A stretch of 64,000 nucleotides of DNA. It comes from a virus. This document shows, one piece after another, positions 1-64,000 of the stretch; the first letter of the stretch is position 1, and each line of letters opens with the position of its first letter. Location: IMG/VR virus record IMGVR_UViG_3300029850_000008; one strand, 5' to 3'. The notes beneath the pieces are model-generated. The model saw only the letters and a list, made by a program, of their open reading frames with translations. It made no database searches and was not told the origin of the DNA. The translations under genes and the position numbers were made by a program.

Positions 1-235
1 GAGCATCATCCGCAACCGGAAACTGTGGAGCATCATCCGCAACCGGAAACTGTGGAGCATCATCCGCAACCGGATACTATGGAGCATCATCCGCAACCGG
101 ATACAAGGGAGCATCATCCGCAACCGGAAACTGTGGAGCATCATCCGCAACCGGAGACTATGGAGCATCATCCGCAACCGGAAACTGTGGAGCATCATCC
201 GCAACCGGATACAAGGGAGCATCATCCGCAGGAGA
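1..235 (+). repeat. 27-bp tandem repeat, 8 full copies plus a partial one (GAGCATCATCCGCAACCGGAnACnnnG)
   Basis: Direct reading: units start at 1,28,55,82,109,136,163,190,217; only the last ~6 nt of each unit vary. Confidence 0.95.
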
Positions 236-470
236 CAAAGAGAGTATTGCAGTAGCGTGGGGTTATAAATCAAAGGCAAAAGGAGTATTAGGATCGCACT
301 TAGTATTTGCTGATTGGGAGGGAGATGAAAACCGCTACTGGGATCAGAAATTGTGGAGTTTAAAAGGTGCAAAAATGGTGCAGGTAGATGGGGAGACGAT
401 CAAGGAAGATACATGGTACACGATGGAAAACGGAGAAATTGTTGAAGTGAAAGAAAGTGAGGATGAATAA
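3..470 (+). CDS. Repeat-containing phage protein, C-terminal part (5' end outside window), read in frame 3 as (GASSATGxx)n + globular tail
   Basis: Frame 3 is open from nt 3 through the repeat to TAA 468-470 and ends ...AVAWGYKSKAKGVLGSHLVFADWEGDENRYWDQKLW...VKESEDE; stop abuts the recT start. Confidence 0.5.
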   Translation, partial: ASSATGNCGASSATGNCGASSATGYYGASSATGYKGASSATGNCGASSATGDYGASSATGNCGASSATGYKGASSAGDKESIAVAWGYKSKAKGVLGSHLVFADWEGDENRYWDQKLWSLKGAKMVQVDGETIKEDTWYTMENGEIVEVKESEDE

Positions 471-472
471 AT

Positions 473-1378
473 ATGGCAACACGGCAGGAAATTATGGAAG
501 CAAAAGGGGATAGCGATGCTGCTATCGTGATTAATGATTCTTTTATTAATGGCTTAGCGAAACAGTTAAAACAGAAGTGCGAGTATGGAATGTCTTTTCC
601 GGCAGATTATAACGTGAACAATGCTCTTATGGGCGCATATTTGACGTTGAAAGAAACCAAGGACAAGAAAACCAATAAATCATTATTAGAATCGTGTAGC
701 AAAGTTAGTCTCGCAAATAGTCTTATGGACATGGCAACCCTTGGATTGTCTGTGCAAAAAAAGCAGGGGTATTTCATTGCTTACAGTGGACAGTGTCAGT
801 TTCAAGCATCGTATTTTGGTAACATTACGATTGCAAGAAGATATGGTTTAAAAGTGATCAATGCAGAAATTATTTATGAAGGAGATACATTTAAGTACCA
901 CATCGAAGATGGAAATAAAGTTCTTGATATCCATACGCAAGATTTCAAAAACATTGATAATGACAATATCATTGGAGCCTATGCTGTCATTATTATGAAT
1001 GATGGAAGTAAGCATATGGAAGTTATGAATATTTCCCAAATCAAAAAGTCGTGGGCGCAGGGGTATGGATACAAGGAAAATTCTACCGATACAACTCATG
1101 CGAAATTCACTGACCAGATGGCAAAAAAAACTGTTATGAATCGAGCGCTTAAATACATTATTCAGACTCATGGAGATGCATTTGTCCAGGAAGTATCAGA
1201 GAAAGAAGAAAACATTCCGTCCACTAGTGAAAGAGTAGTTGCTGATGTAGAATATGATATCTCCGAGAATGCCAACAAAGAAGAATTTGAGGATTCCTGT
1301 GTTGAAAATACTGAGGTTGTTGAAAAAACAGGAAAATCAGAAGAAGTGCGACAGGATGTTCCAGAGTGGATTGAGTAG
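473..1378 (+). CDS. recT: RecT-family single-strand annealing recombinase
   Basis: Translation resembles RecT core (..GYFIAYSGQCQFQASYFG.., ..AKKTVMNRALKYII..), acidic C-terminus. Confidence 0.8.
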   Translation: MATRQEIMEAKGDSDAAIVINDSFINGLAKQLKQKCEYGMSFPADYNVNNALMGAYLTLKETKDKKTNKSLLESCSKVSLANSLMDMATLGLSVQKKQGYFIAYSGQCQFQASYFGNITIARRYGLKVINAEIIYEGDTFKYHIEDGNKVLDIHTQDFKNIDNDNIIGAYAVIIMNDGSKHMEVMNISQIKKSWAQGYGYKENSTDTTHAKFTDQMAKKTVMNRALKYIIQTHGDAFVQEVSEKEENIPSTSERVVADVEYDISENANKEEFEDSCVENTEVVEKTGKSEEVRQDVPEWIE

Positions 1379-1440
1379 GAAGAATGTTGGCTTGGGAGTG
1401 ATAAATAATCATTCCCAGGTCAAAGAGAAAGGTGGTTGCC

Positions 1441-1617
1441 ATGAAAGAATACAAATGCCCAAAATGCAGCAGTACCGATATGTTTATTAGAAAATCATCA
1501 TCTGGGAACAACACTGGTCTTTATTGTGGGGACTGTGGAGTATGGATTAAATGGGTTTCTAAAAAAGAACTTCCGCTTGTGGAAAGATTTATCAGAGAAA
1601 AAGGAGAAAAGAAGTGA
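1441..1617 (+). CDS. Small zinc-ribbon protein
   Basis: CPKC...CGDC pairs; RBS-like AGAAAGGTGG upstream of ATG 1441. Confidence 0.5.
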   Translation: MKEYKCPKCSSTDMFIRKSSSGNNTGLYCGDCGVWIKWVSKKELPLVERFIREKGEKK

Positions 1618-1715
1618 TGAAGAAATTTGAATTAACATCAGAAAGTATCGTGAAGTTTGGAAGAACCCTGTACCGTATCCGGGCGTACCGCTTCCACTCA
1701 TGCACACGTGCATAA
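1617..1715 (+). pseudogene. Short ORF MKKFELTSESIVKFGRTLYRIRA.. possibly a truncated gene remnant
   Basis: 32-codon ORF; downstream 1657-1885 has protein-like pieces in two other frames without coherent start. Confidence 0.2.
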
Positions 1716-1899
1716 GAATGGATGGTCTCCTTATGAGTTAGCAGATTTTTGGAAGTACAGTAGGAACGAAAACATAGATGCCTTTAAGAGAGGTCTTAAA
1801 GGCATCATGGAGGAATTGAAACGTGCCGGGAAAATGTGATCGTTGCGGCGCATATCTGGAGGACGGCGGTGGTTGCATTTAACATGAATGGAGATTGAA

Positions 1900-2232
1900 A
1901 TGAAACTATATTTTTATTCGATTGACGATAATGAAAAGTTTGAAAAAGTACTTCATTGTCAAGAACTTGAAGCTGATGAGAGGTTAAAAACCTATAAGGT
2001 CCATGACGGATGCGATTTTTGGCCATACAAGAGTGTTATTAAGAAAGATGAATTAGACGAAGTGATTAAAGATGCTTTTGGTATCAAATTTGGCATTATA
2101 TTAGATTCAAAGAATGAAGAAAAAGCAAGAATTCTTTTAGACAACTATGTTGAAAAACAAATAAGTTTTTTTGAGAAAAATATTCGCTATTTTAAAAGAT
2201 GCTTAAAAGCGGCGAAATTTATCAGTGGGTAG
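1900..2232 (+). CDS. Hypothetical protein (paralog of 4397-4756)
   Basis: MKLYFYS.. N-terminus and ..EKARILLDNYVEKQISFFE.. resemble MKKLYIYS.. / ..EKAKRIFKRMIEQRISVLM.. of the second copy. Confidence 0.5.
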   Translation: MKLYFYSIDDNEKFEKVLHCQELEADERLKTYKVHDGCDFWPYKSVIKKDELDEVIKDAFGIKFGIILDSKNEEKARILLDNYVEKQISFFEKNIRYFKRCLKAAKFISG

Positions 2233-2234
2233 AA

Positions 2235-2408
2235 ATGAATATGTATGACTGGGATGATATTTGCTATGAATGCACAGGCTATGGCGATAACTACGAAGAA
2301 AGCGAAGATGGCGAGTTGATCTGCCGTTGCAGTACGTGTCCGAATAATGTAGACAGAGAGTGGGAGGAAGAGTCAACTACCCATCCCCTAAAGGTCATGG
2401 GCTTGTAA
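2235..2408 (+). CDS. Small Cys-rich protein
   Basis: CYEC...CRCSTC motifs; ATG overlaps previous stop region. Confidence 0.45.
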   Translation: MNMYDWDDICYECTGYGDNYEESEDGELICRCSTCPNNVDREWEEESTTHPLKVMGL

Positions 2409-2766
2409 CTGCCCAGTCGTACGAACGGCTTGCACCTCCGACCTTTAATCCCCGATAGATATTGCTATCTAAAGTGGCGTTACATCATAGGGTGGCTGAC
2501 AGCACCCTTTACAGACAAGACATGCTCATCTGTAACTGTATCAGGTACTAAACTTCCCATGCTATACAGTAAAAAATCTTTTACGGTTAAGATTTTACGC
2601 AATGCACGAATTTCGTATTGCAACCTCATATCTTGTCAATGTACAAAAGAGTGCCTTTAATGAGCAGCACATCTAACGGTTTTCTCTAAGAACTGCTACG
2701 GCTATTGTAGCATATTTGGTAACAGTTAACAAGGCTCCTTCCACCACCTAAAGGTAGTGGGTTTTC
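2409..2766 (+). ncRNA. Candidate structured non-coding RNA bounded by two near-identical hairpins
   Basis: No credible ORF/RBS; hairpins 2380-2401 and 2741-2760 share the CCTAAAGGT core; at least 6 internal stem-loops; second hairpin followed by GTTTTC. Confidence 0.3.
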
Positions 2767-2794
2767 GCCTATGGAAAACGAAAGGATTTTATTT

Positions 2795-4173
2795 ATGAAG
2801 TTCATTGATTTTTTCGCAGGAATCGGAGGATTTCGCAGGGGAATGGAATTAGCAGGTCATGAATGCGTTGGTTTCTGTGAATTTGATAAATTTGCGGTGG
2901 CAAGTTATACATCAATGCATTTGCTGACTGATGAGCAAAGAAAATATTTGTCTAAAGTTCCAGAAAAACAGAGATTTAAAGAAATTCTAAAGGAGGAATA
3001 TCGCAATGGAGAATGGTTTGCAAATGACATTAGACGAGTGTATGCCGGAGACATTCCAAAAGCCGACTGCTGGTGCTTCGGATTCCCCTGTCAGGACATA
3101 TCCGTTGCAGGAAAGCAACTTGGGTTTCAAGGAAACCGTTCAAGCTTGTTTTTCAGAGTTATGTACCTTATCGGACAACTCAAAGAAGAAGATAAACCCA
3201 CTTACCTTTTCATTGAGAACGTTAAGAATCTGCTTAGTGTTAATGGAGGATGGGATTTCGCCAGATTGCTCATTGAAATGGATAGGGGGGGTACGATGCA
3301 GAATGGCAGGTGCTCAACTCCAAAGATTTCGGAGTGCCACAAAACAGGGAAAGGTGTTTCATTATCGGACATCTTAGAGGGAGAAGTTCTGCAAAAGTAT
3401 TTCCTGTCGAAAGAACAGACGGAGAAAATAGTATTTCAATGATTGGTCATAGAGATGGATACAGAAGAAATATGCAAGTGTTTTCACCGGACGGGATTAC
3501 TGAAACTCTTGATACTGGACAAGGTGGTGGACGTGGGGCATACGTTTCAATAAACATCTTGAACAAAGACTATAATCATGCCCATGAAGCGGTCTATGAT
3601 ACAGACGGAATTATAGGAACTTTAATGGCTCGAGATTATAAAGATCCTAAGAGAGTGTGCATACCGGTTCTTACGCCAGACAGAGCAGAAAAGCATCAGA
3701 ATGGCAGACGATTTAAAGATGATGGAGAACCAATGTTCACACTAACAGGTCAAGACAGACATGGTGTTGCTGTTGAACCTATTGGAATTATTGATCCACA
3801 AGGAAGAAAAACGAAAGTTGTTGTTCCAAAAGACATGGTTCCTACATTGCGTAGTCAGTCACATGGAAACGAGCCAAATGTGTGTTTCAATGTAGGAGAA
3901 GATAAGGATTCAAATTCTAAGGATGGAATTTTTGTCAAACTGTCTGCTGAACTAACAGTATATGCAGTCTGGTATGAAAAATATCAGTGTTACATAGCGA
4001 TCAGAAAATTAACCCCAAAAGAATGTTTTAGACTTCAAGGGTGGTCCGATGATTATTTTGAGAAAGCTCAGTTTGTTAATTCTGACAGCCAGTTATACAA
4101 GCAAGCAGGAAACGGCGTAACAGTGACAGTTATAGAAGCTATAGCAAGGAAAATGAACGTAGATCTAAATTGA
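2795..4173 (+). pseudogene. DNA (cytosine-5)-methyltransferase, reading frame broken at a G7 tract (3285-3291)
   Basis: Motifs FAGIGGF (I), GFPCQDIS (IV), ENVKNL (VI) in frame 2; after the G run GYDAEWQVLNSKDFGVPQNRERCFIIG (VIII) and GNGVTV (X) in frame 1; G8 would give one ORF. Confidence 0.85.
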
Positions 4174-4214
4174 TAGCGTGTCAGCTGCTTACATGGGGGA
4201 AGTGATGATGGAAA

Positions 4215-4400
4215 ATGGATTATAAACACTGTAGATGTGTATGCGGTGGAATTATAGGGCAATACAGTAAAGTGAAAGGATTCACCTGTGAAAGATGCAA
4301 TAAAGAGTATCAATTATCAGAGCTAAAATATGATTGGCTCGCATTGAACGAAAAGACAGGATGGCTGTTTCCGATGCAAAAAAAGGTATATACACAATGA
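4215..4400 (+). CDS. Small zinc-ribbon protein
   Basis: CRCVCGG...CERC motifs. Confidence 0.45.
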   Translation: MDYKHCRCVCGGIIGQYSKVKGFTCERCNKEYQLSELKYDWLALNEKTGWLFPMQKKVYTQ

Positions 4401-4756
4401 AGAAACTATATATCTACTCATTAGAGTATGACTATAAAAAACAAAAGTATGTGGTTCAGATGGATTATTTATTTGCGACAGATCAAGGATCACATTATCA
4501 ACCGGTTGACGTACCAGAAAAGCGGGCTTTTACAAAAATAGCTATATATAAAAGATGTATTGGTTCACTAATTGATTCTTATAATGATTTCGTTGTTTTA
4601 GAAAAACCAGAATATGAAAAGGCTAAAAGAATATTTAAACGGATGATTGAACAAAGAATCAGCGTTTTGATGGGTGAAATGTACAGATATGAGGAAATGA
4701 AAATAGCAGTTGAAGATTTTAAACAGGAGGAGTGTGAAGATTATGAGACTGATTGA
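4397..4756 (+). CDS. Hypothetical protein (paralog of 1900-2232)
   Basis: ATGA start/stop overlap with previous ORF; similarity to 1900-2232 product. Confidence 0.5.
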   Translation: MKKLYIYSLEYDYKKQKYVVQMDYLFATDQGSHYQPVDVPEKRAFTKIAIYKRCIGSLIDSYNDFVVLEKPEYEKAKRIFKRMIEQRISVLMGEMYRYEEMKIAVEDFKQEECEDYETD

Positions 4757-5000
4757 TGCGGACTTATTAAAAGAAAATATCTCAAGATGGTTGAAACCAT
4801 CTGCGCCTGATGAAACAGAGATGATAGAAGTTGCAGATGCTCTTGTCAGTACGATGATAGAAATTGAAGAACAACCTACAGCTTTTGATGTGGACAAGGT
4901 TGTGGAGCAGTTAGATACATACATAACAAAGCTGGTCGGAAGAAATTCCGCACTATATCAGACAGTTATGCAGATCGTGAAAGGCGGCGGAACTGAATGA
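4743..5000 (+). CDS. Hypothetical protein
   Basis: AGGAGG RBS before ATG 4743. Confidence 0.5.
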   Translation: MRLIDADLLKENISRWLKPSAPDETEMIEVADALVSTMIEIEEQPTAFDVDKVVEQLDTYITKLVGRNSALYQTVMQIVKGGGTE

Positions 5001-5464
5001 GAGAAATTCTTTTCAAGGCAAAGCGGATTGATAATGGAGAATGGGCTGAGGGATATTATACGGAATGCAATGGCAAGACATTCATTGGCATTGATATATC
5101 CATTTACAGTGATATATTTGAGGTTTTTTGTACTCCTGTAATTAGGTGGTTTGAAGTTGATCCAAAAACCCTCTGCCAGTTCACCGGACTTTGCGACAAG
5201 AACGGCAAGAAAATCTGGGAGAGTGATATTATTTCGTACCAAAGAGACAATGATGATTGCCCGTTTCCGAATAAGGATACGAAGAAAAGATTTGGGAAAG
5301 TATTCTATCAAGGTTTTAGATCGACTTTTGCTATTGGCATGGGAAAAAATGGAAGTAGATCTATAAATGATGATTTGTGGAAATACGTTCAGAATGGAAA
5401 TCGAGTTGAGGTTATCGGAAACCAGTTTGACAACCCAGAATTATTACAGGAGGAATACAAATAA
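4997..5464 (+). CDS. YopX-family phage protein
   Basis: MREILFKAKRIDNGEWAEGYY.. and C-terminal VIGNQFDNPELL are typical of YopX. Confidence 0.7.
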   Translation: MREILFKAKRIDNGEWAEGYYTECNGKTFIGIDISIYSDIFEVFCTPVIRWFEVDPKTLCQFTGLCDKNGKKIWESDIISYQRDNDDCPFPNKDTKKRFGKVFYQGFRSTFAIGMGKNGSRSINDDLWKYVQNGNRVEVIGNQFDNPELLQEEYK

Positions 5465-5497
5465 GCAGTGCAAGTGTAAGATTTGGAACAAAAGCGT

Positions 5498-5703
5498 ATG
5501 TATGCGCAAGATATTTTCTTAGACCGGGCAAGTGTTTCAAATATATCGACCAGCGCGGCGAGGATGTTACAGAACACGTCTACGAGGTCATGGCGTTATA
5601 TCCGTACTGCGTCCTGTTAAGAGATACCAGAAACGGAGTCAGAACTTGTCTGGGATATAACACTTTAAGCCTGATGCTGAGAGGAAGTGAAGCCTATGAG
5701 TAA
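5498..5703 (+). pseudogene. Small phage protein with frame break at T4 run (5514-5517)
   Basis: Protein-like frame-1 ORF (..GKCFKYIDQRGEDVTEHVYEVMALYPYCVLLRDTRNG..) has no ATG/GTG/TTG start; ATG 5498 is in frame 2; one extra T joins them. Confidence 0.4.
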
Positions 5704-6001
5704 ATCAGTGTTAGTGATTGATACACCAGAGAATTGCTATGATTGCCCGTTCGGAACTTCATACTGCGGCGAACTTGAATATGTTGGCTATTGTGAATTA
5801 GCTGATTGTTTAGATTATGATGTAATTCTGATGACAGAAGAACATTATGATTGCGAAAGCAAATCAAGGCCTGAATGGTGTCCGTTGAAGCCATTGCCGG
5901 AGAAAATGATAATTCCAAGAGGTGCGAGAAATACGGACGGATTAGAGTATGCATGTGGTTATAATACTTGTATCAATGAGATCACAAGAGAGGTGAAGTA
6001 G
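5696..6001 (+). CDS. Cys-rich hypothetical protein
   Basis: ORF with CYDCPF.. motifs. Confidence 0.5.
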   Translation: MSKSVLVIDTPENCYDCPFGTSYCGELEYVGYCELADCLDYDVILMTEEHYDCESKSRPEWCPLKPLPEKMIIPRGARNTDGLEYACGYNTCINEITREVK

Positions 6002-6433
6002 ATGGAGAGATTAACGCTTGAAGAAGTTATTAAATACATAAAAGAAGTGGTGCAGAAGAACAGAAAAAATAAAGAAAAGAATACTATTGTTATTCCTAAC
6101 AGCTTTATAAGTAGTGCTGATTGTGCTGAAAAATACGAACAAGTTGCAAAATGGCTGAAAGAACTGAAATCTTATAAAGAAGCAGAAGAACAGGGCTTGC
6201 TTGTGAGATTGCCGTGTAAAGTTGGAGATACAGTGTATGTTCCAACAAGAAATTTTATTTCGGAATTGAGAATCATAATGATATCAGTTGATATGCACGG
6301 CGCTTATTTCAGATGGATGCTGAACAGTGGAATCTATCCCAATTTGGACGGATTTTCAGGAAGCGAACTTAACAAAACAGTATTCCTAAACCGTGAAGAA
6401 GCTGAGAAGAAGTTGGAAGAGATGCGAAAATGA
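6002..6433 (+). CDS. Hypothetical protein (paralog of 8190-8615)
   Basis: Shared LLVRLPCKVGDTVY / ILVRLPRKVGGTVY and KTVFL(N/T)REEAEK.LE motifs. Confidence 0.55.
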   Translation: MERLTLEEVIKYIKEVVQKNRKNKEKNTIVIPNSFISSADCAEKYEQVAKWLKELKSYKEAEEQGLLVRLPCKVGDTVYVPTRNFISELRIIMISVDMHGAYFRWMLNSGIYPNLDGFSGSELNKTVFLNREEAEKKLEEMRK

Positions 6434-6474
6434 ACATTTTGGATTTTGCAAGGAAGATATGAAGGAGGTATTTA

Positions 6475-6819
6475 ATGCTGATCAGAAGCCAGAATAAAAA
6501 AAATTTAATTGACATGTCAAACTTAATTATTGGTTTGGACAAATCGGATACTAAAGTGATTTGCTTTCACACCGCAGCGATGGATGGCGAAGCAAGTGCG
6601 ATTTTAGGGGAGTATTCGACCACTGAAAAAGCGGTTAGGGCTATTAGCATGATTCAACAAGCTTATACATATGCAGAGGTGACTAAAATGACAATTCCGG
6701 AGATCGGAAAAACATTCAAAGAAGCGCCAAATACAAAAGAGAATGAATTACTGGAAGAAGCTATTAAAGTTATTATGAATAATTTAGTATTCCAGATGCC
6801 AAGGGATTCGGAGGTGTAA
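6475..6819 (+). CDS. Hypothetical protein
   Basis: ORF with GGAGG RBS. Confidence 0.5.
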   Translation: MLIRSQNKKNLIDMSNLIIGLDKSDTKVICFHTAAMDGEASAILGEYSTTEKAVRAISMIQQAYTYAEVTKMTIPEIGKTFKEAPNTKENELLEEAIKVIMNNLVFQMPRDSEV

Positions 6820-6821
6820 GT

Positions 6822-7205
6822 ATGAGTCATATTGAATACAGATTAAAGCAGTACAAAGATGAGTATTCAAAGTACGGTAAATACGATGGACTTTATGTTG
6901 CGGATGTTCTGGAAATGCTTGAGCAGCTTCAAGACAATCTGGAACAGGACGAGAAAGAAAACGGTTGGATTCCAGTCAGTGAGAGACTACCGGAGGAAGG
7001 CGGAAGGTATCTGGTGACGTTTAAGAACGGAATAAAAGTTTGTATAGTAGGATATGGCTCTTGCAAGAGAACTGTACTAGGATATCCAATTGGACATGGC
7101 TGGTATAGCTTGGAAGAAGCGCAATATTATGCAGAGGACAGTATTATCGCCTGGATGCCGATTCCATATCCGTACCATGAATCAAATAACGAGGTGGGAA
7201 AATGA
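6822..7205 (+). CDS. DUF551-like phage protein
   Basis: GWIPVSERLPEEGGRYLV motif typical of DUF551. Confidence 0.5.
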   Translation: MSHIEYRLKQYKDEYSKYGKYDGLYVADVLEMLEQLQDNLEQDEKENGWIPVSERLPEEGGRYLVTFKNGIKVCIVGYGSCKRTVLGYPIGHGWYSLEEAQYYAEDSIIAWMPIPYPYHESNNEVGK

Positions 7206-7384
7206 AAAACGGAATCATATGCAAAGAAGATGGCGATGCACTGCTTGAAATATATCGGGCAATCAATGTTTGGGACGGATCGCTGAACCGGAATCTGACG
7301 ATGGATGAAATGGTTTTTATATTTGCGCTTGGACACGCAATAAAAGAGAATTTTGAGGAAGGGAGTGAAGCAGATGGCAATTAA
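7202..7384 (+). CDS. Hypothetical protein
   Basis: ORF, overlapping start/stop with neighbours. Confidence 0.4.
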   Translation: MKNGIICKEDGDALLEIYRAINVWDGSLNRNLTMDEMVFIFALGHAIKENFEEGSEADGN

Positions 7385-7997
7385 ACCGATTTTATTCAAT
7401 ACCGATATGGTGAGAGCAATCCTGGACGGGAGAAAGACTTGCACACGGCGAGTGGTAAAGCCACAGTGGGAAGAATGCCCACATTGCAAGTATGTGCATA
7501 ATGAGTACATCTATGACAAATTGGCGGAAAATGTGTATTGCGCACGGTGTGGGTTTCCAATGATCCCAGAGAGGAGAGCACCATACCAGGTGGGAGATAT
7601 TTTGTATGTTAGAGAAACATGGAGTGAATGGACAGGTGGATATGTGTATAAGGCGTGGGTTGAGCCGTTCCCGCAAGCAGGTGCATTTAATGAAAAGTGG
7701 CGTCCAGCCATTCATATGCCGAAAGAAGCGTCCAGGATCTGGCTTAAAGCTACGGATGTGAGAGTAGAGCGGTTGCAGGATATCACCGATGATGGCGCAA
7801 AGGCAGAGGGTGCTAACTGGAAGAACGGAAAAAATGTTGGCGTTGAAGAAAAAATGAGACGAACGGCAGTGGAAAGATTTGCTGAGATCTGGAACTCCAC
7901 AATCAAGAAATCTGACATTGATGGCTACGGCTGGCAGGCTAATCCGTGGGTCTGGGCGATAAGCTTCGAGAGATGTGAGAAACCGGAGGTGGTATAA
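7374..7997 (+). CDS. ASCH-like domain protein
   Basis: MAIKPILFNTDMVRAILDGRKTCTRRVVKP N-terminus recalled from ASCH-type phage proteins. Confidence 0.4.
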   Translation: MAIKPILFNTDMVRAILDGRKTCTRRVVKPQWEECPHCKYVHNEYIYDKLAENVYCARCGFPMIPERRAPYQVGDILYVRETWSEWTGGYVYKAWVEPFPQAGAFNEKWRPAIHMPKEASRIWLKATDVRVERLQDITDDGAKAEGANWKNGKNVGVEEKMRRTAVERFAEIWNSTIKKSDIDGYGWQANPWVWAISFERCEKPEVV

Positions 7998-8189
7998 ATG
8001 GCATCAGTAAAAAAATGTGATAGATGTTTTGAAAATTACAAGCACTACGGGGACGATCCGTTGAGATCTAATGCAATAAGGCCAATGTATAGAGATCGTA
8101 AAAATATGTCTACCATTGGTTTTAAAATATATAATCTTTGCCCAAAATGTATAGACAGTTTTGAAGAGTGGTTTGATGGAGGAAAATAA
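7998..8189 (+). CDS. Small zinc-ribbon protein
   Basis: CDRC...CPKC. Confidence 0.45.
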   Translation: MASVKKCDRCFENYKHYGDDPLRSNAIRPMYRDRKNMSTIGFKIYNLCPKCIDSFEEWFDGGK

Positions 8190-8615
8190 ATGGAGCGATT
8201 AACTTACGTTACCGAGAATGGCGAGATACTATTCCACCCGGAAGATTTGCCAGAGGACGAGGGCATGACGATCAGGCAGCTGGCAATACATGGAAGATGG
8301 GAGGAGCTGAACCAGATTGCTGAGAGATTGACCAACATGGAGCAGATGGAAGAGCATGGGATACTGGTGAGACTTCCGCGTAAAGTTGGAGGCACAGTGT
8401 ATACGTTAAGTTATAGGTATGAATGTAAAAATGATTATGATTGTAAAGTCCCAAGACAGTGGAAATGTGAGGAAAATATTCCATGCGAGTATGAGAAGAA
8501 AATACATTACGTGAAAGAATCTCAGTTTTGCTTAAGAATGTTAGAATCTCTTGGGAAAACCGTATTTCTCACTCGTGAGGAAGCGGAGAAGGCATTGGAG
8601 AAAAAGGAAAAATGA
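8190..8615 (+). CDS. Hypothetical protein (paralog of 6002-6433)
   Basis: See 6002-6433. Confidence 0.55.
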   Translation: MERLTYVTENGEILFHPEDLPEDEGMTIRQLAIHGRWEELNQIAERLTNMEQMEEHGILVRLPRKVGGTVYTLSYRYECKNDYDCKVPRQWKCEENIPCEYEKKIHYVKESQFCLRMLESLGKTVFLTREEAEKALEKKEK

Positions 8616-8833
8616 AATTTAAAGATTTTGTGAATTGGTGCAATGGAAGAGCATGTGATGGATGCTGGGGAATGCTAACAGCTATGGTATGCATTGATTT
8701 GATACAACAGGTTAGAAAAATCCCTTTTTGGAAAAGAGAGAAGTTTTGGAAAGAAAATTACGAACAGCAGGTATTAGACGAGATTGTTAATCCGATAGAG
8801 AAGAAGCTGGATGAAATGGAAAAAGGAGATTGA
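8612..8833 (+). CDS. Hypothetical protein
   Basis: ORF. Confidence 0.4.
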   Translation: MKFKDFVNWCNGRACDGCWGMLTAMVCIDLIQQVRKIPFWKREKFWKENYEQQVLDEIVNPIEKKLDEMEKGD

Positions 8834-8837
8834 GAAT

Positions 8838-9290
8838 ATGGAACAGTTAATGCTTGAAGATATGATAAAAGCCCTAAAATGTATTGCCAGCCAAGATGCT
8901 GATGGGGATTGCTATATGGAACACGAGAATTTTAAACATATGGAAGATGAAAATTACAAGCCCATTGTCTGTGCGACTGGTGAGAATTTAAGAGATCCAA
9001 TTAGCGGAGAAGATGCTATTAGTTGCCCATATTATAATAAAGCATATGAGTGTTGCCTTGAAGATGGGGATCTGTCTTGGATGAAAGATGTTGCAGAACT
9101 TCTGGAAAAGCAAATTCCAAAAACCATAAAAATGAATGACGAAATAAAATATTTGGATGGAGAAGGCGTTGGCTGGGTATGCCCAGGGTGCAATACAGTG
9201 ATTTTTGATTTTGGCATTTATGATTACTGCCCTCATTGTGGTCAGAGATTGGAATGGAGAGATGATAATATTGAAGCTGAAAGTAATTAG
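8838..9290 (+). CDS. Cys-rich hypothetical protein
   Basis: GGAG RBS before ATG 8838; CPGC...CPHC zinc ribbon at C-terminus. Confidence 0.5.
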   Translation: MEQLMLEDMIKALKCIASQDADGDCYMEHENFKHMEDENYKPIVCATGENLRDPISGEDAISCPYYNKAYECCLEDGDLSWMKDVAELLEKQIPKTIKMNDEIKYLDGEGVGWVCPGCNTVIFDFGIYDYCPHCGQRLEWRDDNIEAESN

Positions 9291-10002
9291 CAGTGGAAGC
9301 CAGTACGGTAATTGCTATGCAATTATAGCCGGAAGCGAGATATTGCTGCTAGATTGTGGATGCAGATACAGTGATATTTTAAAAGGAATCGGATATAAAA
9401 TCACAAATGTGGTCGGTTGCTTGTTGACACATGAACATGGAGACCATTCCAAATCATATAAAGAGATTTTAAAGGCTGGAATTCCAATCTATACAAATGA
9501 TGAAGCGGCAGATTCTCTTGAAATTATCACGGGTGAGAAAATGATTGGGAAACAGGAAAAACGCCCATTTATGGCTGGAAATTTTGTGATTACGCCATTT
9601 TATGTGCCACATGATGGCACGCCAAACTATGCGTATCTGGTCAGATTGCCGGATGGTGGAGTTTTCCTATATGCTACGGACTTTTTGTATTTGCCATATA
9701 AGTTTCAAAAAATGAGGATCAATCATTTTCTCATAGAGTGCAATCATATGGACGAATCACCAGATGAAAGCTCTATGAAGTACAACCATAGCATTTGTGG
9801 GCATTCAAGGCTTTCTGAAGTGAAGAAAATCATAGATATAAATAAAAGTTCTTCGCTCAGAAATGTGATTCTATGTCACTTGTCAGAAACGTGGGGGAAC
9901 CCAGAAATAATGCAAAACGAAGTTCAATCTATTATTCCAGATGTTAATGTTCAGATTGCAGATCCTGGGCTTGAAGTTGATTTGAAATTAGAGCCATTTT
10001 AG
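9262..10002 (+). CDS. Metallo-beta-lactamase-fold hydrolase (possible recombination nuclease)
   Basis: LLTHEHGDH (HxHxDH) motif; start could also be TTG 9271. Confidence 0.7.
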   Translation: MIILKLKVISSGSQYGNCYAIIAGSEILLLDCGCRYSDILKGIGYKITNVVGCLLTHEHGDHSKSYKEILKAGIPIYTNDEAADSLEIITGEKMIGKQEKRPFMAGNFVITPFYVPHDGTPNYAYLVRLPDGGVFLYATDFLYLPYKFQKMRINHFLIECNHMDESPDESSMKYNHSICGHSRLSEVKKIIDINKSSSLRNVILCHLSETWGNPEIMQNEVQSIIPDVNVQIADPGLEVDLKLEPF

Positions 10003-10038
10003 AAAATGAGTGTTTGTTAGAAAGGGTTTAAAGTTACA

Positions 10039-10182
10039 ATGATTACTGCAACAGATTATGTGAAAAAGAAAAAATCAAGCGATATTAAATGGTTGGAAAT
10101 GCTGGAAAGCCTTGGATTTAAAAATGTAGGGTTAGAAGAATCTATTCGGCTTTTTGAAGCAATCAGATATTTCCATAAATAA
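10039..10182 (+). CDS. Small hypothetical protein (47 aa)
   Basis: ATG 10039 to TAA 10180-10182, below the ORF-track cutoff. Confidence 0.3.
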   Translation: MITATDYVKKKKSSDIKWLEMLESLGFKNVGLEESIRLFEAIRYFHK

Positions 10183-10202
10183 CAGAAAGGAAGGTATTGA
10201 AA

Positions 10203-10649
10203 ATGAACAAAGTTATTCTGATTGGTCGGTTAACCCGTGATCCAGAAGTGAGATATTCTCAAGGTGAGGAGTCGATGGCGATTGCACGCTATACATTAGC
10301 TGTAGATCGTAGAGGTAAAAAAGATACGAATGAGCAGGCAGCGGATTTTATTAACTGCATTGCTTTTAGAAAAAACGGAGAATTTGCCGAAAAATATCTT
10401 ACCAAAGGGATGAAGATTGCAGTTGTTGGAAGAATCCAGACCGGATCATACACGAATAAAGACGGTCAAAAAGTTTACACCACAGATGTTGTTGTCGAAG
10501 AGCATGAATTCGCTGAGAGTAAATCTTCTGGAAATTCAAACTATTCCGATTCTAGCGGTTCTACAAAGTCAAAACCAGAAAATGCATCGAATGATGGATT
10601 TGTAAACATCCCGGATGGAGTTGAAGACGAAGGGCTTCCATTTAATTAA
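10203..10649 (+). CDS. ssb: Single-stranded DNA-binding protein
   Basis: MNKVILIGRLTRDPEVRYS.. OB-fold start and acidic tail ..EDEGLPFN. Confidence 0.9.
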   Translation: MNKVILIGRLTRDPEVRYSQGEESMAIARYTLAVDRRGKKDTNEQAADFINCIAFRKNGEFAEKYLTKGMKIAVVGRIQTGSYTNKDGQKVYTTDVVVEEHEFAESKSSGNSNYSDSSGSTKSKPENASNDGFVNIPDGVEDEGLPFN

Positions 10650-10734
10650 CCGTCTCAAGAATTCTACGGCCTCTTAGGTAGCGGGATGAATTGAGACAAA
10701 GAATAATATATGTGAAAGGAAGTGACAAAGAATA

Positions 10735-11112
10735 ATGACTTCAAGAAAACCATCAGAGATTATTAAGGATTTTTTGGATCTTATGGATAGTTCTCATGAC
10801 CAGTATTTGAATTCCAAGAAAACAGTGGAAAGTTATGATGAACAGACAATTTCATGGGTTCACAAAATCGAAAATGAGGATCTGGCAGAAGAGCGGAGTA
10901 AAATTTCTACTGCCTGGCATAAAGAGAGACTTGCTAGAAGAGCAGAGAAAAATAACATGCTTCTGTATGAAAAAATCCATGAGTTTTCTATTAATGAGAT
11001 GAACAAGTCAACTTTGAAGCGTTTAAGAAGTATGCTTGGAAACCAGATTAAGACAGAGGAATATCTGTCACAGGAAAATAAGGTTTTGAAAAGCAAACGG
11101 AGGATAGAGTAA
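10735..11112 (+). CDS. Hypothetical protein
   Basis: ORF. Confidence 0.5.
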   Translation: MTSRKPSEIIKDFLDLMDSSHDQYLNSKKTVESYDEQTISWVHKIENEDLAEERSKISTAWHKERLARRAEKNNMLLYEKIHEFSINEMNKSTLKRLRSMLGNQIKTEEYLSQENKVLKSKRRIE

Positions 11113-11690
11113 TGGTCATTGGAGTTGATAAGGCTCAACAGGACGGAAAACACATTTTGAAACACAAAATGTTGCAAGATATGGGAAATCAGCTGATTGA
11201 TCTTCCAATTCCTGTTGGGGACTATATCGAAATCACACCGGAAATCAAGGAAGTGATTGACCGGAGAGGAGATAAGCTAAAGAAAATGGATCTCATTGGT
11301 TTAATCAATGTATCTGTAGATACAAAGAGAGACTGTGAAGAGTTATATTCCTGCTTGATGCAGGGGCATAAGCGATTTTCGGATAGTTGTTTTTTGGCTC
11401 ATAATAACGGAATCCGGCTGGTTATTCTTGTTGAAAATCTGGATGGTGTCACGTCAGTAGACAATCTGGAAAAATGGAAGAATGAAAAACGGTGGAAAAG
11501 CTACTTCATTGCCAGAAAAAGAGCGGAAAGAGCTGGAACAAAGGCTCCGAAACCTCCATGCAAACCATCTCAGCTGAAACAGATCATGTGGACGATGCAT
11601 GGAAAATATGGAACAGAATTTGTTTTTTGTAGACCAGAAGAAACGGCACAGAAAATAGTAGAATATCTTACATCAGATAATAGTAAGTAA
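11112..11690 (+). CDS. Possible ERCC4/Hjc-like nuclease
   Basis: PVGDY...VDTKRDCEEL resembles GDxn-ERKxxxD nuclease motif; weak. Confidence 0.3.
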   Translation: MVIGVDKAQQDGKHILKHKMLQDMGNQLIDLPIPVGDYIEITPEIKEVIDRRGDKLKKMDLIGLINVSVDTKRDCEELYSCLMQGHKRFSDSCFLAHNNGIRLVILVENLDGVTSVDNLEKWKNEKRWKSYFIARKRAERAGTKAPKPPCKPSQLKQIMWTMHGKYGTEFVFCRPEETAQKIVEYLTSDNSK

Positions 11691-11805
11691 ATCTAAAGAT
11701 CATAAACATCAGATAACCCAGGTGAATCATCCTGGAATACCAATAAAAAGAAGAAAGGAACCGAACCTCCGGCCGGGGCAATGCTATAGCAGGTTCCTAT
11801 AAAAA

Positions 11806-14322
11806 ATGACATACAAAGAATTTTTAGAGACAAAGATTGAGCTTGCGACCGAAAGCGGATTTGTTGTAAGTCAAGAGGAAGTCAACAGTGCATTAAAACC
11901 ACACCAGAAAGATGCGGTGATGTGGGCGCTAAGAGGTGGCAGAAGGGCGTTATTTGAGAGCTTTGGACTTGGAAAGACGGCACAGGAAATTGAATTCTGC
12001 CACTTGGCAGCGAAACATAGTGGTGGAAGGGCATTAATTGTGTTGCCGCTTGGAGTAAAACAAGAGTTTACCAGAGATGCTGTGGAAATTCTTGGCTATG
12101 AAAAACCAGAATACTGTCGGACGATGGAAGAGGTGGAAAAAAGTACAAGTCAGATTGTATTAACTAACTATGAACGAGTCAGAGATGGAGACATTAGACC
12201 GGATTATTTTGTGGCAACTTCTCTTGATGAAGCGAGTGTATTGAGGAGTTTTGGAAGCAAGACCTATCAAACATTTTTGGACAAGTTCAAGAATGTACCA
12301 TATAAACTAGTAGCGACTGCTACACCGTCACCAAACAAATACAAGGAACTAATTCACTATGCTGGTTACCTGGAAGTGATGGATACTGGGCAGGCGTTGA
12401 CAAGATTCTTTCAGAGAGATAGCACAAAGGCAAATAATTTGACATTGTACCCAAACATGGAAGATGAGTTCTGGATGTGGGTAAGTAGTTGGGCATTATT
12501 CATCACTAGACCCTCAGATCTGAATCCTAATTATTCAGACGATGGATATGATCTGCCGCCGCTGGAAGTAAGATGGCATGAACTTCCAGTACACTACGGA
12601 GATACCTCTGGTAAGGATGGCCAGATGCAACTATTTCAAGAAGCAGCAGAAGGGTTGAAAGAAGCTGCATCAGTAAAGCGTGACAGCATAGATCAGCGAG
12701 TGGCCGAAATGAAGAGAATCGTAGAAGAATCACCAAATGATCATTTCTTATTGTGGCATGATCTGGAAAATGAGCGTCATGCCATTAAAAAAGCATTACC
12801 GGATACTGTAGATATTTATGGAGCTATGGACTATGACCTGAGAGAACAACTGGTGATTGACTTTTCAAATGGAGCGACCAAATTATTTGCCACAAAGAAA
12901 TCATTGTCGGGATCCGGATGTAATTTCCAGAGATATTGTCACAGGGAGATTTTTCTGGGAATTGATTATGAGTTTAATGATTTCATTCAGGCCGTGCACC
13001 GATGTTACAGATTTTTACAGAAAGAACCAGTTGTGATCGATATTATTTACATTGAGAATGAGAGACAGATAAAAGAAGCATTGATGGAAAAATGGAAGAA
13101 TCATAATCATATGGTTTTCAAAATGATAGAAATCGTAAAAAAATATGGACTGACGTCTGCAAATAAAGAGGAGCGGCTGGAAAGGAAAATGGGAGTGGAA
13201 GGAAGTAGAGAAGAAAGAACAGTAAGAGGAAAACACTATGAAGCGGTATATGGTGACTGCGTGGAAGAAACTAGAACAATGGAAAGCAACAGTGTAGATC
13301 TGATCCACACATCAATCCCATTTGGTAATCACTATGAGTATAGCGCCAATTATAACGATTTTGGACACAACCAGAATACAGAACGATTCTTTGAACAGAT
13401 GGATTTTCTTACACCAGAGCTGCTGCGGGTATTGCGTCCTGGAAGAGTGGCAGCAATTCATGTAAAGGATCGTGTGCTGTTCGGAAATGCTACAGGTACG
13501 GGAATGCCAACTGTCGAACCTTTTCATGCACTGTGTATCAGTCATTATATGAAGCATGGTTTTCAGTATTTTGGCATGATTACAGTTGTTACAGATGTGG
13601 TTCGAGAAAATAACCAAACATATCGTTTAGGGTGGACGGAACAGTGCAAAGACGGTTCAAAGATGGGGGTAGGATGCCCAGAATATATTTTACTATTCCG
13701 AAAACTCCCGACAGACAGATCTACTGCATATGCTGATGTACCAGTTAAGAAGTCAAAAGAGGACTATACCAGGGCGCAGTGGCAGATTGATGCACATGGC
13801 TACTGGAGATCATCAGGTGATCGGTTGGTCGGCAAGGAAGAGCTGGAAAACATATCTGTAGATAACTTGCAGGCGGTATACCGGAAATACAGCCGGGAAA
13901 GTGTATACAACTATGAAGACCATGTGAATCTGGCAAAGAAACTGGATGAAAACGGAAAGTTACCGGCTACGTTCATGGTGGTTGCACCGGGATCATGGAA
14001 TCAGTTGGAGGTATGGGATGATATTAACCGGATGCGGACACTGAACACCACACAGAGCCGTAGACGTGCTCAAATGCACGTGTGCCCGTTACAGCTGGAT
14101 ATCGTTGAGAGAATCATCAATAGATACAGTAATGAGGGTGATACTGTCTATGATCCGTTTGGCGGTCTTATGACAGTACCTATGATAGCTGTGAAAATGC
14201 ATAGATTTGGAAAAGGATGCGAGCTGAATGCTGACTATTTCCGGGATGGAATTGGTTATTTGCAAGCAGTTGAAAACGAGATCGACTCTCCTACGTTGTT
14301 CGATTTTATGCAAGAAGTATAG
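11806..14322 (+). CDS. Superfamily-2 helicase fused to N6/N4 DNA methyltransferase
   Basis: GLGKT (I), DEAS (II), TATPSPN (III), QAVHRCYR (VI), then SIPF (DPPY-like motif IV) followed by DPFGGLMT (AdoMet motif I): beta-class order. Confidence 0.75.
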   Translation: MTYKEFLETKIELATESGFVVSQEEVNSALKPHQKDAVMWALRGGRRALFESFGLGKTAQEIEFCHLAAKHSGGRALIVLPLGVKQEFTRDAVEILGYEKPEYCRTMEEVEKSTSQIVLTNYERVRDGDIRPDYFVATSLDEASVLRSFGSKTYQTFLDKFKNVPYKLVATATPSPNKYKELIHYAGYLEVMDTGQALTRFFQRDSTKANNLTLYPNMEDEFWMWVSSWALFITRPSDLNPNYSDDGYDLPPLEVRWHELPVHYGDTSGKDGQMQLFQEAAEGLKEAASVKRDSIDQRVAEMKRIVEESPNDHFLLWHDLENERHAIKKALPDTVDIYGAMDYDLREQLVIDFSNGATKLFATKKSLSGSGCNFQRYCHREIFLGIDYEFNDFIQAVHRCYRFLQKEPVVIDIIYIENERQIKEALMEKWKNHNHMVFKMIEIVKKYGLTSANKEERLERKMGVEGSREERTVRGKHYEAVYGDCVEETRTMESNSVDLIHTSIPFGNHYEYSANYNDFGHNQNTERFFEQMDFLTPELLRVLRPGRVAAIHVKDRVLFGNATGTGMPTVEPFHALCISHYMKHGFQYFGMITVVTDVVRENNQTYRLGWTEQCKDGSKMGVGCPEYILLFRKLPTDRSTAYADVPVKKSKEDYTRAQWQIDAHGYWRSSGDRLVGKEELENISVDNLQAVYRKYSRESVYNYEDHVNLAKKLDENGKLPATFMVVAPGSWNQLEVWDDINRMRTLNTTQSRRRAQMHVCPLQLDIVERIINRYSNEGDTVYDPFGGLMTVPMIAVKMHRFGKGCELNADYFRDGIGYLQAVENEIDSPTLFDFMQEV

Positions 14323-14342
14323 ATATTCCAGGAGTAATTAAA

Positions 14343-14999
14343 ATGCCAACATCAATCTACCAAAAAAGAATGTATCAAAAAAGAAGATCGCTAGGTCTTT
14401 GCGTTGATTGCGGTAATCCTGCTGAAAATGGTGCGTGCAGATGCCTAAACTGTAGCACGAATAAAAATAATGAGAAAGCATTGAATTACCGATTGTATCA
14501 ATCCTATGGAGTATGCCCTATATGCAAAGTTAATTCAATTATGGGTGATGAAAAAACTTGTCCAGAGTGCAGAGCCACTTCTGTAGAATATTCAAATGAT
14601 TGGCATAGGAAAAATCGTGACCAATATAACCAGACTCATCGTACATGGGCAAAGATGGAATACTCCAATAGAAAAGAACTTGGAATATGTACCAGGTGTG
14701 GAAAAAGAAAATCAATAAACGGAAGAGTTATGTGCGGTATATGTGCAGATAAGGCAAGGAAGCAGAAAGAAAAGAAGAGAGTTTCGGCCATGACAAAATC
14801 CGAGAGAATTGAAAATGGAATCTGCTATTTTTGTGACAATCCAGCAAAGAAAGGTTATAAGGTGTGTGAAGAACATTATCAGAAAAACCTTGAGAATCTG
14901 AAACATCCAAAATGTGTGGAAGCAACCAATAAAGAGAAGAAAAAAATTCATCGTATTATTCAAGGGAGGAAAGCAAGAAATGAACGAATTTGCAATTAA
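14343..14999 (+). CDS. Protein with four CxxC...CxxC zinc-ribbon repeats
   Basis: Repeated G(L/I)CxxCG...C..C units. Confidence 0.5.
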   Translation: MPTSIYQKRMYQKRRSLGLCVDCGNPAENGACRCLNCSTNKNNEKALNYRLYQSYGVCPICKVNSIMGDEKTCPECRATSVEYSNDWHRKNRDQYNQTHRTWAKMEYSNRKELGICTRCGKRKSINGRVMCGICADKARKQKEKKRVSAMTKSERIENGICYFCDNPAKKGYKVCEEHYQKNLENLKHPKCVEATNKEKKKIHRIIQGRKARNERICN

Positions 15000-15264
15000 C
15001 TGGATTAAGGGTGGAACATATGCAGAAATTACCGTGCCGAGTGGTACTGCTTTAAAATCAAAATTACTGAAACTGGCAAAAAGAAAGCCAAATGAAGTAA
15101 ACCATGTAATTATCAATAAAGATGGTTCCATGGTTTGCCACGTACCGATTAATTATATCAAAGTTAGTCCTCCAAGAAAGATTTCCGATGAACAGGCAGC
15201 AGCGGCAAGCGATCGTTTTAAGCAGATGTGGGAAGAAAAGAAATCTGAAAGCAATTTGAATTAG
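14980..15264 (+). CDS. Hypothetical protein
   Basis: GGGAGG RBS before ATG 14980. Confidence 0.5.
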   Translation: MNEFAINWIKGGTYAEITVPSGTALKSKLLKLAKRKPNEVNHVIINKDGSMVCHVPINYIKVSPPRKISDEQAAAASDRFKQMWEEKKSESNLN

Positions 15265-15337
15265 AAACAATTAACAATCCGCCCAGATCCATATGATTTG
15301 GGCGGAAATCAACTAATCAGAGAGGCGGCATAGTGTT

Positions 15338-16087
15338 ATGGGAGAAAAAAGAGGCTATGCATTAACAGAAAGTAATCCATTTTCCGGAAGAATCATAGAA
15401 AAGTTAGGAAAACTGCCTGGTGGTGATAGATTATCGCTTGCTTATTTAAAAATGTATATTTTACAGAAGAATAATATGTTGGAAACATATCTTTTTGAAA
15501 AATCTGGATTTTATCCATTGGCACAGGCAATTAACGAAGACGAAGAAATAGTTCGTTTATTGTGTTCTTATCTTATTTCTACTAATGAGTTGAAGTTGAC
15601 AGATGATTATAAAGAAAAATCAAAGAAAGAAAACCAGAAGAGAGAAACATTAATTAATGATGATGATATAGAAGAGATTATAAAAGTATGGAATGCATCT
15701 GGTGCTGATCCCGTAATACGAATTTCTAAGACAACTGATCGTTACAAGATGCTTATTTGCAGGGTAAGGGAGTACGGAAAAGACGCAGTCATTCAAGCCA
15801 TTAAAAATGTTTCTTCCAGTGACTTCTTAAGGGGGAAAAATGATCATGGGTGGAAAATTACATTTCAGTGGTTCGTTAAGCCTAACAACTTTGTAAAAGT
15901 ATATGAAGGTCAGTACAATAAAAGTAATAACGGTCATCAAAATAATACAGATAAATTTTACATGGTTCCAAAGGAAATTCGAGAGGACATGGAGCGTAGG
16001 GGAGTGATCCGAGATGGAAGCATTAACTATGCGAAGCTATCTGATCGGGATTCGGATATACTTAGAAACGCCGGGGTGAAAATTTGA
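15338..16087 (+). CDS. Phage replisome organizer-like protein
   Basis: N-terminal ..GRIIEKLGKLPGGDRLSLAYLKMYIL.. and C-terminal ..WKITFQWFVKPNNFVKVYEGQY resemble replisome-organizer proteins. Confidence 0.55.
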   Translation: MGEKRGYALTESNPFSGRIIEKLGKLPGGDRLSLAYLKMYILQKNNMLETYLFEKSGFYPLAQAINEDEEIVRLLCSYLISTNELKLTDDYKEKSKKENQKRETLINDDDIEEIIKVWNASGADPVIRISKTTDRYKMLICRVREYGKDAVIQAIKNVSSSDFLRGKNDHGWKITFQWFVKPNNFVKVYEGQYNKSNNGHQNNTDKFYMVPKEIREDMERRGVIRDGSINYAKLSDRDSDILRNAGVKI

Positions 16088-17904
16088 TGCAATACGAATT
16101 CAATGTACAAGATGCTTGGGATTTTGCTAGAAGAATGAATGAGCAGCCAAAGCAAAAGGGGGATGAACTTCATTTTCGCCTTTGCCCATATTGCAGAGGG
16201 GGGCAAGGTGGAAAAGACAAAGAAACGTTTTCAATAAATCTTATTACTGGACAGTTCAAGTGCTTGCGTGCATCATGTGGAATCACTGGAAACATGGTGA
16301 CACTAGCAAAAGATTTCGATTTTCGGTTAAGTGGTGACTACCAAGAGTATTTGAAGCCATCGAAACAGTTTCGTGCTCTGAAAACACCGCCAAAGCCGAT
16401 TATCCCCAAAGATCCGGCCATAAAATATTTAGAGTCCAGAGGAATTTCCAAAGAAACAGCTGAATTATATGAAATTACTGTTCAGAATGGAAAAGACAAC
16501 ATTCTGGTATTCCCTTTCTATGACGAAAATGGAAAGTTGCAGTTTGTGAAATACCGAAAAACGGATTTTAATAAGGAAAAAGATAAAAATAAAGAGTGGT
16601 GTGAATCATCCTGCAAGCCTATTTTGTTTGGAATGAAACAGTGTAAGGATTTCACCAGACTTATTTTAACAGAGGGACAATTAGATTCGCTTTCTGTTGC
16701 TGAATCTGGAATTGATAATGCAGTTTCGGTTCCAACAGGTGCCAAGGGATTTACCTGGATTCCATATTGTTGGGACTGGGTTCGGAAGTTTGAAGAAATC
16801 ATTGTTTTTGGAGACTGTGAAAACGGGAAGGTCACGCTTCTTGATGAAATAAAATCGAGATTTCCGAATAAAATCCGTGTAGTTCGCATGGATGATTACC
16901 AAGGATGCAAAGATGCAAATGAGATTTTGCAGAAACATGGCAAGGGCGCAGTGAAAAAAGCAGTAGAACAGGCTGAAATGCTTCCGGTTAAGCGTATCAA
17001 GCAATTTGCAGACATCAAAAGGGTTGATATTTATAAGCTACCAAAGTTAAAAACAGGCTTTAAGGAACTGGACAAAATCTTAGGTGGTGGTCTCTTTTTT
17101 GGACAGGTTGATTTAATTTGCGGCAAAAGAGGAGATGGAAAAAGTACTGTTGCGCAGCAAATTATTGGTGGATCAGTAGCCCAAGGATACCCAACATTAA
17201 TATATTCTGGTGAGTTGACGGATTATCTTTGTAAAAGCTGGCTTGATTTTCAAATGGCAGGTCCATCAAATGTCATTGAGAATTACAATATTGATGGAAC
17301 CATTCACAGATTTATCACAAATTCAACAGAAGAACTATTAAACAACTGGTATCGAGATAAATTATTTATTTACGATAATTCTATTATTGACGATGATGAA
17401 CCAGAAGATCTAATAAAGACCATAACGGAATCTATTATGCAATACGGAATAAAGGTTATATTGATTGATAACCTCATGACAGCCATTGACCTAGATGCTT
17501 CTCCGGAATCCGACAAATACGAGAGACAGTCAAAATTTGTGAAAAATTTGGCTAAAATTGCCACGAAGTATGATGTTTTGATTATTCTGGTAGCACACAA
17601 GAGAAAGAACGGTTATACCACAGATGCAAATGATGAGGTTTCCGGATCTGCAGATATCACAAATGCTGCCGGCGTAGTCATGAGTTATGACCGAGACACT
17701 GAGTTACCACAAGATCAGCGGAAATTGATTCTATCAAAAAGCCGTATTATGGGAAAATTGAATTATGATGGCTATATCCTTCAATACGATGAAAAATCAA
17801 AAAGAATCTTTTCCAATGCAGAAGAATTGAATCGTAGATACGGATGGGAAAAAGAAAATAACGGATTCTATGAAAGCGCAGAAGGAGATGTGGTGTTTGC
17901 ATGA
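16087..17904 (+). CDS. Bifunctional primase-helicase (T7 gp4/Twinkle-like)
   Basis: CPYC...C..SCG zinc finger, TOPRIM (LTEGQLDSLS, FGDCEN), Walker A GKRGDGKST, DnaB-like C-terminus. Confidence 0.8.
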   Translation: MQYEFNVQDAWDFARRMNEQPKQKGDELHFRLCPYCRGGQGGKDKETFSINLITGQFKCLRASCGITGNMVTLAKDFDFRLSGDYQEYLKPSKQFRALKTPPKPIIPKDPAIKYLESRGISKETAELYEITVQNGKDNILVFPFYDENGKLQFVKYRKTDFNKEKDKNKEWCESSCKPILFGMKQCKDFTRLILTEGQLDSLSVAESGIDNAVSVPTGAKGFTWIPYCWDWVRKFEEIIVFGDCENGKVTLLDEIKSRFPNKIRVVRMDDYQGCKDANEILQKHGKGAVKKAVEQAEMLPVKRIKQFADIKRVDIYKLPKLKTGFKELDKILGGGLFFGQVDLICGKRGDGKSTVAQQIIGGSVAQGYPTLIYSGELTDYLCKSWLDFQMAGPSNVIENYNIDGTIHRFITNSTEELLNNWYRDKLFIYDNSIIDDDEPEDLIKTITESIMQYGIKVILIDNLMTAIDLDASPESDKYERQSKFVKNLAKIATKYDVLIILVAHKRKNGYTTDANDEVSGSADITNAAGVVMSYDRDTELPQDQRKLILSKSRIMGKLNYDGYILQYDEKSKRIFSNAEELNRRYGWEKENNGFYESAEGDVVFA

Positions 17905-18155
17905 AAGAAATGAAAAATACAGATGTTATGGCATTGATGAATGATATTCATAACGTATTTTTTAAAAAATACCGTGACATGGAATTAAGCCCAGATTCAA
18001 CAGCATGGGATGACATTGTTGCAGATGCCGGGAAACTGATGGATAAGTACAAGGAATTTACACATATGGAGTGTGGGACAGAGGTCAGAAGTGCTGATGC
18101 CCCAATACTCTGGATGCTTGGAATACTGGAAAGAAGGTCGAAAAAGAATGAATAG
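17901..18155 (+). CDS. Hypothetical protein
   Basis: ORF overlapping stop of primase-helicase. Confidence 0.45.
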   Translation: MKEMKNTDVMALMNDIHNVFFKKYRDMELSPDSTAWDDIVADAGKLMDKYKEFTHMECGTEVRSADAPILWMLGILERRSKKNE

Positions 18156-18477
18156 ACAGCAAAGAAGATTATCTGAAAAAATGCAAGGGAAGAAACGATC
18201 CTATACAGACGAAGAAATGCATGAAATTTGTGAAAAATACGCCAAAAAGCGTATTGAAATGGATCGAAAGAAAAGCAATGAAGTGGAAATTGAATTGTAT
18301 TTCACTGCTTTGGGATTAGCATTGGAAGAGATTCATGGTTTTAAAATGGAGCGGATCTTGAATGTGTGGAAGAAAACGGATGAATACATTTCAAAGATTC
18401 CGGCTGGTGAATGCACATTTGAAGATTTGAAAAATATGCTTTATGAACGTGCGAATATCATTTGCAGCTTTGAATAG
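18148..18477 (+). CDS. Hypothetical protein
   Basis: ATG 18148 (MNRQQRRL..). Confidence 0.45.
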   Translation: MNRQQRRLSEKMQGKKRSYTDEEMHEICEKYAKKRIEMDRKKSNEVEIELYFTALGLALEEIHGFKMERILNVWKKTDEYISKIPAGECTFEDLKNMLYERANIICSFE

Positions 18478-18491
18478 GTTGGTGAGGACAA

Positions 18492-18632
18492 ATGGGGATT
18501 GATAAAACCATATTACTTATGATAAATGAGCGGTTATACAAAAATGGAAAGATAGATAAATACACGAAAGAAAAAATAGAAAAGGAGATTAATAAAAATG
18601 ATTGTAAAACAGGAATGGATAGACTAAAATAA
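18492..18632 (+). CDS. Small protein (46 aa) upstream of recombinase
   Basis: ATG 18492 to TAA 18630-18632; GGTGAGG RBS. Confidence 0.35.
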   Translation: MGIDKTILLMINERLYKNGKIDKYTKEKIEKEINKNDCKTGMDRLK

Positions 18633-18666
18633 TGGTAGGTTCTGTCCTTCCATATGGAGGATTAGC

Positions 18667-20421
18667 ATGAGTAATATATACCAGTTAAGAGAACTACTTA
18701 GAACACAGACAATTTATGATTTGCCGTTACGAGTTGCATACTATGCAAGAGTCAGCACAGATCATGATGAACAGAAAACATCAATCAAGAACCAGGATGA
18801 TTATTTTAAGGAATTGATAAAATCAAAGCCGAACTGGAAATTTATGGGAGGCTATATTGATGAGGGGATTTCTGGAATTGCCGTAAAAAATCGTGAAGAT
18901 TTTTTGAGGATGATTGATGATGCTAAGAATGGAAAGATTGATTTGATACTGACAAAAGAAATTTCCAGATTCGCTAGGAATACACTAGATAGCATCAAAT
19001 ACACCCGTGAACTTTTGGCATGTGGTGTATGTGTATGGTTTATGAATGATGGAATCAATACGATTGATGAAGACAGTGAGTTAAGATTGACTATTATGGC
19101 AGCTATGGCACAGGACGAAATCAGAAAGATGTCTTCCAGGATTAAATTCGGTCAGGCTCAGTCAATAAAAAATGGCGTAGTAATGGGAAATTCAAGATTG
19201 TATGGTTATGACAAAAAAGATGGAAAACTGACAATCAATGAAGCTGAAGCCGAAATGGTTCGATTCATTTTTGAAAGTTATGCATCTGGCAAATGGACAA
19301 CACCACAGATTGAACGATACCTATATGAAAAAGGGTACAGAAACTATAATGGAGGTAAAATCAACCGTGGAGTTATCAAAAATATCATAAAGAATCCAAA
19401 GTACAAAGGTTATTATGCTGGTGGAAAAGTAAAAGTTATTGATATGTTTACAAAAAAACAGATGTTTCTTCCAAAAGACCAATGGGTTTATTACAAGGAT
19501 GATGGATCAACGGTTCCGCAAATCATAGATGAAAAGACTTGGGAAGATGCAAATTATTATATGAAGAGCCGTGGTGACAATATAAGAAGTCACAGAACGG
19601 TGTTTAAGTATGGTAATGTGTTTACTGGAAAGGTAATTTGTGGGATAGATGGTGCTTCGTATTGGCTACGTGAACACAAGATACGTGGAAAAGAAAGTGA
19701 TCCAAGATGGGTCTGTAGTCATAAAATCAAAAATGGAGCAAATTCTTGTCTATCGGTTCCTGTCAGAGAAAGCGACTTGAAACAAATGGTTGCATCAGCA
19801 ATCAGTCAAGCAGCTGGAAACTCTAAAGATGTTATTGATTCATATATGAATTATTACTTAAAAGCCATTGATGATTCAAAAGAAAAAGAGGGAGAAATAG
19901 CAGTTTTAAGAAAAAATATTGAATCCACAAAATTGAAGATGGAGAAAATCCTGGATTACAATTTGAACGGATCAATATCTGATGATGAATTCTTAAAAAG
20001 AAACGCTGCGTATAAAAAAGAGATTGAAAACGCAGAAGAGAAAATTCTAAAATTGTCTAAAAAACCGGAAGAGCCGGATTCTATTGCAAGGAAAATCGAA
20101 CAGATAAGGGAATACTTGGCGAACACAGAAATTGTTTCTGCTGATGACATAACTAAACAAATTGTCGAAAAATTAATTGAAAAGATAATTATATTACCAG
20201 AAGAGGAAAATGGTATAAAAGTCATCAAGTCAGAAATATACCTTATAAATAAGGAACTGTATAAGTTTTGTAAGGATATGGGGACAAAAAATAGTTGTTC
20301 AGATAACGTAACTTTGATCATGTTCCCTAAACAACGCATGGAAATTACTAATGAAAATGCGCATTGTGTGAACCAGTATAAAAGATTTTCAATAGAATTT
20401 TCTCTCTTTGTAAGATTTTAA
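18667..20421 (+). CDS. Large serine recombinase (integrase)
   Basis: YARVSTDHDEQKTSIKNQ catalytic Ser region, resolvase + recombinase + zinc-ribbon + coiled-coil length (584 aa). Confidence 0.9.
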   Translation: MSNIYQLRELLRTQTIYDLPLRVAYYARVSTDHDEQKTSIKNQDDYFKELIKSKPNWKFMGGYIDEGISGIAVKNREDFLRMIDDAKNGKIDLILTKEISRFARNTLDSIKYTRELLACGVCVWFMNDGINTIDEDSELRLTIMAAMAQDEIRKMSSRIKFGQAQSIKNGVVMGNSRLYGYDKKDGKLTINEAEAEMVRFIFESYASGKWTTPQIERYLYEKGYRNYNGGKINRGVIKNIIKNPKYKGYYAGGKVKVIDMFTKKQMFLPKDQWVYYKDDGSTVPQIIDEKTWEDANYYMKSRGDNIRSHRTVFKYGNVFTGKVICGIDGASYWLREHKIRGKESDPRWVCSHKIKNGANSCLSVPVRESDLKQMVASAISQAAGNSKDVIDSYMNYYLKAIDDSKEKEGEIAVLRKNIESTKLKMEKILDYNLNGSISDDEFLKRNAAYKKEIENAEEKILKLSKKPEEPDSIARKIEQIREYLANTEIVSADDITKQIVEKLIEKIIILPEEENGIKVIKSEIYLINKELYKFCKDMGTKNSCSDNVTLIMFPKQRMEITNENAHCVNQYKRFSIEFSLFVRF

Positions 20422-20574
20422 ACTAACAAAAGATGAAAAAAGGGCAGAACCTACCAAATAAAATTGCCACGGTGAAGAACAAGTTCATCGTGGCTTTGAT
20501 TATAAGCTATTCTAATGTTTAAGTCAATATTGCAAGAAATAATTGTCTGAATTTTTCAGAATTGTTTTTTTCGG

Positions 20575-20800
20575 AATACTAATTGGAAATTTTTTGATAC
20601 CCCCCCTGGGTCTGGTTTTCTACTGGAAATTCCATTTTCAATCTTCTCTAAATTCTCTTCTGAAATTCTAAGAATTTTTTTCAAAAATTTTTTCTCGCCA
20701 GACCATTCGGAATTTTTTTGATACCCCCCCTACCCTCTATTTTGGAGCCGAAATTTCGATTTTCAATTTCTCGAAAAACGCTTCAAAAATCCCAGGCAGA
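20575..20800. repeat. Two degenerate ~124-bp direct repeats each containing TTTTTTGATACCCCCCCT
   Basis: C7 tracts at 20600-20606 and 20724-20730; following ~60 nt align (GAAATT.C.ATTTTCAAT.T.CTC). Confidence 0.7.
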
Positions 20801-20959
20801 TTTTGTTCAGATCCAATGGCAGACCTCACCAGAGCGATTTTGACGGCTTTTGTGGCTGGAGTATATGAAAGTCCTGCTGAAAACCTGGAAACGCCTAAAT
20901 GGGGCTATAAACGTGCCTATTAATTAGATTACATCGTACCACAAATAAACTCAATATAC

Positions 20960-21000
20960 AAGTGTAAACACAAATAGAGGGGCGTTATTATCCCCTCTAT
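20960..21000 (-). terminator. Intrinsic terminator of the minus-strand operon
   Basis: Minus RNA AUAGAGGGG-loop-CCCCUCUAU followed by UUUGUGUUU. Confidence 0.7.
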
Positions 21001-21200
21001 TATTCATAAAAGCCCCATGCTTTGTATTGCTTTTTCAATACTTCCAAAGCAGAATTTTTACTGAGAAACTCAGCTCTAGCCGTTTCTCTTGTATATTTCT
21101 TGGCACTATACCAGGCGAAACCATTGATCACATACCAGGAATCCCCGTGATCATCGGTTTCCAGCTCAATACTATAAACCATCTTTTTCTTACGTGGCAT
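21000..21200 (-). CDS. Hypothetical protein (66 aa)
   Basis: AAGGAGG RBS upstream of ATG 21200. Confidence 0.6.
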   Translation of the reverse strand: MPRKKKMVYSIELETDDHGDSWYVINGFAWYSAKKYTRETARAEFLSKNSALEVLKKQYKAWGFYE

Positions 21201-21234
21201 GGCTTGACCTCCTTATTCTTTTTTTCTGGATATG

Positions 21235-21432
21235 CTAAAAAATCCCGGATATACCGCCGGGGCGGTGCCCTGTTATGGCCTTGGACATCGGCTACAGTGC
21301 TGGCTTTTTCGGCTCCCAGTCAACGCCGCTTTTGCCTCCCTTCGCGATCCGGGCATTAAAAGCGGATAAAGCCCGGAGAGAAACCCAGCGGCGGACTGAA
21401 CCGCCCACGGCTTAACCGTCACAGGGTAGGTT
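21235..21432 (-). ncRNA. GC-rich structured leader/ncRNA ending in an intrinsic terminator
   Basis: Strong GC excess relative to surroundings; multiple stems (CCCUGU/ACAGGG, GGCGG/CCGCC, CCGGGC/GCCCGG, CCGCUUUU/AAAAGCGG, GCUGG/CCAGC); 3' CCCGG-loop-CCGGG + AUUUUUU. Confidence 0.45.
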
Positions 21433-21495
21433 TTATAAGAGGCTCAAGCTATAACCTCCGATAAATGACAAAACGGCAATAAGAACGTAATACAT
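21433..21495 (-). CDS. 20-codon hydrophobic mini-ORF MYYVLIAVLSFIGGYSLSLL
   Basis: AAAGGAGGG RBS 6 nt before the ATG (21495-21493); stop (TAA) at 21435-21433. Confidence 0.35.
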   Translation of the reverse strand: MYYVLIAVLSFIGGYSLSLL

Positions 21496-21510
21496 ATGTT
21501 TCCCTCCTTT

Positions 21511-21771
21511 CTATGCTTGGCAGAAATCGCCCTGCCAGCCTGTTACTAGGATCATTTTCCCGTCATCCCGGCGGTAAACAACGCCGCAGCCGTCCGCCCA
21601 TGTGCTCCATACAAGCCAACCTGGACGGCCTACAGTTTCCTTTTTTCTGGAATCGTACCAGATAAAGGACGGCTTAATACCTTCTTTTTCTTGATCCAGA
21701 GCGTTCTGGATCGCTTGATCTTCCGTGATAATCTGGTTATGATCCTTAAAATGCAAGATATATTTTCTCAT
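21511..21771 (-). CDS. Hypothetical protein (86 aa)
   Basis: ORF with GGAGG RBS. Confidence 0.6.
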   Translation of the reverse strand: MRKYILHFKDHNQIITEDQAIQNALDQEKEGIKPSFIWYDSRKKETVGRPGWLVWSTWADGCGVVYRRDDGKMILVTGWQGDFCQA

Positions 21772-21801
21772 GTGTTTTCCTCCATTTTTTTTGATTTTTA
21801 T

Positions 21802-21846
21802 AAAAACGCCGCCCGTGGGAATCGAACCAACGAAACTCCAAACGGC
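21802..21846 (-). terminator. Long hairpin + U-run with tRNA T-arm-like core (GGUUCGAUUCC)
   Basis: Minus RNA GCCGUUUG...CGGGCGGC then GUUUUU, directly after the stop of 21847-21996. Confidence 0.5.
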
Positions 21847-21996
21847 TTAATATTCGATGAATACAAACTCTTCATCGGTTTCCAGTTCTGCAACCCGGTT
21901 TCCAAGTGTGATAAGCATAAAACCGGCCTTTCTGTAATCCTTGATAAGGCTTTCAAAATGCTCCTTACTTGCTGCGGTGATTTTATATTTTCTCAT
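21847..21996 (-). CDS. Hypothetical protein (49 aa)
   Basis: Internal ATG 21996 preceded by GAGAAAGGAAC; longer ORF-track version would overlap the ribozyme and previous gene. Confidence 0.55.
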   Translation of the reverse strand: MRKYKITAASKEHFESLIKDYRKAGFMLITLGNRVAELETDEEFVFIEY

Positions 21997-22014
21997 ATTG
22001 TTCCTTTCTCGCCT

Positions 22015-22070
22015 GTCATCATCAGCGCAACGGGGCGGATCGTTGCGGACGCCCTGGAGGGCGTTTCGAC
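22015..22070 (-). ncRNA. Type II hammerhead ribozyme motif (HH-A)
   Basis: GUC-GAA-[ACGCCC UCCA GGGCGU]-C/[CGCAACG AUCCGCCC CGUUGCG]-CUGAUGA-U-GAC; all core nucleotides present. Confidence 0.75.
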
Positions 22071-22330
22071 TATTTAAGCAGCTTTTCAAATGCTTTTCTC
22101 TTTTTGTAATTTTCAACTTGACTTATACTGGAGTCATCAAAAAGGATCTGGAAACCATCAGAAGCAAGTGCTGCGGCCATTGTGTACGGGTCAATCTTTG
22201 GGAACCTGCAAAGGTATTCGACCACGTTCATTCTTATGTTTTTATCATTTTTCGTTCCGATCTTTTCAAGGTCTCTTTTGTAAACATTAAAAATTCTTTC
22301 CTGTTTCTCTTTCACGGTTTCTTTTATCAT
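22070..22330 (-). CDS. Hypothetical protein (86 aa)
   Basis: ORF flanked by the two hammerhead motifs; stop UAG overlaps HH-A 5' end. Confidence 0.6.
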   Translation of the reverse strand: MIKETVKEKQERIFNVYKRDLEKIGTKNDKNIRMNVVEYLCRFPKIDPYTMAAALASDGFQILFDDSSISQVENYKKRKAFEKLLK

Positions 22331-22357
22331 ATATTTTACGTCCTTTCTTTTTGCCCT

Positions 22358-22412
22358 GTCTCATCGGTGCAGGTGGGGCAGTTCCTACAGACCGCCGGGC
22401 GGCGGTTTCGAC
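22358..22412 (-). ncRNA. Type II hammerhead-like motif (HH-B), core variant CCGAUGA
   Basis: GUC-GAA-[ACCGCC GCCC GGCGGU]-C/[UGUAGG AACUGCCCCA CCUGCA]-CCGAUGA-GAC; same architecture as HH-A with compensatory stem changes. Confidence 0.55.
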
Positions 22413-22415
22413 TAA

Positions 22416-22643
22416 TTAGCATTCTCGGTGTATGCAACCAGTGTAAACAGTGTTTGTGGTTCCCTCGCAGCCGTTCAACCACTTTTTGCAGTGGTAGCAG
22501 ATGCTATTGTAACGGTTGTATTCTGTAGCTTTTCCATATTCCTCGCACTCTTTGCGATATGGACAAGTGGTGCAGTCCTTTTTGTATTTATGGCAATTTC
22601 TTTTTAGCAGTTTTTCCAGCTCTAAAAATCTTTCTTTTGTCAT
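22416..22643 (-). CDS. Cys-rich hypothetical protein (75 aa)
   Basis: ORF with GGAG RBS, many CxxC pairs. Confidence 0.6.
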   Translation of the reverse strand: MTKERFLELEKLLKRNCHKYKKDCTTCPYRKECEEYGKATEYNRYNSICYHCKKWLNGCEGTTNTVYTGCIHREC

Positions 22644-22675
22644 GTTTTCTATCTCCTTTTAGGTTTTCATCTCTT

Positions 22676-22800
22676 TGTTATGTACACAATTATATAATGT
22701 TACGTACACAATATCAATGTGCATTTTACACAAAGTTACGCACACATTTTTATATATTTTTGATGTGTACACAACATTGAAACTATGTTATAATTTCCGC
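22676..22800. promoter_or_regulatory. Divergent promoter region with five GTACACAA-like operator repeats
   Basis: TGTACACAA, CGTACACAA, TTTACACAA, GCACACAT, TGTACACAA; TGTTATAAT extended -10 for the + gene; TTGATA-17-TATAAT on the minus strand. Confidence 0.55.
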
Positions 22801-22823
22801 ATAATGGAAGGGGGGGCCTTTTT

Positions 22824-23006
22824 ATGGCGATGTCAGAAGAACGAAAAAATTATCTGTATTCTTACAAAAAACAAAGGCTAAAGCGTGTCCCGCTGGATAT
22901 GCAAATAGCGGACTATGAAGCGCTAAAAGCAGCAGCAGATCAAGCCGGGCAAACTGTCAACGGCTTTATTAAACAAGCCATAGCCGAAAAACTGGAGCGG
23001 ATGTAG
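22824..23006 (+). CDS. Ribbon-helix-helix (CopG/Arc-like) regulator
   Basis: ..KRVPLDMQIADYEALKAAADQAGQTVNGFIKQAIAEKLE RHH-type pattern. Confidence 0.55.
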   Translation: MAMSEERKNYLYSYKKQRLKRVPLDMQIADYEALKAAADQAGQTVNGFIKQAIAEKLERM

Positions 23007-23012
23007 TAGGAG

Positions 23013-23037
23013 AGAGGGGAATAACCCCCTCTTTTTC
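23013..23037. terminator. Bidirectional terminator hairpin
   Basis: AGAGGGG-AATAA-CCCCCTCT + TTTTC between convergent genes. Confidence 0.65.
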
Positions 23038-23050
23038 TATTTCCCGGCAT

Positions 23051-23254
23051 TTAACACATACTTCCGCAGATCCCGTCTTTTGGCGCTGGTTCGTCTAACC
23101 AGTGATTAAACGCTTCCGGGTTCCGGCGTTCGATCTCGTCCATGATCCAGCCCCTAACCGTTGAAAGATTCGGGTTCCGCTCTGCGGTGCTGGTCGCCTC
23201 CCAGATGTCCAGGAGCTGACAGAGTGACATAGTTTTCAAGTCTTTTTTCTTCAT
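23051..23254 (-). CDS. Hypothetical protein (67 aa)
   Basis: ATG 23254 preceded by AAGGAAAGGAAG; avoids overlap with upstream gene. Confidence 0.5.
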   Translation of the reverse strand: MKKKDLKTMSLCQLLDIWEATSTAERNPNLSTVRGWIMDEIERRNPEAFNHWLDEPAPKDGICGSMC

Positions 23255-23273
23255 GTTTATGTTCTTCCTTTCC

Positions 23274-23510
23274 TTAGAATTCGATTTTCCCATTTGATAA
23301 GCATTTGCAGGCGTATGAAAAACCTGCAATGAATGCTTTTTCCTGGATATCCCATACATTTTTATTGATGGAGCATTCTATTTCCTCTGCTAATTCCTCT
23401 TTGAGAATTTCATGGATTTTTGCAACTGCTTTGTCATAATCTCCCCAACTAAGGTTCCCGGCTTCTTCCTCGAACCACTTTTTGTAAATCATTTTTGCGA
23501 ATTCTTCCAT
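23274..23510 (-). CDS. Hypothetical protein (78 aa)
   Basis: ATG 23510 preceded by AAAGGAG. Confidence 0.5.
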   Translation of the reverse strand: MEEFAKMIYKKWFEEEAGNLSWGDYDKAVAKIHEILKEELAEEIECSINKNVWDIQEKAFIAGFSYACKCLSNGKIEF

Positions 23511-23657
23511 GTTTAACTCCTTTCTTAAAACAAATGTTTTACTATGGTTTAATAATACACTATAGTAAAACAAATGTCAACATTATAACAAAACATTTTA
23601 AACTATATTGAATAATTATATTTGTTATGGTATTATATAGAATATAGGAGGGGAAAA

Positions 23658-23870
23658 ATGGAGAATATAAGAAATGAAATTAAATCATATATAGCAAAAA
23701 GCGGTATGACATTAACGGAAATAATAGCTAAATACAACGAGACGCATGACACACCAACAACAACACAAAACATTTCTAATAAGTTGACCAGAGGAACTAT
23801 AAAATATAGTGAATGTTTAGAACTAGCTAAAATCATGGGGTATGTTATTAAATGGGAAAAAGAAAATTGA
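23658..23870 (+). CDS. Small HTH DNA-binding protein (repressor/Cro-like candidate)
   Basis: SGMTLTEIIAKYNE...NISNKL HTH-like segment; divergent from minus-strand genes. Confidence 0.45.
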   Translation: MENIRNEIKSYIAKSGMTLTEIIAKYNETHDTPTTTQNISNKLTRGTIKYSECLELAKIMGYVIKWEKEN

Positions 23871-23982
23871 TTTCATATTCTGCTAAATAAGTCATGTAAT
23901 TTTGCTATTTAATCGCCCCTTTTAGTATGAATTTTCCCACATTTGTGATATAATAAAATCAAAAATGATGGGAGGATTTTTT

Positions 23983-24936
23983 ATGGTTGCGTTTATTGGT
24001 TTTTTGATGCTTTTAACACTAATTGGAATGCTGATTGGTGGATCATGGCTAATAATGGCGTTATTGCTAAGAGGGAAAAAGAAAAAAGCGTTGAAAATTT
24101 TTTGTGCTTCTTTTCTTGGCCTTATACTGCTGCTTTTAATATATGAAAAGGCGGTTCCAGAAAGCGCAAAAGCTGAGGCAAAGGCTAGTATTGAGGCAGA
24201 AAATACAGTTGAAGAAACCACCGTAGAATATACAGAAGAGGGAACCACAACAGAAGCACCGACAGAGTCAGAACCAGAAACAACTACGGAGGAAGCCACA
24301 GAAACGCAAACGGAGACGGAGCCACCAACAGAACCAAGCACAGAAGAGGCTACAACAAGTGCATATTCTGAAGATCAGTTGATGGAAACCTTGAAAACAA
24401 ATCTTCCAGAAGATGTTGCAGAAAAAGCGTATGATATTATTGTAAATCAGATTGGATTTACTGGAATTGAATATAAAGGTAAAAATTCAATGGGAACCGA
24501 TAACTATGATTTTTCGGCAGATCATTATAATTTTACTTTGACCGCAAGCGATGATGTTTATAGAATCTTCCAGCCTGGTGGAGCAAATTTTTATGTTGAT
24601 GGAGAAGTAAAAATAAAATTAACTGATATCATAGATCAATATGATGCAGTGCCATATATGCAGATTGCAGAAGAAATAGTTAATCAAAATTTAAAGAACC
24701 CAAGATCCGCAAAATTTCCGTCTATTGTCACCCATTCAAGCGATATTACAATGATGAAAAAAGACGATATTGTAGCAGTACAGAGCTATGTAGATGCCAC
24801 AAATTCATATGGGGCAAAAGTCAGAACGCAATGGACTGTAGAATTTAAAGTACTAGATTTAGCGAATTATAAATATCAAACAATTTATATAAAAATTGGG
24901 GATAGTTCAACAGGAATTTTTATTGATCTAAATTAA
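23983..24936 (+). CDS. Membrane-anchored protein with Thr/Glu-rich linker
   Basis: N-terminal TM helices, TE-rich low-complexity spacer, globular C-terminus. Confidence 0.55.
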   Translation: MVAFIGFLMLLTLIGMLIGGSWLIMALLLRGKKKKALKIFCASFLGLILLLLIYEKAVPESAKAEAKASIEAENTVEETTVEYTEEGTTTEAPTESEPETTTEEATETQTETEPPTEPSTEEATTSAYSEDQLMETLKTNLPEDVAEKAYDIIVNQIGFTGIEYKGKNSMGTDNYDFSADHYNFTLTASDDVYRIFQPGGANFYVDGEVKIKLTDIIDQYDAVPYMQIAEEIVNQNLKNPRSAKFPSIVTHSSDITMMKKDDIVAVQSYVDATNSYGAKVRTQWTVEFKVLDLANYKYQTIYIKIGDSSTGIFIDLN

Positions 24937-24954
24937 ATAGAATTTATTTTTTAT

Positions 24955-25019
24955 GCACTGAAGATAAGAAATGCCAATAAATGATTGTATGGCGCTTATT
25001 TTCAGTGCTTTTTATTTTT
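24955..25019 (+). terminator. Intrinsic terminator
   Basis: GCACTGAAGATAAG...CTTATTTTCAGTGC then TTTTTATTTTT. Confidence 0.75.
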
Positions 25020-25116
25020 GGGGGAGGTGAGGCCGAAAAACAATTTTTTACTTCCGACAACCTACGCAAGATAAGAAGTTAATAGAAAAATACTATAAGA
25101 CTATGGAGGTTGTACC

Positions 25117-25914
25117 ATGAACGATTTAATGATTTTTGAAGGTCACAATGTAGAGGTTTTTGAACTGAACGGACAAGTGTTATTTAACCCGTACCACGTG
25201 GGAGAATGTTTGGAATTGAATAGTGATGCAGTGAGAAAGGCAATGTCCAGAATGAATGACAAGCAGGCTATCAAGATCAAAAATTCGGATGTGACTAATA
25301 GTCACATCCGAAAACTGAACAATGCTGGAGAGAATTTTCTCACTGAAAGCGGCGTGTATAAGCTGGTATTTAAAAGCCGTAAACCAGAGGCAGAGAGATT
25401 TTCCGATTGGGTGACAGACGAGGTGCTGCCAACGATTCGCAAAACTGGTGGGTATGTAAATAACGATGATCTTTTTATTTCCACCTATTTACCATACGCA
25501 GACGATACTACTAAAATGTTATTTGCTCAGACGTTGAAAACAGTCAGAGAACAGAATGAAACCATTGTGCGGCAGAAAACCGAAATCATTCACAAAGAAA
25601 ACGTTATTATCGGACTAGTTGAAAATATCGACCTAGCAACCAAGCGCCAGCGTATAACCCAGATTGTGCGCTATGGAGCAGGCGGGAACTATAAGGAAAG
25701 ATATAATTTATTATACGGAGAATTTGAAAGAAAATACCACTGCAACTTGAAAATGAGAATGGAAAATTCCACGATCAAGCCAAAGGTGAAAAATAAAATG
25801 GATTATATAGATAGGGAACTTGGAATGATTCCACAGTTATATGAAATTGCTTGTAAACTTTTTGAAAATGATGTAGAAAAGTTAAAGGCTGAATGGGAGA
25901 GTATTGTGGCATAA
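25117..25914 (+). CDS. Bro-N domain antirepressor-like protein
   Basis: MNDLMIFEGHNVEVFELNGQVLFNPYHV.. Bro-N-type N-terminus. Confidence 0.6.
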   Translation: MNDLMIFEGHNVEVFELNGQVLFNPYHVGECLELNSDAVRKAMSRMNDKQAIKIKNSDVTNSHIRKLNNAGENFLTESGVYKLVFKSRKPEAERFSDWVTDEVLPTIRKTGGYVNNDDLFISTYLPYADDTTKMLFAQTLKTVREQNETIVRQKTEIIHKENVIIGLVENIDLATKRQRITQIVRYGAGGNYKERYNLLYGEFERKYHCNLKMRMENSTIKPKVKNKMDYIDRELGMIPQLYEIACKLFENDVEKLKAEWESIVA

Positions 25915-25916
25915 AG

Positions 25917-25944
25917 AGGGAGGGCTTTAAGCCCTCCTGTTTTA
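25917..25944. terminator. Bidirectional terminator
   Basis: GGAGGGC-TTTAA-GCCCTCC + TGTTTTATT between convergent genes. Confidence 0.65.
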
Positions 25945-26946
25945 TTATGCGGTCTTGAGAATTTCGGACGGATCAACCCGGAATAAGAAACCATGTAAGA
26001 ATTTGCTATAATATGCGCCCCGCTCTTTCATGGCCTTATTTTCCGCAATGTATGCGTCACGGTCTAATTTTTCAACTATCCGAACGATCCAGAGCGTGGA
26101 GCCGTCACGGGTATCTTCTCCACGGGTGATTTTGTAGGTGTAGCCGGTTTTCTGGGTGATCGCTTCCAGATCTTCTTTACTTTTGGCGCTTTCTGTTTTC
26201 ACTTCGGATTTTTTGTTCTTGATTCGTGGCGTTTTCGGTACGATGTTAACAGATATACCGTTATTCTGGCAGCAACCGAAATAATAAAAATTGACGTCAA
26301 AATAGTCTATCATTCCGTCACAGTCGCTATAATTGTAGGAATGTACAAAAGCGTCCACATCTTCTACAACGGCCTTAGTCACTTCGTTCATGACCTTGTA
26401 AAAGTCTCCATGTTCGGAAACAATCCGGTTGTATTCTGCCTTAAATTCCGTATCATTCCAGCAGCTAAGAGACCAGTAACCGTTGTGTTGTGCCTTCCGG
26501 AAGAATTCGCTTTTATCCTCATTGGTGAACTCATCAATGGTTTTATAGATCTCTATTGGGCTATCTTTCATTGTCACGTGTAACTCCTGGCACATGGAAG
26601 CGTATGAGGTTCTAACGCTGAATTTGTAAAGAGGGTATTTCTCTTTGATATATGCCCGGACTATCTGAGAAATCTCTTTCAGTGTCAAGCTACCATCATA
26701 TCGGGATCCCTCCCAGCCGAACATAGTGTAGAACTGGCGGCGGGTGCTTTCTGCGGTTTCCTCTACTTTTTCGCCTGTCTCTTTTTCCTGGTGGTCTTTC
26801 CAGATGCGAAAAAGAGCGTCATACTCCACATTAATTTCTTTCATGGTTTCCAGATCTCCGCCGTTGTCTGGATGGTTCGCTTTTAACAGGCCCCGGTACT
26901 GATTTTTCAGATCATCATAAGATTTGATGTTTTTAAAATGTTTCAT
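25945..26946 (-). CDS. J-domain (DnaJ-like) protein
   Basis: YDDLKNQYRGLLKANHPDNGGD with HPD tripeptide. Confidence 0.7.
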   Translation of the reverse strand: MKHFKNIKSYDDLKNQYRGLLKANHPDNGGDLETMKEINVEYDALFRIWKDHQEKETGEKVEETAESTRRQFYTMFGWEGSRYDGSLTLKEISQIVRAYIKEKYPLYKFSVRTSYASMCQELHVTMKDSPIEIYKTIDEFTNEDKSEFFRKAQHNGYWSLSCWNDTEFKAEYNRIVSEHGDFYKVMNEVTKAVVEDVDAFVHSYNYSDCDGMIDYFDVNFYYFGCCQNNGISVNIVPKTPRIKNKKSEVKTESAKSKEDLEAITQKTGYTYKITRGEDTRDGSTLWIVRIVEKLDRDAYIAENKAMKERGAYYSKFLHGFLFRVDPSEILKTA

Positions 26947-27001
26947 ATGTTTGTCCCCTTTCTGGTGATGTGGTTTTCTTTATTTGATGGTTTTATTATA
27001 T

Positions 27002-27141
27002 ATTGAGTAATATATAAAGTCAATATAAATTGAGCAATATTATTCGAAATAGCAATTTGCACAAATGCCCACAATCATATTGAACAATATAAACAAAAAA
27101 ATAATTCTTATATTGATAAATTGAATTGAGTATACTATAAT
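27002..27141. promoter_or_regulatory. ATTGAGyAAT operator-like repeats and promoter of 27165 gene
   Basis: Copies at 27002, 27029, 27079, 27125; TTGATA (27113-27118)-17 nt-TATAAT (27136-27141). Confidence 0.5.
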
Positions 27142-27164
27142 TAAGAAAAAAGGAGGTTGAACAA

Positions 27165-27374
27165 ATGGAATTATTAGAAGCAAAAAGAAAGTTAGAACAA
27201 CGTTATAACAAACAAAATGAATATAATAAGAAGAATTACGACAGGGTTTCGGTGATGTTTCCGGCTGGATATCGTGACAAAGTGAGAGAGATTGCAAGTG
27301 GAGAAGGGAAAAGCCTAAACGCTTATATACTTGAGGCTGTGCAAGAAAAGATGGAAAAATTGAGTAATTTATAA
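27165..27374 (+). CDS. Ribbon-helix-helix regulator
   Basis: ..YDRVSVMFPAGYRDKVREIASGEGKSLNAYILEAVQEKM resembles RHH fold pattern and the 22824 product. Confidence 0.5.
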   Translation: MELLEAKRKLEQRYNKQNEYNKKNYDRVSVMFPAGYRDKVREIASGEGKSLNAYILEAVQEKMEKLSNL

Positions 27375-27381
27375 AAAACTA

Positions 27382-27410
27382 TTGACAAAATATATTGAGT
27401 AATATATAAT
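27382..27410 (+). promoter_or_regulatory. Sigma-A type promoter TTGACA-17-TATAAT overlapping an ATTGAGTAAT repeat
   Basis: TTGACA 27382-27387, TATAAT 27405-27410. Confidence 0.6.
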
Positions 27411-27456
27411 AATATTGTCGAAAGGCAATAGGGCGAAAGCCCAGAAAGGGGGACGC

Positions 27457-27609
27457 ATGGAAGATATGCGTGAATTCGTTTCATATTGCCGGAAACTTCT
27501 TAGGGTTCTTGAGAAGATCGAAAAACTTCTTGAATCCGGGAAGATCGGCGAGGCTCTGGAGCTGGTTAGAGAGCTGAAAGAGGATACACAAAAGGACATT
27601 GAAGCCTAG
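27457..27609 (+). CDS. Small hypothetical protein
   Basis: ATG 27457 after AAAGGGGGA. Confidence 0.4.
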   Translation: MEDMREFVSYCRKLLRVLEKIEKLLESGKIGEALELVRELKEDTQKDIEA

Positions 27610-27667
27610 TGTTCCAGACCAGAGGGCGGCGAATAACCGCCCTGTAAAAAAACAGGAGGAGAAGAAA

Positions 27668-27919
27668 ATGAAGACTTGGGCACTTTATGACGGTGAGTTT
27701 ATCGAAAATGTTGGTACTGTGGACGCCGAGAGTAAGGAAGACGCATTGTTAAGCATGTGCGAGATGCTCAATAATGACAGCGAGGTTTATAATTATGTTA
27801 TTACTGGTGAAGAGATTTACCAGTATGAAGGTGAGGTTCATGATGGTGATGAGCCTGTTAGAGTATATGATGTAGAAGAAGAGGAAGTTATTGATCGGAA
27901 ATATGCGGAGGTAGAATAA
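27668..27919 (+). CDS. Acidic hypothetical protein
   Basis: CAGGAGGAG RBS before ATG 27668. Confidence 0.5.
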   Translation: MKTWALYDGEFIENVGTVDAESKEDALLSMCEMLNNDSEVYNYVITGEEIYQYEGEVHDGDEPVRVYDVEEEEVIDRKYAEVE

Positions 27920-28122
27920 TGAAAAGAAAAATTTACGGAGTATCAAGCAAATACGATTTTGGAGCATGGAGTCATAAAGTATATGTTTTCAGTGACAGAG
28001 ATTCTGCTGAAAAATGGCTAAACACGGAAGAACGTGACTTCCGTGAAAGAGAGCTTATGTCCAAAATAGCAGCAATTAAGCTTGCTGGAAGAAAAGCTAT
28101 TGAAAATGCAGAAAAAATTTAA
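27919..28122 (+). CDS. Hypothetical protein
   Basis: ORF, ATGA-type overlap. Confidence 0.5.
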   Translation: MKRKIYGVSSKYDFGAWSHKVYVFSDRDSAEKWLNTEERDFRERELMSKIAAIKLAGRKAIENAEKI

Positions 28123-28177
28123 GGCCAACATGGGTGGGCGGGCAACCGCCCAACATGAAACCAGGAGGAAGCAAAAC

Positions 28178-28300
28178 ATGAGCAAAATTGATAACATGAG
28201 AGCCGCAATGGTTCTTTTTTTGTTAGATATAATGCTATTATTTAAACCCGTGTCTGACTGGTTTGCTGGCAGCTCCATATATACAGCATCATGTATATAG
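28178..28300 (+). CDS. Small membrane peptide (40 aa)
   Basis: CAGGAGGAAG RBS before ATG 28178; hydrophobic core. Confidence 0.35.
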   Translation: MSKIDNMRAAMVLFLLDIMLLFKPVSDWFAGSSIYTASCI

Positions 28301-28399
28301 ACAAAATTATGATAAACCATGTTTTCGGGTATTACAATATGATTTTGTTTTTTATTTTGGCGCTTTATGTTATGCATGATATTTTTACCATTTAAACGA

Positions 28400-29210
28400 T
28401 TTTAAAGGCAAATTGGCACGATTTTTATTTTGTGTGCAAATGATTAAAGATAATAGCAAGGCCCGGAATCGTGATCTATGGATTCCAGAAAAGAAAGGTT
28501 ACCCGGTGTTTTGCGATCTCGCAAAATATACAAGCGTTTTAAACGTCGATTTTTGATTTTTGGTGTATACATGAGGATTTTACCGCGAGAGTTATTTTGA
28601 CAGGAATTTGACACGATTTTTATTTATCTGCTATAGGATTCCAGAAAAAGAAGTTGTTGTTATGTGCGTTTGCTTTCACCGGATCGGAACACGGCCACAA
28701 AAGAGCCGGAATGATTCCAGAAGAAAAAAACTGATCCACTTACTGCTGATCTGGAAGAAGCGGAGCAGATGCCCCGAAAATCACCCCTTCTTCTTTCCCT
28801 AACTTCTCTTCCTTTCTTCTTTTCCCCTCATACTCCCCTTATTATCTATCTATTACTTTATACCCTTATAACAACCCCATAATATATAATATATATAATA
28901 ACACTATATATATAAATAACGTATATTTTTATATATACCGTGGATATACCACAAAAAAGAAAGAAAAAAAGGACCACCTACTCGTAACTTTTTATGAGCG
29001 TAGCGAATAAAAAGGCTAACGGTTTTAGGTAAATATAAAAAATACAGTATACTCGTAAGCCAAGAAAGAGTATTATATATAATGGTTTTAGGTATATGAT
29101 TATAATTATGCTATTCGTTAGCCAAAGAGTAAATATATAAACAAATACAATAGTTTATGGAATACATATATACTATTCCATTAATAATTAGAATATTCTG
29201 AAAATTAATA
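28400..29210. repeat. Non-coding repeat-rich region (candidate pac/ori)
   Basis: TGrCACGATTTTTATTT x2; GGATTCCAGAAAAGAA-like x3 with GGAATC/GATTCC inverted halves; 60-nt polypyrimidine tract; TATATA-rich block; GGTTTTAGGTA x2. Confidence 0.5.
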
Positions 29211-29215
29211 CCATG

Positions 29216-29244
29216 TTGACAAATTAAAAAAATTAGAGTAATAT
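29216..29244 (+). promoter_or_regulatory. Sigma-A type promoter TTGACA-17-TAATAT
   Basis: TTGACA 29216-29221, TAATAT 29239-29244. Confidence 0.6.
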
Positions 29245-29280
29245 ATCCATACAACGTGTATAAAGAAATGCTTTTCACTG

Positions 29281-29361
29281 GAAGATGATAAATAAGAGAG
29301 ATAAAGGGCTTTTGTGTGCCCATGTAACACTCTTTATTTTCATCTTCTTTTTTTATTTTTT
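29281..29361 (+). terminator. Large hairpin + U-run between promoter and terS
   Basis: GAAGATGATAAATAAGAGAG...CTCTTTATTTTCATCTTC then TTTTTTTATTTTTT. Confidence 0.65.
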
Positions 29362-29405
29362 AGATTCCTGGATCGGATGATCCGGAGAGAGGAGAACCCA
29401 AAACG

Positions 29406-30083
29406 ATGATTGACAAGAGCGAGTTGAAAGAAACCACGGAAACCGGGATAGAAGTATATTTATCCGAAGTACACGCATGCCTAGCACAGTACATGGAGGA
29501 CCGGGGAATTGAGGACATGGAAAAAGAAAGCCAAAATAAATGGTCGGCTGCCATGAGATATGTTGGGCAGCACGTTTTTAAGGGGACGCAGAAGTTAAAA
29601 GAAAAGCCTACGATTGTTCGAGAAGGGTTTTCGGGCGTGACCAATGACAACGCTTACGATTTGGATAAGGTAAACGCTCTGGTTGATTATTATGTTAGCC
29701 TTTGTTATGAGTATGACAAAGAGGTTTCTATGAATGGGTTTTCTTTTATCTCTGGGATTCCACCAGAAATCTTGACAGTTTGGAGTGGGGTGTATACAGA
29801 TGGATATGGAAATATTCGGAAAACTGGAGAAGCGGGATTAAGAATTATCAGAAAACTTAAGTCAAACAATGAGGAAAGTTTGTCTGGAATGCTAATAAGT
29901 GGAGGGAAGCGGTCGCCTGTCGGAATCCTTGGAGCATTGAACCGTAAACACGGCTGGAACATGGGCCAGCCGATCGAGATTCAGAGAAACGGACTCCCGA
30001 ACAGGACAGCGGCAGATATAGCGGAAGAACATAGAATAGCATCTACAGAGGTTCCGGAGCTGCCAGATTTAGATGAGAATTAA
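29406..30083 (+). CDS. terS: Terminase small subunit
   Basis: ..EVSMNGFSFISGIPPEILTVW.. and ..GILGALNRKHGWN resemble Terminase_2-type small subunits. Confidence 0.65.
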   Translation: MIDKSELKETTETGIEVYLSEVHACLAQYMEDRGIEDMEKESQNKWSAAMRYVGQHVFKGTQKLKEKPTIVREGFSGVTNDNAYDLDKVNALVDYYVSLCYEYDKEVSMNGFSFISGIPPEILTVWSGVYTDGYGNIRKTGEAGLRIIRKLKSNNEESLSGMLISGGKRSPVGILGALNRKHGWNMGQPIEIQRNGLPNRTAADIAEEHRIASTEVPELPDLDEN

Positions 30084-30477
30084 CAGATAATTAATACACA
30101 CATAGAAACAAAACAAACAATTTAATCATTCATATACATCTTGCACAATAAATACATATCTTTCTTATGTACTATGAACAAAGAACTATTCGTGAAACAA
30201 TTCTTTATCGAATAGTTTAGAAGTAAGAGGATCACAAGGAGCCATCTGGAATCCTAAACGGTTTCAGCCATTGGAAGCACTGCGGAGTCTGGAAAACTCA
30301 CGGTTTGGCGCATGGGGGGTAGGGGTCTAAACGGCCCGCCCGATACCGCCTAGTGACCTCTCCAAATTTCCAAAAAATAAAAAAGCCCGATAGTGATTGC
30401 AATATGACAAGCCGTGAGCCTTGACGGTTTCTCTGCCATAACAATCAAGGCAAATATCAGAAAGACAGGTATAAAAA

Positions 30478-31239
30478 ATGAACGAGATGATGATTTTCAA
30501 TAATCCAGAATTTGGTAAAATACGAATGGTGCTTGTTTCTGGGAAAGAATATTTTTACGGAAGTGATGTTGCAACGGCTTTAAAGTATGAGCGACCAAGC
30601 AAAGCAGTTAGCGATCATTGCAAAGGTGTCCTAACTTTGGACAGCATAAAGAACGATGGCGGTTATCCGGAAAAGCTGATTCCAGAAGGAGATATGTACC
30701 GTTTAATAGTAAAGGCATCTACGCAGGGTACAAGTGAACAGGTGAAGAAAGCAGCGGATAGATTTGAGAGATGGATATTCGATGAGGTTCTTCCAGAAAT
30801 CCGTAAGACCGGAAAATACGAAATCAATCAGAAACAAGATTCCTACCAGATCGAAGATCCAATAGAACGTGCTAAGCGTTGGATTGAGGAGCAGGAAGAA
30901 AAGAAACTTCTGGAAGAGAAAGTGAAAGAGCAGGAGCCAAAGGCCAGATATTTTGATAATCTTGTGGATAGTAAGCTTCTGACAACGTTTAGAGATACGG
31001 CCAAGGAATTTCATATTTCTCCAAGAGAATTGACCAAGTGGTTAACGGATAATGGCTATATTTACAGAGATAGACATAAAATCATCAAGCCATATGAACA
31101 ACATAGAAAATCTGGGTTGTTCCAAATGAAAGACTTCTCAACACCATATGGATATTCAAACGTCCAGACTTACATCACGGTCAAAGGGAAAGAGACATTC
31201 CGATTGTTGATGGAAAGTCAGGGCATCATAAGACAATAA
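30478..31239 (+). CDS. Bro-N / KilAC-type antirepressor
   Basis: Bro-N-like N-terminus (MIFNNPEFGKIRMV..GSDVATAL) and KilAC-like C-terminus (FRDTAKEFHISPRELTKWL). Confidence 0.65.
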   Translation: MNEMMIFNNPEFGKIRMVLVSGKEYFYGSDVATALKYERPSKAVSDHCKGVLTLDSIKNDGGYPEKLIPEGDMYRLIVKASTQGTSEQVKKAADRFERWIFDEVLPEIRKTGKYEINQKQDSYQIEDPIERAKRWIEEQEEKKLLEEKVKEQEPKARYFDNLVDSKLLTTFRDTAKEFHISPRELTKWLTDNGYIYRDRHKIIKPYEQHRKSGLFQMKDFSTPYGYSNVQTYITVKGKETFRLLMESQGIIRQ

Positions 31240-31346
31240 AAATCATTTTCACATCAGATAATCAGTATTTCAAAATTTTCCAAAAACAAAAAAATTAATC
31301 CATAGGGAGGCACTCATGCAATATTGTATGTAGGAGTGTAATTGAT

Positions 31347-31523
31347 ATGAATAAGGTAATGTGCTTTTTAACTGGTGGGCATAAATTCAAAAGTTCTGAT
31401 ACAGAATCAAAATGTAATGACAAAGAAAAGACTTGTACCATTACGGAAACTTGCTGTAAATGTGGAAAACAGTTCTCATTTACAGGTACATACAAACAGT
31501 TTGGCATTCCAGATGTGAGGTAA
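31347..31523 (+). CDS. Small Cys-rich protein (58 aa)
   Basis: TAGGAG RBS; below ORF-track cutoff. Confidence 0.4.
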   Translation: MNKVMCFLTGGHKFKSSDTESKCNDKEKTCTITETCCKCGKQFSFTGTYKQFGIPDVR

Positions 31524-31528
31524 AAATA

Positions 31529-31843
31529 ATGAAAAAGTTATTTATTTCTCAGCCCATGAGGGGCAAGACAGACGAAGAAATTCTTGCAACAAGAGAGAAA
31601 GCTATTGCAAAAGCGAAAGAGTTAGTTGGAGAACCTGTAGAGGCGCTTGAGACGTTTTTCCAGAGTGCTCCGGCAAATGCAAAACCACTGTGGTATCTTG
31701 GCGAATCCATCAAGTATCTGGGCGATGCCGATGTTGCCTTTTTCGCCAAAGGCTGGGAAGATGCGCGCGGATGCCGCATTGAGCACGAGTGTGCGAAAGA
31801 ATATAATGTTGATCGCATCGAAGAGACAGAGGAGGAAATATGA
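31529..31843 (+). CDS. DUF4406 / nucleoside 2-deoxyribosyltransferase-like protein
   Basis: MKKLFISQPMRGKTDEEI.. pattern. Confidence 0.45.
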   Translation: MKKLFISQPMRGKTDEEILATREKAIAKAKELVGEPVEALETFFQSAPANAKPLWYLGESIKYLGDADVAFFAKGWEDARGCRIEHECAKEYNVDRIEETEEEI

Positions 31844-32175
31844 CAGGATCAGAATATCAAAAATTAGCAATGCGGACATGCAGTATTCCGTATGATAGAA
31901 AAGAGGATATGGCCAGACACGCTATTTTCGGGCTGACATCTGAAGCGGGAGAAGTGGCTGGAATCATGCAGAAACAGTACCAGGGTCATGAGATTTGTGT
32001 GGATCACATGAGAAAAGAAGTTGGTGACTGTCTTTGGATGTTAGCTGAGATTTGCCAGGCATTCGGATTTTCCATGGACGATGCTATGGAAACCAATATT
32101 GAGAAATTAAAGGCCCGGTATCCAGATGGCTTTTCAGCAGAAAAATCTTTGCACCGGAAAGCAGGTGACATTTGA
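31840..32175 (+). CDS. mazG: MazG-like nucleotide pyrophosphohydrolase
   Basis: ..YQKLAMRT..GLTSEAGEVAGI..EVGDCLWMLAEI..NIEKLKARYP. Confidence 0.75.
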   Translation: MTGSEYQKLAMRTCSIPYDRKEDMARHAIFGLTSEAGEVAGIMQKQYQGHEICVDHMRKEVGDCLWMLAEICQAFGFSMDDAMETNIEKLKARYPDGFSAEKSLHRKAGDI

Positions 32176-32423
32176 TGGAGAAGTTGCTCAAGGATTTGAA
32201 ACTGGAATCGGAGATGATTAATCATCCAAACCATTATACAAACCACCAGCATGAGTGTATTGACGAAATGATAGCAGCATTTGGGAAACGTGCTGTTATT
32301 AATTTCTGCATCTGTAACGCATGGAAATATCGTTATCGGGCTGATAGTAAAGGGCAACATGATATGGACATGGAAAAGGCTGATTGGTACATCAATAAGG
32401 CAATGGAACTTCAAGAATCTTAG
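32172..32423 (+). CDS. DUF3310-family protein
   Basis: NHPNHY...ECID...NAWKYRYRA..K....D..KA.WY pattern. Confidence 0.65.
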   Translation: MMEKLLKDLKLESEMINHPNHYTNHQHECIDEMIAAFGKRAVINFCICNAWKYRYRADSKGQHDMDMEKADWYINKAMELQES

Positions 32424-32440
32424 GCGGGGAGGTAAAAAGA

Positions 32441-32572
32441 ATGATTCCTAATCTTATTATTTTATACATGCTTTGCCAGATGCAATCACCGGAGTGGTGC
32501 AAGATAGTAATTATTGCCTGCACAGTTCTTGATGTGGCTATCAGTGTATATAAACTTTGTACATCTAAATAG
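32441..32572 (+). CDS. Small membrane peptide (43 aa)
   Basis: GGGGAGG RBS; hydrophobic. Confidence 0.3.
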   Translation: MIPNLIILYMLCQMQSPEWCKIVIIACTVLDVAISVYKLCTSK

Positions 32573-32582
32573 AGGTGAGAAC

Positions 32583-33473
32583 ATGATAAAAATTGAAAAT
32601 ATTACGCCGCCTTCTACTGATCAGTGGGGAATGGCGATTTTAGGTGCAAGAAACCCCATGAATAGTTGGAATAAAAGCGATAGCCAAGTTGTACAATGGC
32701 ACATGCTGGAAATCGGGGAGAATGATTTAGGACTTATGAAGAGACTTGTTGCAGCCGGAACAGATCATTCAAAATTTCTTAGATTCTTGCCAGTTGTTAT
32801 GGACATTACAGCACCGTTGTATTGGTGGTCTGAGTATGATACTTATAAGGTTGGAACAGTTGCTAACTCTTGTTCAAAAATGCATAAGATCCATACCAAA
32901 GAATTTTCCATGAACGATTTTTCAACAGAACATTTGATTTCTTATGAATCATCTAAACCTTATAGCGAAATAGACGGAAGCCTTGATGATGAGTATACAT
33001 ATTATTTGCCAAAGGATTTCTTGGATTGTTGGATTATTCCGATATTGAATAAATATAGAAAAAAATATCTTGAAACCAAGGACAAAACGTATTGGTGGCA
33101 GATGATTCAGCTTCTTCCGTCTAGCTACAACCAGAAGCGAACAGTTATGCTAAACTATGCGGTACTTCGGAATATGTACCACGCAAGAAAAAATCATAAG
33201 CTGGATGAATGGAGAGATTTCTGCGAGTGGATTAAAGTGCTTCCATATAGCGAATTGATCACTATGGAATCTGGCAATCAGAATAGCAAACCTATTTCTG
33301 TAGAAGATGCCATGAAAACCATTAGAAACGAATTGGTAAAGCATGGAAATTTATACGATGGATTCCAGACAAGTGTAATATCTGCAATCTTTGAGAATTC
33401 AGACATTACCGATTCAGAAAATGCAGTTTTGCTTGCTAAAACAATTCTTGACCGAGTGATAGGAGATGATTAA
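32583..33473 (+). CDS. ThyX-like (divergent flavin-dependent thymidylate synthase-like) protein
   Basis: N-terminal half loosely resembles ThyX fold proteins; canonical RHRxxS motif not seen. Confidence 0.3.
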   Translation: MIKIENITPPSTDQWGMAILGARNPMNSWNKSDSQVVQWHMLEIGENDLGLMKRLVAAGTDHSKFLRFLPVVMDITAPLYWWSEYDTYKVGTVANSCSKMHKIHTKEFSMNDFSTEHLISYESSKPYSEIDGSLDDEYTYYLPKDFLDCWIIPILNKYRKKYLETKDKTYWWQMIQLLPSSYNQKRTVMLNYAVLRNMYHARKNHKLDEWRDFCEWIKVLPYSELITMESGNQNSKPISVEDAMKTIRNELVKHGNLYDGFQTSVISAIFENSDITDSENAVLLAKTILDRVIGDD

Positions 33474-33638
33474 ATGTTTAGATTATTTGCAATGTGTGTA
33501 TCAGCATTTGATATAATGCTTGCCATAGCGATTTTCCTAACGTGGAGAAACATTGAAAAAGATAAATCAAGTAATTTAGCTGTAGCATCTCTCGAATTAT
33601 CATTTTTAGCATCTGCAATCCTCTTGATTTTTTCATAG
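33474..33638 (+). CDS. Small membrane protein (54 aa)
   Basis: TAAATG junction with previous gene; two hydrophobic segments. Confidence 0.35.
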   Translation: MFRLFAMCVSAFDIMLAIAIFLTWRNIEKDKSSNLAVASLELSFLASAILLIFS

Positions 33639-33646
33639 ATGCTTTA

Positions 33647-33718
33647 TGGGCTATCGCCAAGCGGTAAGGCACATGACTTTGACTCATGTATGCGTTGGTT
33701 CGAATCCAACTAGCCCAG
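33647..33718 (+). tRNA. tRNA-Gln (anticodon UUG)
   Basis: Manual cloverleaf: acceptor UGGGCUA/UAGCCCA (U1-A72), D GCC/GGC, anticodon stem CAUGA/UCAUG loop CUUUGAC, T GUUGG-UUCGAAU-CCAAC; no encoded CCA. Confidence 0.85.
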
Positions 33719-33980
33719 CTTGGTAAGATTTATTTACCTTACCAAAATAGCATATCATTTATGCTATTCCTCCTCATTCATATTACCACCTAGCGGAAAG
33801 CTGATAAAAGAACCGTCACAAGGTTCGGGTGGTTTTCTGGTTTGGAAGCCAGGACATGTGCAAAGTTCCGAACTGTTTACCACATCATAGGGATGTTTGC
33901 ATGGCCTTTGTTATGGCTGGTGGATAAGAACCATAACAGTGAAGGGGATTTCTTGCAGAATTCAAATCCCCTTTATCTCA

Positions 33981-34053
33981 GGAGCTTTATTTCAGTTGGT
34001 AGAAAGACCGCCTCATAAGCGGTAAGTCATCGGTTCGAGTCCGGTAGGCTCCA
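33981..34053 (+). tRNA. tRNA with CAU anticodon (Met, or Ile2 if lysidine-modified)
   Basis: Manual cloverleaf: acceptor GGAGCUU/AGGCUCC, D UUUC/GAAA, anticodon stem ACCGC/GCGGU loop CUCAUAA, T AUCGG-UUCGAGU-CCGGU. Confidence 0.8.
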
Positions 34054-34078
34054 TTATTTCAATGGAGGTGTGAAGAAT

Positions 34079-34270
34079 ATGGCAGGAAGAAAATTAAAAC
34101 GATTGGACAAAAAAAAATTTGAAGATGCTTTGAATGGGTATTTGAATGGAAAATATATCCAGTTAGAAGCAGCAAAGATTGCAGGATGCAATAGGGATAC
34201 TTTTTTGAAATATGCAAACATGATTTTACTTGGAGAACCGATTCCGAATGGGGTGTTTTGGGATGATTAA
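34079..34270 (+). CDS. Small HTH protein
   Basis: GGAGG RBS; ..IQLEAAKIAGCNRDTFLKY.. HTH-like. Confidence 0.45.
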   Translation: MAGRKLKRLDKKKFEDALNGYLNGKYIQLEAAKIAGCNRDTFLKYANMILLGEPIPNGVFWDD

Positions 34271-34430
34271 TGCTGATACAAAGATATTTCCAGATGGAGC
34301 AAAATGGGTGGTCTGCCCATATTGTCGAAAAAAGGCGGTTAAGGTATTGGAAGATACCAGAATTTATCATATGCCGTTCCGGTGCCATGGAAGTAACTGC
34401 AAAAAGGATTTTATTGTGAATGTGGGGTAA
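34263..34430 (+). CDS. Cysteine-rich KTR-like zinc-ribbon protein
   Basis: CPYC...CHGSNC pattern. Confidence 0.4.
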   Translation: MINADTKIFPDGAKWVVCPYCRKKAVKVLEDTRIYHMPFRCHGSNCKKDFIVNVG

Positions 34431-34801
34431 TGAATATGTCTTGTTATTATGAACCGGGAACAGATAGATACTACGCATGTAGCATGTGTGATAGTCGAAG
34501 GATACTTGGCTGTATATTCAATAATCCGCAAGAAAAAGAGGTGGAATCAATGGAAAATACTAAAATTTTATATGCTCATGAGGCAAATAGGATAGCCAAA
34601 GAAAAGAACAAAGACATCCAGGAAAATTTAAAAGAGATTGAAGAAAAAATTAGATGTGCTGCGGATAACGGTTATTTTTCTGTTATGTTAAACGGATCAT
34701 TAAGAAAGATAGTTAATGACGAGCTGGTGAAACTTGGATACGATGTGCAAACATATTTGAATCATAATGAAAATGTGTATGTAATCAGTTGGGACAAATA
34801 A
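34430..34801 (+). CDS. Hypothetical protein (alternative start ATG 34550 has the better RBS)
   Basis: GAGGTGGAATCA precedes ATG 34550. Confidence 0.45.
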   Translation: MNMSCYYEPGTDRYYACSMCDSRRILGCIFNNPQEKEVESMENTKILYAHEANRIAKEKNKDIQENLKEIEEKIRCAADNGYFSVMLNGSLRKIVNDELVKLGYDVQTYLNHNENVYVISWDK

Positions 34802-34865
34802 ATAGAACTAGTCAAGAGAGCCAAAGAGAGCCATGACTTCATAGAAAGGAGGTCTGGCTCTTTTT

Positions 34866-37064
34866 ATGCAAGAAGGATCATTTGAATGGTATAAGGCTAT
34901 TTTTAATAGTCTTTTAAAATCTGACATGAAAAACTTTCAAAATCAAAAGGATTGTTATGATTTGCTGCTAAACATGAAAATTGATTTGAAGTTTGATGAT
35001 AAGCAGATAAAAAACTATGCTTTAAAAATCAGTCAGTATACACACAAAATGGCAGATTATATGGCCGGAATGACTGGAAGTGGACAATTTGATGAATTGT
35101 ATTGGAATTTACTTCTGTTCGAAGCCCCGGATCTTCTGGATTCCTATTGTCTGTATGTTGAGAAAGATAGAAAACCTCAAGAACGCTTTTACCAGCCAAG
35201 AAGAAAAACCTTGATAAAGGTTGTGAACTTGTTACAGCGGTTGGAAGATGACGAACTGGACGAAGGATTTGTACACATGCCAGCACGTGTCGGAAAACTG
35301 ATTTCCAATGATACTCCTGTTTTCACAAAAGATGGATGGAAAAAGCATGGAGAATTAAAACTGGGAGATAAGGTTATTGGAAGTGATGGAAATTTTACTA
35401 CGGTTATTTGTGTTCATCCAAAATATCATACAACTCATACCGTAGAATTTTCTGATGGAACAAAAATTGAATGCCACTTTAGGCATGAATGGACTGTATA
35501 CGATTCACTTGGGAAACGATGGATTACAACAGAAACAAAAAATCTTATAAAGAGCCAAACCTATGGATTTTTTAAAGAACGATATTTTCTTCCAATAGTT
35601 TCAACAAATTTGGACTTAAAAGTACCATTAGTTCAAGAAAAAAGATCAATCAAATCTATTAGGAAGAGCAATCCAAAACAAGGTAACTGTATTACGGTTT
35701 CAAATAGCGATGGTTTGTATCTGGTTGGAAAAACAATGATTCCAACGCATAACACGCAGATCATTACACTTGGTATGAGCTGGCATTGTTGCCGAAATAC
35801 AGAGAAAAGCAATCTTTATTGTTCCTACAAAGAAGATGCTGGAGGAGCATTTCTTGATGGTGTAAAAGAAATCTGGACAGATCCTATATATCGTCATGTA
35901 GATGTGTTCCCTAAAGCACAGATTGTTGATACGGATGCAAAAGCAAACACGATTGATCTGGAACGCAAGAAAAAATACAAGTCTCTGTCTGGAAAAGGCC
36001 TTACTTCTGGATTGAATGGATTGTATGATGCAAATGGTTGGTTGGTTGCTGATGATATTTTATCTGGAATTGAGGACGTGTTAAGTCCAGATGTTTTAGC
36101 AAGAAAACAGATGCTGTTCGATAACAACCTTATGAAAAGAAAAAAAGAACAGTGCAAGGTTCTTTATAACGGAACAATTTGGAGTCTCCATGATATTTAT
36201 ATGGATCGTGTAAACTTCCTGGAAACAGATCCAGAAGCAAAAGATGTAAGATGGGAAGTTCTGAAGATCCCTGCTCTTGACCCAGAAACCGATGAAAGTA
36301 ACTTCGACTATGATTATGGAGTAGGATTCAGCACAAAATACTACAGAATGGAACGTGCAAAATTTGAAGCAAATGACGATATGGCTTCATGGTTTGCACA
36401 GTGTCAACAAGAACCGATAGAACGTGATGGAGCGGTATTTAATCCGGAGCATATGAATTTTTATAATGGTGTTCTTCCAGACGAAATTCCATTGAAAATA
36501 GTCGCTGCATGTGATGTGGCTCTTGGTGGAACGGACTTTCTTTCCATGCCAGTTGCCTATGTATATGAAGATGGATCTGTTTATATTCATGATGTGGTAT
36601 TTGACAGTAGTGAGAAGTCAGTAACTCAGCCTAAAGTAGTAGATTGTTTGATCAGGAACAATGTTACAAATTCCTTTTTCGAAGCAAACAATGGTGGAGA
36701 GGGATACAAAGATGATATTGATAGGTTGTTAAAAGAGAGAGGACACAAGATTAATCTGGTATCAAAATTTGCACAACAGATGATTGTCAACGCTGGAAAG
36801 GGTGGATCAAAAACTGCGCAGCGGAAAGAACAAAGAATCTGGGACAATGCACAGACAATCAGAAGCTTTTATTTCCGGGACTCCGGACATCAAAGCCTGG
36901 AATACCGAAAATTTATGAATCAGCTTTATTCTTTTACTGTAAACGGTAAAAATAAGCATGATGATAGCCCAGATAGTTTGGCAGCATTAGCAGTATTTTT
37001 AAATAAGGGTAGTGGAACTCAAACAACTCAAGTAGTGTCAAGTCCTTTTGGACGTAGGAGGTAA
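34866..37064 (+). CDS. terL: Terminase large subunit, intein-containing
   Basis: Position before portal; P-loop PARVGK/T split by insert; size 732 aa = 580-aa extein + 152-aa insert. Confidence 0.8.
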   Translation: MQEGSFEWYKAIFNSLLKSDMKNFQNQKDCYDLLLNMKIDLKFDDKQIKNYALKISQYTHKMADYMAGMTGSGQFDELYWNLLLFEAPDLLDSYCLYVEKDRKPQERFYQPRRKTLIKVVNLLQRLEDDELDEGFVHMPARVGKLISNDTPVFTKDGWKKHGELKLGDKVIGSDGNFTTVICVHPKYHTTHTVEFSDGTKIECHFRHEWTVYDSLGKRWITTETKNLIKSQTYGFFKERYFLPIVSTNLDLKVPLVQEKRSIKSIRKSNPKQGNCITVSNSDGLYLVGKTMIPTHNTQIITLGMSWHCCRNTEKSNLYCSYKEDAGGAFLDGVKEIWTDPIYRHVDVFPKAQIVDTDAKANTIDLERKKKYKSLSGKGLTSGLNGLYDANGWLVADDILSGIEDVLSPDVLARKQMLFDNNLMKRKKEQCKVLYNGTIWSLHDIYMDRVNFLETDPEAKDVRWEVLKIPALDPETDESNFDYDYGVGFSTKYYRMERAKFEANDDMASWFAQCQQEPIERDGAVFNPEHMNFYNGVLPDEIPLKIVAACDVALGGTDFLSMPVAYVYEDGSVYIHDVVFDSSEKSVTQPKVVDCLIRNNVTNSFFEANNGGEGYKDDIDRLLKERGHKINLVSKFAQQMIVNAGKGGSKTAQRKEQRIWDNAQTIRSFYFRDSGHQSLEYRKFMNQLYSFTVNGKNKHDDSPDSLAALAVFLNKGSGTQTTQVVSSPFGRRR
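35298..35753 (+). mobile_element. Mini-intein (152 aa, class-3-like) in the TerL Walker A motif
   Basis: LISNDTPVF (block A), GTKIECHFRHEW (block B, H and W), GNCITVSNSDGLYLVG (block F, C), MIPTHN/T (block G); excision gives PARVGKT. Confidence 0.75.
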
Positions 37065-37069
37065 TAATC

Positions 37070-37480
37070 ATGAACAAACGCAAAGCCAGATATAAAGATT
37101 ACGATATTACGCCAAAGAGAAAGAAAGAATTAGAGGGATTTTGCGAACAATATCCAGAATGGAAAGATGAGTTAATCATTAACCGTATTTCTCCAAAGGG
37201 GCAGAAAATTACTGGAATGCCATATTCCAGGACAAATGAAACCAGTGATGAAACCGCCATGTTGGCAATCAGAAGAGCTGAAATTCAAGAAAAGATTGAT
37301 TTGATTGAAAACATTGCCAAGGAAGTAGATCCAGATATTTGGACATACATTATTAAGTCGGTATGCTATTTGAAACCATATCCATATTTGAGAAATGTTA
37401 TGGGAATTCCGTGTTCTCCGGCGGCACTCGCAGACCGGAGAAGATATTTCTTTTGTCTGTTGAATTTAAGAAAAAAGTGA
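37070..37480 (+). CDS. Possible ArpU/RinA-like late regulator (weak)
   Basis: Size and ..ITGMPYSRTNETSDETAMLAIRRAEIQEKIDLIE.. resemble ArpU-type proteins. Confidence 0.3.
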   Translation: MNKRKARYKDYDITPKRKKELEGFCEQYPEWKDELIINRISPKGQKITGMPYSRTNETSDETAMLAIRRAEIQEKIDLIENIAKEVDPDIWTYIIKSVCYLKPYPYLRNVMGIPCSPAALADRRRYFFCLLNLRKK

Positions 37481-37563
37481 GTTTTTAAACGGTATTAAAC
37501 TGTATTATAATACTATTGTGAAAAAATAAAATTGCGTTTGGAGAATATCCAGACGCTTTTTTC
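37477..37563 (+). promoter_or_regulatory. Late-box 1: GTGAGTTTTTAAAC-N15-TATAAT followed by intrinsic terminator
   Basis: Box 37477-37490, TATAAT 37506-37511, hairpin 37534-37556 + TTTTTTC. Confidence 0.55.
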
Positions 37564-37600
37564 TTTGCAAAAACTATGAGAAGGGAGAAATATCTGACAC

Positions 37601-39148
37601 ATGAGAGCAACAATAGAAGACATAAAAATTCGGGAAAAACTTCGTGGCAGAAGGAAGATTTTCACTAGCTATAAAGTTATCACGAAGGACAATTTGCTTG
37701 ATGTATTGACGAAAGCAAAATCTACACATATGCTGAATGTTGCAGAAATGAACTTTCTCATAGATTACGAAAGAGGGAACCAACCACTTCTGAGAGATAA
37801 GATTATAAGACCAGAAATTGATATTGAGGTTAATAGTAATCTTGCGAACTATATCAAGGAATTCAAGATAGGTTATGTTTGGAGCAGCCCTGCGATGCTG
37901 GTGCAACGAGGAAACCAGGAGATGCATGAGACATCTTCGGATAGTGATGACTCTGGTATTAATGCCTTGAATGAATCTCTGATCAATGGATCTAATATGG
38001 GAAGATTGGAACAGTCTATGGCTGAATTCGTGGAAATCTGCGGAATTGGTCACAGAATGGTTGATGTGAAATCATCCGACTGGGAAGATGGTCAACTCGC
38101 AGAGATCTACACGTTAGATTCCAGATATGCTTTTAATGTGTATTGGAATGGTCCGGGACAGAAAAAGGTCTTAAGCGTGTCATACTATGAAGATGATGTT
38201 GATGATAAAACATATTTTACTTGTATAACGGACGATATGCGATATGAGGTTGTCAACGATGAGATTGTTGATATGATGCCTAATCCGCTTGGAAAGTGTT
38301 CTATTGTGGAATACGAAAGAACCTTTGACCGTACTGGATGCTTTGAAAGGGAAATTCCAAGAATGGATTCCTTGAATATCCTGCTTTCTGATTTTACCAA
38401 TGATGTAGCACAAAGAACGCAGGAAGTTTGGTGGGGAGACAATATTGATTTTAAGCAGGATGAAAAAGGGAATCGTATTGAACCGCAAAGCGGAGATTGG
38501 GTTCTAACTTATAGTGGAGAAGGGAAAACAGCAAAAATCCAGCCGCTTTCAAGTTCATTTGATGGAAGTAGTACTTTAAATGCTATTTCAAGTGCCAGAA
38601 ATGAGATTTTGCAGGATTGCAAAGTACCAATTCAGTATGATAGTGCTGGTGGTGGATCTACGGGAACTGCTATGGATATGGGAAGCGGATGGAGCGCAAC
38701 AGAACTGGATGCTATGAAAGAGCAGCAGATGATTGAAGCTGGAAAACGTGAAGAACTAGACCTAATAATTAGGGCAATTCAAAAAGTTCCAGAAAGAATT
38801 CTTCCGCTTGATGATCCGATAAGATCTGTGCATTTAACGGACGTGAACTTCCATTTTACAAGAAGAAAGAGCCTTGATATGAGCATTAAAGCTAATACGT
38901 TTTCAACGTACTTTAACGCTGGAGTTCATCCGAGACATATTTTACAAGCTGTTGACGCTTTCCCGGATAATGAGCAGGTATATCTTGATTCCAAAGATAT
39001 GTTTGATGCTTTACAGAAAAAAATGGTATCAGATACATCAATGGAAAATACAGATGATGCTGCGAATACATCAAGTGATCCAATAAATCAGATTGGACAG
39101 TCTCCACTTCTTGATGGAATGAACACAGACCGATCAACGGTTGTATAG
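37601..39148 (+). CDS. Portal protein (SPP1 gp6-like)
   Basis: Size, position after TerL, acidic C-terminus. Confidence 0.75.
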   Translation: MRATIEDIKIREKLRGRRKIFTSYKVITKDNLLDVLTKAKSTHMLNVAEMNFLIDYERGNQPLLRDKIIRPEIDIEVNSNLANYIKEFKIGYVWSSPAMLVQRGNQEMHETSSDSDDSGINALNESLINGSNMGRLEQSMAEFVEICGIGHRMVDVKSSDWEDGQLAEIYTLDSRYAFNVYWNGPGQKKVLSVSYYEDDVDDKTYFTCITDDMRYEVVNDEIVDMMPNPLGKCSIVEYERTFDRTGCFEREIPRMDSLNILLSDFTNDVAQRTQEVWWGDNIDFKQDEKGNRIEPQSGDWVLTYSGEGKTAKIQPLSSSFDGSSTLNAISSARNEILQDCKVPIQYDSAGGGSTGTAMDMGSGWSATELDAMKEQQMIEAGKREELDLIIRAIQKVPERILPLDDPIRSVHLTDVNFHFTRRKSLDMSIKANTFSTYFNAGVHPRHILQAVDAFPDNEQVYLDSKDMFDALQKKMVSDTSMENTDDAANTSSDPINQIGQSPLLDGMNTDRSTVV

Positions 39149-39158
39149 GTGATGGCTT

Positions 39159-39794
39159 ATGATTGGTGCTAGAAGCTTCGATGAAGTGAATGATCTGGTT
39201 ACAAATAAGCGTGGAATAGATTTTGAAGAATATTTTTCCACGATGGATATTTCAAACGGAGAAAAGGAAAAGCGTGTTGAATTGGCAAAAAGATTAAATG
39301 ATCAGTTTCTTGTAATTGTTTCTTTGCTTTTTATGGCTCAGAAATATAGTACAAACGATTATGAATTGATTAGAAATAAATTTGTTGATATGTACAAGAA
39401 TGCGATATTGGGTGTGATTGCTATAGATTCCTATATGAGCGATTATATAGAACAGATATCGCACGATGTCATAGATTCAACATTGAATAATCCAGATGAT
39501 CCATACTATGTTTCACCGGACAGAGCAGTGTTCATGGCAGAAAATGAATCAAATACTTGCTGGAATCATCAAGAGTTTGAAGATGCCATCGAAAACGGAG
39601 CAACAAAAAAACAATGGATTGATATAAGGGATAAAAGAGAAAGAAAAACGCACATAGAAGTTGGCGGAAAAATAAAACCAATACAAGAACCATTTGCAGT
39701 TGGAGATTCACTTTTAGATTATCCGAAAGATACAAAATATGGTGCCGATGCAAAAGAAATTGTAAATTGCAGATGCTCCATTCGATATTTTTAA
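39159..39794 (+). CDS. Minor head protein (SPP1 gp7 / Mu F-like)
   Basis: Position after portal; C-terminal ..IVNCRCSI.. Confidence 0.6.
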   Translation: MIGARSFDEVNDLVTNKRGIDFEEYFSTMDISNGEKEKRVELAKRLNDQFLVIVSLLFMAQKYSTNDYELIRNKFVDMYKNAILGVIAIDSYMSDYIEQISHDVIDSTLNNPDDPYYVSPDRAVFMAENESNTCWNHQEFEDAIENGATKKQWIDIRDKRERKTHIEVGGKIKPIQEPFAVGDSLLDYPKDTKYGADAKEIVNCRCSIRYF

Positions 39795-39895
39795 AATTAC
39801 AGGCATTGCCTGTTTTTATATTGTCCGAGAGAACGGACATTAATATCACACAAAACGCAGAGAAGCGTATAAACACAGAAAGGTAGGATTTTGAT

Positions 39896-40555
39896 ATGAA
39901 ATACATGAATAATCATTTTGGTCAGAGTAGAATTTTTGGAAAGGCTAGATTTATGGCTGAACCAGCCGGAGATATTGGTGGCGATGATCCTGGATCAAGT
40001 GGTGGAGGATCTGGAAACGGAGGATCTGATGATGACAAACCATCGGTTGAGGAACTGATGGCAAGACTCGCAAAAGCAGAATCTGATAACCAGAAGAATA
40101 AACTGGCACTTGATAAAGCACTAAAAGAAAAAGGAGAAATCACTAAACAGTATCGGCAAACAATGACCGCTCAAGAACAGGCGGAAATTGCGAAGAAAGA
40201 AGCAGATGAAGCCAAAGATGCGAGAATCAAAGAGCTGGAAACCAAGATGCTTATTGGTGAGTATACAGAAAAAGGAATGGATGCTGCTATTGGCATGGAC
40301 AAAAACACAGCCAAAGAATTCGCCACATCTCTTACATCTGGAGATGTAGAAAAAGCATTTGAGTCCCTTGGAAATCATATCAAATCTTTAAAGGCTAAAT
40401 GGGAAGAGGATTTTTATGCAAGCCGACCAGATATTAAGGCTGGAAACGGTGATGGAAAAGATCAGGAAACACTGGCAATGAAAAAAGCCAAAGAGTACGC
40501 AGAAGCACATAAAAATTCCAAAGCCAATCAGGATGTATTGAAACATTATCTTTAA
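39896..40555 (+). CDS. Scaffolding protein
   Basis: Gly-rich N-terminus then long charged coiled-coil; position before capsid gene. Confidence 0.55.
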   Translation: MKYMNNHFGQSRIFGKARFMAEPAGDIGGDDPGSSGGGSGNGGSDDDKPSVEELMARLAKAESDNQKNKLALDKALKEKGEITKQYRQTMTAQEQAEIAKKEADEAKDARIKELETKMLIGEYTEKGMDAAIGMDKNTAKEFATSLTSGDVEKAFESLGNHIKSLKAKWEEDFYASRPDIKAGNGDGKDQETLAMKKAKEYAEAHKNSKANQDVLKHYL

Positions 40556-40574
40556 TTTTTAAGGAGGTTTAACC

Positions 40575-40985
40575 ATGGCAAGAGGTGACATGAAGATGAC
40601 TAAGATTTCTGTTAATTTAGAAACAGAAATCTTGAATCGCAAAGAATTTGAAGCAACTCCAATGACCATTGATTTTGCTGACGTTACTGATACGGCAGAC
40701 AATGGAGAAAAGATTGTAAAAGCTGGAATGCCGATTGATAAGGACGGAAAACCAGTTAAGACAACACCGTGGACTGGTGCGGTTGGAATTTTGCTGCACG
40801 ATGCATACGAGAGCAGACCACAACAGCAGATTTTAAAGAAAGCATATATTAATGTAACCAGAGCAAAGGCAAATTGTGGATTAACATACGATGCGGCTCT
40901 TGTTGCTGCTATGGTAAACGCTGGTTGCAGAATCGTATTTGAGGAAGGAACTTTAGTGGGAACAGTTCCAGCAGCAGGATCATAA
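40575..40985 (+). CDS. Head-associated protein (decoration?)
   Basis: Strong RBS TAAGGAGG; between scaffold and capsid genes. Confidence 0.4.
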   Translation: MARGDMKMTKISVNLETEILNRKEFEATPMTIDFADVTDTADNGEKIVKAGMPIDKDGKPVKTTPWTGAVGILLHDAYESRPQQQILKKAYINVTRAKANCGLTYDAALVAAMVNAGCRIVFEEGTLVGTVPAAGS

Positions 40986-41058
40986 TAAAATTACCGATCG
41001 CTTGAAACATAAGAGGTTGCTGACCCCTAACAGTTATGGGGTGGAAAGGAGTTAAGAA

Positions 41059-42126
41059 ATGAGATTTACAGATGTATTTTCTGCACAGTCTATCGCATTT
41101 AGATGGACCGTTGATGCAAGCAATGCGGTTCCGTTTTTAGGAACCATATGGTTTCCAAACAAAAGAAAAAATGGTATTACTTTGAAATGGATTAAGGGGC
41201 ATAAGGGAGTAGGAGTTGCATTAAAGCCGTCTTCTTTTGATGCATTAGCTACTATCAGACCAAGAGCTGGAGTTACAACTCTGGAACAGGAAATGCCTTT
41301 ATTTAGAGAGTCTATGACTGTCAAAGAACATGACCTTATGGAGTTAGAGAGAATCAAAGACTCTAATGATTCATATCTGGACGATGTGATTGAGCATGTA
41401 TACAATGATACTGGTGAGCTGATTGATGGTGCGGAAATCTCTGCTGAAAGAATGAGAATGCAGTTACTGGCTCCGGCAGTTGGAGAGATGCAGATTTCTG
41501 TAGGACTGGCCGACAACACTGCATATATCTATGATTATGACAGTGATGATTCCTGGAAAGGAACTCATTATGCATCTTTATCCGGAAACGCAACATGGGA
41601 TAATGCAGCAACAGCAAAACCATTAAAAGATATCAGAACTGGTGTTGAGGCATTGACTGATATCGGAGTTGTTGCCACATACGCATTAATGAACAGTAAG
41701 ACATTTGATTATCTTCTGGAAAATGCTCAAATGAAAAATGCATTAATTACTACTTCTGGTGTTAATGTAGATTTTATGACAAAAGATAAATTAAAAGAGC
41801 TGTTCAGAAGCATGACTGGTCTGATCCCGGTACTGTACGATAAGAAATATAAGGATTATGATGGAACAACCAAAAAGTTTTATCCAGATGATTATGTTAC
41901 AATCATTGGAGATGGAGAACTTGGTAACACTTGGTTTGGTGTTACTCCAGAAGAGAGAACTTTAAGGGAAGATTCCAACGTAGACGTAAGCGTGATGGAT
42001 AATGGAATTGCAGTTGCTGTGCAGACCGTATATGGTCCGCCTGTTCAGTACAATACAACAGCTTCCATGATTGCTCTTCCATCTTTTGAAGGCATGGATG
42101 AAATCTATGTTATCAAAGTGAAATAG
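41059..42126 (+). CDS. Major capsid protein
   Basis: Size (355 aa), position, strong RBS. Confidence 0.65.
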   Translation: MRFTDVFSAQSIAFRWTVDASNAVPFLGTIWFPNKRKNGITLKWIKGHKGVGVALKPSSFDALATIRPRAGVTTLEQEMPLFRESMTVKEHDLMELERIKDSNDSYLDDVIEHVYNDTGELIDGAEISAERMRMQLLAPAVGEMQISVGLADNTAYIYDYDSDDSWKGTHYASLSGNATWDNAATAKPLKDIRTGVEALTDIGVVATYALMNSKTFDYLLENAQMKNALITTSGVNVDFMTKDKLKELFRSMTGLIPVLYDKKYKDYDGTTKKFYPDDYVTIIGDGELGNTWFGVTPEERTLREDSNVDVSVMDNGIAVAVQTVYGPPVQYNTTASMIALPSFEGMDEIYVIKVK

Positions 42127-42138
42127 GAGGCCCAGCAA

Positions 42139-42318
42139 ATGAAGTATGACCACATTGTAAATTACAATGGAGTCTATTATAAAGCTGGCGAGGATGTACC
42201 AGATGAGTTAACGGGAGATGGGAACGAAAGTTCTTGTCTCCCTAATTCCTTTAATGTAGATGATGAAGTTACGGAGTCAACTACGCCAAAAAGAGGAAGG
42301 CCTAAGAAACATCAATAG
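42139..42318 (+). CDS. Small protein with AT-hook-like KRGRPKK tail (59 aa)
   Basis: ATG 42139 to TAG 42316-42318, just below ORF-track cutoff. Confidence 0.4.
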   Translation: MKYDHIVNYNGVYYKAGEDVPDELTGDGNESSCLPNSFNVDDEVTESTTPKRGRPKKHQ

Positions 42319-42329
42319 AGGTGACGAAC

Positions 42330-42674
42330 ATGGAAAATCAACTACTCAAAGAACTTATTCTGTATATCGGACCAGATTATACTCCAGATCAAGATTCATT
42401 TTTGCTTCTTCTAGTCAATGATGCAATAGAAGAGGTTTGCAACGAAATGTTTCCATATGGATTTTCTTCTGATGAAGAAAAAGAAAAAGGGAAGAATCTT
42501 GCAATCAAACGATATGGAAGTGTTATTCGGAAGATTGCACAGTACCATTACGATAAACAAGGAAAAGAAGGGTTAGTTGGTTTTTCAGAAAGTGGAACTT
42601 CTGTTTCTTATGAGAGTGCTGGTACGCCAACCAGTTATTTAAGAAGCGTTATTCCGGTGTCCTTGATTATTTAA
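42330..42674 (+). CDS. Head-tail connector (gp6-like)
   Basis: ..LLKELILYIGPDYTPDQDSFLLLLVNDAIEEV.. typical connector N-terminus. Confidence 0.5.
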   Translation: MENQLLKELILYIGPDYTPDQDSFLLLLVNDAIEEVCNEMFPYGFSSDEEKEKGKNLAIKRYGSVIRKIAQYHYDKQGKEGLVGFSESGTSVSYESAGTPTSYLRSVIPVSLII

Positions 42675-42780
42675 AAAGATGGTACGTGGTACGGTGCCCT
42701 CCCATCCGTATTGCTGGGATGTTTCGTGAGGTGGTGGGGAGAAACATATCTTTTGACTAACCTGGGAGAGCGAGGTAAAA

Positions 42781-43095
42781 ATGATGGGATGTGAAAGTGA
42801 TTGCCCAAATCTTCACCGTTTGCAGAGCCTAGAAGAAGATTACCATGCGTTCAAAGAAAAAAATTCTGCTGATCACAAAGAATTTTATAATAGAATTGAA
42901 ATGCTGGAAAAAGAAAGTGCTTTGCATAAGAATGATTTAGAACATATCAAGGAAACGGTGGATGAAGTAAATACAAATGTGAAAAGTCTCATGGCAATGC
43001 CAGGGAAACGATATGAAACTTTGATTGTGTCAGTTATAACCGCTCTTGCAGGTGCATTTGTCGGTTTTTTGTTAAGCGGTAATATCCCTGTTTAA
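42781..43095 (+). CDS. XhlA-like membrane protein
   Basis: N-terminal CP..H motif, coiled coil, single C-terminal TM helix as in PBSX XhlA. Confidence 0.5.
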   Translation: MMGCESDCPNLHRLQSLEEDYHAFKEKNSADHKEFYNRIEMLEKESALHKNDLEHIKETVDEVNTNVKSLMAMPGKRYETLIVSVITALAGAFVGFLLSGNIPV

Positions 43096-43127
43096 AACAG
43101 GAAATTCCACTTCGGGAGGGACGTGGA

Positions 43128-43370
43128 ATGGAAGACTACAGAGATTTTACAGAAGATGAGAGAAGTTTTTATTTGCATGAAGCTGGATTTGATTCCAGAG
43201 AATCAATGCTTTTCCGATTGCGAGTCTATGATGAAAAAACATTATGGGAGGCAGCGGAGATTATGGGATATAGTTCTAGGACTATTGACCGAATAAATAG
43301 AAAAATGAAAAAGAAGATTATTCGATGCGCCCCGATGTATTATCGGGGCGTTTCTTTGCAATGGAAATAA
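43128..43370 (+). CDS. Small sigma-70 region-4-like HTH protein
   Basis: ..TLWEAAEIMGYSSRTIDRINRKM.. Confidence 0.45.
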   Translation: MEDYRDFTEDERSFYLHEAGFDSRESMLFRLRVYDEKTLWEAAEIMGYSSRTIDRINRKMKKKIIRCAPMYYRGVSLQWK

Positions 43371-43408
43371 AATAAATGGCGTATAGATGACGTGCTTTTG
43401 TCGATATA

Positions 43409-43443
43409 GTGGCGTTTAAACTTCTTTATATAAGGCTTATAAT
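43409..43443 (+). promoter_or_regulatory. Late-box 4: GTGGCGTTTAAAC-N16-TATAAT
   Basis: Same 29-nt offset between GTG and the -10 as boxes 1-3. Confidence 0.45.
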
Positions 43444-43473
43444 AGTCTTATCAAGATAGGGGAGGGACAGAAC

Positions 43474-43968
43474 ATGATGCAACCATATATGTATCCACAA
43501 TATCAACAGACGATGCCTCCATATGATAGATTGACTCAGTTACAGTCAAATTACCAGGCAGCAATGGCACCATACGCACAGATGCAGCAACAAGCACAAG
43601 TGCCGATTCAGCCAATTATGCAACCAAACCAATTTCTTTCTGGACAAATGGTTGACAGTATTGAATCAGTAAAGGCGAAAGATGTGGATATGTCTGGAAA
43701 CCCTGTTTACTATCCAAAAACAGATGGATCAGAGATTTACAGAAAACAGTTGCAAGCAGATGGAAGAAGCCGAATTTTTGTTTATCGACTAATAAATCCA
43801 GATCAGCAACAGGTTCAAGATGAACCAAAGCAGGTCGATATCGTTGCATTGTTTGACCAACTTAGAAATGATGTTCACTCTGAAATTTCTGGACTTAGAG
43901 AATTAGTTGGATCGCAAATGGTACCATTAAATAATACCTCCAAAGAAAAAGGAGGTGTATCAAAATGA
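43474..43968 (+). CDS. Gln/Pro/Met/Tyr-rich protein
   Basis: MMQPYMYPQYQQTMPPY..QMQQQAQVPIQPIMQPNQ low-complexity N-terminus. Confidence 0.55.
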   Translation: MMQPYMYPQYQQTMPPYDRLTQLQSNYQAAMAPYAQMQQQAQVPIQPIMQPNQFLSGQMVDSIESVKAKDVDMSGNPVYYPKTDGSEIYRKQLQADGRSRIFVYRLINPDQQQVQDEPKQVDIVALFDQLRNDVHSEISGLRELVGSQMVPLNNTSKEKGGVSK

Positions 43969-44204
43969 TGAATCCAATGCAGATGATTCAGATGATTAGA
44001 GGTTCCGGAAATCCTCAACAGATGATGATGAACATGATAAAACAAAATTCCAGTTCTAACCCAATGTTGAGTAATGCCATGAAAATGATGGAAAATGGAA
44101 ACACTTCTGGAGTTGAGGACATGGTGAAAAATATATGTAAAGATAAAGGAATTGATCCAAACGATGTTATGAAAGCAACTAAAAATATGTTTGGAATGAA
44201 ATAA
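43965..44204 (+). CDS. Met/Asn-rich small protein
   Basis: MMNPMQMIQMIRGSGNPQQMMMNMIKQ.. Confidence 0.5.
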   Translation: MMNPMQMIQMIRGSGNPQQMMMNMIKQNSSSNPMLSNAMKMMENGNTSGVEDMVKNICKDKGIDPNDVMKATKNMFGMK

Positions 44205-44281
44205 TCGCCTACAAGATTAAAAGAGCCGCGGACTTTTGATTTTTGTATATATTTATGAAAAATCAATAGGAGGTAAACACT

Positions 44282-45076
44282 ATGATGACTAGTGGATTAT
44301 CAGCGAGTGATGTCGCTTTGTTAAGCGGCTCTAATAACCGTGCCAACGATGGATTCGGCTGGGGCGGTGACGGCGCTTGGTGGATCATCATCCTTTTCTT
44401 ATTCGTTTTCTGCGGATGGGGAAATGGTGGCTGGGGTGGTTTTGGCGGCAATAATGGCGGTGGCTATGTTGCTACAGCAGCTACTCAGGCAGATATCCAG
44501 AGAGGATTTGATAACCAGGCAGTGATTAGTAAACTGGATGGAATTAATAACGGTCTGTGTGATGGTTTTTATGCCATGAATAATGGTATGCTTACTGGTT
44601 TTAACGGTATCAATACCAATATTATGCAAACTGGATTCGGAATTCAGCAGGCAATCAATGCTGACACGGTAGCCAATATGCAGAACACAAATGCAATTCA
44701 GTCTCAGCTTGCAAATTGTTGCTGCGAAACAAGAGAAGCTATCCAGGGAATTAATTACAACATGGCTACCAACACTTGCGCATTGCAGAATACGATGAAT
44801 AACAATACTCGTGATCTTCTGGAAAACCAGAACGCAAACGCAAGAGCAATCCTGGACTTTTTAACCAACGATAAGCTTGCTACTTTACAAGCAGAGAACT
44901 CCGATCTGAAGAGAGCAGCTTCTCAAGATCGCCAGAGCGCACTTCTGACTACTGCAATGCAGGCTCAGACACAGCAGTTAATCAATGCGATTAACCCGGC
45001 TCCGATTCCTGCTTTCCAGGTTCCGGCTCCATATGCTTATGCAGGTTGTAATGGATATGGAAATGGATGCTGCTAG
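44282..45076 (+). CDS. Gly/Trp-rich membrane-anchored Asn/Gln-rich protein ending in GCC
   Basis: ..GFGWGGDGAWWIIILFLFVFCGWGNGGWGGFGGNNGGG.. then N/Q-rich region, CCC and C-terminal GCNGYGNGCC. Confidence 0.55.
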   Translation: MMTSGLSASDVALLSGSNNRANDGFGWGGDGAWWIIILFLFVFCGWGNGGWGGFGGNNGGGYVATAATQADIQRGFDNQAVISKLDGINNGLCDGFYAMNNGMLTGFNGINTNIMQTGFGIQQAINADTVANMQNTNAIQSQLANCCCETREAIQGINYNMATNTCALQNTMNNNTRDLLENQNANARAILDFLTNDKLATLQAENSDLKRAASQDRQSALLTTAMQAQTQQLINAINPAPIPAFQVPAPYAYAGCNGYGNGCC

Positions 45077-45107
45077 GTAACTCGCCCTTAGAGGCTGATT
45101 GATTCTA

Positions 45108-45137
45108 AGAGGTGAGTTCCGGCTCACCTCTTATTTT
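45108..45137 (+). terminator. Intrinsic terminator
   Basis: AGAGGTGAG-TTCCGG-CTCACCTCT + TATTTTG. Confidence 0.65.
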
Positions 45138-45154
45138 GATTGAGAGGTAAGAAT

Positions 45155-45568
45155 ATGAGTTGTAGAAATATTTGCAAATTATGCAATCGACTTGTCATCA
45201 GTACGGCAGTGACCTTTACTGGAGGCAATCTCGTAGTAACAATTCCTGCTGGAAGCTATAATAATGGAGAAAAGTATTGCATTGTTGTTGCACAGTCTAT
45301 TCCAGATACAACTACAATTAATGCTCCAGTAGTTATCCAAATTGGAACTGGTGCTACTCTTTATCCAGTATCAAAGAAGAATTGCGCACAACTTACAGCA
45401 AGTGGATTAAGAACCAGGACAAAATATGCCATGAGAGTGCATACATCTGTTGATACCGCAACTTTTCGGTTACTTGGAGATGTTTGCTGTGTTCCAACCA
45501 ATAATCTTAGAGCGGTAAATGGTGATGGAACGCAGGTTACAACGCAGACCGTGAAAGGGGGAAAATAG
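45155..45568 (+). CDS. Hypothetical Cys-containing protein
   Basis: GAGAGG RBS before ATG 45155. Confidence 0.5.
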   Translation: MSCRNICKLCNRLVISTAVTFTGGNLVVTIPAGSYNNGEKYCIVVAQSIPDTTTINAPVVIQIGTGATLYPVSKKNCAQLTASGLRTRTKYAMRVHTSVDTATFRLLGDVCCVPTNNLRAVNGDGTQVTTQTVKGGK

Positions 45569-45571
45569 TTT

Positions 45572-46132
45572 ATGCATAGATTCGCTAAAGAAATCGCTGA
45601 ATGTGTAAAAAAAAATATTGAATCAAAAGGAATCGACAATATCACTCCAGAAGAAGTTTGTGTTTACGGACAGTGGGTTGACATTGCAAAGGATCTGGCA
45701 GACTTTGATAAAAATATGCGTGTCATCGAAGAGATGGACAGAGAAAATGAAAACGATTTTATGGATCGTCTAGGATATGACCGATACCGCTATGCAAATG
45801 GAAGATTCGCTCCAAAAGGCAGAGGAACAAGAATGGGATATCAGCCATATACATACATGCAGGATGATGACTGGATGAAGGAATATCTTGGCCAGAAGAA
45901 ATACGATGGAGAGAAATCGAGATATGGTGAGTCCTATGATCGATATGATGAAAGCAGAAGGCATTACCATGATACAAAAGATGCTGATTCTAAGCGTAGA
46001 ATGGATGATAGCATGAAGACCTATACCGATGATGTGATTCATAGCATCAAAGAAATGTGGTCAGACGCAGATTCCACATTACGCCAGACAATGAAAGCAG
46101 ATTTGACAAAAATGATTCAACAGTTACAGTAA
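45572..46132 (+). CDS. Charged Asp/Arg/Tyr-rich hypothetical protein
   Basis: ORF with AAGGGGG RBS. Confidence 0.5.
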   Translation: MHRFAKEIAECVKKNIESKGIDNITPEEVCVYGQWVDIAKDLADFDKNMRVIEEMDRENENDFMDRLGYDRYRYANGRFAPKGRGTRMGYQPYTYMQDDDWMKEYLGQKKYDGEKSRYGESYDRYDESRRHYHDTKDADSKRRMDDSMKTYTDDVIHSIKEMWSDADSTLRQTMKADLTKMIQQLQ

Positions 46133-46198
46133 ATGGAAGGAACCTGTGCCGCATATATTTGCGGTATGGGTTCTTTTTATCAGTGATAGGTGACAAAT

Positions 46199-46582
46199 AT
46201 GAGAAGTGTAAGAATCAATGATCATATATGGAATATTTACTATGTATCAGAAGATAATCCGGTTTTGATTGATCGCACAGGAACATGGACGTTGGCCGTT
46301 ACCATACCAAAAAGGAAATCTATATATTTGTCAGACAATTTATTCAGAAATCAGTTAATTACTGTGCTGTTGCATGAAATGACTCATGCAACCTTATGGG
46401 AGTTTGGAATCATAAATGACATAAGGAAATATTGCTATCCAGAGAATGCAATAGACATGGAAGAACTGGTTTGCAATATTGTGGCAGACTATGCACAGTA
46501 TATTTTTATGGAAGCATATAGGGTTTTAGGTGGTCAAGCTATATTTTATATGCCTATGGTATTGGAAAGGCTGGTGGCGTAA
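46199..46582 (+). CDS. HExxH zinc-metallopeptidase-like (SprT-like) protein
   Basis: VLLHEMTHATLWEFG. Confidence 0.5.
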   Translation: MRSVRINDHIWNIYYVSEDNPVLIDRTGTWTLAVTIPKRKSIYLSDNLFRNQLITVLLHEMTHATLWEFGIINDIRKYCYPENAIDMEELVCNIVADYAQYIFMEAYRVLGGQAIFYMPMVLERLVA

Positions 46583-46583
46583 A

Positions 46584-47000
46584 ATGAGAAGCAATATGAG
46601 ACAAAGACAAGAAGTGTATTTCTGTAAAATATCAGAAAAAATAGAAGGAATTGATACTGTGAGAGAGTATCAAAAGCCAGAATGCCTATGGGTTACTGTA
46701 TCTTCAACCTCTGGAACACCAGAAGAACAGGCTGCCGGAATCGTACTTGATTATGACCGATACATCACACACTGGAAATCCAGATGGGATAACTTTGAAC
46801 CAGAAGAAGGTATGCTTTTGTGGATTGATGAAGTCCCAGATATTGACGATGATGGAAACCTTATACTTGATGATGATGGAGAACCAACGATCCTACCGGA
46901 TTATCGTCTGTTAAGAATCATTGATACTCAAAAAGGGACTGTAGCACGATATGGAATTGTAAAAACTGGTGGTGATTTTTATGGTGAAAAGAGTAATTAG
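46584..47000 (+). CDS. Head closure / head-tail adaptor candidate
   Basis: Position and size. Confidence 0.4.
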   Translation: MRSNMRQRQEVYFCKISEKIEGIDTVREYQKPECLWVTVSSTSGTPEEQAAGIVLDYDRYITHWKSRWDNFEPEEGMLLWIDEVPDIDDDGNLILDDDGEPTILPDYRLLRIIDTQKGTVARYGIVKTGGDFYGEKSN

Positions 47001-47499
47001 TGGGGTCTTATCGGCAACCAGCATTGAACAAATGAAAGATGAACTTTTGAGATATCAGAAAAGCCTTAAGAATAAAAACGAACTATTTGTCCGTAGACTG
47101 GCAGAAATTGGAATTCCGGTTATTGATCGAAACATTGCTTCTGCGAAAGGGGATTCAAAGAAGAGCCACAACACGTATATAAAGATAAATTCGTTTGGAG
47201 AATATTCACAAGCAGTGCTGGTTTGTGAGGGAAAAGATTTGCTATTTATAGAATTTGGTGCTGGTATCCATTACAATGGAAACCCGGGAGGGAGCAATCA
47301 TCCAAAAGGGGAAGAGATGGGCTATACAATAGGTTCTTATGGTAAAGGTCTTGGAAAGAATGACTACTGGGTATATTATACAGACGATGGAAGATTTTTA
47401 ACATCTCATGGTACAGAAGCAACCATGCCTGTTTATAAAGCCGGACAAGAAATCATCAAAAGGATAAGAGAAATCGCAAAAGAGGTATTTGGAGGTTGA
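46981..47499 (+). CDS. HK97 gp10-like tail-joining protein candidate
   Basis: Position and size. Confidence 0.4.
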   Translation: MVKRVISGVLSATSIEQMKDELLRYQKSLKNKNELFVRRLAEIGIPVIDRNIASAKGDSKKSHNTYIKINSFGEYSQAVLVCEGKDLLFIEFGAGIHYNGNPGGSNHPKGEEMGYTIGSYGKGLGKNDYWVYYTDDGRFLTSHGTEATMPVYKAGQEIIKRIREIAKEVFGG

Positions 47500-47503
47500 A
47501 TGT

Positions 47504-47899
47504 ATGATTACAGTTAGAAACCCAACGCTAGATGTGTTTGAAATATGGTCTGAGAAAATAAAGGCAATTAAAAACGTTTCTTATTCTATGGAAATGAGCA
47601 AAATTCCAAGCTCTTTTCCATATGCAAGGCTTTTCCCTATTGGAAATCCGACTTATCGATCTGATTTGACAGGAAACGAATGCGCCATAACACCATCTTA
47701 TCAGATAGATCTATTTGCAAAAGGGAAATATGCGTTAAAAAATGTTTATGAGTTGGACGAAGTAAGCCATAATGCAATGGTCGAAATGGGATTCCATCGA
47801 ACGTATGGACCGGAGCCAATAGAAAACACAGATAATACGATTAAAAGGCTTGTAAGTCGCTATAGTAGGACATACTGCGGAGAAGATCTACGAATGTGA
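47504..47899 (+). CDS. Tail completion protein candidate
   Basis: GGAGG RBS before ATG 47504; position. Confidence 0.4.
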   Translation: MITVRNPTLDVFEIWSEKIKAIKNVSYSMEMSKIPSSFPYARLFPIGNPTYRSDLTGNECAITPSYQIDLFAKGKYALKNVYELDEVSHNAMVEMGFHRTYGPEPIENTDNTIKRLVSRYSRTYCGEDLRM

Positions 47900-47973
47900 G
47901 TTTTTAAAACAATAGTAACTGGTTTATAATAGTATAAGAGAAATGAGACATCTGGATTCCAGGTGTCTTTTTT
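47896..47973 (+). promoter_or_regulatory. Late-box 2: GTGAGTTTTTAAAAC-N14-TATAAT followed by intrinsic terminator
   Basis: Box 47896-47910, TATAAT 47925-47930, hairpin 47947-47967 + TTTTTT. Confidence 0.55.
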
Positions 47974-47997
47974 AATTTGTGGAAAGGAGAAAATGAT

Positions 47998-48258
47998 ATG
48001 GATTTTGGAATTGCGAGTGTGGCTGCGATTGTTGCAATCTGTTATTTTATCGGTCTTGGTGTGAAAGCATCTGGCATTAATGATAAATGGATTACAGTGA
48101 TTGTTGCAGTAACTGGTGGACTTCTTGGAATTGCCGGAATGTATGTCATGCCAGATTACCCGGCAAATGATGTGATCAATGCCGTTGCGATTGGCATGGT
48201 ATCTGGTGCATCCTCCACATGGATTGACCAAACCAAGAAACAGTTATCAAAAAAGTAA
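47998..48258 (+). CDS. Holin
   Basis: Three hydrophobic segments, charged C-terminus ..QTKKQLSKK; resembles phi-LC3/Hol44-type holins. Confidence 0.6.
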   Translation: MDFGIASVAAIVAICYFIGLGVKASGINDKWITVIVAVTGGLLGIAGMYVMPDYPANDVINAVAIGMVSGASSTWIDQTKKQLSKK

Positions 48259-48335
48259 CAGAACAATAAAAAATTTTCCGGTCATTGAAATGATGATCGC
48301 TGACCACAAATAATTACGTGGTAGAAAGGAGAAAT

Positions 48336-48821
48336 ATGGCAATAGCTAATATTCCAGGCATTTCCACGTTAAAGATGAGATTAGGATATGCCGTTGAAAC
48401 TACTCCTGGAGAAGCTCCTACTGCCTATACATGGCTTCAAAGAGCAAACTCCATTGGAGAAATTAGCCTGAGTACAGAAACGATTGATGCATCTGCGGTC
48501 GAAGACGAACAAACCAGATCCATTGCTGGTAGACAGGATACTGGCGGCGAATGGACGTTGTCATTTAACCTTACGAATGAGACAGAGCCAGTATATAGCA
48601 AAATGTTGGAAGATGCTGCAACGGGTTTGGCGGCGAATAAGAGAACATGGTTCACTGTATGGTCTCCATACATGACAAAAGCATTTTTCATTGTCGCACA
48701 GCCTGGTGGTAAGATTCCAATGCCATCCATTGATCAGAATGCTCTTCTGGTAGCAGAACTTTCTCTGGCTATTGATGAGTATAAGGGACTGATGACTGCG
48801 ATTGAGCCAACAGCCGACTGA
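48336..48821 (+). CDS. Major tail protein
   Basis: Position upstream of chaperone pair and tape measure. Confidence 0.55.
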   Translation: MAIANIPGISTLKMRLGYAVETTPGEAPTAYTWLQRANSIGEISLSTETIDASAVEDEQTRSIAGRQDTGGEWTLSFNLTNETEPVYSKMLEDAATGLAANKRTWFTVWSPYMTKAFFIVAQPGGKIPMPSIDQNALLVAELSLAIDEYKGLMTAIEPTAD

Positions 48822-48860
48822 TGATTTAATAGAACGGTTATTAATGGGAGGGGATAACTG

Positions 48861-49400
48861 ATGTATAAAGTTTTAAAAATTGGAGACAAAGATTATAAAC
48901 TGGAGTATACAATCGAGGCATCTTTGTATGACGAGGGCATTGATACAACATTAAAGTTTATTAGTGCTGCCGGAATGCCAAAAGAAGAGGATCTGGAAAA
49001 GTATACTCCAGAACAACAGATCGAGATCCGAAAACAAGTGGTTGATAATATCATGAAATCCATGACAAATCTTCCGAAAACAGCTATGGACTTATTTTAC
49101 ATGGGGCTTTTGGAACATCATGGATCTGGAAAATATGCAGACCATACCATTAAAAGTAAGGACGATGTAAAAGATCTTATCAGAGATTATTTTGAAGACC
49201 ATACAGATGATGGGACTGGAACTTTTTATGATATTTTATCCATGTGTTTGGATCAAATGGCAGAAGACGGTTTTTTCAAACGGACGGGGCTGGAGAAGAT
49301 GATGAGCAACGCACAGAAAAAGGACGAATCGAGCGAACCAGTTCCGGTAAACAGAGAACAGAGACGGGCGAAGCAGAAGCAGAAACCCTCAAAGAACTAG
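48861..49400 (+). CDS. Tail assembly chaperone (G-like)
   Basis: Immediately upstream of tape measure, overlapping -1 frame ORF. Confidence 0.6.
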   Translation: MYKVLKIGDKDYKLEYTIEASLYDEGIDTTLKFISAAGMPKEEDLEKYTPEQQIEIRKQVVDNIMKSMTNLPKTAMDLFYMGLLEHHGSGKYADHTIKSKDDVKDLIRDYFEDHTDDGTGTFYDILSMCLDQMAEDGFFKRTGLEKMMSNAQKKDESSEPVPVNREQRRAKQKQKPSKN

Positions 49401-49744
49401 CATTAAAGAAATTACTTCCAAAAGCGATTGATTGTGGAATACGGACAGAAGATTTTTACCATATGACATTAAAATCGGTTCGTATGGAGATCGAAGGATT
49501 TTGGAACAGAAGAAAAAATGAATGGGAACTTGCTGAATATCAAGCGTGGGTTTCTGGTGCTTATAACTTAAGAGCCATTGCTTCGGCATTTTCCAGAAAT
49601 GCAAAATATCCAGGTAATCCGATGCAGGAAGAATCCATTAATGTGGAAGAACTGACGGATGATGAACTTGCTGGAATCCAGGAACAATATCTTTTGAGCC
49701 TGGATCGCATGGCGAAAAGAGCCACTGGGCAGGCAGATGATTAA
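48861..49744 (+). CDS. Tail assembly chaperone frameshift product (GT-like)
   Basis: Slippery T_TTT_TTC at 49271-49277 in frame 0; -1 frame open to 49744. Confidence 0.5.
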
Positions 49745-49827
49745 ACGTCTGCTTGCCCTATTTTTTATTATATACGGTTATTTAAGCACGAAAATAACTG
49801 TTGACCTTTAAAAGATTGGAGGAAGAC

Positions 49828-52800
49828 ATGGCTGATAATACAATAGATTCTTTGGCGATAAAAATATCGAGTAATATGGGCAGTGCCGATAAATCTATAG
49901 GGCGATTGGCGGATTCCTTATCTAGGGTAGCAGAGTCGCTTGGCAAAATAAACCCATCTACGTTTTCCAACTTAGCTAGTGGAATCGGTGATTTGAAAGT
50001 TGCAATGGATGGAATGAATGCTACGGTAAAAACTGTTGATTATACTAGGGTTGCAAAAGGATTAAACTCTATCGCCACAGTAAATGTACAGGGAGTAACT
50101 GATGCGTCAAGGGCAATAAGGGATCTGGTTACAAATCTTAATCAGGTTGGTACAATTGCGTTTGATTCACAGGGCATTTTGAATATTGCGAACTCTGTTG
50201 CGCAATTAGGAAGAGGCACAGTAACGCAAGCAGCAGACAATATTCCAAAATTGACTACGGAATTAAAAAATCTTATCGCTGGGCTTAATGGACTGAATTT
50301 TAATGGATTTGATCTTACTGGTCTCACGAATTTAACCACGGCAATATCGAAAATGGGAGGTGCGGCAGCCGGAAGAGCGGCAAGCGGAAATATAGAGAAT
50401 CTTGGAAAAGCATTGAAAAATATGCTGACTACGCTTTCCACGGCACCAACGGTAAGCAATAACATCATTCAGATGACAAATGCGCTTGCTGGATTGGCGG
50501 CGGCAGGTGGAAAGGCGGGTGTTGCGGCAAACAGCCTGGTTTCTGGATTCCGTTCACTCCCTGCGACTACTTCAAAAGCAAAGAATAGTTTTGGCGGACT
50601 TGCATCAGCAATAAGCAAGTTCTATGCAACATATTGGATGATCATTCGTTCTATTGGTCTATTCAAAAAGGCTATTGATATTTCCAGTGACTTAACCGAG
50701 GTTCAAAACGTTGTCGATGTCACATTTGGTGACTTGGCAAACAAAGTTGATGAACTGGCAAGCCACTCCATCCAGGACTACGGAATGTCTGAACTGACTG
50801 TAAAGCAGGTATCCAGCCGTTTTCAAGCAATGGGAACTTCAATGGGATTTGCGCAGGATAAAATGGCTGATATGTCCATTGAATTGACCAAATTAACAGC
50901 AGACATGGCGTCATTTTACAATGAAAGCCAGGGAGATGTGGCTAAGAGATTACAGTCGATCTACACTGGTGAAACCGAACCACTCCGCCGTTACGGAATT
51001 GACCTTACAAATGCCACTTTGCAGGAATGGGCAAACAAAAAAGGAATTGATGCAAAAGTAAATTCCATGACGCAGGCACAGAAGACCATGCTTCGGTATG
51101 CGTATGTCATGGAAAATACATCAGCAGCACAAGGGGATTTCGCCCGTACAAGCGGAAGTTGGGCGAATCAACTTAGAATGCTTGTTCAGCAGTTTGAACA
51201 ATTAGGATCAGTAGTTGGCGGTACTTTGGTTAATGCATTTAAGCCTTTAATCACTGTATTGAACAACGTAATGCAAAAGGTTATCTCCTTTGCAAAAACG
51301 GTAGCAAATGCACTTGGTGCTATTTTTGGATGGACAATTCAAATTGATTCTGGTGGCATGGCTAACGATTTCGAAGCGGCAGGAACAGCGGCAGAAGACA
51401 TGGCTGATGGAACCGGAGATGCTGCTAAAAATGCAAAGAAGCTGAGTAACTATATTGCTGCATGGCATGAAGTCAATAATATGACTACAGATGATAGCAA
51501 GAAAAAAGGCTCTGGTTCTGGTGGTGGTGCTGGAGACTTAGGGGATTTATCTGGATACCAGGAAAATCTTGTAAAGACCGATGGTTTGCTTCAAAAGTAT
51601 GAGAGCGAGATTGATACTCTCAGAAAACTTGGAAAATATATTGGTGATACTCTTTCTGATGCCATGGAAAGTATAAACTGGGATGCGGTTTATGAAAAAG
51701 CCAGAAATTTCGGAACGGGATTAGCAGATTTTCTTAATGGATTATTTGTTGACACCAGTCTGTTTTCGAGTCTTGGAAAAACCATCGCCGGATCTTTAAA
51801 TACGGCATTACATGCACTGAATTCATTTGGAACCACATTTGACTGGACTGGATTTGGAAAATCTGTTGCTGATGGTATTAATAAATTCTTTTCCACGTTT
51901 GATTTTGGATTATTGGCTAATACACTAAACGCATGGGTTCATGGAATTTTCGATATGGTTAAATCAGCAGTGCTAAATATAGATTGGTCTAATATTTTAT
52001 CTGGAATCGCTGATTTTTTTAATGAAATTGACATTGATACCTTGTTGGTAATAATAGGCGGAATTGCACTTAAAAAAGGAACTGTAAAAAAACTTTTTGC
52101 ATCTTCAATAATTAAATCAATAGGAACTGGAATTTCATTAAAAAATCTCCCTGTGAGTATTAGTTCGATTTCATGGGGAACAATTTATCTTGGTGGAGCT
52201 GCTTTCGATGTAATTGGAACAGAAATCATAAACGGAGTAAACAGTTTTATAACAACATACTTTGGAGAAAGTGTTGCTAACGCAATGGGAGAAGCACTTC
52301 TTATATCCGTTACTACTGGAGCTGGATTGGTATTAGGTGGACCGATAGGATCGGCTATTGGTGCAGCCATAGGCATTGCACTCGATACTTTTGTGGTAAA
52401 AGGCGAGTGGATAACGAAGTTCTGGAAAAAAATAGGAGATGACTTATTTAATTTTGATGTGACAAAAAGTCTTCTGGACTACTCTAAACAATGCTTTTCT
52501 ACTGCATTTAGCACGGATTCGTTTGCTGAATTTGGTATTAATATAGTAGAAGGAATTGCTAATGGATTGGCATCTGCTCTTACTTTTTTAGTAGAACCAA
52601 TATTCGATATGTTTGATATAGTCGTAAAAGGAATTTGTGATGTGTTTGGTATACATTCTCCATCAAAGGAAATGGAACCATATGGAGAATACATCTTACT
52701 CGGAATAGTACAAGGATTTTCTAATTCTATAGGAACATGGGTTCAAAAAATAGTCGATTGGAAAAATCAAACCACAGAAAAATTCAAATCAATTATTAAT

Positions 52801-53541
52801 GATACTGTTATACCAAATGTCATGACATGGTTCTCTGCTATGCCAGGGAAAATATATGATTCCATTATTAAAGTTAAAGATAAACTTGATGTATGGAAAA
52901 CCAATATCAATTCATTCTTCGCAACAAATATTCCTCAGATTGTAAAGCGTGTGGTTGATTTGTTTGGTGATCTTCCAAAACAGATGGTCACTGTTGGAGA
53001 AAATATCATCAAGGGACTTTGGAATGGTATTAATAATATGGTCGGATGGATTGGAGACAAAATCAAGGGTTTCACATCTGGAATCGTAAACGGATTCAAG
53101 GAAGGATTTGACGAACATTCTCCATCAAAGATTGCTTTTCAGATTGGCGATTACTGGACGATTGGACTTGGTAATGGTATGTCTGATAAGTTTTCAGATA
53201 TTTACAAGCAAGTCAACAATTTCACAGATAATATTGCAAAAACTCAGATTTCAATTCCAAAATTGGATTTATCTGTGCCGGATACTGATTTCACACCTAA
53301 AATGAATTTTGATTCTGGAAAACTTTCCACCACAATGCATGATGAAATTGATGTAAAGATGGCTGAATATTCCTATCAGATGCGTCAGCTTCAACAGTCC
53401 ATTGAAACCCAGAATCAGATTCTGGAAGAAATGAATGCAAAAGGCTTGGTATTTGATGATAATGCTATGGTCAAAAAATATCAAACGGCAGCAACAAAGT
53501 TCCGTAGACAAACCGGAAGACAGTTAGGAATTGCATATTAA
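49828..53541 (+). CDS. Tape measure protein
   Basis: 1237 aa, Gly/Ala-rich helical segments, position. Confidence 0.85.
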   Translation: MADNTIDSLAIKISSNMGSADKSIGRLADSLSRVAESLGKINPSTFSNLASGIGDLKVAMDGMNATVKTVDYTRVAKGLNSIATVNVQGVTDASRAIRDLVTNLNQVGTIAFDSQGILNIANSVAQLGRGTVTQAADNIPKLTTELKNLIAGLNGLNFNGFDLTGLTNLTTAISKMGGAAAGRAASGNIENLGKALKNMLTTLSTAPTVSNNIIQMTNALAGLAAAGGKAGVAANSLVSGFRSLPATTSKAKNSFGGLASAISKFYATYWMIIRSIGLFKKAIDISSDLTEVQNVVDVTFGDLANKVDELASHSIQDYGMSELTVKQVSSRFQAMGTSMGFAQDKMADMSIELTKLTADMASFYNESQGDVAKRLQSIYTGETEPLRRYGIDLTNATLQEWANKKGIDAKVNSMTQAQKTMLRYAYVMENTSAAQGDFARTSGSWANQLRMLVQQFEQLGSVVGGTLVNAFKPLITVLNNVMQKVISFAKTVANALGAIFGWTIQIDSGGMANDFEAAGTAAEDMADGTGDAAKNAKKLSNYIAAWHEVNNMTTDDSKKKGSGSGGGAGDLGDLSGYQENLVKTDGLLQKYESEIDTLRKLGKYIGDTLSDAMESINWDAVYEKARNFGTGLADFLNGLFVDTSLFSSLGKTIAGSLNTALHALNSFGTTFDWTGFGKSVADGINKFFSTFDFGLLANTLNAWVHGIFDMVKSAVLNIDWSNILSGIADFFNEIDIDTLLVIIGGIALKKGTVKKLFASSIIKSIGTGISLKNLPVSISSISWGTIYLGGAAFDVIGTEIINGVNSFITTYFGESVANAMGEALLISVTTGAGLVLGGPIGSAIGAAIGIALDTFVVKGEWITKFWKKIGDDLFNFDVTKSLLDYSKQCFSTAFSTDSFAEFGINIVEGIANGLASALTFLVEPIFDMFDIVVKGICDVFGIHSPSKEMEPYGEYILLGIVQGFSNSIGTWVQKIVDWKNQTTEKFKSIINDTVIPNVMTWFSAMPGKIYDSIIKVKDKLDVWKTNINSFFATNIPQIVKRVVDLFGDLPKQMVTVGENIIKGLWNGINNMVGWIGDKIKGFTSGIVNGFKEGFDEHSPSKIAFQIGDYWTIGLGNGMSDKFSDIYKQVNNFTDNIAKTQISIPKLDLSVPDTDFTPKMNFDSGKLSTTMHDEIDVKMAEYSYQMRQLQQSIETQNQILEEMNAKGLVFDDNAMVKKYQTAATKFRRQTGRQLGIAY

Positions 53542-53557
53542 AAGTTTTGCAGAAAGA

Positions 53558-53613
53558 AAGGCAACAAAACTGTTCTTAATAAGAGAGCGGCAATGTTGCC
53601 TTTTTCTTTTTTT
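53558..53613 (+). terminator. Intrinsic terminator after tape measure gene
   Basis: AAGGCAAC...GTTGCCTT then TTTCTTTTTTT. Confidence 0.7.
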
Positions 53614-53633
53614 GGTGAAAACAGATAGTGCCA

Positions 53634-53679
53634 TTGACTTTTGTCATAACAAAACGTATAATTATGTCATGACAAAACG
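53634..53679 (+). promoter_or_regulatory. Consensus promoter TTGACT-17-TATAAT with two TGTCATrACAAAACG direct repeats
   Basis: TTGACT 53634-53639, TATAAT 53657-53662, repeats 53642-53656 and 53665-53679. Confidence 0.65.
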
Positions 53680-53694
53680 AAAGGAATTAATACA

Positions 53695-53859
53695 ATGGCT
53701 AGACCAACAAAAAACCCAAAAGGGAACAGGGAGAGTTTTCGCCTGTCAGACCAAGATGTTGAAAAACTGAAATTATGTGTAGAAAAAACAGGAATGAGCA
53801 AGACCGATGTGATTCGAATGGGAATTGACAAGATATATACGGAATTAAAAGAAAAGTGA
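53695..53859 (+). CDS. RHH (CopG/MobC-like) small regulator (54 aa)
   Basis: MARPTKNPKGNRESFRLSDQDVEKLKLCVEKTGMSKTDVIRMGI.. classic RHH pattern; below ORF-track cutoff. Confidence 0.55.
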   Translation: MARPTKNPKGNRESFRLSDQDVEKLKLCVEKTGMSKTDVIRMGIDKIYTELKEK

Positions 53860-53997
53860 TGGGAGTTTATTCCCACCACTAAATCTTTGTTGAAAGTGTT
53901 TCCACCGTTCAACTAGTTTATAATTCTTTCTCGACAATTGAATTATAACACGGTGGTTACTCTTTCGCAAGTGAAAAGGCAGAAAGAGGGTAGAAAT

Positions 53998-54996
53998 GTG
54001 AGCAAGTTATTAATAGATGAATCACCATTATTAGTATTGCCGTCATTGGCGGCAACTATTGGACTCAATGAATCAATCGTGCTGCAACAAGTTCATTATT
54101 GGCTCCAAGTAAAAAAATCAGCAGGAAAAGATTATATTGATGGGCATTATTGGGTGTACAACAGTTTTTCTGACTGGAACAAGCAATTTCCGTTTTGGTC
54201 TATCAATACGATAAAAAGAACTTTTTACAGCCTGGAAGAAAAAGGTTTATTGATCTCCGGAAACTACAATCAGAGAAATTTTGATAAAACTAAGTGGTAT
54301 TCCATCGACTATTCTGTGTTGACTCATTTTGATGCACTCGTCGACCCATTTTGGGTCGATCGAGAATCCCATTTTGGGTCGACCAATACCATAGACTACA
54401 TTACAGATAATAACAACAATAATGTCACAAACCCTCTGGAGGAAAAGAATCCAGAGGATAGTGATAAGGATAATGCTTTTTCCAAAAAGAAGGAAAAAGA
54501 TATTCATGCTTCTTCTTGTAATTATATAAACAATGTAAATATATCTAATAGCATTCAAAAACAGAGAGAACTGATTAAATCAAGGAAGAAGGAACAGTTA
54601 TCTTTAACTCTTCCAGAAACGATTCTTTTATCGGAACAATCAATCCATGCTGCTATGGCTCAATCAGTGATTGGAGAAGATGCATGCTTTGAATCGTGGG
54701 TAAAAGAAGTGGTTAGGTACTTCTTGGAATCATATGGCAGAAACCGTGGCGAGATGCACCCGTCTATTACGGTATCTCAAGCAGTGAAAATTATTGATAA
54801 GTATGTTCTGGTTCCAAAATCATTGGAAAATGAGGATATTGGTGTTAGAGAATACAAGTTAATGATAGATCAATACTTTAAGACTAAATTTGGGCTGAGG
54901 AGCGGGCAAAACGTGGATTATCGTATCATGCATTTCATGAGCGATAAAATTAGGGAACGTATGTACTGGAAAATTAATAACTCTGATATGCAGTAG
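53998..54996 (+). CDS. Plasmid/phage Rep-like winged-helix protein
   Basis: ..LLIDESPLLVLPSLAATIGLNESIVLQQVHYWL..WSINTIKRTFYSLEEKGLLIS.. resembles HTH_36/replication-initiator N-termini; GTG 53998 has the best RBS. Confidence 0.4.
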   Translation: MSKLLIDESPLLVLPSLAATIGLNESIVLQQVHYWLQVKKSAGKDYIDGHYWVYNSFSDWNKQFPFWSINTIKRTFYSLEEKGLLISGNYNQRNFDKTKWYSIDYSVLTHFDALVDPFWVDRESHFGSTNTIDYITDNNNNNVTNPLEEKNPEDSDKDNAFSKKKEKDIHASSCNYINNVNISNSIQKQRELIKSRKKEQLSLTLPETILLSEQSIHAAMAQSVIGEDACFESWVKEVVRYFLESYGRNRGEMHPSITVSQAVKIIDKYVLVPKSLENEDIGVREYKLMIDQYFKTKFGLRSGQNVDYRIMHFMSDKIRERMYWKINNSDMQ

Positions 54997-55016
54997 CTTT
55001 TTGGTGGAGGGATGAC

Positions 55017-55318
55017 ATGAATCATAGGAAAGAAGAAAAAAAGAGTGGATTATTGATTATGCAATAAATAATCAAGATGTTTTTATTGATATAACATCTG
55101 AAGAGTTTGTAGAAGCATATGTTGAAAAATTCGATCCACCAGGCGTATTGTGGCAATGGTATGGTGCACCGACTGTTCCGGAGCTGAAAAAGCTATTAGC
55201 GGATCTTTACAAAGAGGGGAAAATGTCAAGGTATAGACACTACTGCGATATATGGAAAGATGGATTTCCTAGATGGTTTTATATTTATAAATATACTGGA
55301 ACAGATCGCAGATTTTAG
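55017..55318 (+). pseudogene. Hypothetical gene broken at an A7 run (55036-55042)
   Basis: ATG 55017 frame stops after 16 codons; frame 2 continues ..EWIIDYAINNQDVFIDITSEEFVEAYVEKFDPPG.. to TAG 55316-55318; A8 restores one ORF. Confidence 0.4.
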
Positions 55319-55832
55319 ATTCATAATTCCGCTAAATAGCAATTTGAGTAACTTCCAATCTGAAAATGCCAAATTGGTAATCGGTAAAGTTGACAATGGT
55401 CCATATATGTACTTAATAAACAAAATTACTAACAGTTTGTTAATGCTACGGATGAATGAAGAAGATAAGTCCATAGCTGTGAATGCACAGACCAATGGTG
55501 CATGGGGATCCGAAAAACTGCTTGCCACAAAGGATTATTTAGGCGTGACCCAATACAATGGCGTAGACTACATTTCTCTGAGCGGGAAATTATCCAATAT
55601 TGGTGAATGGGTAAAAAATAATGGTACGCCAGGTAAATGTACATTTGTTCGTGTAGAACCATCAGATTCTGACGGATATTTTGGTACATCCGGATTTAGC
55701 ATCTTATGGATGCGCACTTCAGTTAACTATGGCTGGTGTATCTTAATATCTGATGATCCAAGAATGGTAGTTTTTGGTCGGAATTCCACTGGATGGCATT
55801 GGTATGCGCCGTCGTTGACCGAAGTATCATAG
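55260..55832 (+). CDS. Hypothetical protein (start uncertain)
   Basis: ORF; overlaps previous ORF end. Confidence 0.4.
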   Translation: MDFLDGFIFINILEQIADFRFIIPLNSNLSNFQSENAKLVIGKVDNGPYMYLINKITNSLLMLRMNEEDKSIAVNAQTNGAWGSEKLLATKDYLGVTQYNGVDYISLSGKLSNIGEWVKNNGTPGKCTFVRVEPSDSDGYFGTSGFSILWMRTSVNYGWCILISDDPRMVVFGRNSTGWHWYAPSLTEVS

Positions 55833-56066
55833 TTTTACATCACTAAAAGTACCACCATTGCTATTTATTTGAGTAATTTTAAAATGTATATTTAATCAAA
55901 ATTATCACATAAATTACTGTGATGATAAATGGTAAATAAGAGCTATTCGGCTGTACAATCCTTACGGATTATGGGTACTGTGAATAGCTCTTATTAAGAT
56001 ATCTTATGTGTATTTTACAATAATATGCTTAAGATTGCAAGTTAATTACCATTTAGCAATTTCAAA

Positions 56067-56148
56067 GTGAGTTTTTAAAACTGCCCAATATGGGTTAAAA
56101 TAATATAAGAGATTTTAGGAGAACGTCATTTTGTGGCGTTCTTTTTTC
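56067..56148 (+). promoter_or_regulatory. Late-box 3: GTGAGTTTTTAAAAC-N14-TAAAAT followed by intrinsic terminator
   Basis: Box 56067-56081, TAAAAT 56096-56101, hairpin 56121-56141 + TTTTTTC. Confidence 0.55.
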
Positions 56149-56173
56149 TTTGTGAGAAAGGAGGTCGATTTTC

Positions 56174-56587
56174 GTGAATGGATTTGAAGGTTGGCTCATA
56201 AAAATAAATGGAAAGATATTTCCAAACAAATATATTCATGCTGGAACATATAAGTGTACTCCAGACCAGGAAACCGACCTTGATGATGAAACTGACGCTG
56301 ATGGAATATTTCACAGAAATGTATTGCCAGCTAAAGCAACTAAGATTGAATTCGATATCAAGCCAGTAAGATTGAATGATTTAGTTCAAATAAAAGAAAT
56401 CATTCCAGATAATGCAACGGAAATTGATGTAGAATACTGGAATGACAGAAAAATGCAATATCAAACCGGAAAAGCATATATTCCTGTTGCAACTTTTGAA
56501 CCATATATGGTTTACAAAGATATTAATGACATATTATACAATCCAACAAGAATAGCAATCATTGAATACGGGGAGGTGAGAGATTGA
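56174..56587 (+). CDS. Distal tail protein candidate
   Basis: AAAGGAGG RBS + GTG; first gene after tape-measure block. Confidence 0.4.
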   Translation: MNGFEGWLIKINGKIFPNKYIHAGTYKCTPDQETDLDDETDADGIFHRNVLPAKATKIEFDIKPVRLNDLVQIKEIIPDNATEIDVEYWNDRKMQYQTGKAYIPVATFEPYMVYKDINDILYNPTRIAIIEYGEVRD

Positions 56588-58584
56588 TGCTCAACTTTCC
56601 AGAAGAACTAAAAGAACTATTCAAAAAAGATAATACATCAGCTGAAACTAGAAAAAGTTTGCGGCTGATTTTTTTTGATGATAAATCTGATTCTTTGTAT
56701 CCTGCTGAAAACTTATATCCGGAAGAATCGTTGTTTCCGGCTGAACATGGAGTACCGTGGCTTGTGATAGAGAATGACCGTATTGAAAGCGAGTCATTGA
56801 GCATTACAGAAACGCTTTCCTCATCTGATGACATTGAATTTGGATCGTGTGAGGCTTCCAAACTGGAAATCACAGTATTTGATGTAGTTGAAAATCTCTC
56901 TGGGAAAGAATTCATGTTAGTCTTAAAAATTGGTGAGCATGAGTTAGAAATGGGGCATTACACCGTAGAGTCCTATGTCAGACAATCCAATCGAAGAAAG
57001 AGAAAGATTACGGCATATGACCGAATGCGAAAATTCAATATAGATGTTTCAACTTGGTATAATGATTTGACATTCCCGATGACCTTAAAAACGTTTAGAA
57101 ATTCGTTGTGTGAATACATTGGAGTTGTTCAATCATTTGCCAGCCTAATCCTGGATGATATGGAAATTTCAAAAACGGTAGAACCATCAAAGTTATCTGG
57201 ATTAGATGTGATGAAAGCTATATGTCAAATAAATGGTTGTTTTGGACATTTTGATAAGACTGGAAGTTTTAAATACATTCAGCTGCAACAGACTGGATTG
57301 TATCCATCAGAAGAACTTTTTCCAGCGGAAAGTTTGTATCCATCAGAATTTGGATCTGATGGAATGGATGTTGAAGTTATATCAAAATACAGTCAGCCAA
57401 TGACATATGAAGATTATTTGGTCAATGGAATTAGTGGATTACAAATCCGACAGCAAGAAGGAGATGTTGGAGCAAGTGTTGGCGATGGTGATAATGCGTA
57501 TATCATTGAGGGAAATTTCTTAGTTTACGGAAAAGATGCTAATACACTTTTGAATATTGCACAGTCAATACTTCCACAAATTTCCGGAAGATCATATAGA
57601 CCTGCTTCTTTAAAAACCAATTTTTTACCATGGGTTGAAGTTGGTGATGCACTGAGAGTAATAACTAGAGATGATATCGTGGAAACCTTTTGCATGAAAA
57701 GGGAAATAAAAGGAATCCAAGCGATGTCAGATACGTTTACATCAACAGGATCTGAAACCAGAGAAGAATCATTCGGAATAGAAAGCCAAATTGTTCAGTT
57801 GGAAGGGAAAACGGCAGTCATTATTAAAAGTGTAGATGAAGTTTCTGCAACGGTTACAGACTTGAAAAACTACACAGAAGCACAGTTTAAGATAACTGCC
57901 GACAGTATCACAGCCGAAGTCACAAGAGCAAAAGGGGCAGAAGGAGAATTATCCAGTAAGATAACGCAGACAGCTACAGAAATTAGATCAGAAGTTACTG
58001 ATAAGACGAATGGCCTGCAAAGCCAAATCACACAGCAAGCCGGACAAATTGCATTGAAAGTAAGTCAAGGAGATGTAACAAATCAGCTGAATTCCGAATT
58101 GAAGATCACCGGGAATTCAATTGCTCTGACTACCGGACACTTTACTATTGATTCCAAAAATATGAAACTGGACGCTTCTGGAAATGCGACATTCTCTGGA
58201 ACAGTTTCTGGTGCTGCAATTAGTGGTGGTACTATTTCTGGATCTAGTATCACTGGTGTAAGTATTAATATTGATGATTTTTTTGTGTGTGATAGTCAAG
58301 AAGTACAGATTGGTGGTTTTGAGACATCCTACGCATACGGAAGAGATATTTTCCAGTCACAAGATGGTCAGTGCGGTATTTCTGCGAGTGCTTCAAAGGC
58401 AGGAAAACTATGGATATGGGCAGGATATAATAGTGCTTCCGATTACGATTTTATGGTAAATAATGCTGGTAGCGTATATTGCCGAAATGGTGTTCACGCA
58501 GATGATTTCTATCCGACTAGTTATAAGAATTCGGTAGTCTATTGGATTGATTGGCTTTATGATGCAGTTCAATCACTTTCATAA
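56584..58584 (+). CDS. Tail tip / tail-associated (Tal-like) protein
   Basis: 666 aa, position, C-terminal coiled-coil and Gly/Ser-rich repeats. Confidence 0.6.
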   Translation: MMLNFPEELKELFKKDNTSAETRKSLRLIFFDDKSDSLYPAENLYPEESLFPAEHGVPWLVIENDRIESESLSITETLSSSDDIEFGSCEASKLEITVFDVVENLSGKEFMLVLKIGEHELEMGHYTVESYVRQSNRRKRKITAYDRMRKFNIDVSTWYNDLTFPMTLKTFRNSLCEYIGVVQSFASLILDDMEISKTVEPSKLSGLDVMKAICQINGCFGHFDKTGSFKYIQLQQTGLYPSEELFPAESLYPSEFGSDGMDVEVISKYSQPMTYEDYLVNGISGLQIRQQEGDVGASVGDGDNAYIIEGNFLVYGKDANTLLNIAQSILPQISGRSYRPASLKTNFLPWVEVGDALRVITRDDIVETFCMKREIKGIQAMSDTFTSTGSETREESFGIESQIVQLEGKTAVIIKSVDEVSATVTDLKNYTEAQFKITADSITAEVTRAKGAEGELSSKITQTATEIRSEVTDKTNGLQSQITQQAGQIALKVSQGDVTNQLNSELKITGNSIALTTGHFTIDSKNMKLDASGNATFSGTVSGAAISGGTISGSSITGVSINIDDFFVCDSQEVQIGGFETSYAYGRDIFQSQDGQCGISASASKAGKLWIWAGYNSASDYDFMVNNAGSVYCRNGVHADDFYPTSYKNSVVYWIDWLYDAVQSLS

Positions 58585-58598
58585 TTGGAGGATATGTG

Positions 58599-58907
58599 AT
58601 GTATAAAATAAAAAAAGTACCATCACCTACTGGATATACAATTTTAGAGTCAGAAATCGAAGTTAATAGCGTAAATGGGATTCAGACCGTATACGAGAGC
58701 GATGGAGAATTAAGAGGGAAAATTAGTATTGTATCGATAGAATCAGAACTTGAGATTTCTTACGAGAGAAAGTATAAAAATGGGAAAATAAGAACTTTTG
58801 TTGTTCGCAAGAAAATGGATGTTGGAGAAAATGATTTTAGCCTATCAGAAGCACCAATGTTTGATAAAGAGTTAGAGTCGGTCTCCATTGTTGCGAAACT
58901 TATATAA
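58599..58907 (+). CDS. Hypothetical tail-region protein
   Basis: ORF. Confidence 0.45.
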   Translation: MYKIKKVPSPTGYTILESEIEVNSVNGIQTVYESDGELRGKISIVSIESELEISYERKYKNGKIRTFVVRKKMDVGENDFSLSEAPMFDKELESVSIVAKLI

Positions 58908-58919
58908 GAGGAGAAACAC

Positions 58920-59135
58920 ATGAAAAAGACGTTGACATATGATTATGATTTGATGGTAAGGGCTGGACAGTTACTCAATTCCCTTACCTTTACTGGAATT
59001 CAGCAAGCAAGAGTTGTATCAGAACTTGCTAATATTTTAGATTCTGGAAAAACAGGAGAAATATTTGAAAGAAAGGATGATGAAAAGAATGGCGTACACG
59101 GCGAAAAAATACAGTCGGATAAACTGGAAAAATAG
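58920..59135 (+). CDS. Hypothetical tail-region protein
   Basis: ORF. Confidence 0.4.
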   Translation: MKKTLTYDYDLMVRAGQLLNSLTFTGIQQARVVSELANILDSGKTGEIFERKDDEKNGVHGEKIQSDKLEK

Positions 59136-60387
59136 ACCATCTACTTCTACGGCATTAGGTGCCACCAACATGAACCACATGGATGTTTTTCTCAATGATG
59201 TTGATAATGCACTTGTTGAGATGGAAGCCGCAAAGCTTAATATTGCAACGGCAAATTCCATGTTGAAAAGTGTGGCATATAATAAATCCACTGGTGTTTG
59301 GAATTTTCAACAGTTAGATGGTACATCATTTTCATTTGACCAAAACATTGAAAAAATTCCAGTATCGTTTTCACTTTCAGAAAGTGGTGTACTGACCATG
59401 ACAACGGAAGATGGCACGCAATGGGAATGCAATGTTGCAGAACTTATAAAAGATTATGTGTTTGACGATTCAGAAACGATTGGTTTTAGCAAAGAATTCA
59501 AGAGCAATGAATACCATGTATCCGCAATTGTGAAGGACGGAAGCATTGGGGCTAAGCATTTGAACCCAGATTATAGGTCTGATATACAGTCTTATATGAA
59601 TACGGCTCAAACCGCTGCGAATGATTCACTGACTTACTCCAAGGATTCTAAGCGATGGGCGGTTGGTGATGCGTCATATTCTGGAAGTGAAACGGACAAT
59701 AGCCGATATTACAAAGAGCAAGCAGAATCGGCAAAAGTAGCGGCAGAAAAAGCAAGAGATGAAGCTCAAGCTGCTACTGGTGCAAAAATTATGACTTCCA
59801 CCGAAATGGGCGTTGGCAGACCAGACGGAACAACGATTGGAGTAGAAAATGGGATTTTCGGTCTTGTTGCAAAAGCAATTAATCTTCCAGCAGTTGATAC
59901 TTCTGGAATTGTTGGAACTGCTGGAGAAGAATCGACCGCTCAAGCGTTGCTGGACGAATTAGCAAGTAGAGTTGTGAGCAAACTGGTCACAAACGATGCT
60001 TTAACCGCAAAACTGGCTGACTATATGACAAAATCCATGATGTCTGGAACGCAGGTAAATGATGCAAATCATGTACCAACATCAGCATTAGCGTACTCCA
60101 TGAATCAAGCCATTGAGACACTAAATAGCAAGACTCCGAAGATAATCACTAAAAGTTATTCAAATGTTGCCATAGATTCTTCAAGTACACCAGCATATAA
60201 AATATTGGATTCATTTTCTGATCTTGGAGTCCCAGCTGGTGGAAAAGTAATAGGTTTAAATGTTAAAGGTTGGAACTCTGGAACTGGGACATTTAATTTA
60301 GCCAAAGATAGTGCTGGAAATAATCTTATTCTGATCGCTCCGAATGGTACTTTTGGAGGCATCACTGTCGAAGTAACTTATGTTTAA
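59089..60387 (+). CDS. Tail fibre / receptor-binding protein
   Basis: MAYTAKKYSRINWKNRPSTSTALGATNMNHMD.. N-terminus typical of Firmicutes phage fibre proteins; position. Confidence 0.5.
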   Translation: MAYTAKKYSRINWKNRPSTSTALGATNMNHMDVFLNDVDNALVEMEAAKLNIATANSMLKSVAYNKSTGVWNFQQLDGTSFSFDQNIEKIPVSFSLSESGVLTMTTEDGTQWECNVAELIKDYVFDDSETIGFSKEFKSNEYHVSAIVKDGSIGAKHLNPDYRSDIQSYMNTAQTAANDSLTYSKDSKRWAVGDASYSGSETDNSRYYKEQAESAKVAAEKARDEAQAATGAKIMTSTEMGVGRPDGTTIGVENGIFGLVAKAINLPAVDTSGIVGTAGEESTAQALLDELASRVVSKLVTNDALTAKLADYMTKSMMSGTQVNDANHVPTSALAYSMNQAIETLNSKTPKIITKSYSNVAIDSSSTPAYKILDSFSDLGVPAGGKVIGLNVKGWNSGTGTFNLAKDSAGNNLILIAPNGTFGGITVEVTYV

Positions 60388-60502
60388 AGGCTACAATATC
60401 AATAAATATACATTAGGTTCGGCCATGCCAGAGGGTGCTATTGTATCATTTATTCCAGTTGTATGATTTAAGCGATACAATACGAACAGGATACATATGT
60501 TG

Positions 60503-60835
60503 CTATTTAAACGGAACAAATAAATACCAAATCACCCGGTGCTGGGCATTTGTCGAGTTGGTAAGAGTACTGAGTATATCTCCTTTATGTACAATTACCG
60601 ATCCATTGGAAGCACCTAATTTATTAGGATTTCGAAGCGCAAATACCTGCACACCGGAAGCTAATACACTCTTTCCAATTAGATTTATGACAAAATAAAA
60701 ATCGGAACCATCATATGCAATTTGAGAATCTGCCGAAATGTAAACTATTCCATTTGCTGGAACAGAAAACCTAGAACCATTTGTTCTGTGTGAAGTTTTT
60801 AAATCGACAGAATTATCATAATCCAATTCATACAT
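60503..60835 (-). CDS. Hypothetical beta-rich protein in an inverted cassette
   Basis: Only minus-strand ORF in the late region; bounded by ATACAT.TTGCTATTTA direct repeats. Confidence 0.45.
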   Translation of the reverse strand: MYELDYDNSVDLKTSHRTNGSRFSVPANGIVYISADSQIAYDGSDFYFVINLIGKSVLASGVQVFALRNPNKLGASNGSVIVHKGDILSTLTNSTNAQHRVIWYLFVPFK

Positions 60836-61033
60836 CTTGCTATTTAGCAACGTTGATGTAGAAAAGAAAATAGGCGGGCCGTGGTATACACCCGGTGCCG
60901 CCTTTTGTGAAATTATTTTATGGAATGCATAATAATCATGAGATTTACTTCCCTACAAATAAATAGACGAATGAATTTATAAAATGCAACAAAAAATATT
61001 GATTTTCTGATTTTAAAGTATAAAATAAAAAAA

Positions 61034-61113
61034 GAGTGGGCATTCTACCCTCGCAAAGTATGTATGCCCACTCAATCTCTAAAGGAGATCGTGTCTATTA
61101 TACCACGATCTCT
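61034..61113. promoter_or_regulatory. Two palindromes upstream of the tyrosine recombinase gene
   Basis: GAGTGGGCAT-N20-ATGCCCACTC (61034-61073) and GAGATCGTG-N10-CACGATCTC (61085-61112). Confidence 0.5.
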
Positions 61114-61152
61114 GTTTGAGTACAATAAAAATATGAAAAGGGGACTAGTGGT

Positions 61153-62148
61153 ATGTCTAACGAAATCAGAAATCAAGTAATTATGGAACTCCAGGGAGAC
61201 TTTACAACGGAACAATTAAAGATCATTGATTTGGCAGTGGCTAAGGCAATGAGGGGATATAGGATTGAGCGAGAAGAGACGCTTCCGGCGACAACAGTAT
61301 GTGAAATGCCTTTAGATATAAGGGAATTCCTTGCAAGGAAGAAAATGAAAGGTTGTTCTGATGGAACAATCGAACAGTACAAAGATTTGTTGTCGGATTT
61401 TGCATTGTGGGCCAGAAAAGATCTTCGGCAGGTAAAAGACCTTGATATTTTAGCGTATTTGGATTATAGGGCGAAGCTTGGAGCATCGAACAGAACATTG
61501 GATAGTAAGCGTCTCATATTATCATCATTTTATACTACGATGCATGAAACTGGGAAAATGCAGTATAATCCGTCTAAGACAGTTGATCCAGTGAAATACA
61601 AGGCAAAAGTTCGGGAACCGCTGAACGATATGGAATTGGAAAAAGTTCGGTCTGCTTGTCGGACTCTAAGAGAAAAAGCGTTGTTTGAAGTCTTATATGC
61701 AACTGGCGGACGTGTGAGTGAGATAGTTGGAATTAATTATACGGAAATAGACAAGCAAACCAGAAGCGTAGTAATAACTGGAAAAGGTGACCAGGAAAGA
61801 TATGTATTTCTAAATGCGAAAGCCATGTTAGCTATCGAAAATTATATAAAAAGCAGGGGAGATGAAAGCCCAGCATTATTTGTTGGTGCAAGAAAACCAC
61901 ATAATCGTTTGGGGAAAGAAGCCATTGAAAGAGAGCTGAAAGCAATAGGGGAAAGGTCTGGGATTGACAGACCAGTTTTCCCACATTTATTAAGACATAC
62001 GTTTGCGACTGATATGCTTGAACATGGAGCATCTCTTAATGAGGTATCGGAGATGTTGGGGCACAAGAAATTGGATACAACAAAGATTTATGCTAAAATC
62101 AGTACGAATACATTGGCAATTTCTTATAAAAAACATCATGCCGCATAA
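61153..62148 (+). CDS. Tyrosine recombinase (XerC/D-like)
   Basis: ..ATGGRVSEI.., ..HLLRHTFAT.., ..GHKKLDTTKIY.. catalytic motifs. Confidence 0.85.
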   Translation: MSNEIRNQVIMELQGDFTTEQLKIIDLAVAKAMRGYRIEREETLPATTVCEMPLDIREFLARKKMKGCSDGTIEQYKDLLSDFALWARKDLRQVKDLDILAYLDYRAKLGASNRTLDSKRLILSSFYTTMHETGKMQYNPSKTVDPVKYKAKVREPLNDMELEKVRSACRTLREKALFEVLYATGGRVSEIVGINYTEIDKQTRSVVITGKGDQERYVFLNAKAMLAIENYIKSRGDESPALFVGARKPHNRLGKEAIERELKAIGERSGIDRPVFPHLLRHTFATDMLEHGASLNEVSEMLGHKKLDTTKIYAKISTNTLAISYKKHHAA

Positions 62149-62359
62149 AATAGGACAATCAAATCTACTGCATGGAATAGGCTGCCACGGGTGGCCTTTT
62201 TGGTGTGGAGATGAAGAAATGTATAAATAGTATTTTTTAGGAATATGTGTTTTGGGATGAATAGCAATATTCCTGAGAAAATGATTTTAAAGCAAATGCT
62301 TCCAAGTATTTGCGCCAAGAGAGAATAATTATACATATCAAACCAATAAAGGAGCCAAC

Positions 62360-62737
62360 ATGATAAAAGAACAAGAGATTCCCACCTACCGTAAATCAAC
62401 CAACAGCAATGTATCTAAGAGCCGCAGGAAAACAGATCATAAGCACAACTATGAAGAATGCTTAATCAAATACAGATCACCGTATTTTGATAAGGAATAT
62501 ATTTTTACGCACCTGGCAAGTTATTGTACTATTTGCGGCAAACTTGGTCCAAAATTCAAAGATGAAAAATCCATAGTAACCGATTATAAAAAAATCATTA
62601 ATTCGCCAATTGGCAAAGTCATCCAGGTACTCAGCGGCGAAGAACTCTATAAAAGATACAAGGATACACTGCCGATTTTCTTTCTAAAATACAGATCTGA
62701 TAAATATGTCCACTTATGGCAAAACAACGAAAAATGA
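62360..62737 (+). CDS. Hypothetical protein
   Basis: AAAGGAG RBS. Confidence 0.5.
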   Translation: MIKEQEIPTYRKSTNSNVSKSRRKTDHKHNYEECLIKYRSPYFDKEYIFTHLASYCTICGKLGPKFKDEKSIVTDYKKIINSPIGKVIQVLSGEELYKRYKDTLPIFFLKYRSDKYVHLWQNNEK

Positions 62738-62783
62738 TACAAAAATCTACTATCGCAATAATAAAAACTAGGAGGAATAAACC

Positions 62784-62906
62784 ATGGGTAAACATAATGA
62801 ATTAGAAGCTGTCTATACTGGCCGCCAATTAGAAGAAAAATACAATATTGTAAAGGACTATTTAATATTGAAAACCCACACCACAAAGGTGTTTAAATAT
62901 AAATAA
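62784..62906 (+). CDS. Small hypothetical protein (40 aa)
   Basis: TAGGAGGA RBS. Confidence 0.35.
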   Translation: MGKHNELEAVYTGRQLEEKYNIVKDYLILKTHTTKVFKYK

Positions 62907-62943
62907 AACTGAAATTTAATAAATTCTGAAAGGAGAAATCAAT

Positions 62944-63726
62944 ATGACACCAAACCAAAAACGAAAATCAGTAATTGATAAGTACGATGAAATTATTGGA
63001 AGAAACATATATAACCAGACGCTTCGGGACTGGTGCTACAAGCCATATAAAGATGGAAAATACTACAGTGATTGTTCTTCTTCCATCTGCTATGCCTACA
63101 AAGAAGCAGGACTCGGATTTGGAATTTTGAATACCGCAGGAATGTATAATTCCAAGAAATTGACCACAGTCAATGTGGAGATCAAGGACGGCATTCCAAA
63201 TGAGAAAGATTTGAGAATGGGAGATATGCTTCTGTTTGCCGGAAATGATTCTAGTAGACCTCTTCGTATTGGCCACGTAGAAATGTATGTTGGAGGCGGT
63301 AAAATTTGTGGGCATGGAAGCGGAAGACCATCTTACAAGGACTTGAAAACATACTGCAAAAACCGCTACAATTCATTTGCTCCTGGTGGATGGAGAAAAG
63401 GCGTTGTGTGTGTAAAAAGATATATCCAAGATGAAACTGAACCAGAAGGATGGGTAAAAGATTCTCATGGTTGGTGGTGGAGTAATGGAGACGGAACATT
63501 TGCTAAAAGCGAATGGAAACTGATTAATCATCATTGGTATCTCTTTGGCGCAAACGGATATATCAGAAAAGGCTGGCACCGTTGGAATCCAGACACAAAA
63601 CAGGTAGATCCATTTGACGGATCTGGAGATTGGTATTTCTTGGACGATACAGAAAATGGAGATTTTGAAGGTGCTTGCTGGCATAGCCGGGACAACGGGG
63701 CACAAGAAATCTGGTATGTTGAGTAA
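62944..63726 (+). CDS. Endolysin: NlpC/P60-like peptidase + cell-wall-binding repeats
   Basis: ..SDCSSSICYAY.. (Cys), ..IGHVEMYVG.. (His); C-terminal GW..G.W..WYLFG..GY...GW repeats. Confidence 0.75.
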   Translation: MTPNQKRKSVIDKYDEIIGRNIYNQTLRDWCYKPYKDGKYYSDCSSSICYAYKEAGLGFGILNTAGMYNSKKLTTVNVEIKDGIPNEKDLRMGDMLLFAGNDSSRPLRIGHVEMYVGGGKICGHGSGRPSYKDLKTYCKNRYNSFAPGGWRKGVVCVKRYIQDETEPEGWVKDSHGWWWSNGDGTFAKSEWKLINHHWYLFGANGYIRKGWHRWNPDTKQVDPFDGSGDWYFLDDTENGDFEGACWHSRDNGAQEIWYVE

Positions 63727-63756
63727 CTATTAATTTTTCATAGATGGAGGTTTATT

Positions 63757-64000
63757 ATGTCGGAGCAGTTAAAATTATCAAATGGGCAAGTATATGACCT
63801 TGTTACCGATGGTGTGCAACAGAGTGGAGATAACCTGGTTTTAAAGTTCCAACCATCGTTTAAAACATTTGCAGGGATTGAAAATGATTTTGATGATGAG
63901 TCAAAAACAGAGAAAATCTATGTTTTGGATTCTGCCGGAGAAACCATGATGTCTCTTGTTGGATACACCCAGTATAAGGGCATGGAAAAGATTATGAATT
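63757..64000 (+). CDS. Hypothetical protein, 3' end outside window
   Basis: GGAGG RBS before ATG 63757, open to window end. Confidence 0.45.
   Translation, partial: MSEQLKLSNGQVYDLVTDGVQQSGDNLVLKFQPSFKTFAGIENDFDDESKTEKIYVLDSAGETMMSLVGYTQYKGMEKIMN

Follow-up and report, generated by a model that had tools for sequence, protein, structure and literature searches.

C at core position 4 is the majority state in a lineage of predicted type II hammerhead ribozymes from gut phages

A hammerhead-like element, here called HH-B, lies between two small phage genes and carries C in place of the consensus U at core position 4 (C4 and U4 in the following). Judged by its architecture and descent in sequence comparisons, HH-B is a genuine type II pseudoknotted hammerhead, which departs from the formal definition at two points, the missing U4 and a score below the Rfam threshold. 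Among its homologues C4 is the more frequent of two states, and the C4 form is probably functional rather than broken. Taken as a whole, the evidence is best explained by a genuine type II hammerhead in which C4 is naturally maintained and whose C4 form would still cleave, an explanation that we consider likely.

The window, that is, the whole stretch of 64,000 nucleotides that was analysed (IMG/VR virus record IMGVR_UViG_3300029850_000008), is a tailed-phage genome of about 60 kb and encodes helicase, primase, terminase, portal, major head, and tape-measure proteins. HH-B sits in a minus-strand operon of small ORFs that runs towards a large serine integrase gene (Table 1). The order is ORF1 (75 aa), HH-B, ORF2 (86 aa), HH-A, ORF3 (49 aa), a tRNA-like hairpin, ORF4 (86 aa), and further elements. 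The stop codon of ORF1 lies 2 nt ahead of the start of the Rfam match to HH-B and 3 nt ahead of stem II. HH-A, a second hammerhead, has a U inserted after A9 and its C17 at 22048. The distance between HH-B and HH-A is 276 nt, around the 86-aa ORF2, and the two form a tandem-hammerhead operon. Bacterial type II hammerheads have been described near prophage integrases, several close together and flanking small non-conserved ORFs (PMC3088659; PMC6155905). With its integrase, tandem copies, and small ORFs of no known family, the operon of HH-B therefore corresponds to the published setting of these ribozymes. In related loci, two to four hammerheads were found on 64 of 103 locus-strands. Except for a single outlier of 8 nt, the gaps between them (70 intervals) measure 162-486 nt with a median of 245, and each accommodates one small ORF. 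Searches with Pfam and PHROGs returned no family for the ORFs of the operon or for the two ORFs that overlap HH-B, one of 195 aa in antisense and one of 48 aa on the same strand. There is thus no support for explaining the site as protein-coding sequence.

Table 1. Parts of HH-B and neighbouring features of the operon (positions in the window)
Feature	Position	Strand	Remark
Serine integrase	18667..20421		phrog_95, E=2e-113
HH-A, type II hammerhead, canonical CUGAUGA core	22007..22071	-	RF02276, 40.2 bits, above the 37-bit threshold
ORF2, 86-aa protein	22070..22330	-	Cistron between HH-B and HH-A; no Pfam or PHROG family
RBS AAAGGA of ORF2	22341..22346	-	5 nt past the pseudoknot tail; part of the conserved ribozyme and RBS junction module
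HH-B, complete type II hammerhead including the 3' pseudoknot tail	22350..22413	-	Span of the Rfam RF02276 match
Pseudoknot 3' tail strand GGGCA	22352..22356	-	Pairs with loop I UGCCC
Stem II 3' strand GAC (10.1-10.3)	22358..22360	-	Sequence
Core box C3 C4 G5 A6 U7 G8 A9	22361..22367	-	C4 at 22366 replaces the consensus U
Stem I hairpin UGUAGG-AACUGCCCCA-CCUGCA	22368..22389	-	Sequence
Loop I pseudoknot strand UGCCC	22376..22380	-	Fully complementary to 22356-22352
C17	22390	-	Rfam alignment position; predicted scissile phosphate between 22390 and 22389
Stem III hairpin ACCGCC-GCCC-GGCGGU	22391..22406	-	A15.1-U16.1 closing pair, hypervariable loop III
Core G12 A13 A14 (GAA)	22407..22409	-	Sequence
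Stem II 5' strand GUC (11.3-11.1)	22410..22412	-	Pairs with GAC 22360-22358
ORF1, 75-aa Cys-rich protein	22416..22643	-	Upstream cistron; no Pfam or PHROG family
Promoter-like site TTGATA-17-TATAAT of the small-gene operon	22689..22717	-	11/12 consensus match, consensus match only

On the minus strand HH-B reads GUC-GAA-ACCGCC-GCCC-GGCGGU-C-UGUAGG-AACUGCCCCA-CCUGCA-CCGAUGA-GAC-A-GGGCA (22412-22352). An earlier sequence-only reading of this DNA had given the same string, which is matched exactly on re-reading, and had noted CCGAUGA in place of CUGAUGA; this C at core position 4 is seen both in the sequence and in the Rfam alignment. The same reading had placed C17 at plus coordinate 22390, in agreement with the Rfam alignment, with cleavage predicted 3' of it. 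It had also described HH-B and HH-A as alike in architecture and register, and the stems and pseudoknot of HH-A are indeed different in sequence and still complementary.

The fold is a three-way junction in which loops close stems I and III and stem II is open, as in type II. Six of the seven core-box positions fit C3-U4-G5-A6-N7-G8-A9, and position 4 is the sole core mismatch in the Rfam alignment. The closing pair A15.1-U16.1, expected of type II, is formed by A22406 and U22391. Nucleotide 17, which should not be G, is C in all copies, and the pair G10.1-C11.1 (G22360-C22410) is invariant in an alignment of 18 sequences (alignment A1). Like the type II prophage hammerheads of RF02276 (PMC3088659), HH-B has GAAA and CNGAUGA boxes, A15.1-U16.1, C17, and a stem II of 3 bp. 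As in the type II ribozymes of the same study, loop I forms a Watson-Crick pseudoknot with the sequence just 3' of stem II, and the element lies near an integrase, in tandem with a second hammerhead and flanking a small ORF. Unlike the RF02276 consensus, it has C at core position 4, scores below the gathering threshold, and belongs to a lineage in which C4 is the majority.

The RF02276 model (Hammerhead_II) matches HH-B over its full length (1-66 of 66) with 31.0 bits and E=1.1e-4, in a search of 271 nt against 4227 Rfam families in permissive mode. Scaled to the whole 64-kb window and all families, the E-value is about 0.03. The score lies below the Rfam gathering threshold of 37 bits. A U4 sibling of HH-B reaches 36.3 bits with the same model, so that 5.3 bits are lost through C4, on a scaffold that is borderline in itself. 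Since even the U4 sibling falls short of 37 bits, routine annotation overlooks the whole HH-B lineage. At gathering thresholds and with default filters, Rfam returned only two tRNAs over the window and recovered neither HH-B nor HH-A; a search of the other non-coding parts of the operon gave nothing credible. A covariance model built in the present analysis scores HH-B at 70.7 bits, but with the HH-B sequence in its seed. Single-sequence folding gave z = -0.3 for HH-B, and folding z-scores were equally uninformative for the tRNA-like hairpin and for the 230-nt GC-rich spacer. The nested minimum free energy structure of HH-B (-18.6 kcal/mol) forms the pseudoknot helix at the expense of stem I; the fold with all three hammerhead stems has -17.4 kcal/mol, not counting a pseudoknot duplex of about -7.5 kcal/mol. 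As folding is uninformative, the case for HH-B rests on comparative evidence.

In alignment A1, which covers about eight lineages, the four helices are 97.8% paired, compared with 29-37% in registers slid by one to three columns, and 14 of the 18 pairs change on both sides; the support for stems I-III is partly circular, because the collecting script demanded them. With that reservation, pairing across lineages amounts to 100% in stems II and III and 98.9% in stem I. Covarying pairs number five of five in stem I and four of six in stem III, and column pair 4-62 of stem II shows CG/UA covariation. The pseudoknot helix played no part in sequence selection. It is paired in 91.7% of the cells, and all four of its pairs have changed on both sides. 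Within the HH-B lineage, single changes in the 3' strand of stem I (CCUACA, CUUGCA, CCUGUA, CCUGCG) all retain pairing, and one relative has GAU as the 3' strand of stem II, which retains a G.U pair. The tail is GGGCA or GGGCG (U-A or U.G), and 24 types of loop III occur. In a divergent member, L070, stem III and the pseudoknot (AACCC:GGGUU) have both undergone compensatory changes. The proposal that covariation supports a conserved fold, made earlier from this DNA alone, is thus borne out by pairing and both-sided changes across about eight lineages, including four of four pairs in the pseudoknot.

Relatives were collected in several ways. In the annotated GenBank phage collection, no DNA similar to the operon was found. 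ORF1 and ORF2 as queries led to nine viral contigs, six of which have an HH-B ribozyme after the ORF1 homologue; its core is CCGAUGA in four of them and CUGAUGA in the other two. An exact pattern that covered the 3' half and allowed Y at position 4 retrieved 81 viral stretches and four bacterial genome contigs; the bacterial carriers are Clostridium sp. CAG:510, a Jutongia MAG, an Eubacteriales MAG, and a Selenomonadaceae bin. A second exact pattern, on the 5' half and with the core left free, gave 91 viral stretches. The same 5'-anchored pattern gave 95 stretches in metagenomes, mostly human-gut assemblies. Each of these patterns fixed one half of the ribozyme, the conservation of which is thus partly by construction, and the argument for selection uses the free half. 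In total, the HH-B ribozyme is carried by about 100 viral contigs, 87 distinct metagenome contexts, and four bacterial genomes, and about 200 homologous copies keep the core and the pairing. In the viral contigs and metagenome contexts it occupies a gene junction of the same kind as in the window. Applied to about 1 Mb of sequence from the loci, the covariance model, built from 18 representatives, detected 177 hammerheads.

After de-duplication, 90 distinct copies comprise 62 with C4, 27 with U4, and one that is decayed. The covariance-model search assigned 70 C4 and 31 U4 copies to the HH-B lineage (47 and 21 distinct sequences), compared with no C4 among 70 hammerheads of other lineages in the same loci. 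By regular-expression counts, the contrast between 62 C4 and 27 U4 copies in the lineage and none with C4 among 65 in other lineages gives a Fisher p of about 6e-22. Metagenome contigs yielded 55 C4 and about 27 U4 in the 87 distinct contexts. The ratio was replicated in the 60 contexts that had not been seen before (37 C4 and about 19 U4), and it is about 2:1 in both the viral and the metagenome collection. The alignment of homologues that the sequence-only reading had called for thus identifies C4 as the majority state of a polymorphic position. Its suggestion that C4 might be a natural variant proves correct on the strength of this C4-majority polymorphism.

When the CUGAUGA box was left unconstrained, position 4 was the only polymorphic core site, and A4, G8A, and C3A occurred once each. 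Both C and U are found on six full haplotypes and on eight loop-III types, so that either the C/U change is recurrent or the polymorphism is long-standing. The flanks are mosaic, and either C or U may be ancestral. Within the ribozyme, a comparison of the tail A/G, loop I, stem variants, and N7 revealed no change compensating for C4 (p=0.31 for the tail A/G).

Among 61 C4 copies, nucleotide diversity stays within 0-0.06 throughout the core and stems, compared with 0.18-0.41 in loop III, with 18 loop types, and 0.5-0.7 in the flanks, eight bases on each side. Neutral sites have thus diverged and catalytic nucleotides have not, which argues for purifying selection on catalysis-related sequence in the C4 background. 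G12, A13, and A14 are unchanged in 61 of 62 C4 copies under a search pattern that left their half free. As a control for copies that are dead but not yet decayed, single core transitions were counted in a scan of all viral contigs on a sister scaffold, which has a GCC/GGC stem II, an ACGC...GCGU stem III, and a U inserted after A9. U4C was found there in 24 stretches (25 copies, 21 distinct) with unrelated stems and pseudoknots. Stem I has at least 4 bp in all 25 copies and the pseudoknot at least 4 bp in 21 of the 25. The lethal transitions A6G and G8A occur in two and three stretches, respectively, and the consensus U4 in at least 120. Since U4C and A6G are both A:T to G:C changes, the roughly tenfold excess of C4 is not accounted for by mutation bias. 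An exclusive association of C4 with the HH-B scaffold, with which the first loci had agreed (0 of 65-70), was rejected on account of the 24 stretches on the sister scaffold. On these comparative data, pseudoknotted type II phage hammerheads tolerate C4, which recurs among them as a minority generally and as the majority in the HH-B lineage.

Self-cleavage in vitro and in E. coli has been described for type II hammerheads that carry a pseudoknot between loop I and the 3' tail and are arranged in tandem in polycistronic prophage RNAs (Perreault et al. 2011, PMC3088659), and cleavage of type II hammerheads in bacterial cells has also been reported elsewhere (PMC8782182). Disruption of the pseudoknot lowers the rate 20- to more than 100-fold, and rare natural core variants have been recorded, for which tertiary contacts were proposed to offset the core defects (PMC3088659). 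The authors suggested that slower phage variants are perhaps activated by conditions or signals (PMC3088659). The A6/N7 phosphate contacts U4 (PMC3088659), and C4 would lose this contact unless protonated. In deep mutagenesis of a type III hammerhead, every single mutant of the CUGA U-turn was poorly active (PMC9901934). A viroid hammerhead with U4C is weak in vitro and sufficient in vivo (Ambros and Flores 1998, as cited in PMC3088659). As far as that citation conveys it, the viroid variant has the same core substitution, natural and retained, but in an RNA replicon, with another topology, in rolling-circle processing and as a quasispecies variant. HH-B, in contrast, is a type II ribozyme in the mRNA of a DNA phage, fixed in many independent phage genomes. 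The sequence-only reading had overlooked this published precedent, as well as the recurrent junction module between shuffled cassettes that is described below.

Another natural core variant is the A6C hammerhead of Burkholderia phage Bcep176, which prefers Mn2+ over Mg2+ (PMC7151607). Like HH-B, it is intergenic in a phage and deviates at one position of the CUGAUGA box; it is active and slower in Mg2+ (PMC3088659; PMC7151607). Unlike HH-B, it deviates at position 6 and not at 4, and the Mn2+ preference has been demonstrated experimentally for A6C (PMC7151607). In the supplements of the 2011 study, CCGAUGA appears only in the name of an Aedes primer (PMC3088659). The primer table thus includes an Aedes C4 construct, and the legend of Figure S7 lists Aedes among the inactive sequences, diverging at more than one position (PMC3088659). 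No description of a hammerhead lineage with a C4 majority was found in the searchable literature.

The HH-B unit follows at least 16 upstream and precedes at least 19 downstream protein clusters, in many combinations. Its tail, the spacer, and GAAAGGA are conserved ahead of many unrelated downstream genes, and recurrent N-termini of the form 'MVD[FY]M' are the linker read through in frame. Synthetic insulators of the RiboJ type, which were engineered from a type III satellite-RNA hammerhead, are placed just upstream of the RBS and provide a defined 5' end. A similar role may be proposed for the module of HH-B and RBS, namely a 5' end independent of the upstream sequence, HH-B being natural and of type II. 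The allele at position 4 is associated more strongly with the downstream gene family (mutual information 0.43, p=0.0002) than with the upstream family (0.28, p=0.006). The ORF2-like downstream family has nine C and no U, and a 52-aa family ten C and no U. The association with the downstream family fits linkage by descent or tuning, and, given the association with flanking gene families, part of the C4 excess reflects shared descent.

Other observations concern exchange at such junctions. One cassette insertion or deletion falls exactly at the boundary of HH-A. Chimeras of hammerheads and tRNA-like minihelices indicate recombination inside such elements, and truncated tRNA-like minihelices share the slot between stop codon and RBS.

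The mechanism that may be proposed takes its steps from the hammerhead family, and its architecture, conservation, selection pattern, and context from the observations made here. The carrier would be a temperate tailed phage of human-gut Firmicutes, with HH-B in the gap between ORF1 and ORF2 by the integrase. A transcript of the operon from the promoter near 22700 would fold into stems I, II, and III, and the UGCCC:GGGCA pseudoknot would lock the fold. The 2'-OH of C17 (22390) would then attack its own 3' phosphate. The ORF1 mRNA product would have the stem III hairpin at its 3' end, terminated by a C that bears a 2',3'-cyclic phosphate. In the ORF2 mRNA product, the stem I hairpin would itself carry the 5'-OH and would precede the constant pseudoknot tail, the spacer, and the RBS. 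HH-A would cut likewise 342 nt downstream and release ORF2 as a monocistronic RNA of 342 nt with a hairpin at each end. Each cassette would thereby receive a standard, context-independent 5' end and the same translation-initiation context. Most likely, cleavage persists in the C4 form, at a rate probably below that of the U4 form, with the strong pseudoknot aiding and the lost contact of U4 N3-H to the A6/N7 phosphate tolerated. C4 would then be not damage but one of two maintained states of the lineage, C in about two thirds and U in about one third.

Three other explanations have to be weighed against this one. The likeness to a hammerhead could be a coincidence within a GC-rich intergenic region of hairpins, which would agree with an Rfam score below the gathering threshold and a folding z-score that is not significant. 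The probability of such a coincidence is nevertheless close to nil: the match covers the full-length model (E=1.1e-4), the same operon contains a bona fide hammerhead, HH-A, at a distance of 276 nt, and some 200 homologous copies keep core and pairing, with a covarying pseudoknot. The comparative data have effectively refuted it already. It is unlikely, though far less so, that C4 copies are catalytically dead and that the element is kept as a structured spacer, for insulation of the RBS or for the stability of mRNA ends after cuts by host RNases, or as a DNA homology patch for the exchange of cassettes. The poor activity of U-turn mutants in laboratory scaffolds (PMC9901934) would be expected under a dead C4, and the position of the module between many unrelated upstream and downstream genes, the cassette indel exactly at the HH-A boundary, and the recombination inside elements seen in the minihelix chimeras would suit a site of exchange. 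The stem sequences themselves, beyond their pairing, are also near-fixed in the lineage. Catalytic death, however, leaves unexplained that G5, A6, G8, A9, G12, A13, A14, and C17 are invariant in about 60 diverged C4 copies whose loops and flanks are free to vary. It also fits poorly with known-lethal transitions being about ten times rarer than C4 on the sister scaffold, and with C4 copies on unrelated scaffolds having intact stems and pseudoknots.

An adaptive switch at position 4 is an alternative to which we likewise assign a low probability. C4 would permit conditional or fixed partial processing, through its protonation (pH), another metal ion, or a protein, and phages would adjust expression by changing back and forth between C and U. 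In its favour, C predominates although either state is one transition away, the allele follows the downstream gene family (the mutual information of 0.43, p=0.0002, given above), and identical haplotypes differ at position 4 alone. The Mn2+ preference of the A6C phage hammerhead offers a precedent (PMC7151607), as does the idea of Perreault et al. that slower phage variants are activated by conditions or signals (PMC3088659). The association with the downstream gene is, however, explicable as linkage by descent, and on other scaffolds C4 is a minority (24 versus at least 120 stretches), which mild deleteriousness fits equally well. Against the preferred explanation, a genuine type II hammerhead whose C4 form is maintained and still cleaves, stand the sub-threshold Rfam score, the unremarkable thermodynamics, the lack of a compensating change for C4, the poor activity of the U-turn mutants of a type III hammerhead (PMC9901934), the share of the C4 excess that shared descent accounts for, and the conservation that the exact patterns imposed on one half of the ribozyme.

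U4 has been regarded as invariant, and its mutagenesis in the laboratory is crippling; yet C4 is present in about two thirds of a widespread gut-phage lineage whose core is under purifying selection. Tandem type II phage hammerheads themselves have been known since 2011 (PMC3088659), whereas a polymorphism with C4 in the majority, and the selection signature that goes with it, appear to be new. As the entire HH-B lineage lies under the Rfam threshold, it also marks a gap in annotation. Pairs of C4 and U4 ribozymes one base apart may reveal in what way a defect of the U-turn is buffered or exploited by a pseudoknotted scaffold, and whether the speed of a ribozyme is tuned in nature. It is conceivable, if doubtful, that position 4 serves as a one-nucleotide dial of rate or condition, flipped between C and U by the phages, which would set the processed share of accessory transcripts. 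The hammerhead with its tail and RBS would, under the same tentative proposal, be a natural standard part, acting as an insulator and, by virtue of its conserved sequence, as a joint for swapping cassettes, and the tRNA-like minihelices would serve the same purpose by way of host RNase P or RNase Z. A junction of ribozyme and RBS between shuffled cassettes bears on the purpose of bacterial and phage hammerheads and suggests that insulator parts may exist in nature.

The core variant carried by HH-B, the hammerhead of the window whose core reads CCGAUGA with C at position 4, recurs elsewhere. A further 25 type II hammerheads with C4 occur on unrelated scaffolds, stems and pseudoknots intact, in viral contigs (L112-L135) drawn from many different metagenomes; one in L116 reads GCACGG-AACUGGCCCA-CCGUGC with the tail GGCCA. 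Other core states are found on the same scaffold as these C4 copies, namely A6G in 2 contigs (L251, L252) and G8A in 3 (L253-L255). Separately, a hammerhead of Clostridium sp. CAG:510 (L095) has A in place of C3 (AUGAUGA) and keeps G8, a combination that would disrupt the C3-G8 pair. In L088, a gap of only 8 nt separates two full hammerheads.

HH-A, the hammerhead of the window with the canonical core, has an additional U inserted between A9 and G10.1. It scores 40.2 bits, above the Rfam gathering score of 37 bits, and yet was unlisted in the default Rfam 'gathering' run over the 64-kb window; short hammerheads within long inputs are lost to the speed filters.

Hammerheads share their slot, from stop codon to RBS, with a tRNA-like minihelix, found in the window after ORF3. 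This element comprises an acceptor-like stem of 7 bp (GCCGUUU/GGGCGGC), a linker of 8 nt and the T-arm GUUGG-UUCGAUU-CCCAC, and GUUUUUA comes after it. It is absent from the ARAGORN and Rfam output, and by score it doubles as a weak terminator. The T-stems of its homologues in L006 and L007 covary (CUGGG/CCCAG and CCGGGG/CCCCGG). Given the slot that it occupies, the minihelix may be a processing site for RNase P or RNase Z. Hammerhead-bearing operons in many of the related loci also contain truncated T-arm minihelices, not full tRNAs, that belong to at least two larger, recurrent families; the first reads UAG-GCAAG-N10-12-CCGGGG-UUCGAUU-CCCCGG-CUUGC-UUUUACCCGGAUAACCGGG and the second CGCGUGCUUGGUGCAUCCGUU-CCGG-UUCGAUU-CCGG-GAGCGCG. 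No description of these families was found.

Features of the window and of related loci
Feature	Location	Strand	Remarks
HH-A	22007..22071	-	
Minihelix	21846..21808	-	directly 3' of ORF3 stop codon
GC-rich non-coding stretch	21440..21200	-	~230 nt; between tiny hydrophobic ORF and ORF6
Large serine recombinase	18667..20421	+	phrog_95; adjoins ribozyme operon
tRNA-Gln(UUG)	33647..33719		
tRNA-Met(CAU)	33981..34053		
Tyrosine integrase	61153..62148	+	phrog_1, E=2e-49; near other end of window
Truncated minihelices (examples)	L057:~3093-3170; L079:~8770-8850; L095:~4363-4440; L012 ~2080	- (L012)	
Hammerhead/minihelix chimeras	L005:3575-3650; L008 and L009:3320-3400; also L039		
C3A hammerhead	L095:3652-3722		
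Paired hammerheads	L088:10095-10240		

The GC-rich non-coding stretch may be another structured RNA. Its identity is 98% with L001 and 73% over 128 nt with L007. Rfam gave no match for it, and the z-score for its folding fell short of significance.

Genes for two integrases, one a serine recombinase and the other a tyrosine integrase, are present in the window together with two tRNAs. ORF3 and the minihelix sit between HH-A and ORF4 (22000..21790, minus strand), whereas HH-A leads to the RBS and ORF4 with nothing between in the closest relative, L001 (IMGVR_UViG_3300045988_084454; 3255-3345). The two differ by the insertion or deletion of a cassette placed exactly at a hammerhead boundary. Chimeric elements in L005, L008, L009 and L039 open with hammerhead sequence from the 5' half (GAAAC, stem III, C17 and a stem I ending in ...CCCGGCU) and close with minihelix-family sequence from the 3' end (UGCUUUUACCCGGAAACGGG), without a CUGAUGA box. 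Since hammerhead and minihelix are fused in them at a common CCGGCU, these sequences argue that recombination takes place within the intercistronic elements themselves.

Follow-up and report, generated by a model that had tools for sequence, protein, structure and literature searches.

A predicted class 3 mini-intein in the Walker A motif of the terminase large subunit of a gut phage

Described class 3 inteins and the terminase gene of the window

Class 3 inteins are defined, on the DnaB intein of mycobacteriophage Bethlehem (MP-Be) as prototype, by the lack of an N-terminal nucleophile, the residue triplet Trp-Cys-Thr (WCT), a Thr at position +1 and an obligate cysteine in block F (PMC2807308). 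Their presence in phage terminase large subunits (TerL), mostly in the P-loops, was reported by Tori et al. 2010 (PMC2807308), and Lys|Thr was termed the "classic" P-loop insertion site by Kelley et al. 2016 (PMC5050341). The class 3 mechanism has been experimentally shown for the DnaB1 inteins of Mycobacterium smegmatis (Msm; DnaBi1) and M. chimaera (Mch; crystal structures PDB 6bs8, 6rix, 6riy; PMC5222942, PMC6195587), which are mini-inteins of 139–145 amino acids without endonuclease and are likewise inserted in a P-loop, after Gly-Lys and before Ser/Thr. The TerL inteins of actinobacteriophages (APunk gp2; TerL1-a P-loop site) also interrupt the Walker A motif at Lys|Ser/Thr (PMC5050341, bioRxiv 10.1101/2025.01.02.630785); the intein of Gordonia phage APunk (SQVGK|LVAHDTPV...HPRHEW...GRCVEV...TPTHN|S) starts with Leu directly after GK and is treated as class 3 (bioRxiv 10.1101/2025.01.02.630785).

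The window analyzed here is a stretch of 64,000 nucleotides of viral DNA (IMG/VR record IMGVR_UViG_3300029850_000008). Its TerL gene contains with high probability (approximately 0.88) a genuine mini-intein of class 3, which interrupts the Walker A motif between Lys and Thr, the classic P-loop site, and by homology would be expected to splice. The gene is arranged as follows:

34866..37064, plus strand: TerL precursor open reading frame (from the ORF list), 732 amino acids plus stop, comprising N-extein, intein and C-extein
34866..35297, plus strand: N-extein, amino acids 1–144, ending in the first half of Walker A (direct reading)
35298..35753, plus strand: predicted class 3 mini-intein, 152 amino acids, precursor residues 145–296, Leu1 at 35298–35300, boundaries from intein-less alleles
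35754..37064, plus strand: C-extein, amino acids 297–732 plus stop, remaining TerL ATPase and nuclease domain (alignment A1)

The best sequence and fold match of the window intein were the Msm and M. chimaera DnaB1 inteins, which share with it the WCT triplet, the His at B:10, the C-terminal His-Asn and a spacing of 21 residues from the block F Cys to the terminal Asn. They differ in that the overall identity amounts to approximately 25–27%, residue 1 is Leu in the window intein versus Ala, block B reads CHxxHEW versus DxxHxW, and the host is a phage terminase versus a bacterial replicative helicase; Cys48 of the Msm intein, its redox partner, is not conserved in the window intein. Among annotated phages, the actinobacteriophage TerL inteins gave the best matches (44–46% identity over both splicing halves): They agree with the window intein in host protein and insertion site and, in the case of APunk, in the combination of Leu1 and WCT. 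In contrast to the 152-residue mini-intein of the window, however, they are full-length inteins of approximately 330 amino acids with a LAGLIDADG endonuclease, and they are embedded in exteins of a different terminase family in phages of Actinobacteria. Compared by description, the window intein has every sequence feature that defines the MP-Be DnaB intein, whereas the latter comprises 341 amino acids including an endonuclease, resides in a phage helicase and carries Ser at B:7.

An earlier note on this DNA had regarded it as unusual for the terminase of a Firmicutes phage to carry a class 3 intein with Leu1. This was not borne out: In the best 150 of 6,868 relatives, Leu was the commonest residue 1 (77/150), and GK preceded the intein in 119. 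The TerA inteins of Clostridium thermocellum are listed in InBase as class 3 and would offer a direct precedent from Firmicutes; since no account of them as class 3 inteins came up in the literature search, they are not counted as evidence. The P-loops of phage TerL are already documented as sites of class 3 inteins, Leu1 examples included, and the current understanding is unchanged.

Family homology, the P-loop ATPase and the position among the head-packaging genes identify the host protein as a terminase large subunit of a phage. The spliced TerL sequence matched phrog_38 of PHROG ("terminase large subunit") at E 1.4e-48; TIGR01630 of NCBIfam (phage terminase large subunit) was matched at E 3.7e-8, the Pfam T7 terminase RNaseH-like domain weakly (amino acids 550–663), and the annotated TerL of Clostridium phage Maintenon with 38.8% identity and coverage of both exteins (tblastn). 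The sequence WLVADD in the C-extein probably represents a Walker B-like motif. Genes of an SPP1-type portal, a Mu-F-like protein and the major head protein follow directly downstream, and the head, tail and replication modules surrounding TerL are complete. The carrier is a temperate gut phage of Clostridia/Lachnospiraceae; a profile search of genome contigs (alignment A1) yielded 5 prophage loci in genomes of Clostridium sp. and Lachnospiraceae/Clostridiales, whereas a scan of the genome contigs with the single spliced TerL protein retrieved no relatives. The window TerL and many of its gut-metagenome copies carry no Pfam call; an annotation as intein-containing terminase with a mature product of 580 amino acids is due.

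Insertion site and intein-less alleles

Translation of positions 35298–35753 gives, in agreement with the earlier note, exactly 152 residues (LISNDTPVF...MIPTHN) between the flanks ...HMPARVGK and TQIITLG.... The residues P-A-R-V-G-K at nt 35280–35297 form the first half of Walker A, with G143 and K144 being invariant in alignment A1. The motif is split by the insert (ARVGK|T) and restored to ARVGKT only by its excision, which in silico results in a protein of 580 amino acids.

The intein boundaries follow from alleles without the insert: P0001 and P0005, whose TerL is 98–99% identical to that of the window, lack exactly these 152 residues, and the same borders are set by the empty alleles P0025, P0037, P0056 and P0097. 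The junction reads PARTGK|SQMITMG in the 98–99% identical 580-residue alleles and PARVGK|TQIITLG in others such as P0025; from the latter, the empty target of the L001 type deviates at 14 of 31 nt around the junction. An intein start at Ser3, corresponding to a class 1 reading, was rejected because the empty alleles join GK straight to Thr or Ser; it would leave GKLI-T, which matches none of them. Of the 120 closest TerL homologues, approximately 84 were empty, 25 possessed the mini-intein and 4 a full-length intein; P0030, a 732-residue mini-intein allele belonging to a related lineage, is recorded in 50 blocks of the collection. The segment is a mobile insertion that shows a precise, in-frame presence/absence polymorphism at a conserved functional site.

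The many 732-residue alleles, together with the purifying selection on the segment (see below), might also be expected of an accessory domain of the TerL family that is retained in the mature enzyme and never excised. The precise absence from 98–99% identical alleles argues against this, and while a conserved, non-excised domain in homologous TerL proteins would, according to the earlier note, have refuted the intein, approximately 84 of the 120 closest homologues had no such segment. In addition, a GK|T P-loop with 152 residues inside would presumably be unable to bind nucleotide, as has been argued for P-loop inteins in general (PMC5050341, PMC6195587), and the segment is homologous to self-splicing inteins with their catalytic residues kept. 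The likelihood of a retained accessory domain is thus close to nil. The GC content of the insert is 32.9% versus 37.9% in the exteins; this is weakly suggestive of a foreign origin and was given no weight.

Fold, splicing blocks and predicted splicing route

Against the PDB sequences, phmmer matched the intein to 6bs8 (E 4e-13) and 6rix (E 5e-13), in both cases with the W, C and T-H-N positions aligned, and an exhaustive phmmer search retrieved 6,868 relatives, of which 722 reached E ≤ 1e-10; as judged by sequence, the intein match exceeds chance by far. The AlphaFold2 model of the intein reached a pLDDT of 91.8 and a pTM of 0.85. In Foldseek the class 3 DnaB inteins 6riy, 6rix and 6bs8 occupied the top ranks (E ~1e-10, target-normalised TM 0.85–0.91), and the PDB matches listed were inteins or other HINT domains (37 at E ≤ 1e-3). 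According to the model, the segment is predicted to adopt a HINT fold with the splicing blocks A, B, F and G that is closest to the class 3 DnaB inteins. The comparison with Pfam intein models, proposed in the earlier note, did yield a match to Hom_end_hint, but at E = 0.011 and below the cutoff of this model; NCBIfam gave no match to the intein. Pfam and NCBIfam searches of intein and precursor returned sub-threshold Hint matches only and were therefore not used for classification. The possibility of a further intein in the window, e.g. in helicase or primase genes, was rejected: In all six frames, the HMM of the related mini-inteins (A2) matched the TerL ORF alone.

The following blocks carry the predicted catalytic residues:

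35457..35492, plus strand: block B, GTKIECHFRHEW, aligned to ...AQHQW of Msm DnaBi1 and MchDnaB1
35679..35729, plus strand: block F, QGNCITVSNSDGLYLVG, with the predicted branch-point nucleophile Cys131 (F:4) at nt 35688–35690
35739..35756, plus strand: block G, I-P-T150-H151-N152, then Thr+1 (Thr297) at nt 35754–35756

The earlier descriptions of block A (LISNDTPV), block B with Trp65 at B:12, and block G (IPTHN followed by Thr) proved correct. For block F, the Cys is present, but the string formerly quoted, GNCITV..., puts it third; the register with Cys at F:4 starts at Q128 (QGNC...). Block B contains Cys59 (B:6), His60 (B:7), His63 (B:10, nt 35484–35486) and Trp65 (B:12, nt 35490–35492). 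Cys131 corresponds in the alignment to the catalytic cysteines of Msm DnaBi1 (Cys118) and MchDnaB1 (Cys124), and in each case the terminal Asn lies 21 residues further on. The WCT triad that had been proposed from the sequence (W65, C131, T150) is in register with 6bs8 and 6rix and belongs, with G13, G18, H63, H151 and N152, to the invariant columns in 28 mini-inteins (alignment A2). In the best 150 of 6,868 relatives, the triplet residues were Trp in 148, Cys in 147 and Thr in 146 sequences, followed by Ser (125/150) or Thr (22/150) at +1. As for the remaining features of class 3, residue 1 (Leu145 of the precursor) is not Cys, Ser or Thr, and the B:10 His, the penultimate His and the C-terminal Asn are all found. 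The window intein does not conform to class 1, which is characterized by an N-terminal Cys/Ser/Thr nucleophile and usually Asp at F:4 (here Leu and Cys, respectively), nor to class 2 (KlbA-like), as the WCT triplet is present.

An active intein that follows a class-2-like route, with Thr+1 attacking the N-terminal junction directly, no block F thioester and a merely coordinating Cys131, would equally lack an N-terminal nucleophile, and it might find some support in a block B that is unlike those of the characterized class 3 inteins (His B:7, Cys B:6). Class 2 is, however, defined by the absence of WCT (PMC2807308), whereas W, C and T are present and invariant here; in structure, too, its closest relatives belong to class 3, and all three signature-bearing mini-inteins tested in one study spliced by the class 3 route (PMC5222942). 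Such a route is considered very unlikely. For the preferred class 3 reading, the splicing steps can be outlined from the homologous inteins Msm DnaB-1 and MP-Be DnaB, for which the mechanism was established experimentally: After translation, Cys131 (F:4) would attack the Lys144-Leu145 bond with the help of His63 (B:10) and of Trp65 packing, so that a branched intermediate with a thioester is formed on block F. The N-extein would then pass to the Thr297 (+1) side chain, resulting in the block G branched intermediate, before cyclization of Asn152 would free the intein and an O-to-N acyl shift would produce the normal Lys144-Thr297 bond and, with it, ARVGKT. At the N-terminal junction, catalysis may differ in its details, because the window intein has CHxxHEW versus Asp or Ser at B:7 in the characterized class 3 inteins.

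The CHxxHEW motif marks a clade: In the best 150 of 6,868 relatives, Cys B:6 was present in 111 and His B:7 in 117 sequences. It is conceivable, though improbable, that the B:6 Cys of this clade could serve as a built-in disulfide partner of Cys131, whose oxidation would reversibly block TerL maturation and DNA packaging. If true, this redox switch, acting in phages whose gut Clostridia hosts are strict anaerobes, would represent a phage-level analogue of the redox trap of Msm DnaBi1; the conserved B:6 Cys may instead be purely structural or catalytic.

Endonuclease loss, selection and allele states

Full-length inteins of 333 amino acids occur at the identical site in the 913-residue TerL alleles P0022 and P0031; they start with Leu1 and possess the same splicing blocks as the window copy. 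Their identity to the window intein is 66–74% across the shared parts, and their exteins are nearly identical to those of the window TerL (97–98% for P0022). In contrast to the window copy, they hold approximately 181 additional residues with two LAGLIDADG motifs (Pfam PF14528 LAGLIDADG_3, PF05204 Hom_end). In the global alignment with P0022/P0031 the mini-intein corresponds to residues 1–98, 270–282 and 294–333 of the full-length form, and both LAGLIDADG motifs fall in the missing region. The remnant of this loss is visible as a linker:

35553..35645, plus strand: linker left by endonuclease loss, intein residues ~86–116 (alignment gap, low pLDDT)

The only low-confidence part of the model lies here (blocks 101–110, pLDDT 58, and 111–120, pLDDT 79). 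That no homing-endonuclease domain is present, as had been noted before, was confirmed by the length of 152 amino acids and the lack of a LAGLIDADG match in Pfam. Since the endonuclease core of approximately 181 amino acids is missing and 152 residues are left in all, the element is classified as a mini-intein; as the alignment shows, the window copy is an endonuclease-deleted derivative of the 333-residue LAGLIDADG-bearing intein. Without an endonuclease of its own it would no longer be capable of self-homing and would persist by vertical inheritance and recombination among related phages.

Intein decay usually begins with loss of the endonuclease, which has taken place here, and the domain is not recognized at significance by Pfam or NCBIfam; both would be in line with a splicing-dead relic, i.e. 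a decayed intein in a non-functional TerL of 732 amino acids within a defective prophage. The dN/dS value is at variance with decay: Between the two mini-intein lineages represented by the window and L003, it was 0.06 for the intein at a dS of 1.44 (exteins approximately 0.03), and the intein is therefore under purifying selection. Furthermore, all catalytic residues are intact and invariant in relatives, the ORF is intact, alleles of the same length were found among the 120 closest protein clusters (25 of them) as well as on many contigs, and the surrounding modules are complete as described above. With the Walker A motif of an essential gene interrupted, loss of splicing would kill the phage, and a dead intein would not have been conserved. 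A relic is accordingly regarded as highly improbable. The reading as a class 3 mini-intein is the one on which the precise absence from empty alleles, the sequence and fold matches to class 3 DnaB inteins, the catalytic residues and the purifying selection all agree. If ATP binding and DNA packaging are performed only by the spliced TerL of 580 amino acids, phage viability would enforce splicing competence; the five mycobacteriophage TerL inteins tested all spliced (PMC5050341). As a compact class 3 intein of 152 amino acids with Thr+1 and no Cys1, it is a candidate splicing tool for protein engineering.

In this TerL lineage, one P-loop site occurs in four states: empty, occupied by the endonuclease-bearing intein, by the mini-intein, or by a second, unrelated class 3 intein. 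This four-state allele series could serve as a model of the intein homing cycle in gut phages. Clustered substitutions were observed at the homing site of the TerL lineage.

Intein insertion at the P-loop of the large terminase

The insert is located in an intact reading frame encoding the large terminase (TerL) as a 732-aa precursor:

34866..37064, + strand, intact TerL precursor ORF, 732 aa
35298-35753, + strand, intein of 152 residues (LISNDTPVF...KTMIPTHN), precursor aa 145-296

In the translation, the intein is flanked by ...GFVHMPARVGK upstream and TQIITLGMSWH... downstream; its deletion in silico resulted in a 580-aa protein with ...PARVGKTQIITLG..., a Walker A-type P-loop. The observation of the earlier note was thus confirmed: the 152 residues at 35298-35753 and the quoted block strings were all found in the translation; solely the register of block F has to be corrected, as its Cys is the third letter of the quoted string, whereas a block starting at Q128 (QGNC...) places it at F:4. 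The identification of the host protein also held: the spliced sequence matched PHROG families labelled "terminase large subunit" (top: phrog_38, E 1.4e-48) and TIGR01630 (E 3.7e-8), tblastn aligned both exteins to TerL as annotated in Clostridium phage Maintenon (38.8% identity) while skipping the insert, and the genes directly 3' of TerL encode a 136-aa protein, an SPP1-type portal, a Mu-F-like head morphogenesis protein and a major head protein, with a tape measure gene farther downstream.

Using the spliced extein as query against 5.8 billion proteins, the closest TerL homologues included the four length classes below.

Length classes among the closest TerL homologues (identities to the spliced query)
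580 aa: 95-99% identity; without insert
732 aa: 99-100% identity; identical-type 152-aa insert
913 aa: 98% (P0022) and 85% (P0031) identity; same insert plus endonuclease
923-924 aa: 72-79% identity; different intein at the same site

In the homologue alignment, the gap of the intein-less (empty) alleles corresponds exactly to L145...N296, and their GK abuts T or S (PARTGK/SQMITMG or PARVGK/TQIITLG; single slashes mark the insertion site here and below). The best 120 homologues comprised approximately 84 empty alleles, 25 with a 151-152-aa Leu1 insert, two with a 333-aa Leu1 version and two with a 347-348-aa Ala1 version. Genetically, an intein is recognised by just this pattern of sporadic, precise presence and absence at a catalytic motif. 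A conserved, non-excised domain of homologous TerL proteins, named in the earlier note as a finding that would refute the intein, is contradicted by the exact absence of the segment from these empty alleles (~84/120), and the core intein reading is supported.

Class 3 assignment and proposed splicing route

When compared with all PDB sequences (phmmer), the insert matched the class 3 DnaB inteins of M. smegmatis (6bs8, E 4e-13) and M. chimaera (MchDnaB1, 6rix, E 5e-13), with HEW paired to HQW, NCITVSN to RCVEVDN and MIPTHN to MVPTHN; the spacing of 21 residues between Cys131 and the terminal Asn is that of the catalytic Cys124 in MchDnaB1. An AlphaFold2 model based on 28 mini-inteins (mean pLDDT 91.8, pTM 0.85) was uncertain only at residues ~100-120, and Foldseek ranked class 3 DnaB inteins at the top of its PDB matches (E ~1e-10, target-normalised TM 0.85-0.91), followed at lower ranks by class 1 inteins, BIL domains and Hedgehog domains. 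The sole invariant columns of the 28-sequence alignment were G13, G18, H63 (B:10), W65 (B:12), C131 (F:4), T150 (G:5), H151 and N152. The intein agrees with all sequence-level criteria of Tori et al. 2010 (PMC2807308), i.e. no N-terminal nucleophile, the WCT triplet (Trp B:12, Cys F:4, Thr G:5) and Ser/Thr at +1. Sequence matches, fold ranking and the invariant WCT residues agree with the class 3 type proposed earlier; on these sequence criteria, class 1 is ruled out by Leu1 together with Cys at F:4, class 2 by the WCT triplet. Pfam and NCBIfam gave no call for an intein at 35298-35753 (Hom_end_hint, E 0.011, under cutoff), and the precomputed Pfam column was blank for all 732-aa homologues; this abundant intein clade is thus probably under-annotated in metagenomes.

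Block B is of the type CHxxHEW (Cys59-His60, window 35472-35477); among the best 150 of 6,868 intein relatives, Cys occupied B:6 in 111 and His B:7 in 117, whereas B:7 is Asp or Ser in characterised class 3 inteins. The Cys/His pair could act as catalytic helper or as redox partner of Cys131, and a redox switch between Cys59 and Cys131 is conceivable.

Compared with the mini-intein alleles at loci L003 and L004 (C-extein 87% identical), the intein revealed a dN/dS of 0.06-0.07 (dS 1.2-1.4), comparable to ~0.03 in the C-extein; P0030, a 732-aa mini-intein allele of this lineage, was present on many contigs from different samples. Since an inactive intein within the P-loop of a packaging ATPase that the phage cannot do without would not persist in this way, the window copy is probably active. 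Based on homology, we infer splicing by the class 3 route: Cys131 would attack the K144-L145 bond to form the block F thioester branch, the N-extein would then pass onto the Thr297 side chain, Asn152 would cyclise with release of the 152-aa intein, and an O-to-N shift would create the K144-T297 bond and a whole ARVGKT. The precursor should be ATPase-dead because its P-loop is split, an argument also found in PMC5050341 and PMC6195587.

Distribution and homing of the intein family

An exhaustive phmmer search of 1.84 billion cluster representatives, with the 152-aa intein as query, retrieved 6,868 proteins at E <= 1e-3 (722 at E <= 1e-10). Among the best 150 of these, residue 1 was Leu in 77, Gln in 22, Ala in 17, Glu in nine and Pro in seven; GK preceded the intein in 119, the +1 position was Ser in 125 and Thr in 22, and Trp, Cys and Thr of the triplet were present in 148, 147 and 146, respectively; 32 were mini-inteins and 115 full-length. 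Typical contexts (PPRHGK/L...THN/SELVS, PPRVGK/L...THN/STL...) are P-loops, most of which are putatively terminase-like. Annotated phages contributed 487 matching records, the best from Gordonia phage TerL genes: APunk gp2 (SQVGK/LVAHDTPV...HPRHEW...GRCVEV...TPTHN/S), analysed among class 3 TerL inteins in bioRxiv 10.1101/2025.01.02.630785, has its class 3 intein, likewise starting with Leu1, at this very P-loop position; a Porphyromonas phage TerL has a Gln1 variant. The same study lists 287 class 3 inteins in actinobacteriophages, with TerL as one of just four extein hosts. Tori et al. (PMC2807308) had earlier recorded class 3 inteins in large terminases of phages, chiefly within P-loops; Kelley et al. 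(PMC5050341) regard Lys/Thr as the "classic" P-loop site, and all five TerL inteins tested by them, at other insertion sites, splice. Given Leu1 in 77/150 best relatives and in APunk, the notion that a Leu1 class 3 intein in a Firmicutes phage terminase is unusual was not supported. Metagenomic and genomic data show the family to be abundant in Firmicutes; the kind itself is well known, and new is a member from a Clostridia/Lachnospiraceae gut phage in mini form.

The 913-aa alleles P0022 and P0031 contain ~181 extra residues, located between the positions that correspond to residues 98 and 100-113, with two LAGLIDADG motifs (YVLGAWLGDG, LLAGLLDTDG) and matches to Pfam LAGLIDADG_3 and Hom_end. 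Since they carry the same Leu1 intein plus this part, the window copy is an endonuclease-deleted derivative, with the low-pLDDT linker as its scar. In the 98%-identical empty allele L001, substitutions cluster at the junction: 14 of the 31 nt spanning -13 to +18 differed, compared with 84/1,712 nt elsewhere (Fisher p = 1.5e-10; window 35285-35315 and 35754-35771 versus L001 4118-5860), resulting in V->T, T->S, I->M and L->M; this cluster represents either a target site that resists the endonuclease or a tract of co-conversion. The exteins of locus L002 (852-3593) were 97-98% identical to those of the window (34866-37064), whereas its 333-aa endonuclease-bearing intein shared 66% identity over common parts (dS 1.47 against 0.36); conversely, the mini-intein of the window shared 84% identity with its counterpart in the more distant L003 lineage. 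This discordance suggests that inteins, mini-inteins included, move among these phages via recombination. P0038 (924 aa) and P0094 (923 aa) contain a second, unrelated, class-3-looking intein at the same GK/T or GK/S position (window 35297/35298; Ala1, AEPLDALVLTPDGF...HLW...CQCIMV...VTHN, 347-348 aa, with LAGLIDADG domain); both proteins belong to sister TerL lineages, so that two intein lineages compete for one site. The L001 substitutions, the discordance and the site competition fit an ongoing homing cycle.

Phage setting

"Firmicutes phage" is a fair label, as kindred TerL genes occur in the genomes of Clostridium sp. OF03-18AA and AM30-24 and in Lachnospiraceae and Clostridiales MAGs (a Lachnospiraceae MAG being the name source of one homologue cluster). 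No small terminase was recognisable upstream of TerL (window 34070-34430). Further features are:

473-1378, RecT
11806-14322, 838-aa ORF, matching phage DNA helicase phrog_16 (E 9e-120) and DNA methyltransferase PHROGs
18667-20421, large serine recombinase (Resolvase, Recombinase and Zn-ribbon domains)
33647-33719, tRNA-Gln(TTG), and 33981-34053, tRNA-Met(CAT), both placed shortly ahead of the small ORFs before TerL
34070-34270, short ORF in small-terminase position
34230-34430, short Cys-rich, zinc-ribbon-like ORF in small-terminase position
34430-34801, short ORF in small-terminase position, phrog_5321 (unknown function)
61153-62148, tyrosine integrase
62944-63726, NlpC/P60 protein

The 838-aa ORF, which contains no intein of the TerL-intein family, may encode an SNF2-type protein or a fusion of helicase and methyltransferase. 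As RecT, a helicase, a primase-helicase, the large serine recombinase, the tyrosine integrase and two tRNAs are present, the window is a temperate tailed phage or prophage, which the combination of both recombinases with RecT and NlpC/P60 fits; possibly, a second mobile element is included or the phage ends near 61-64 kb.
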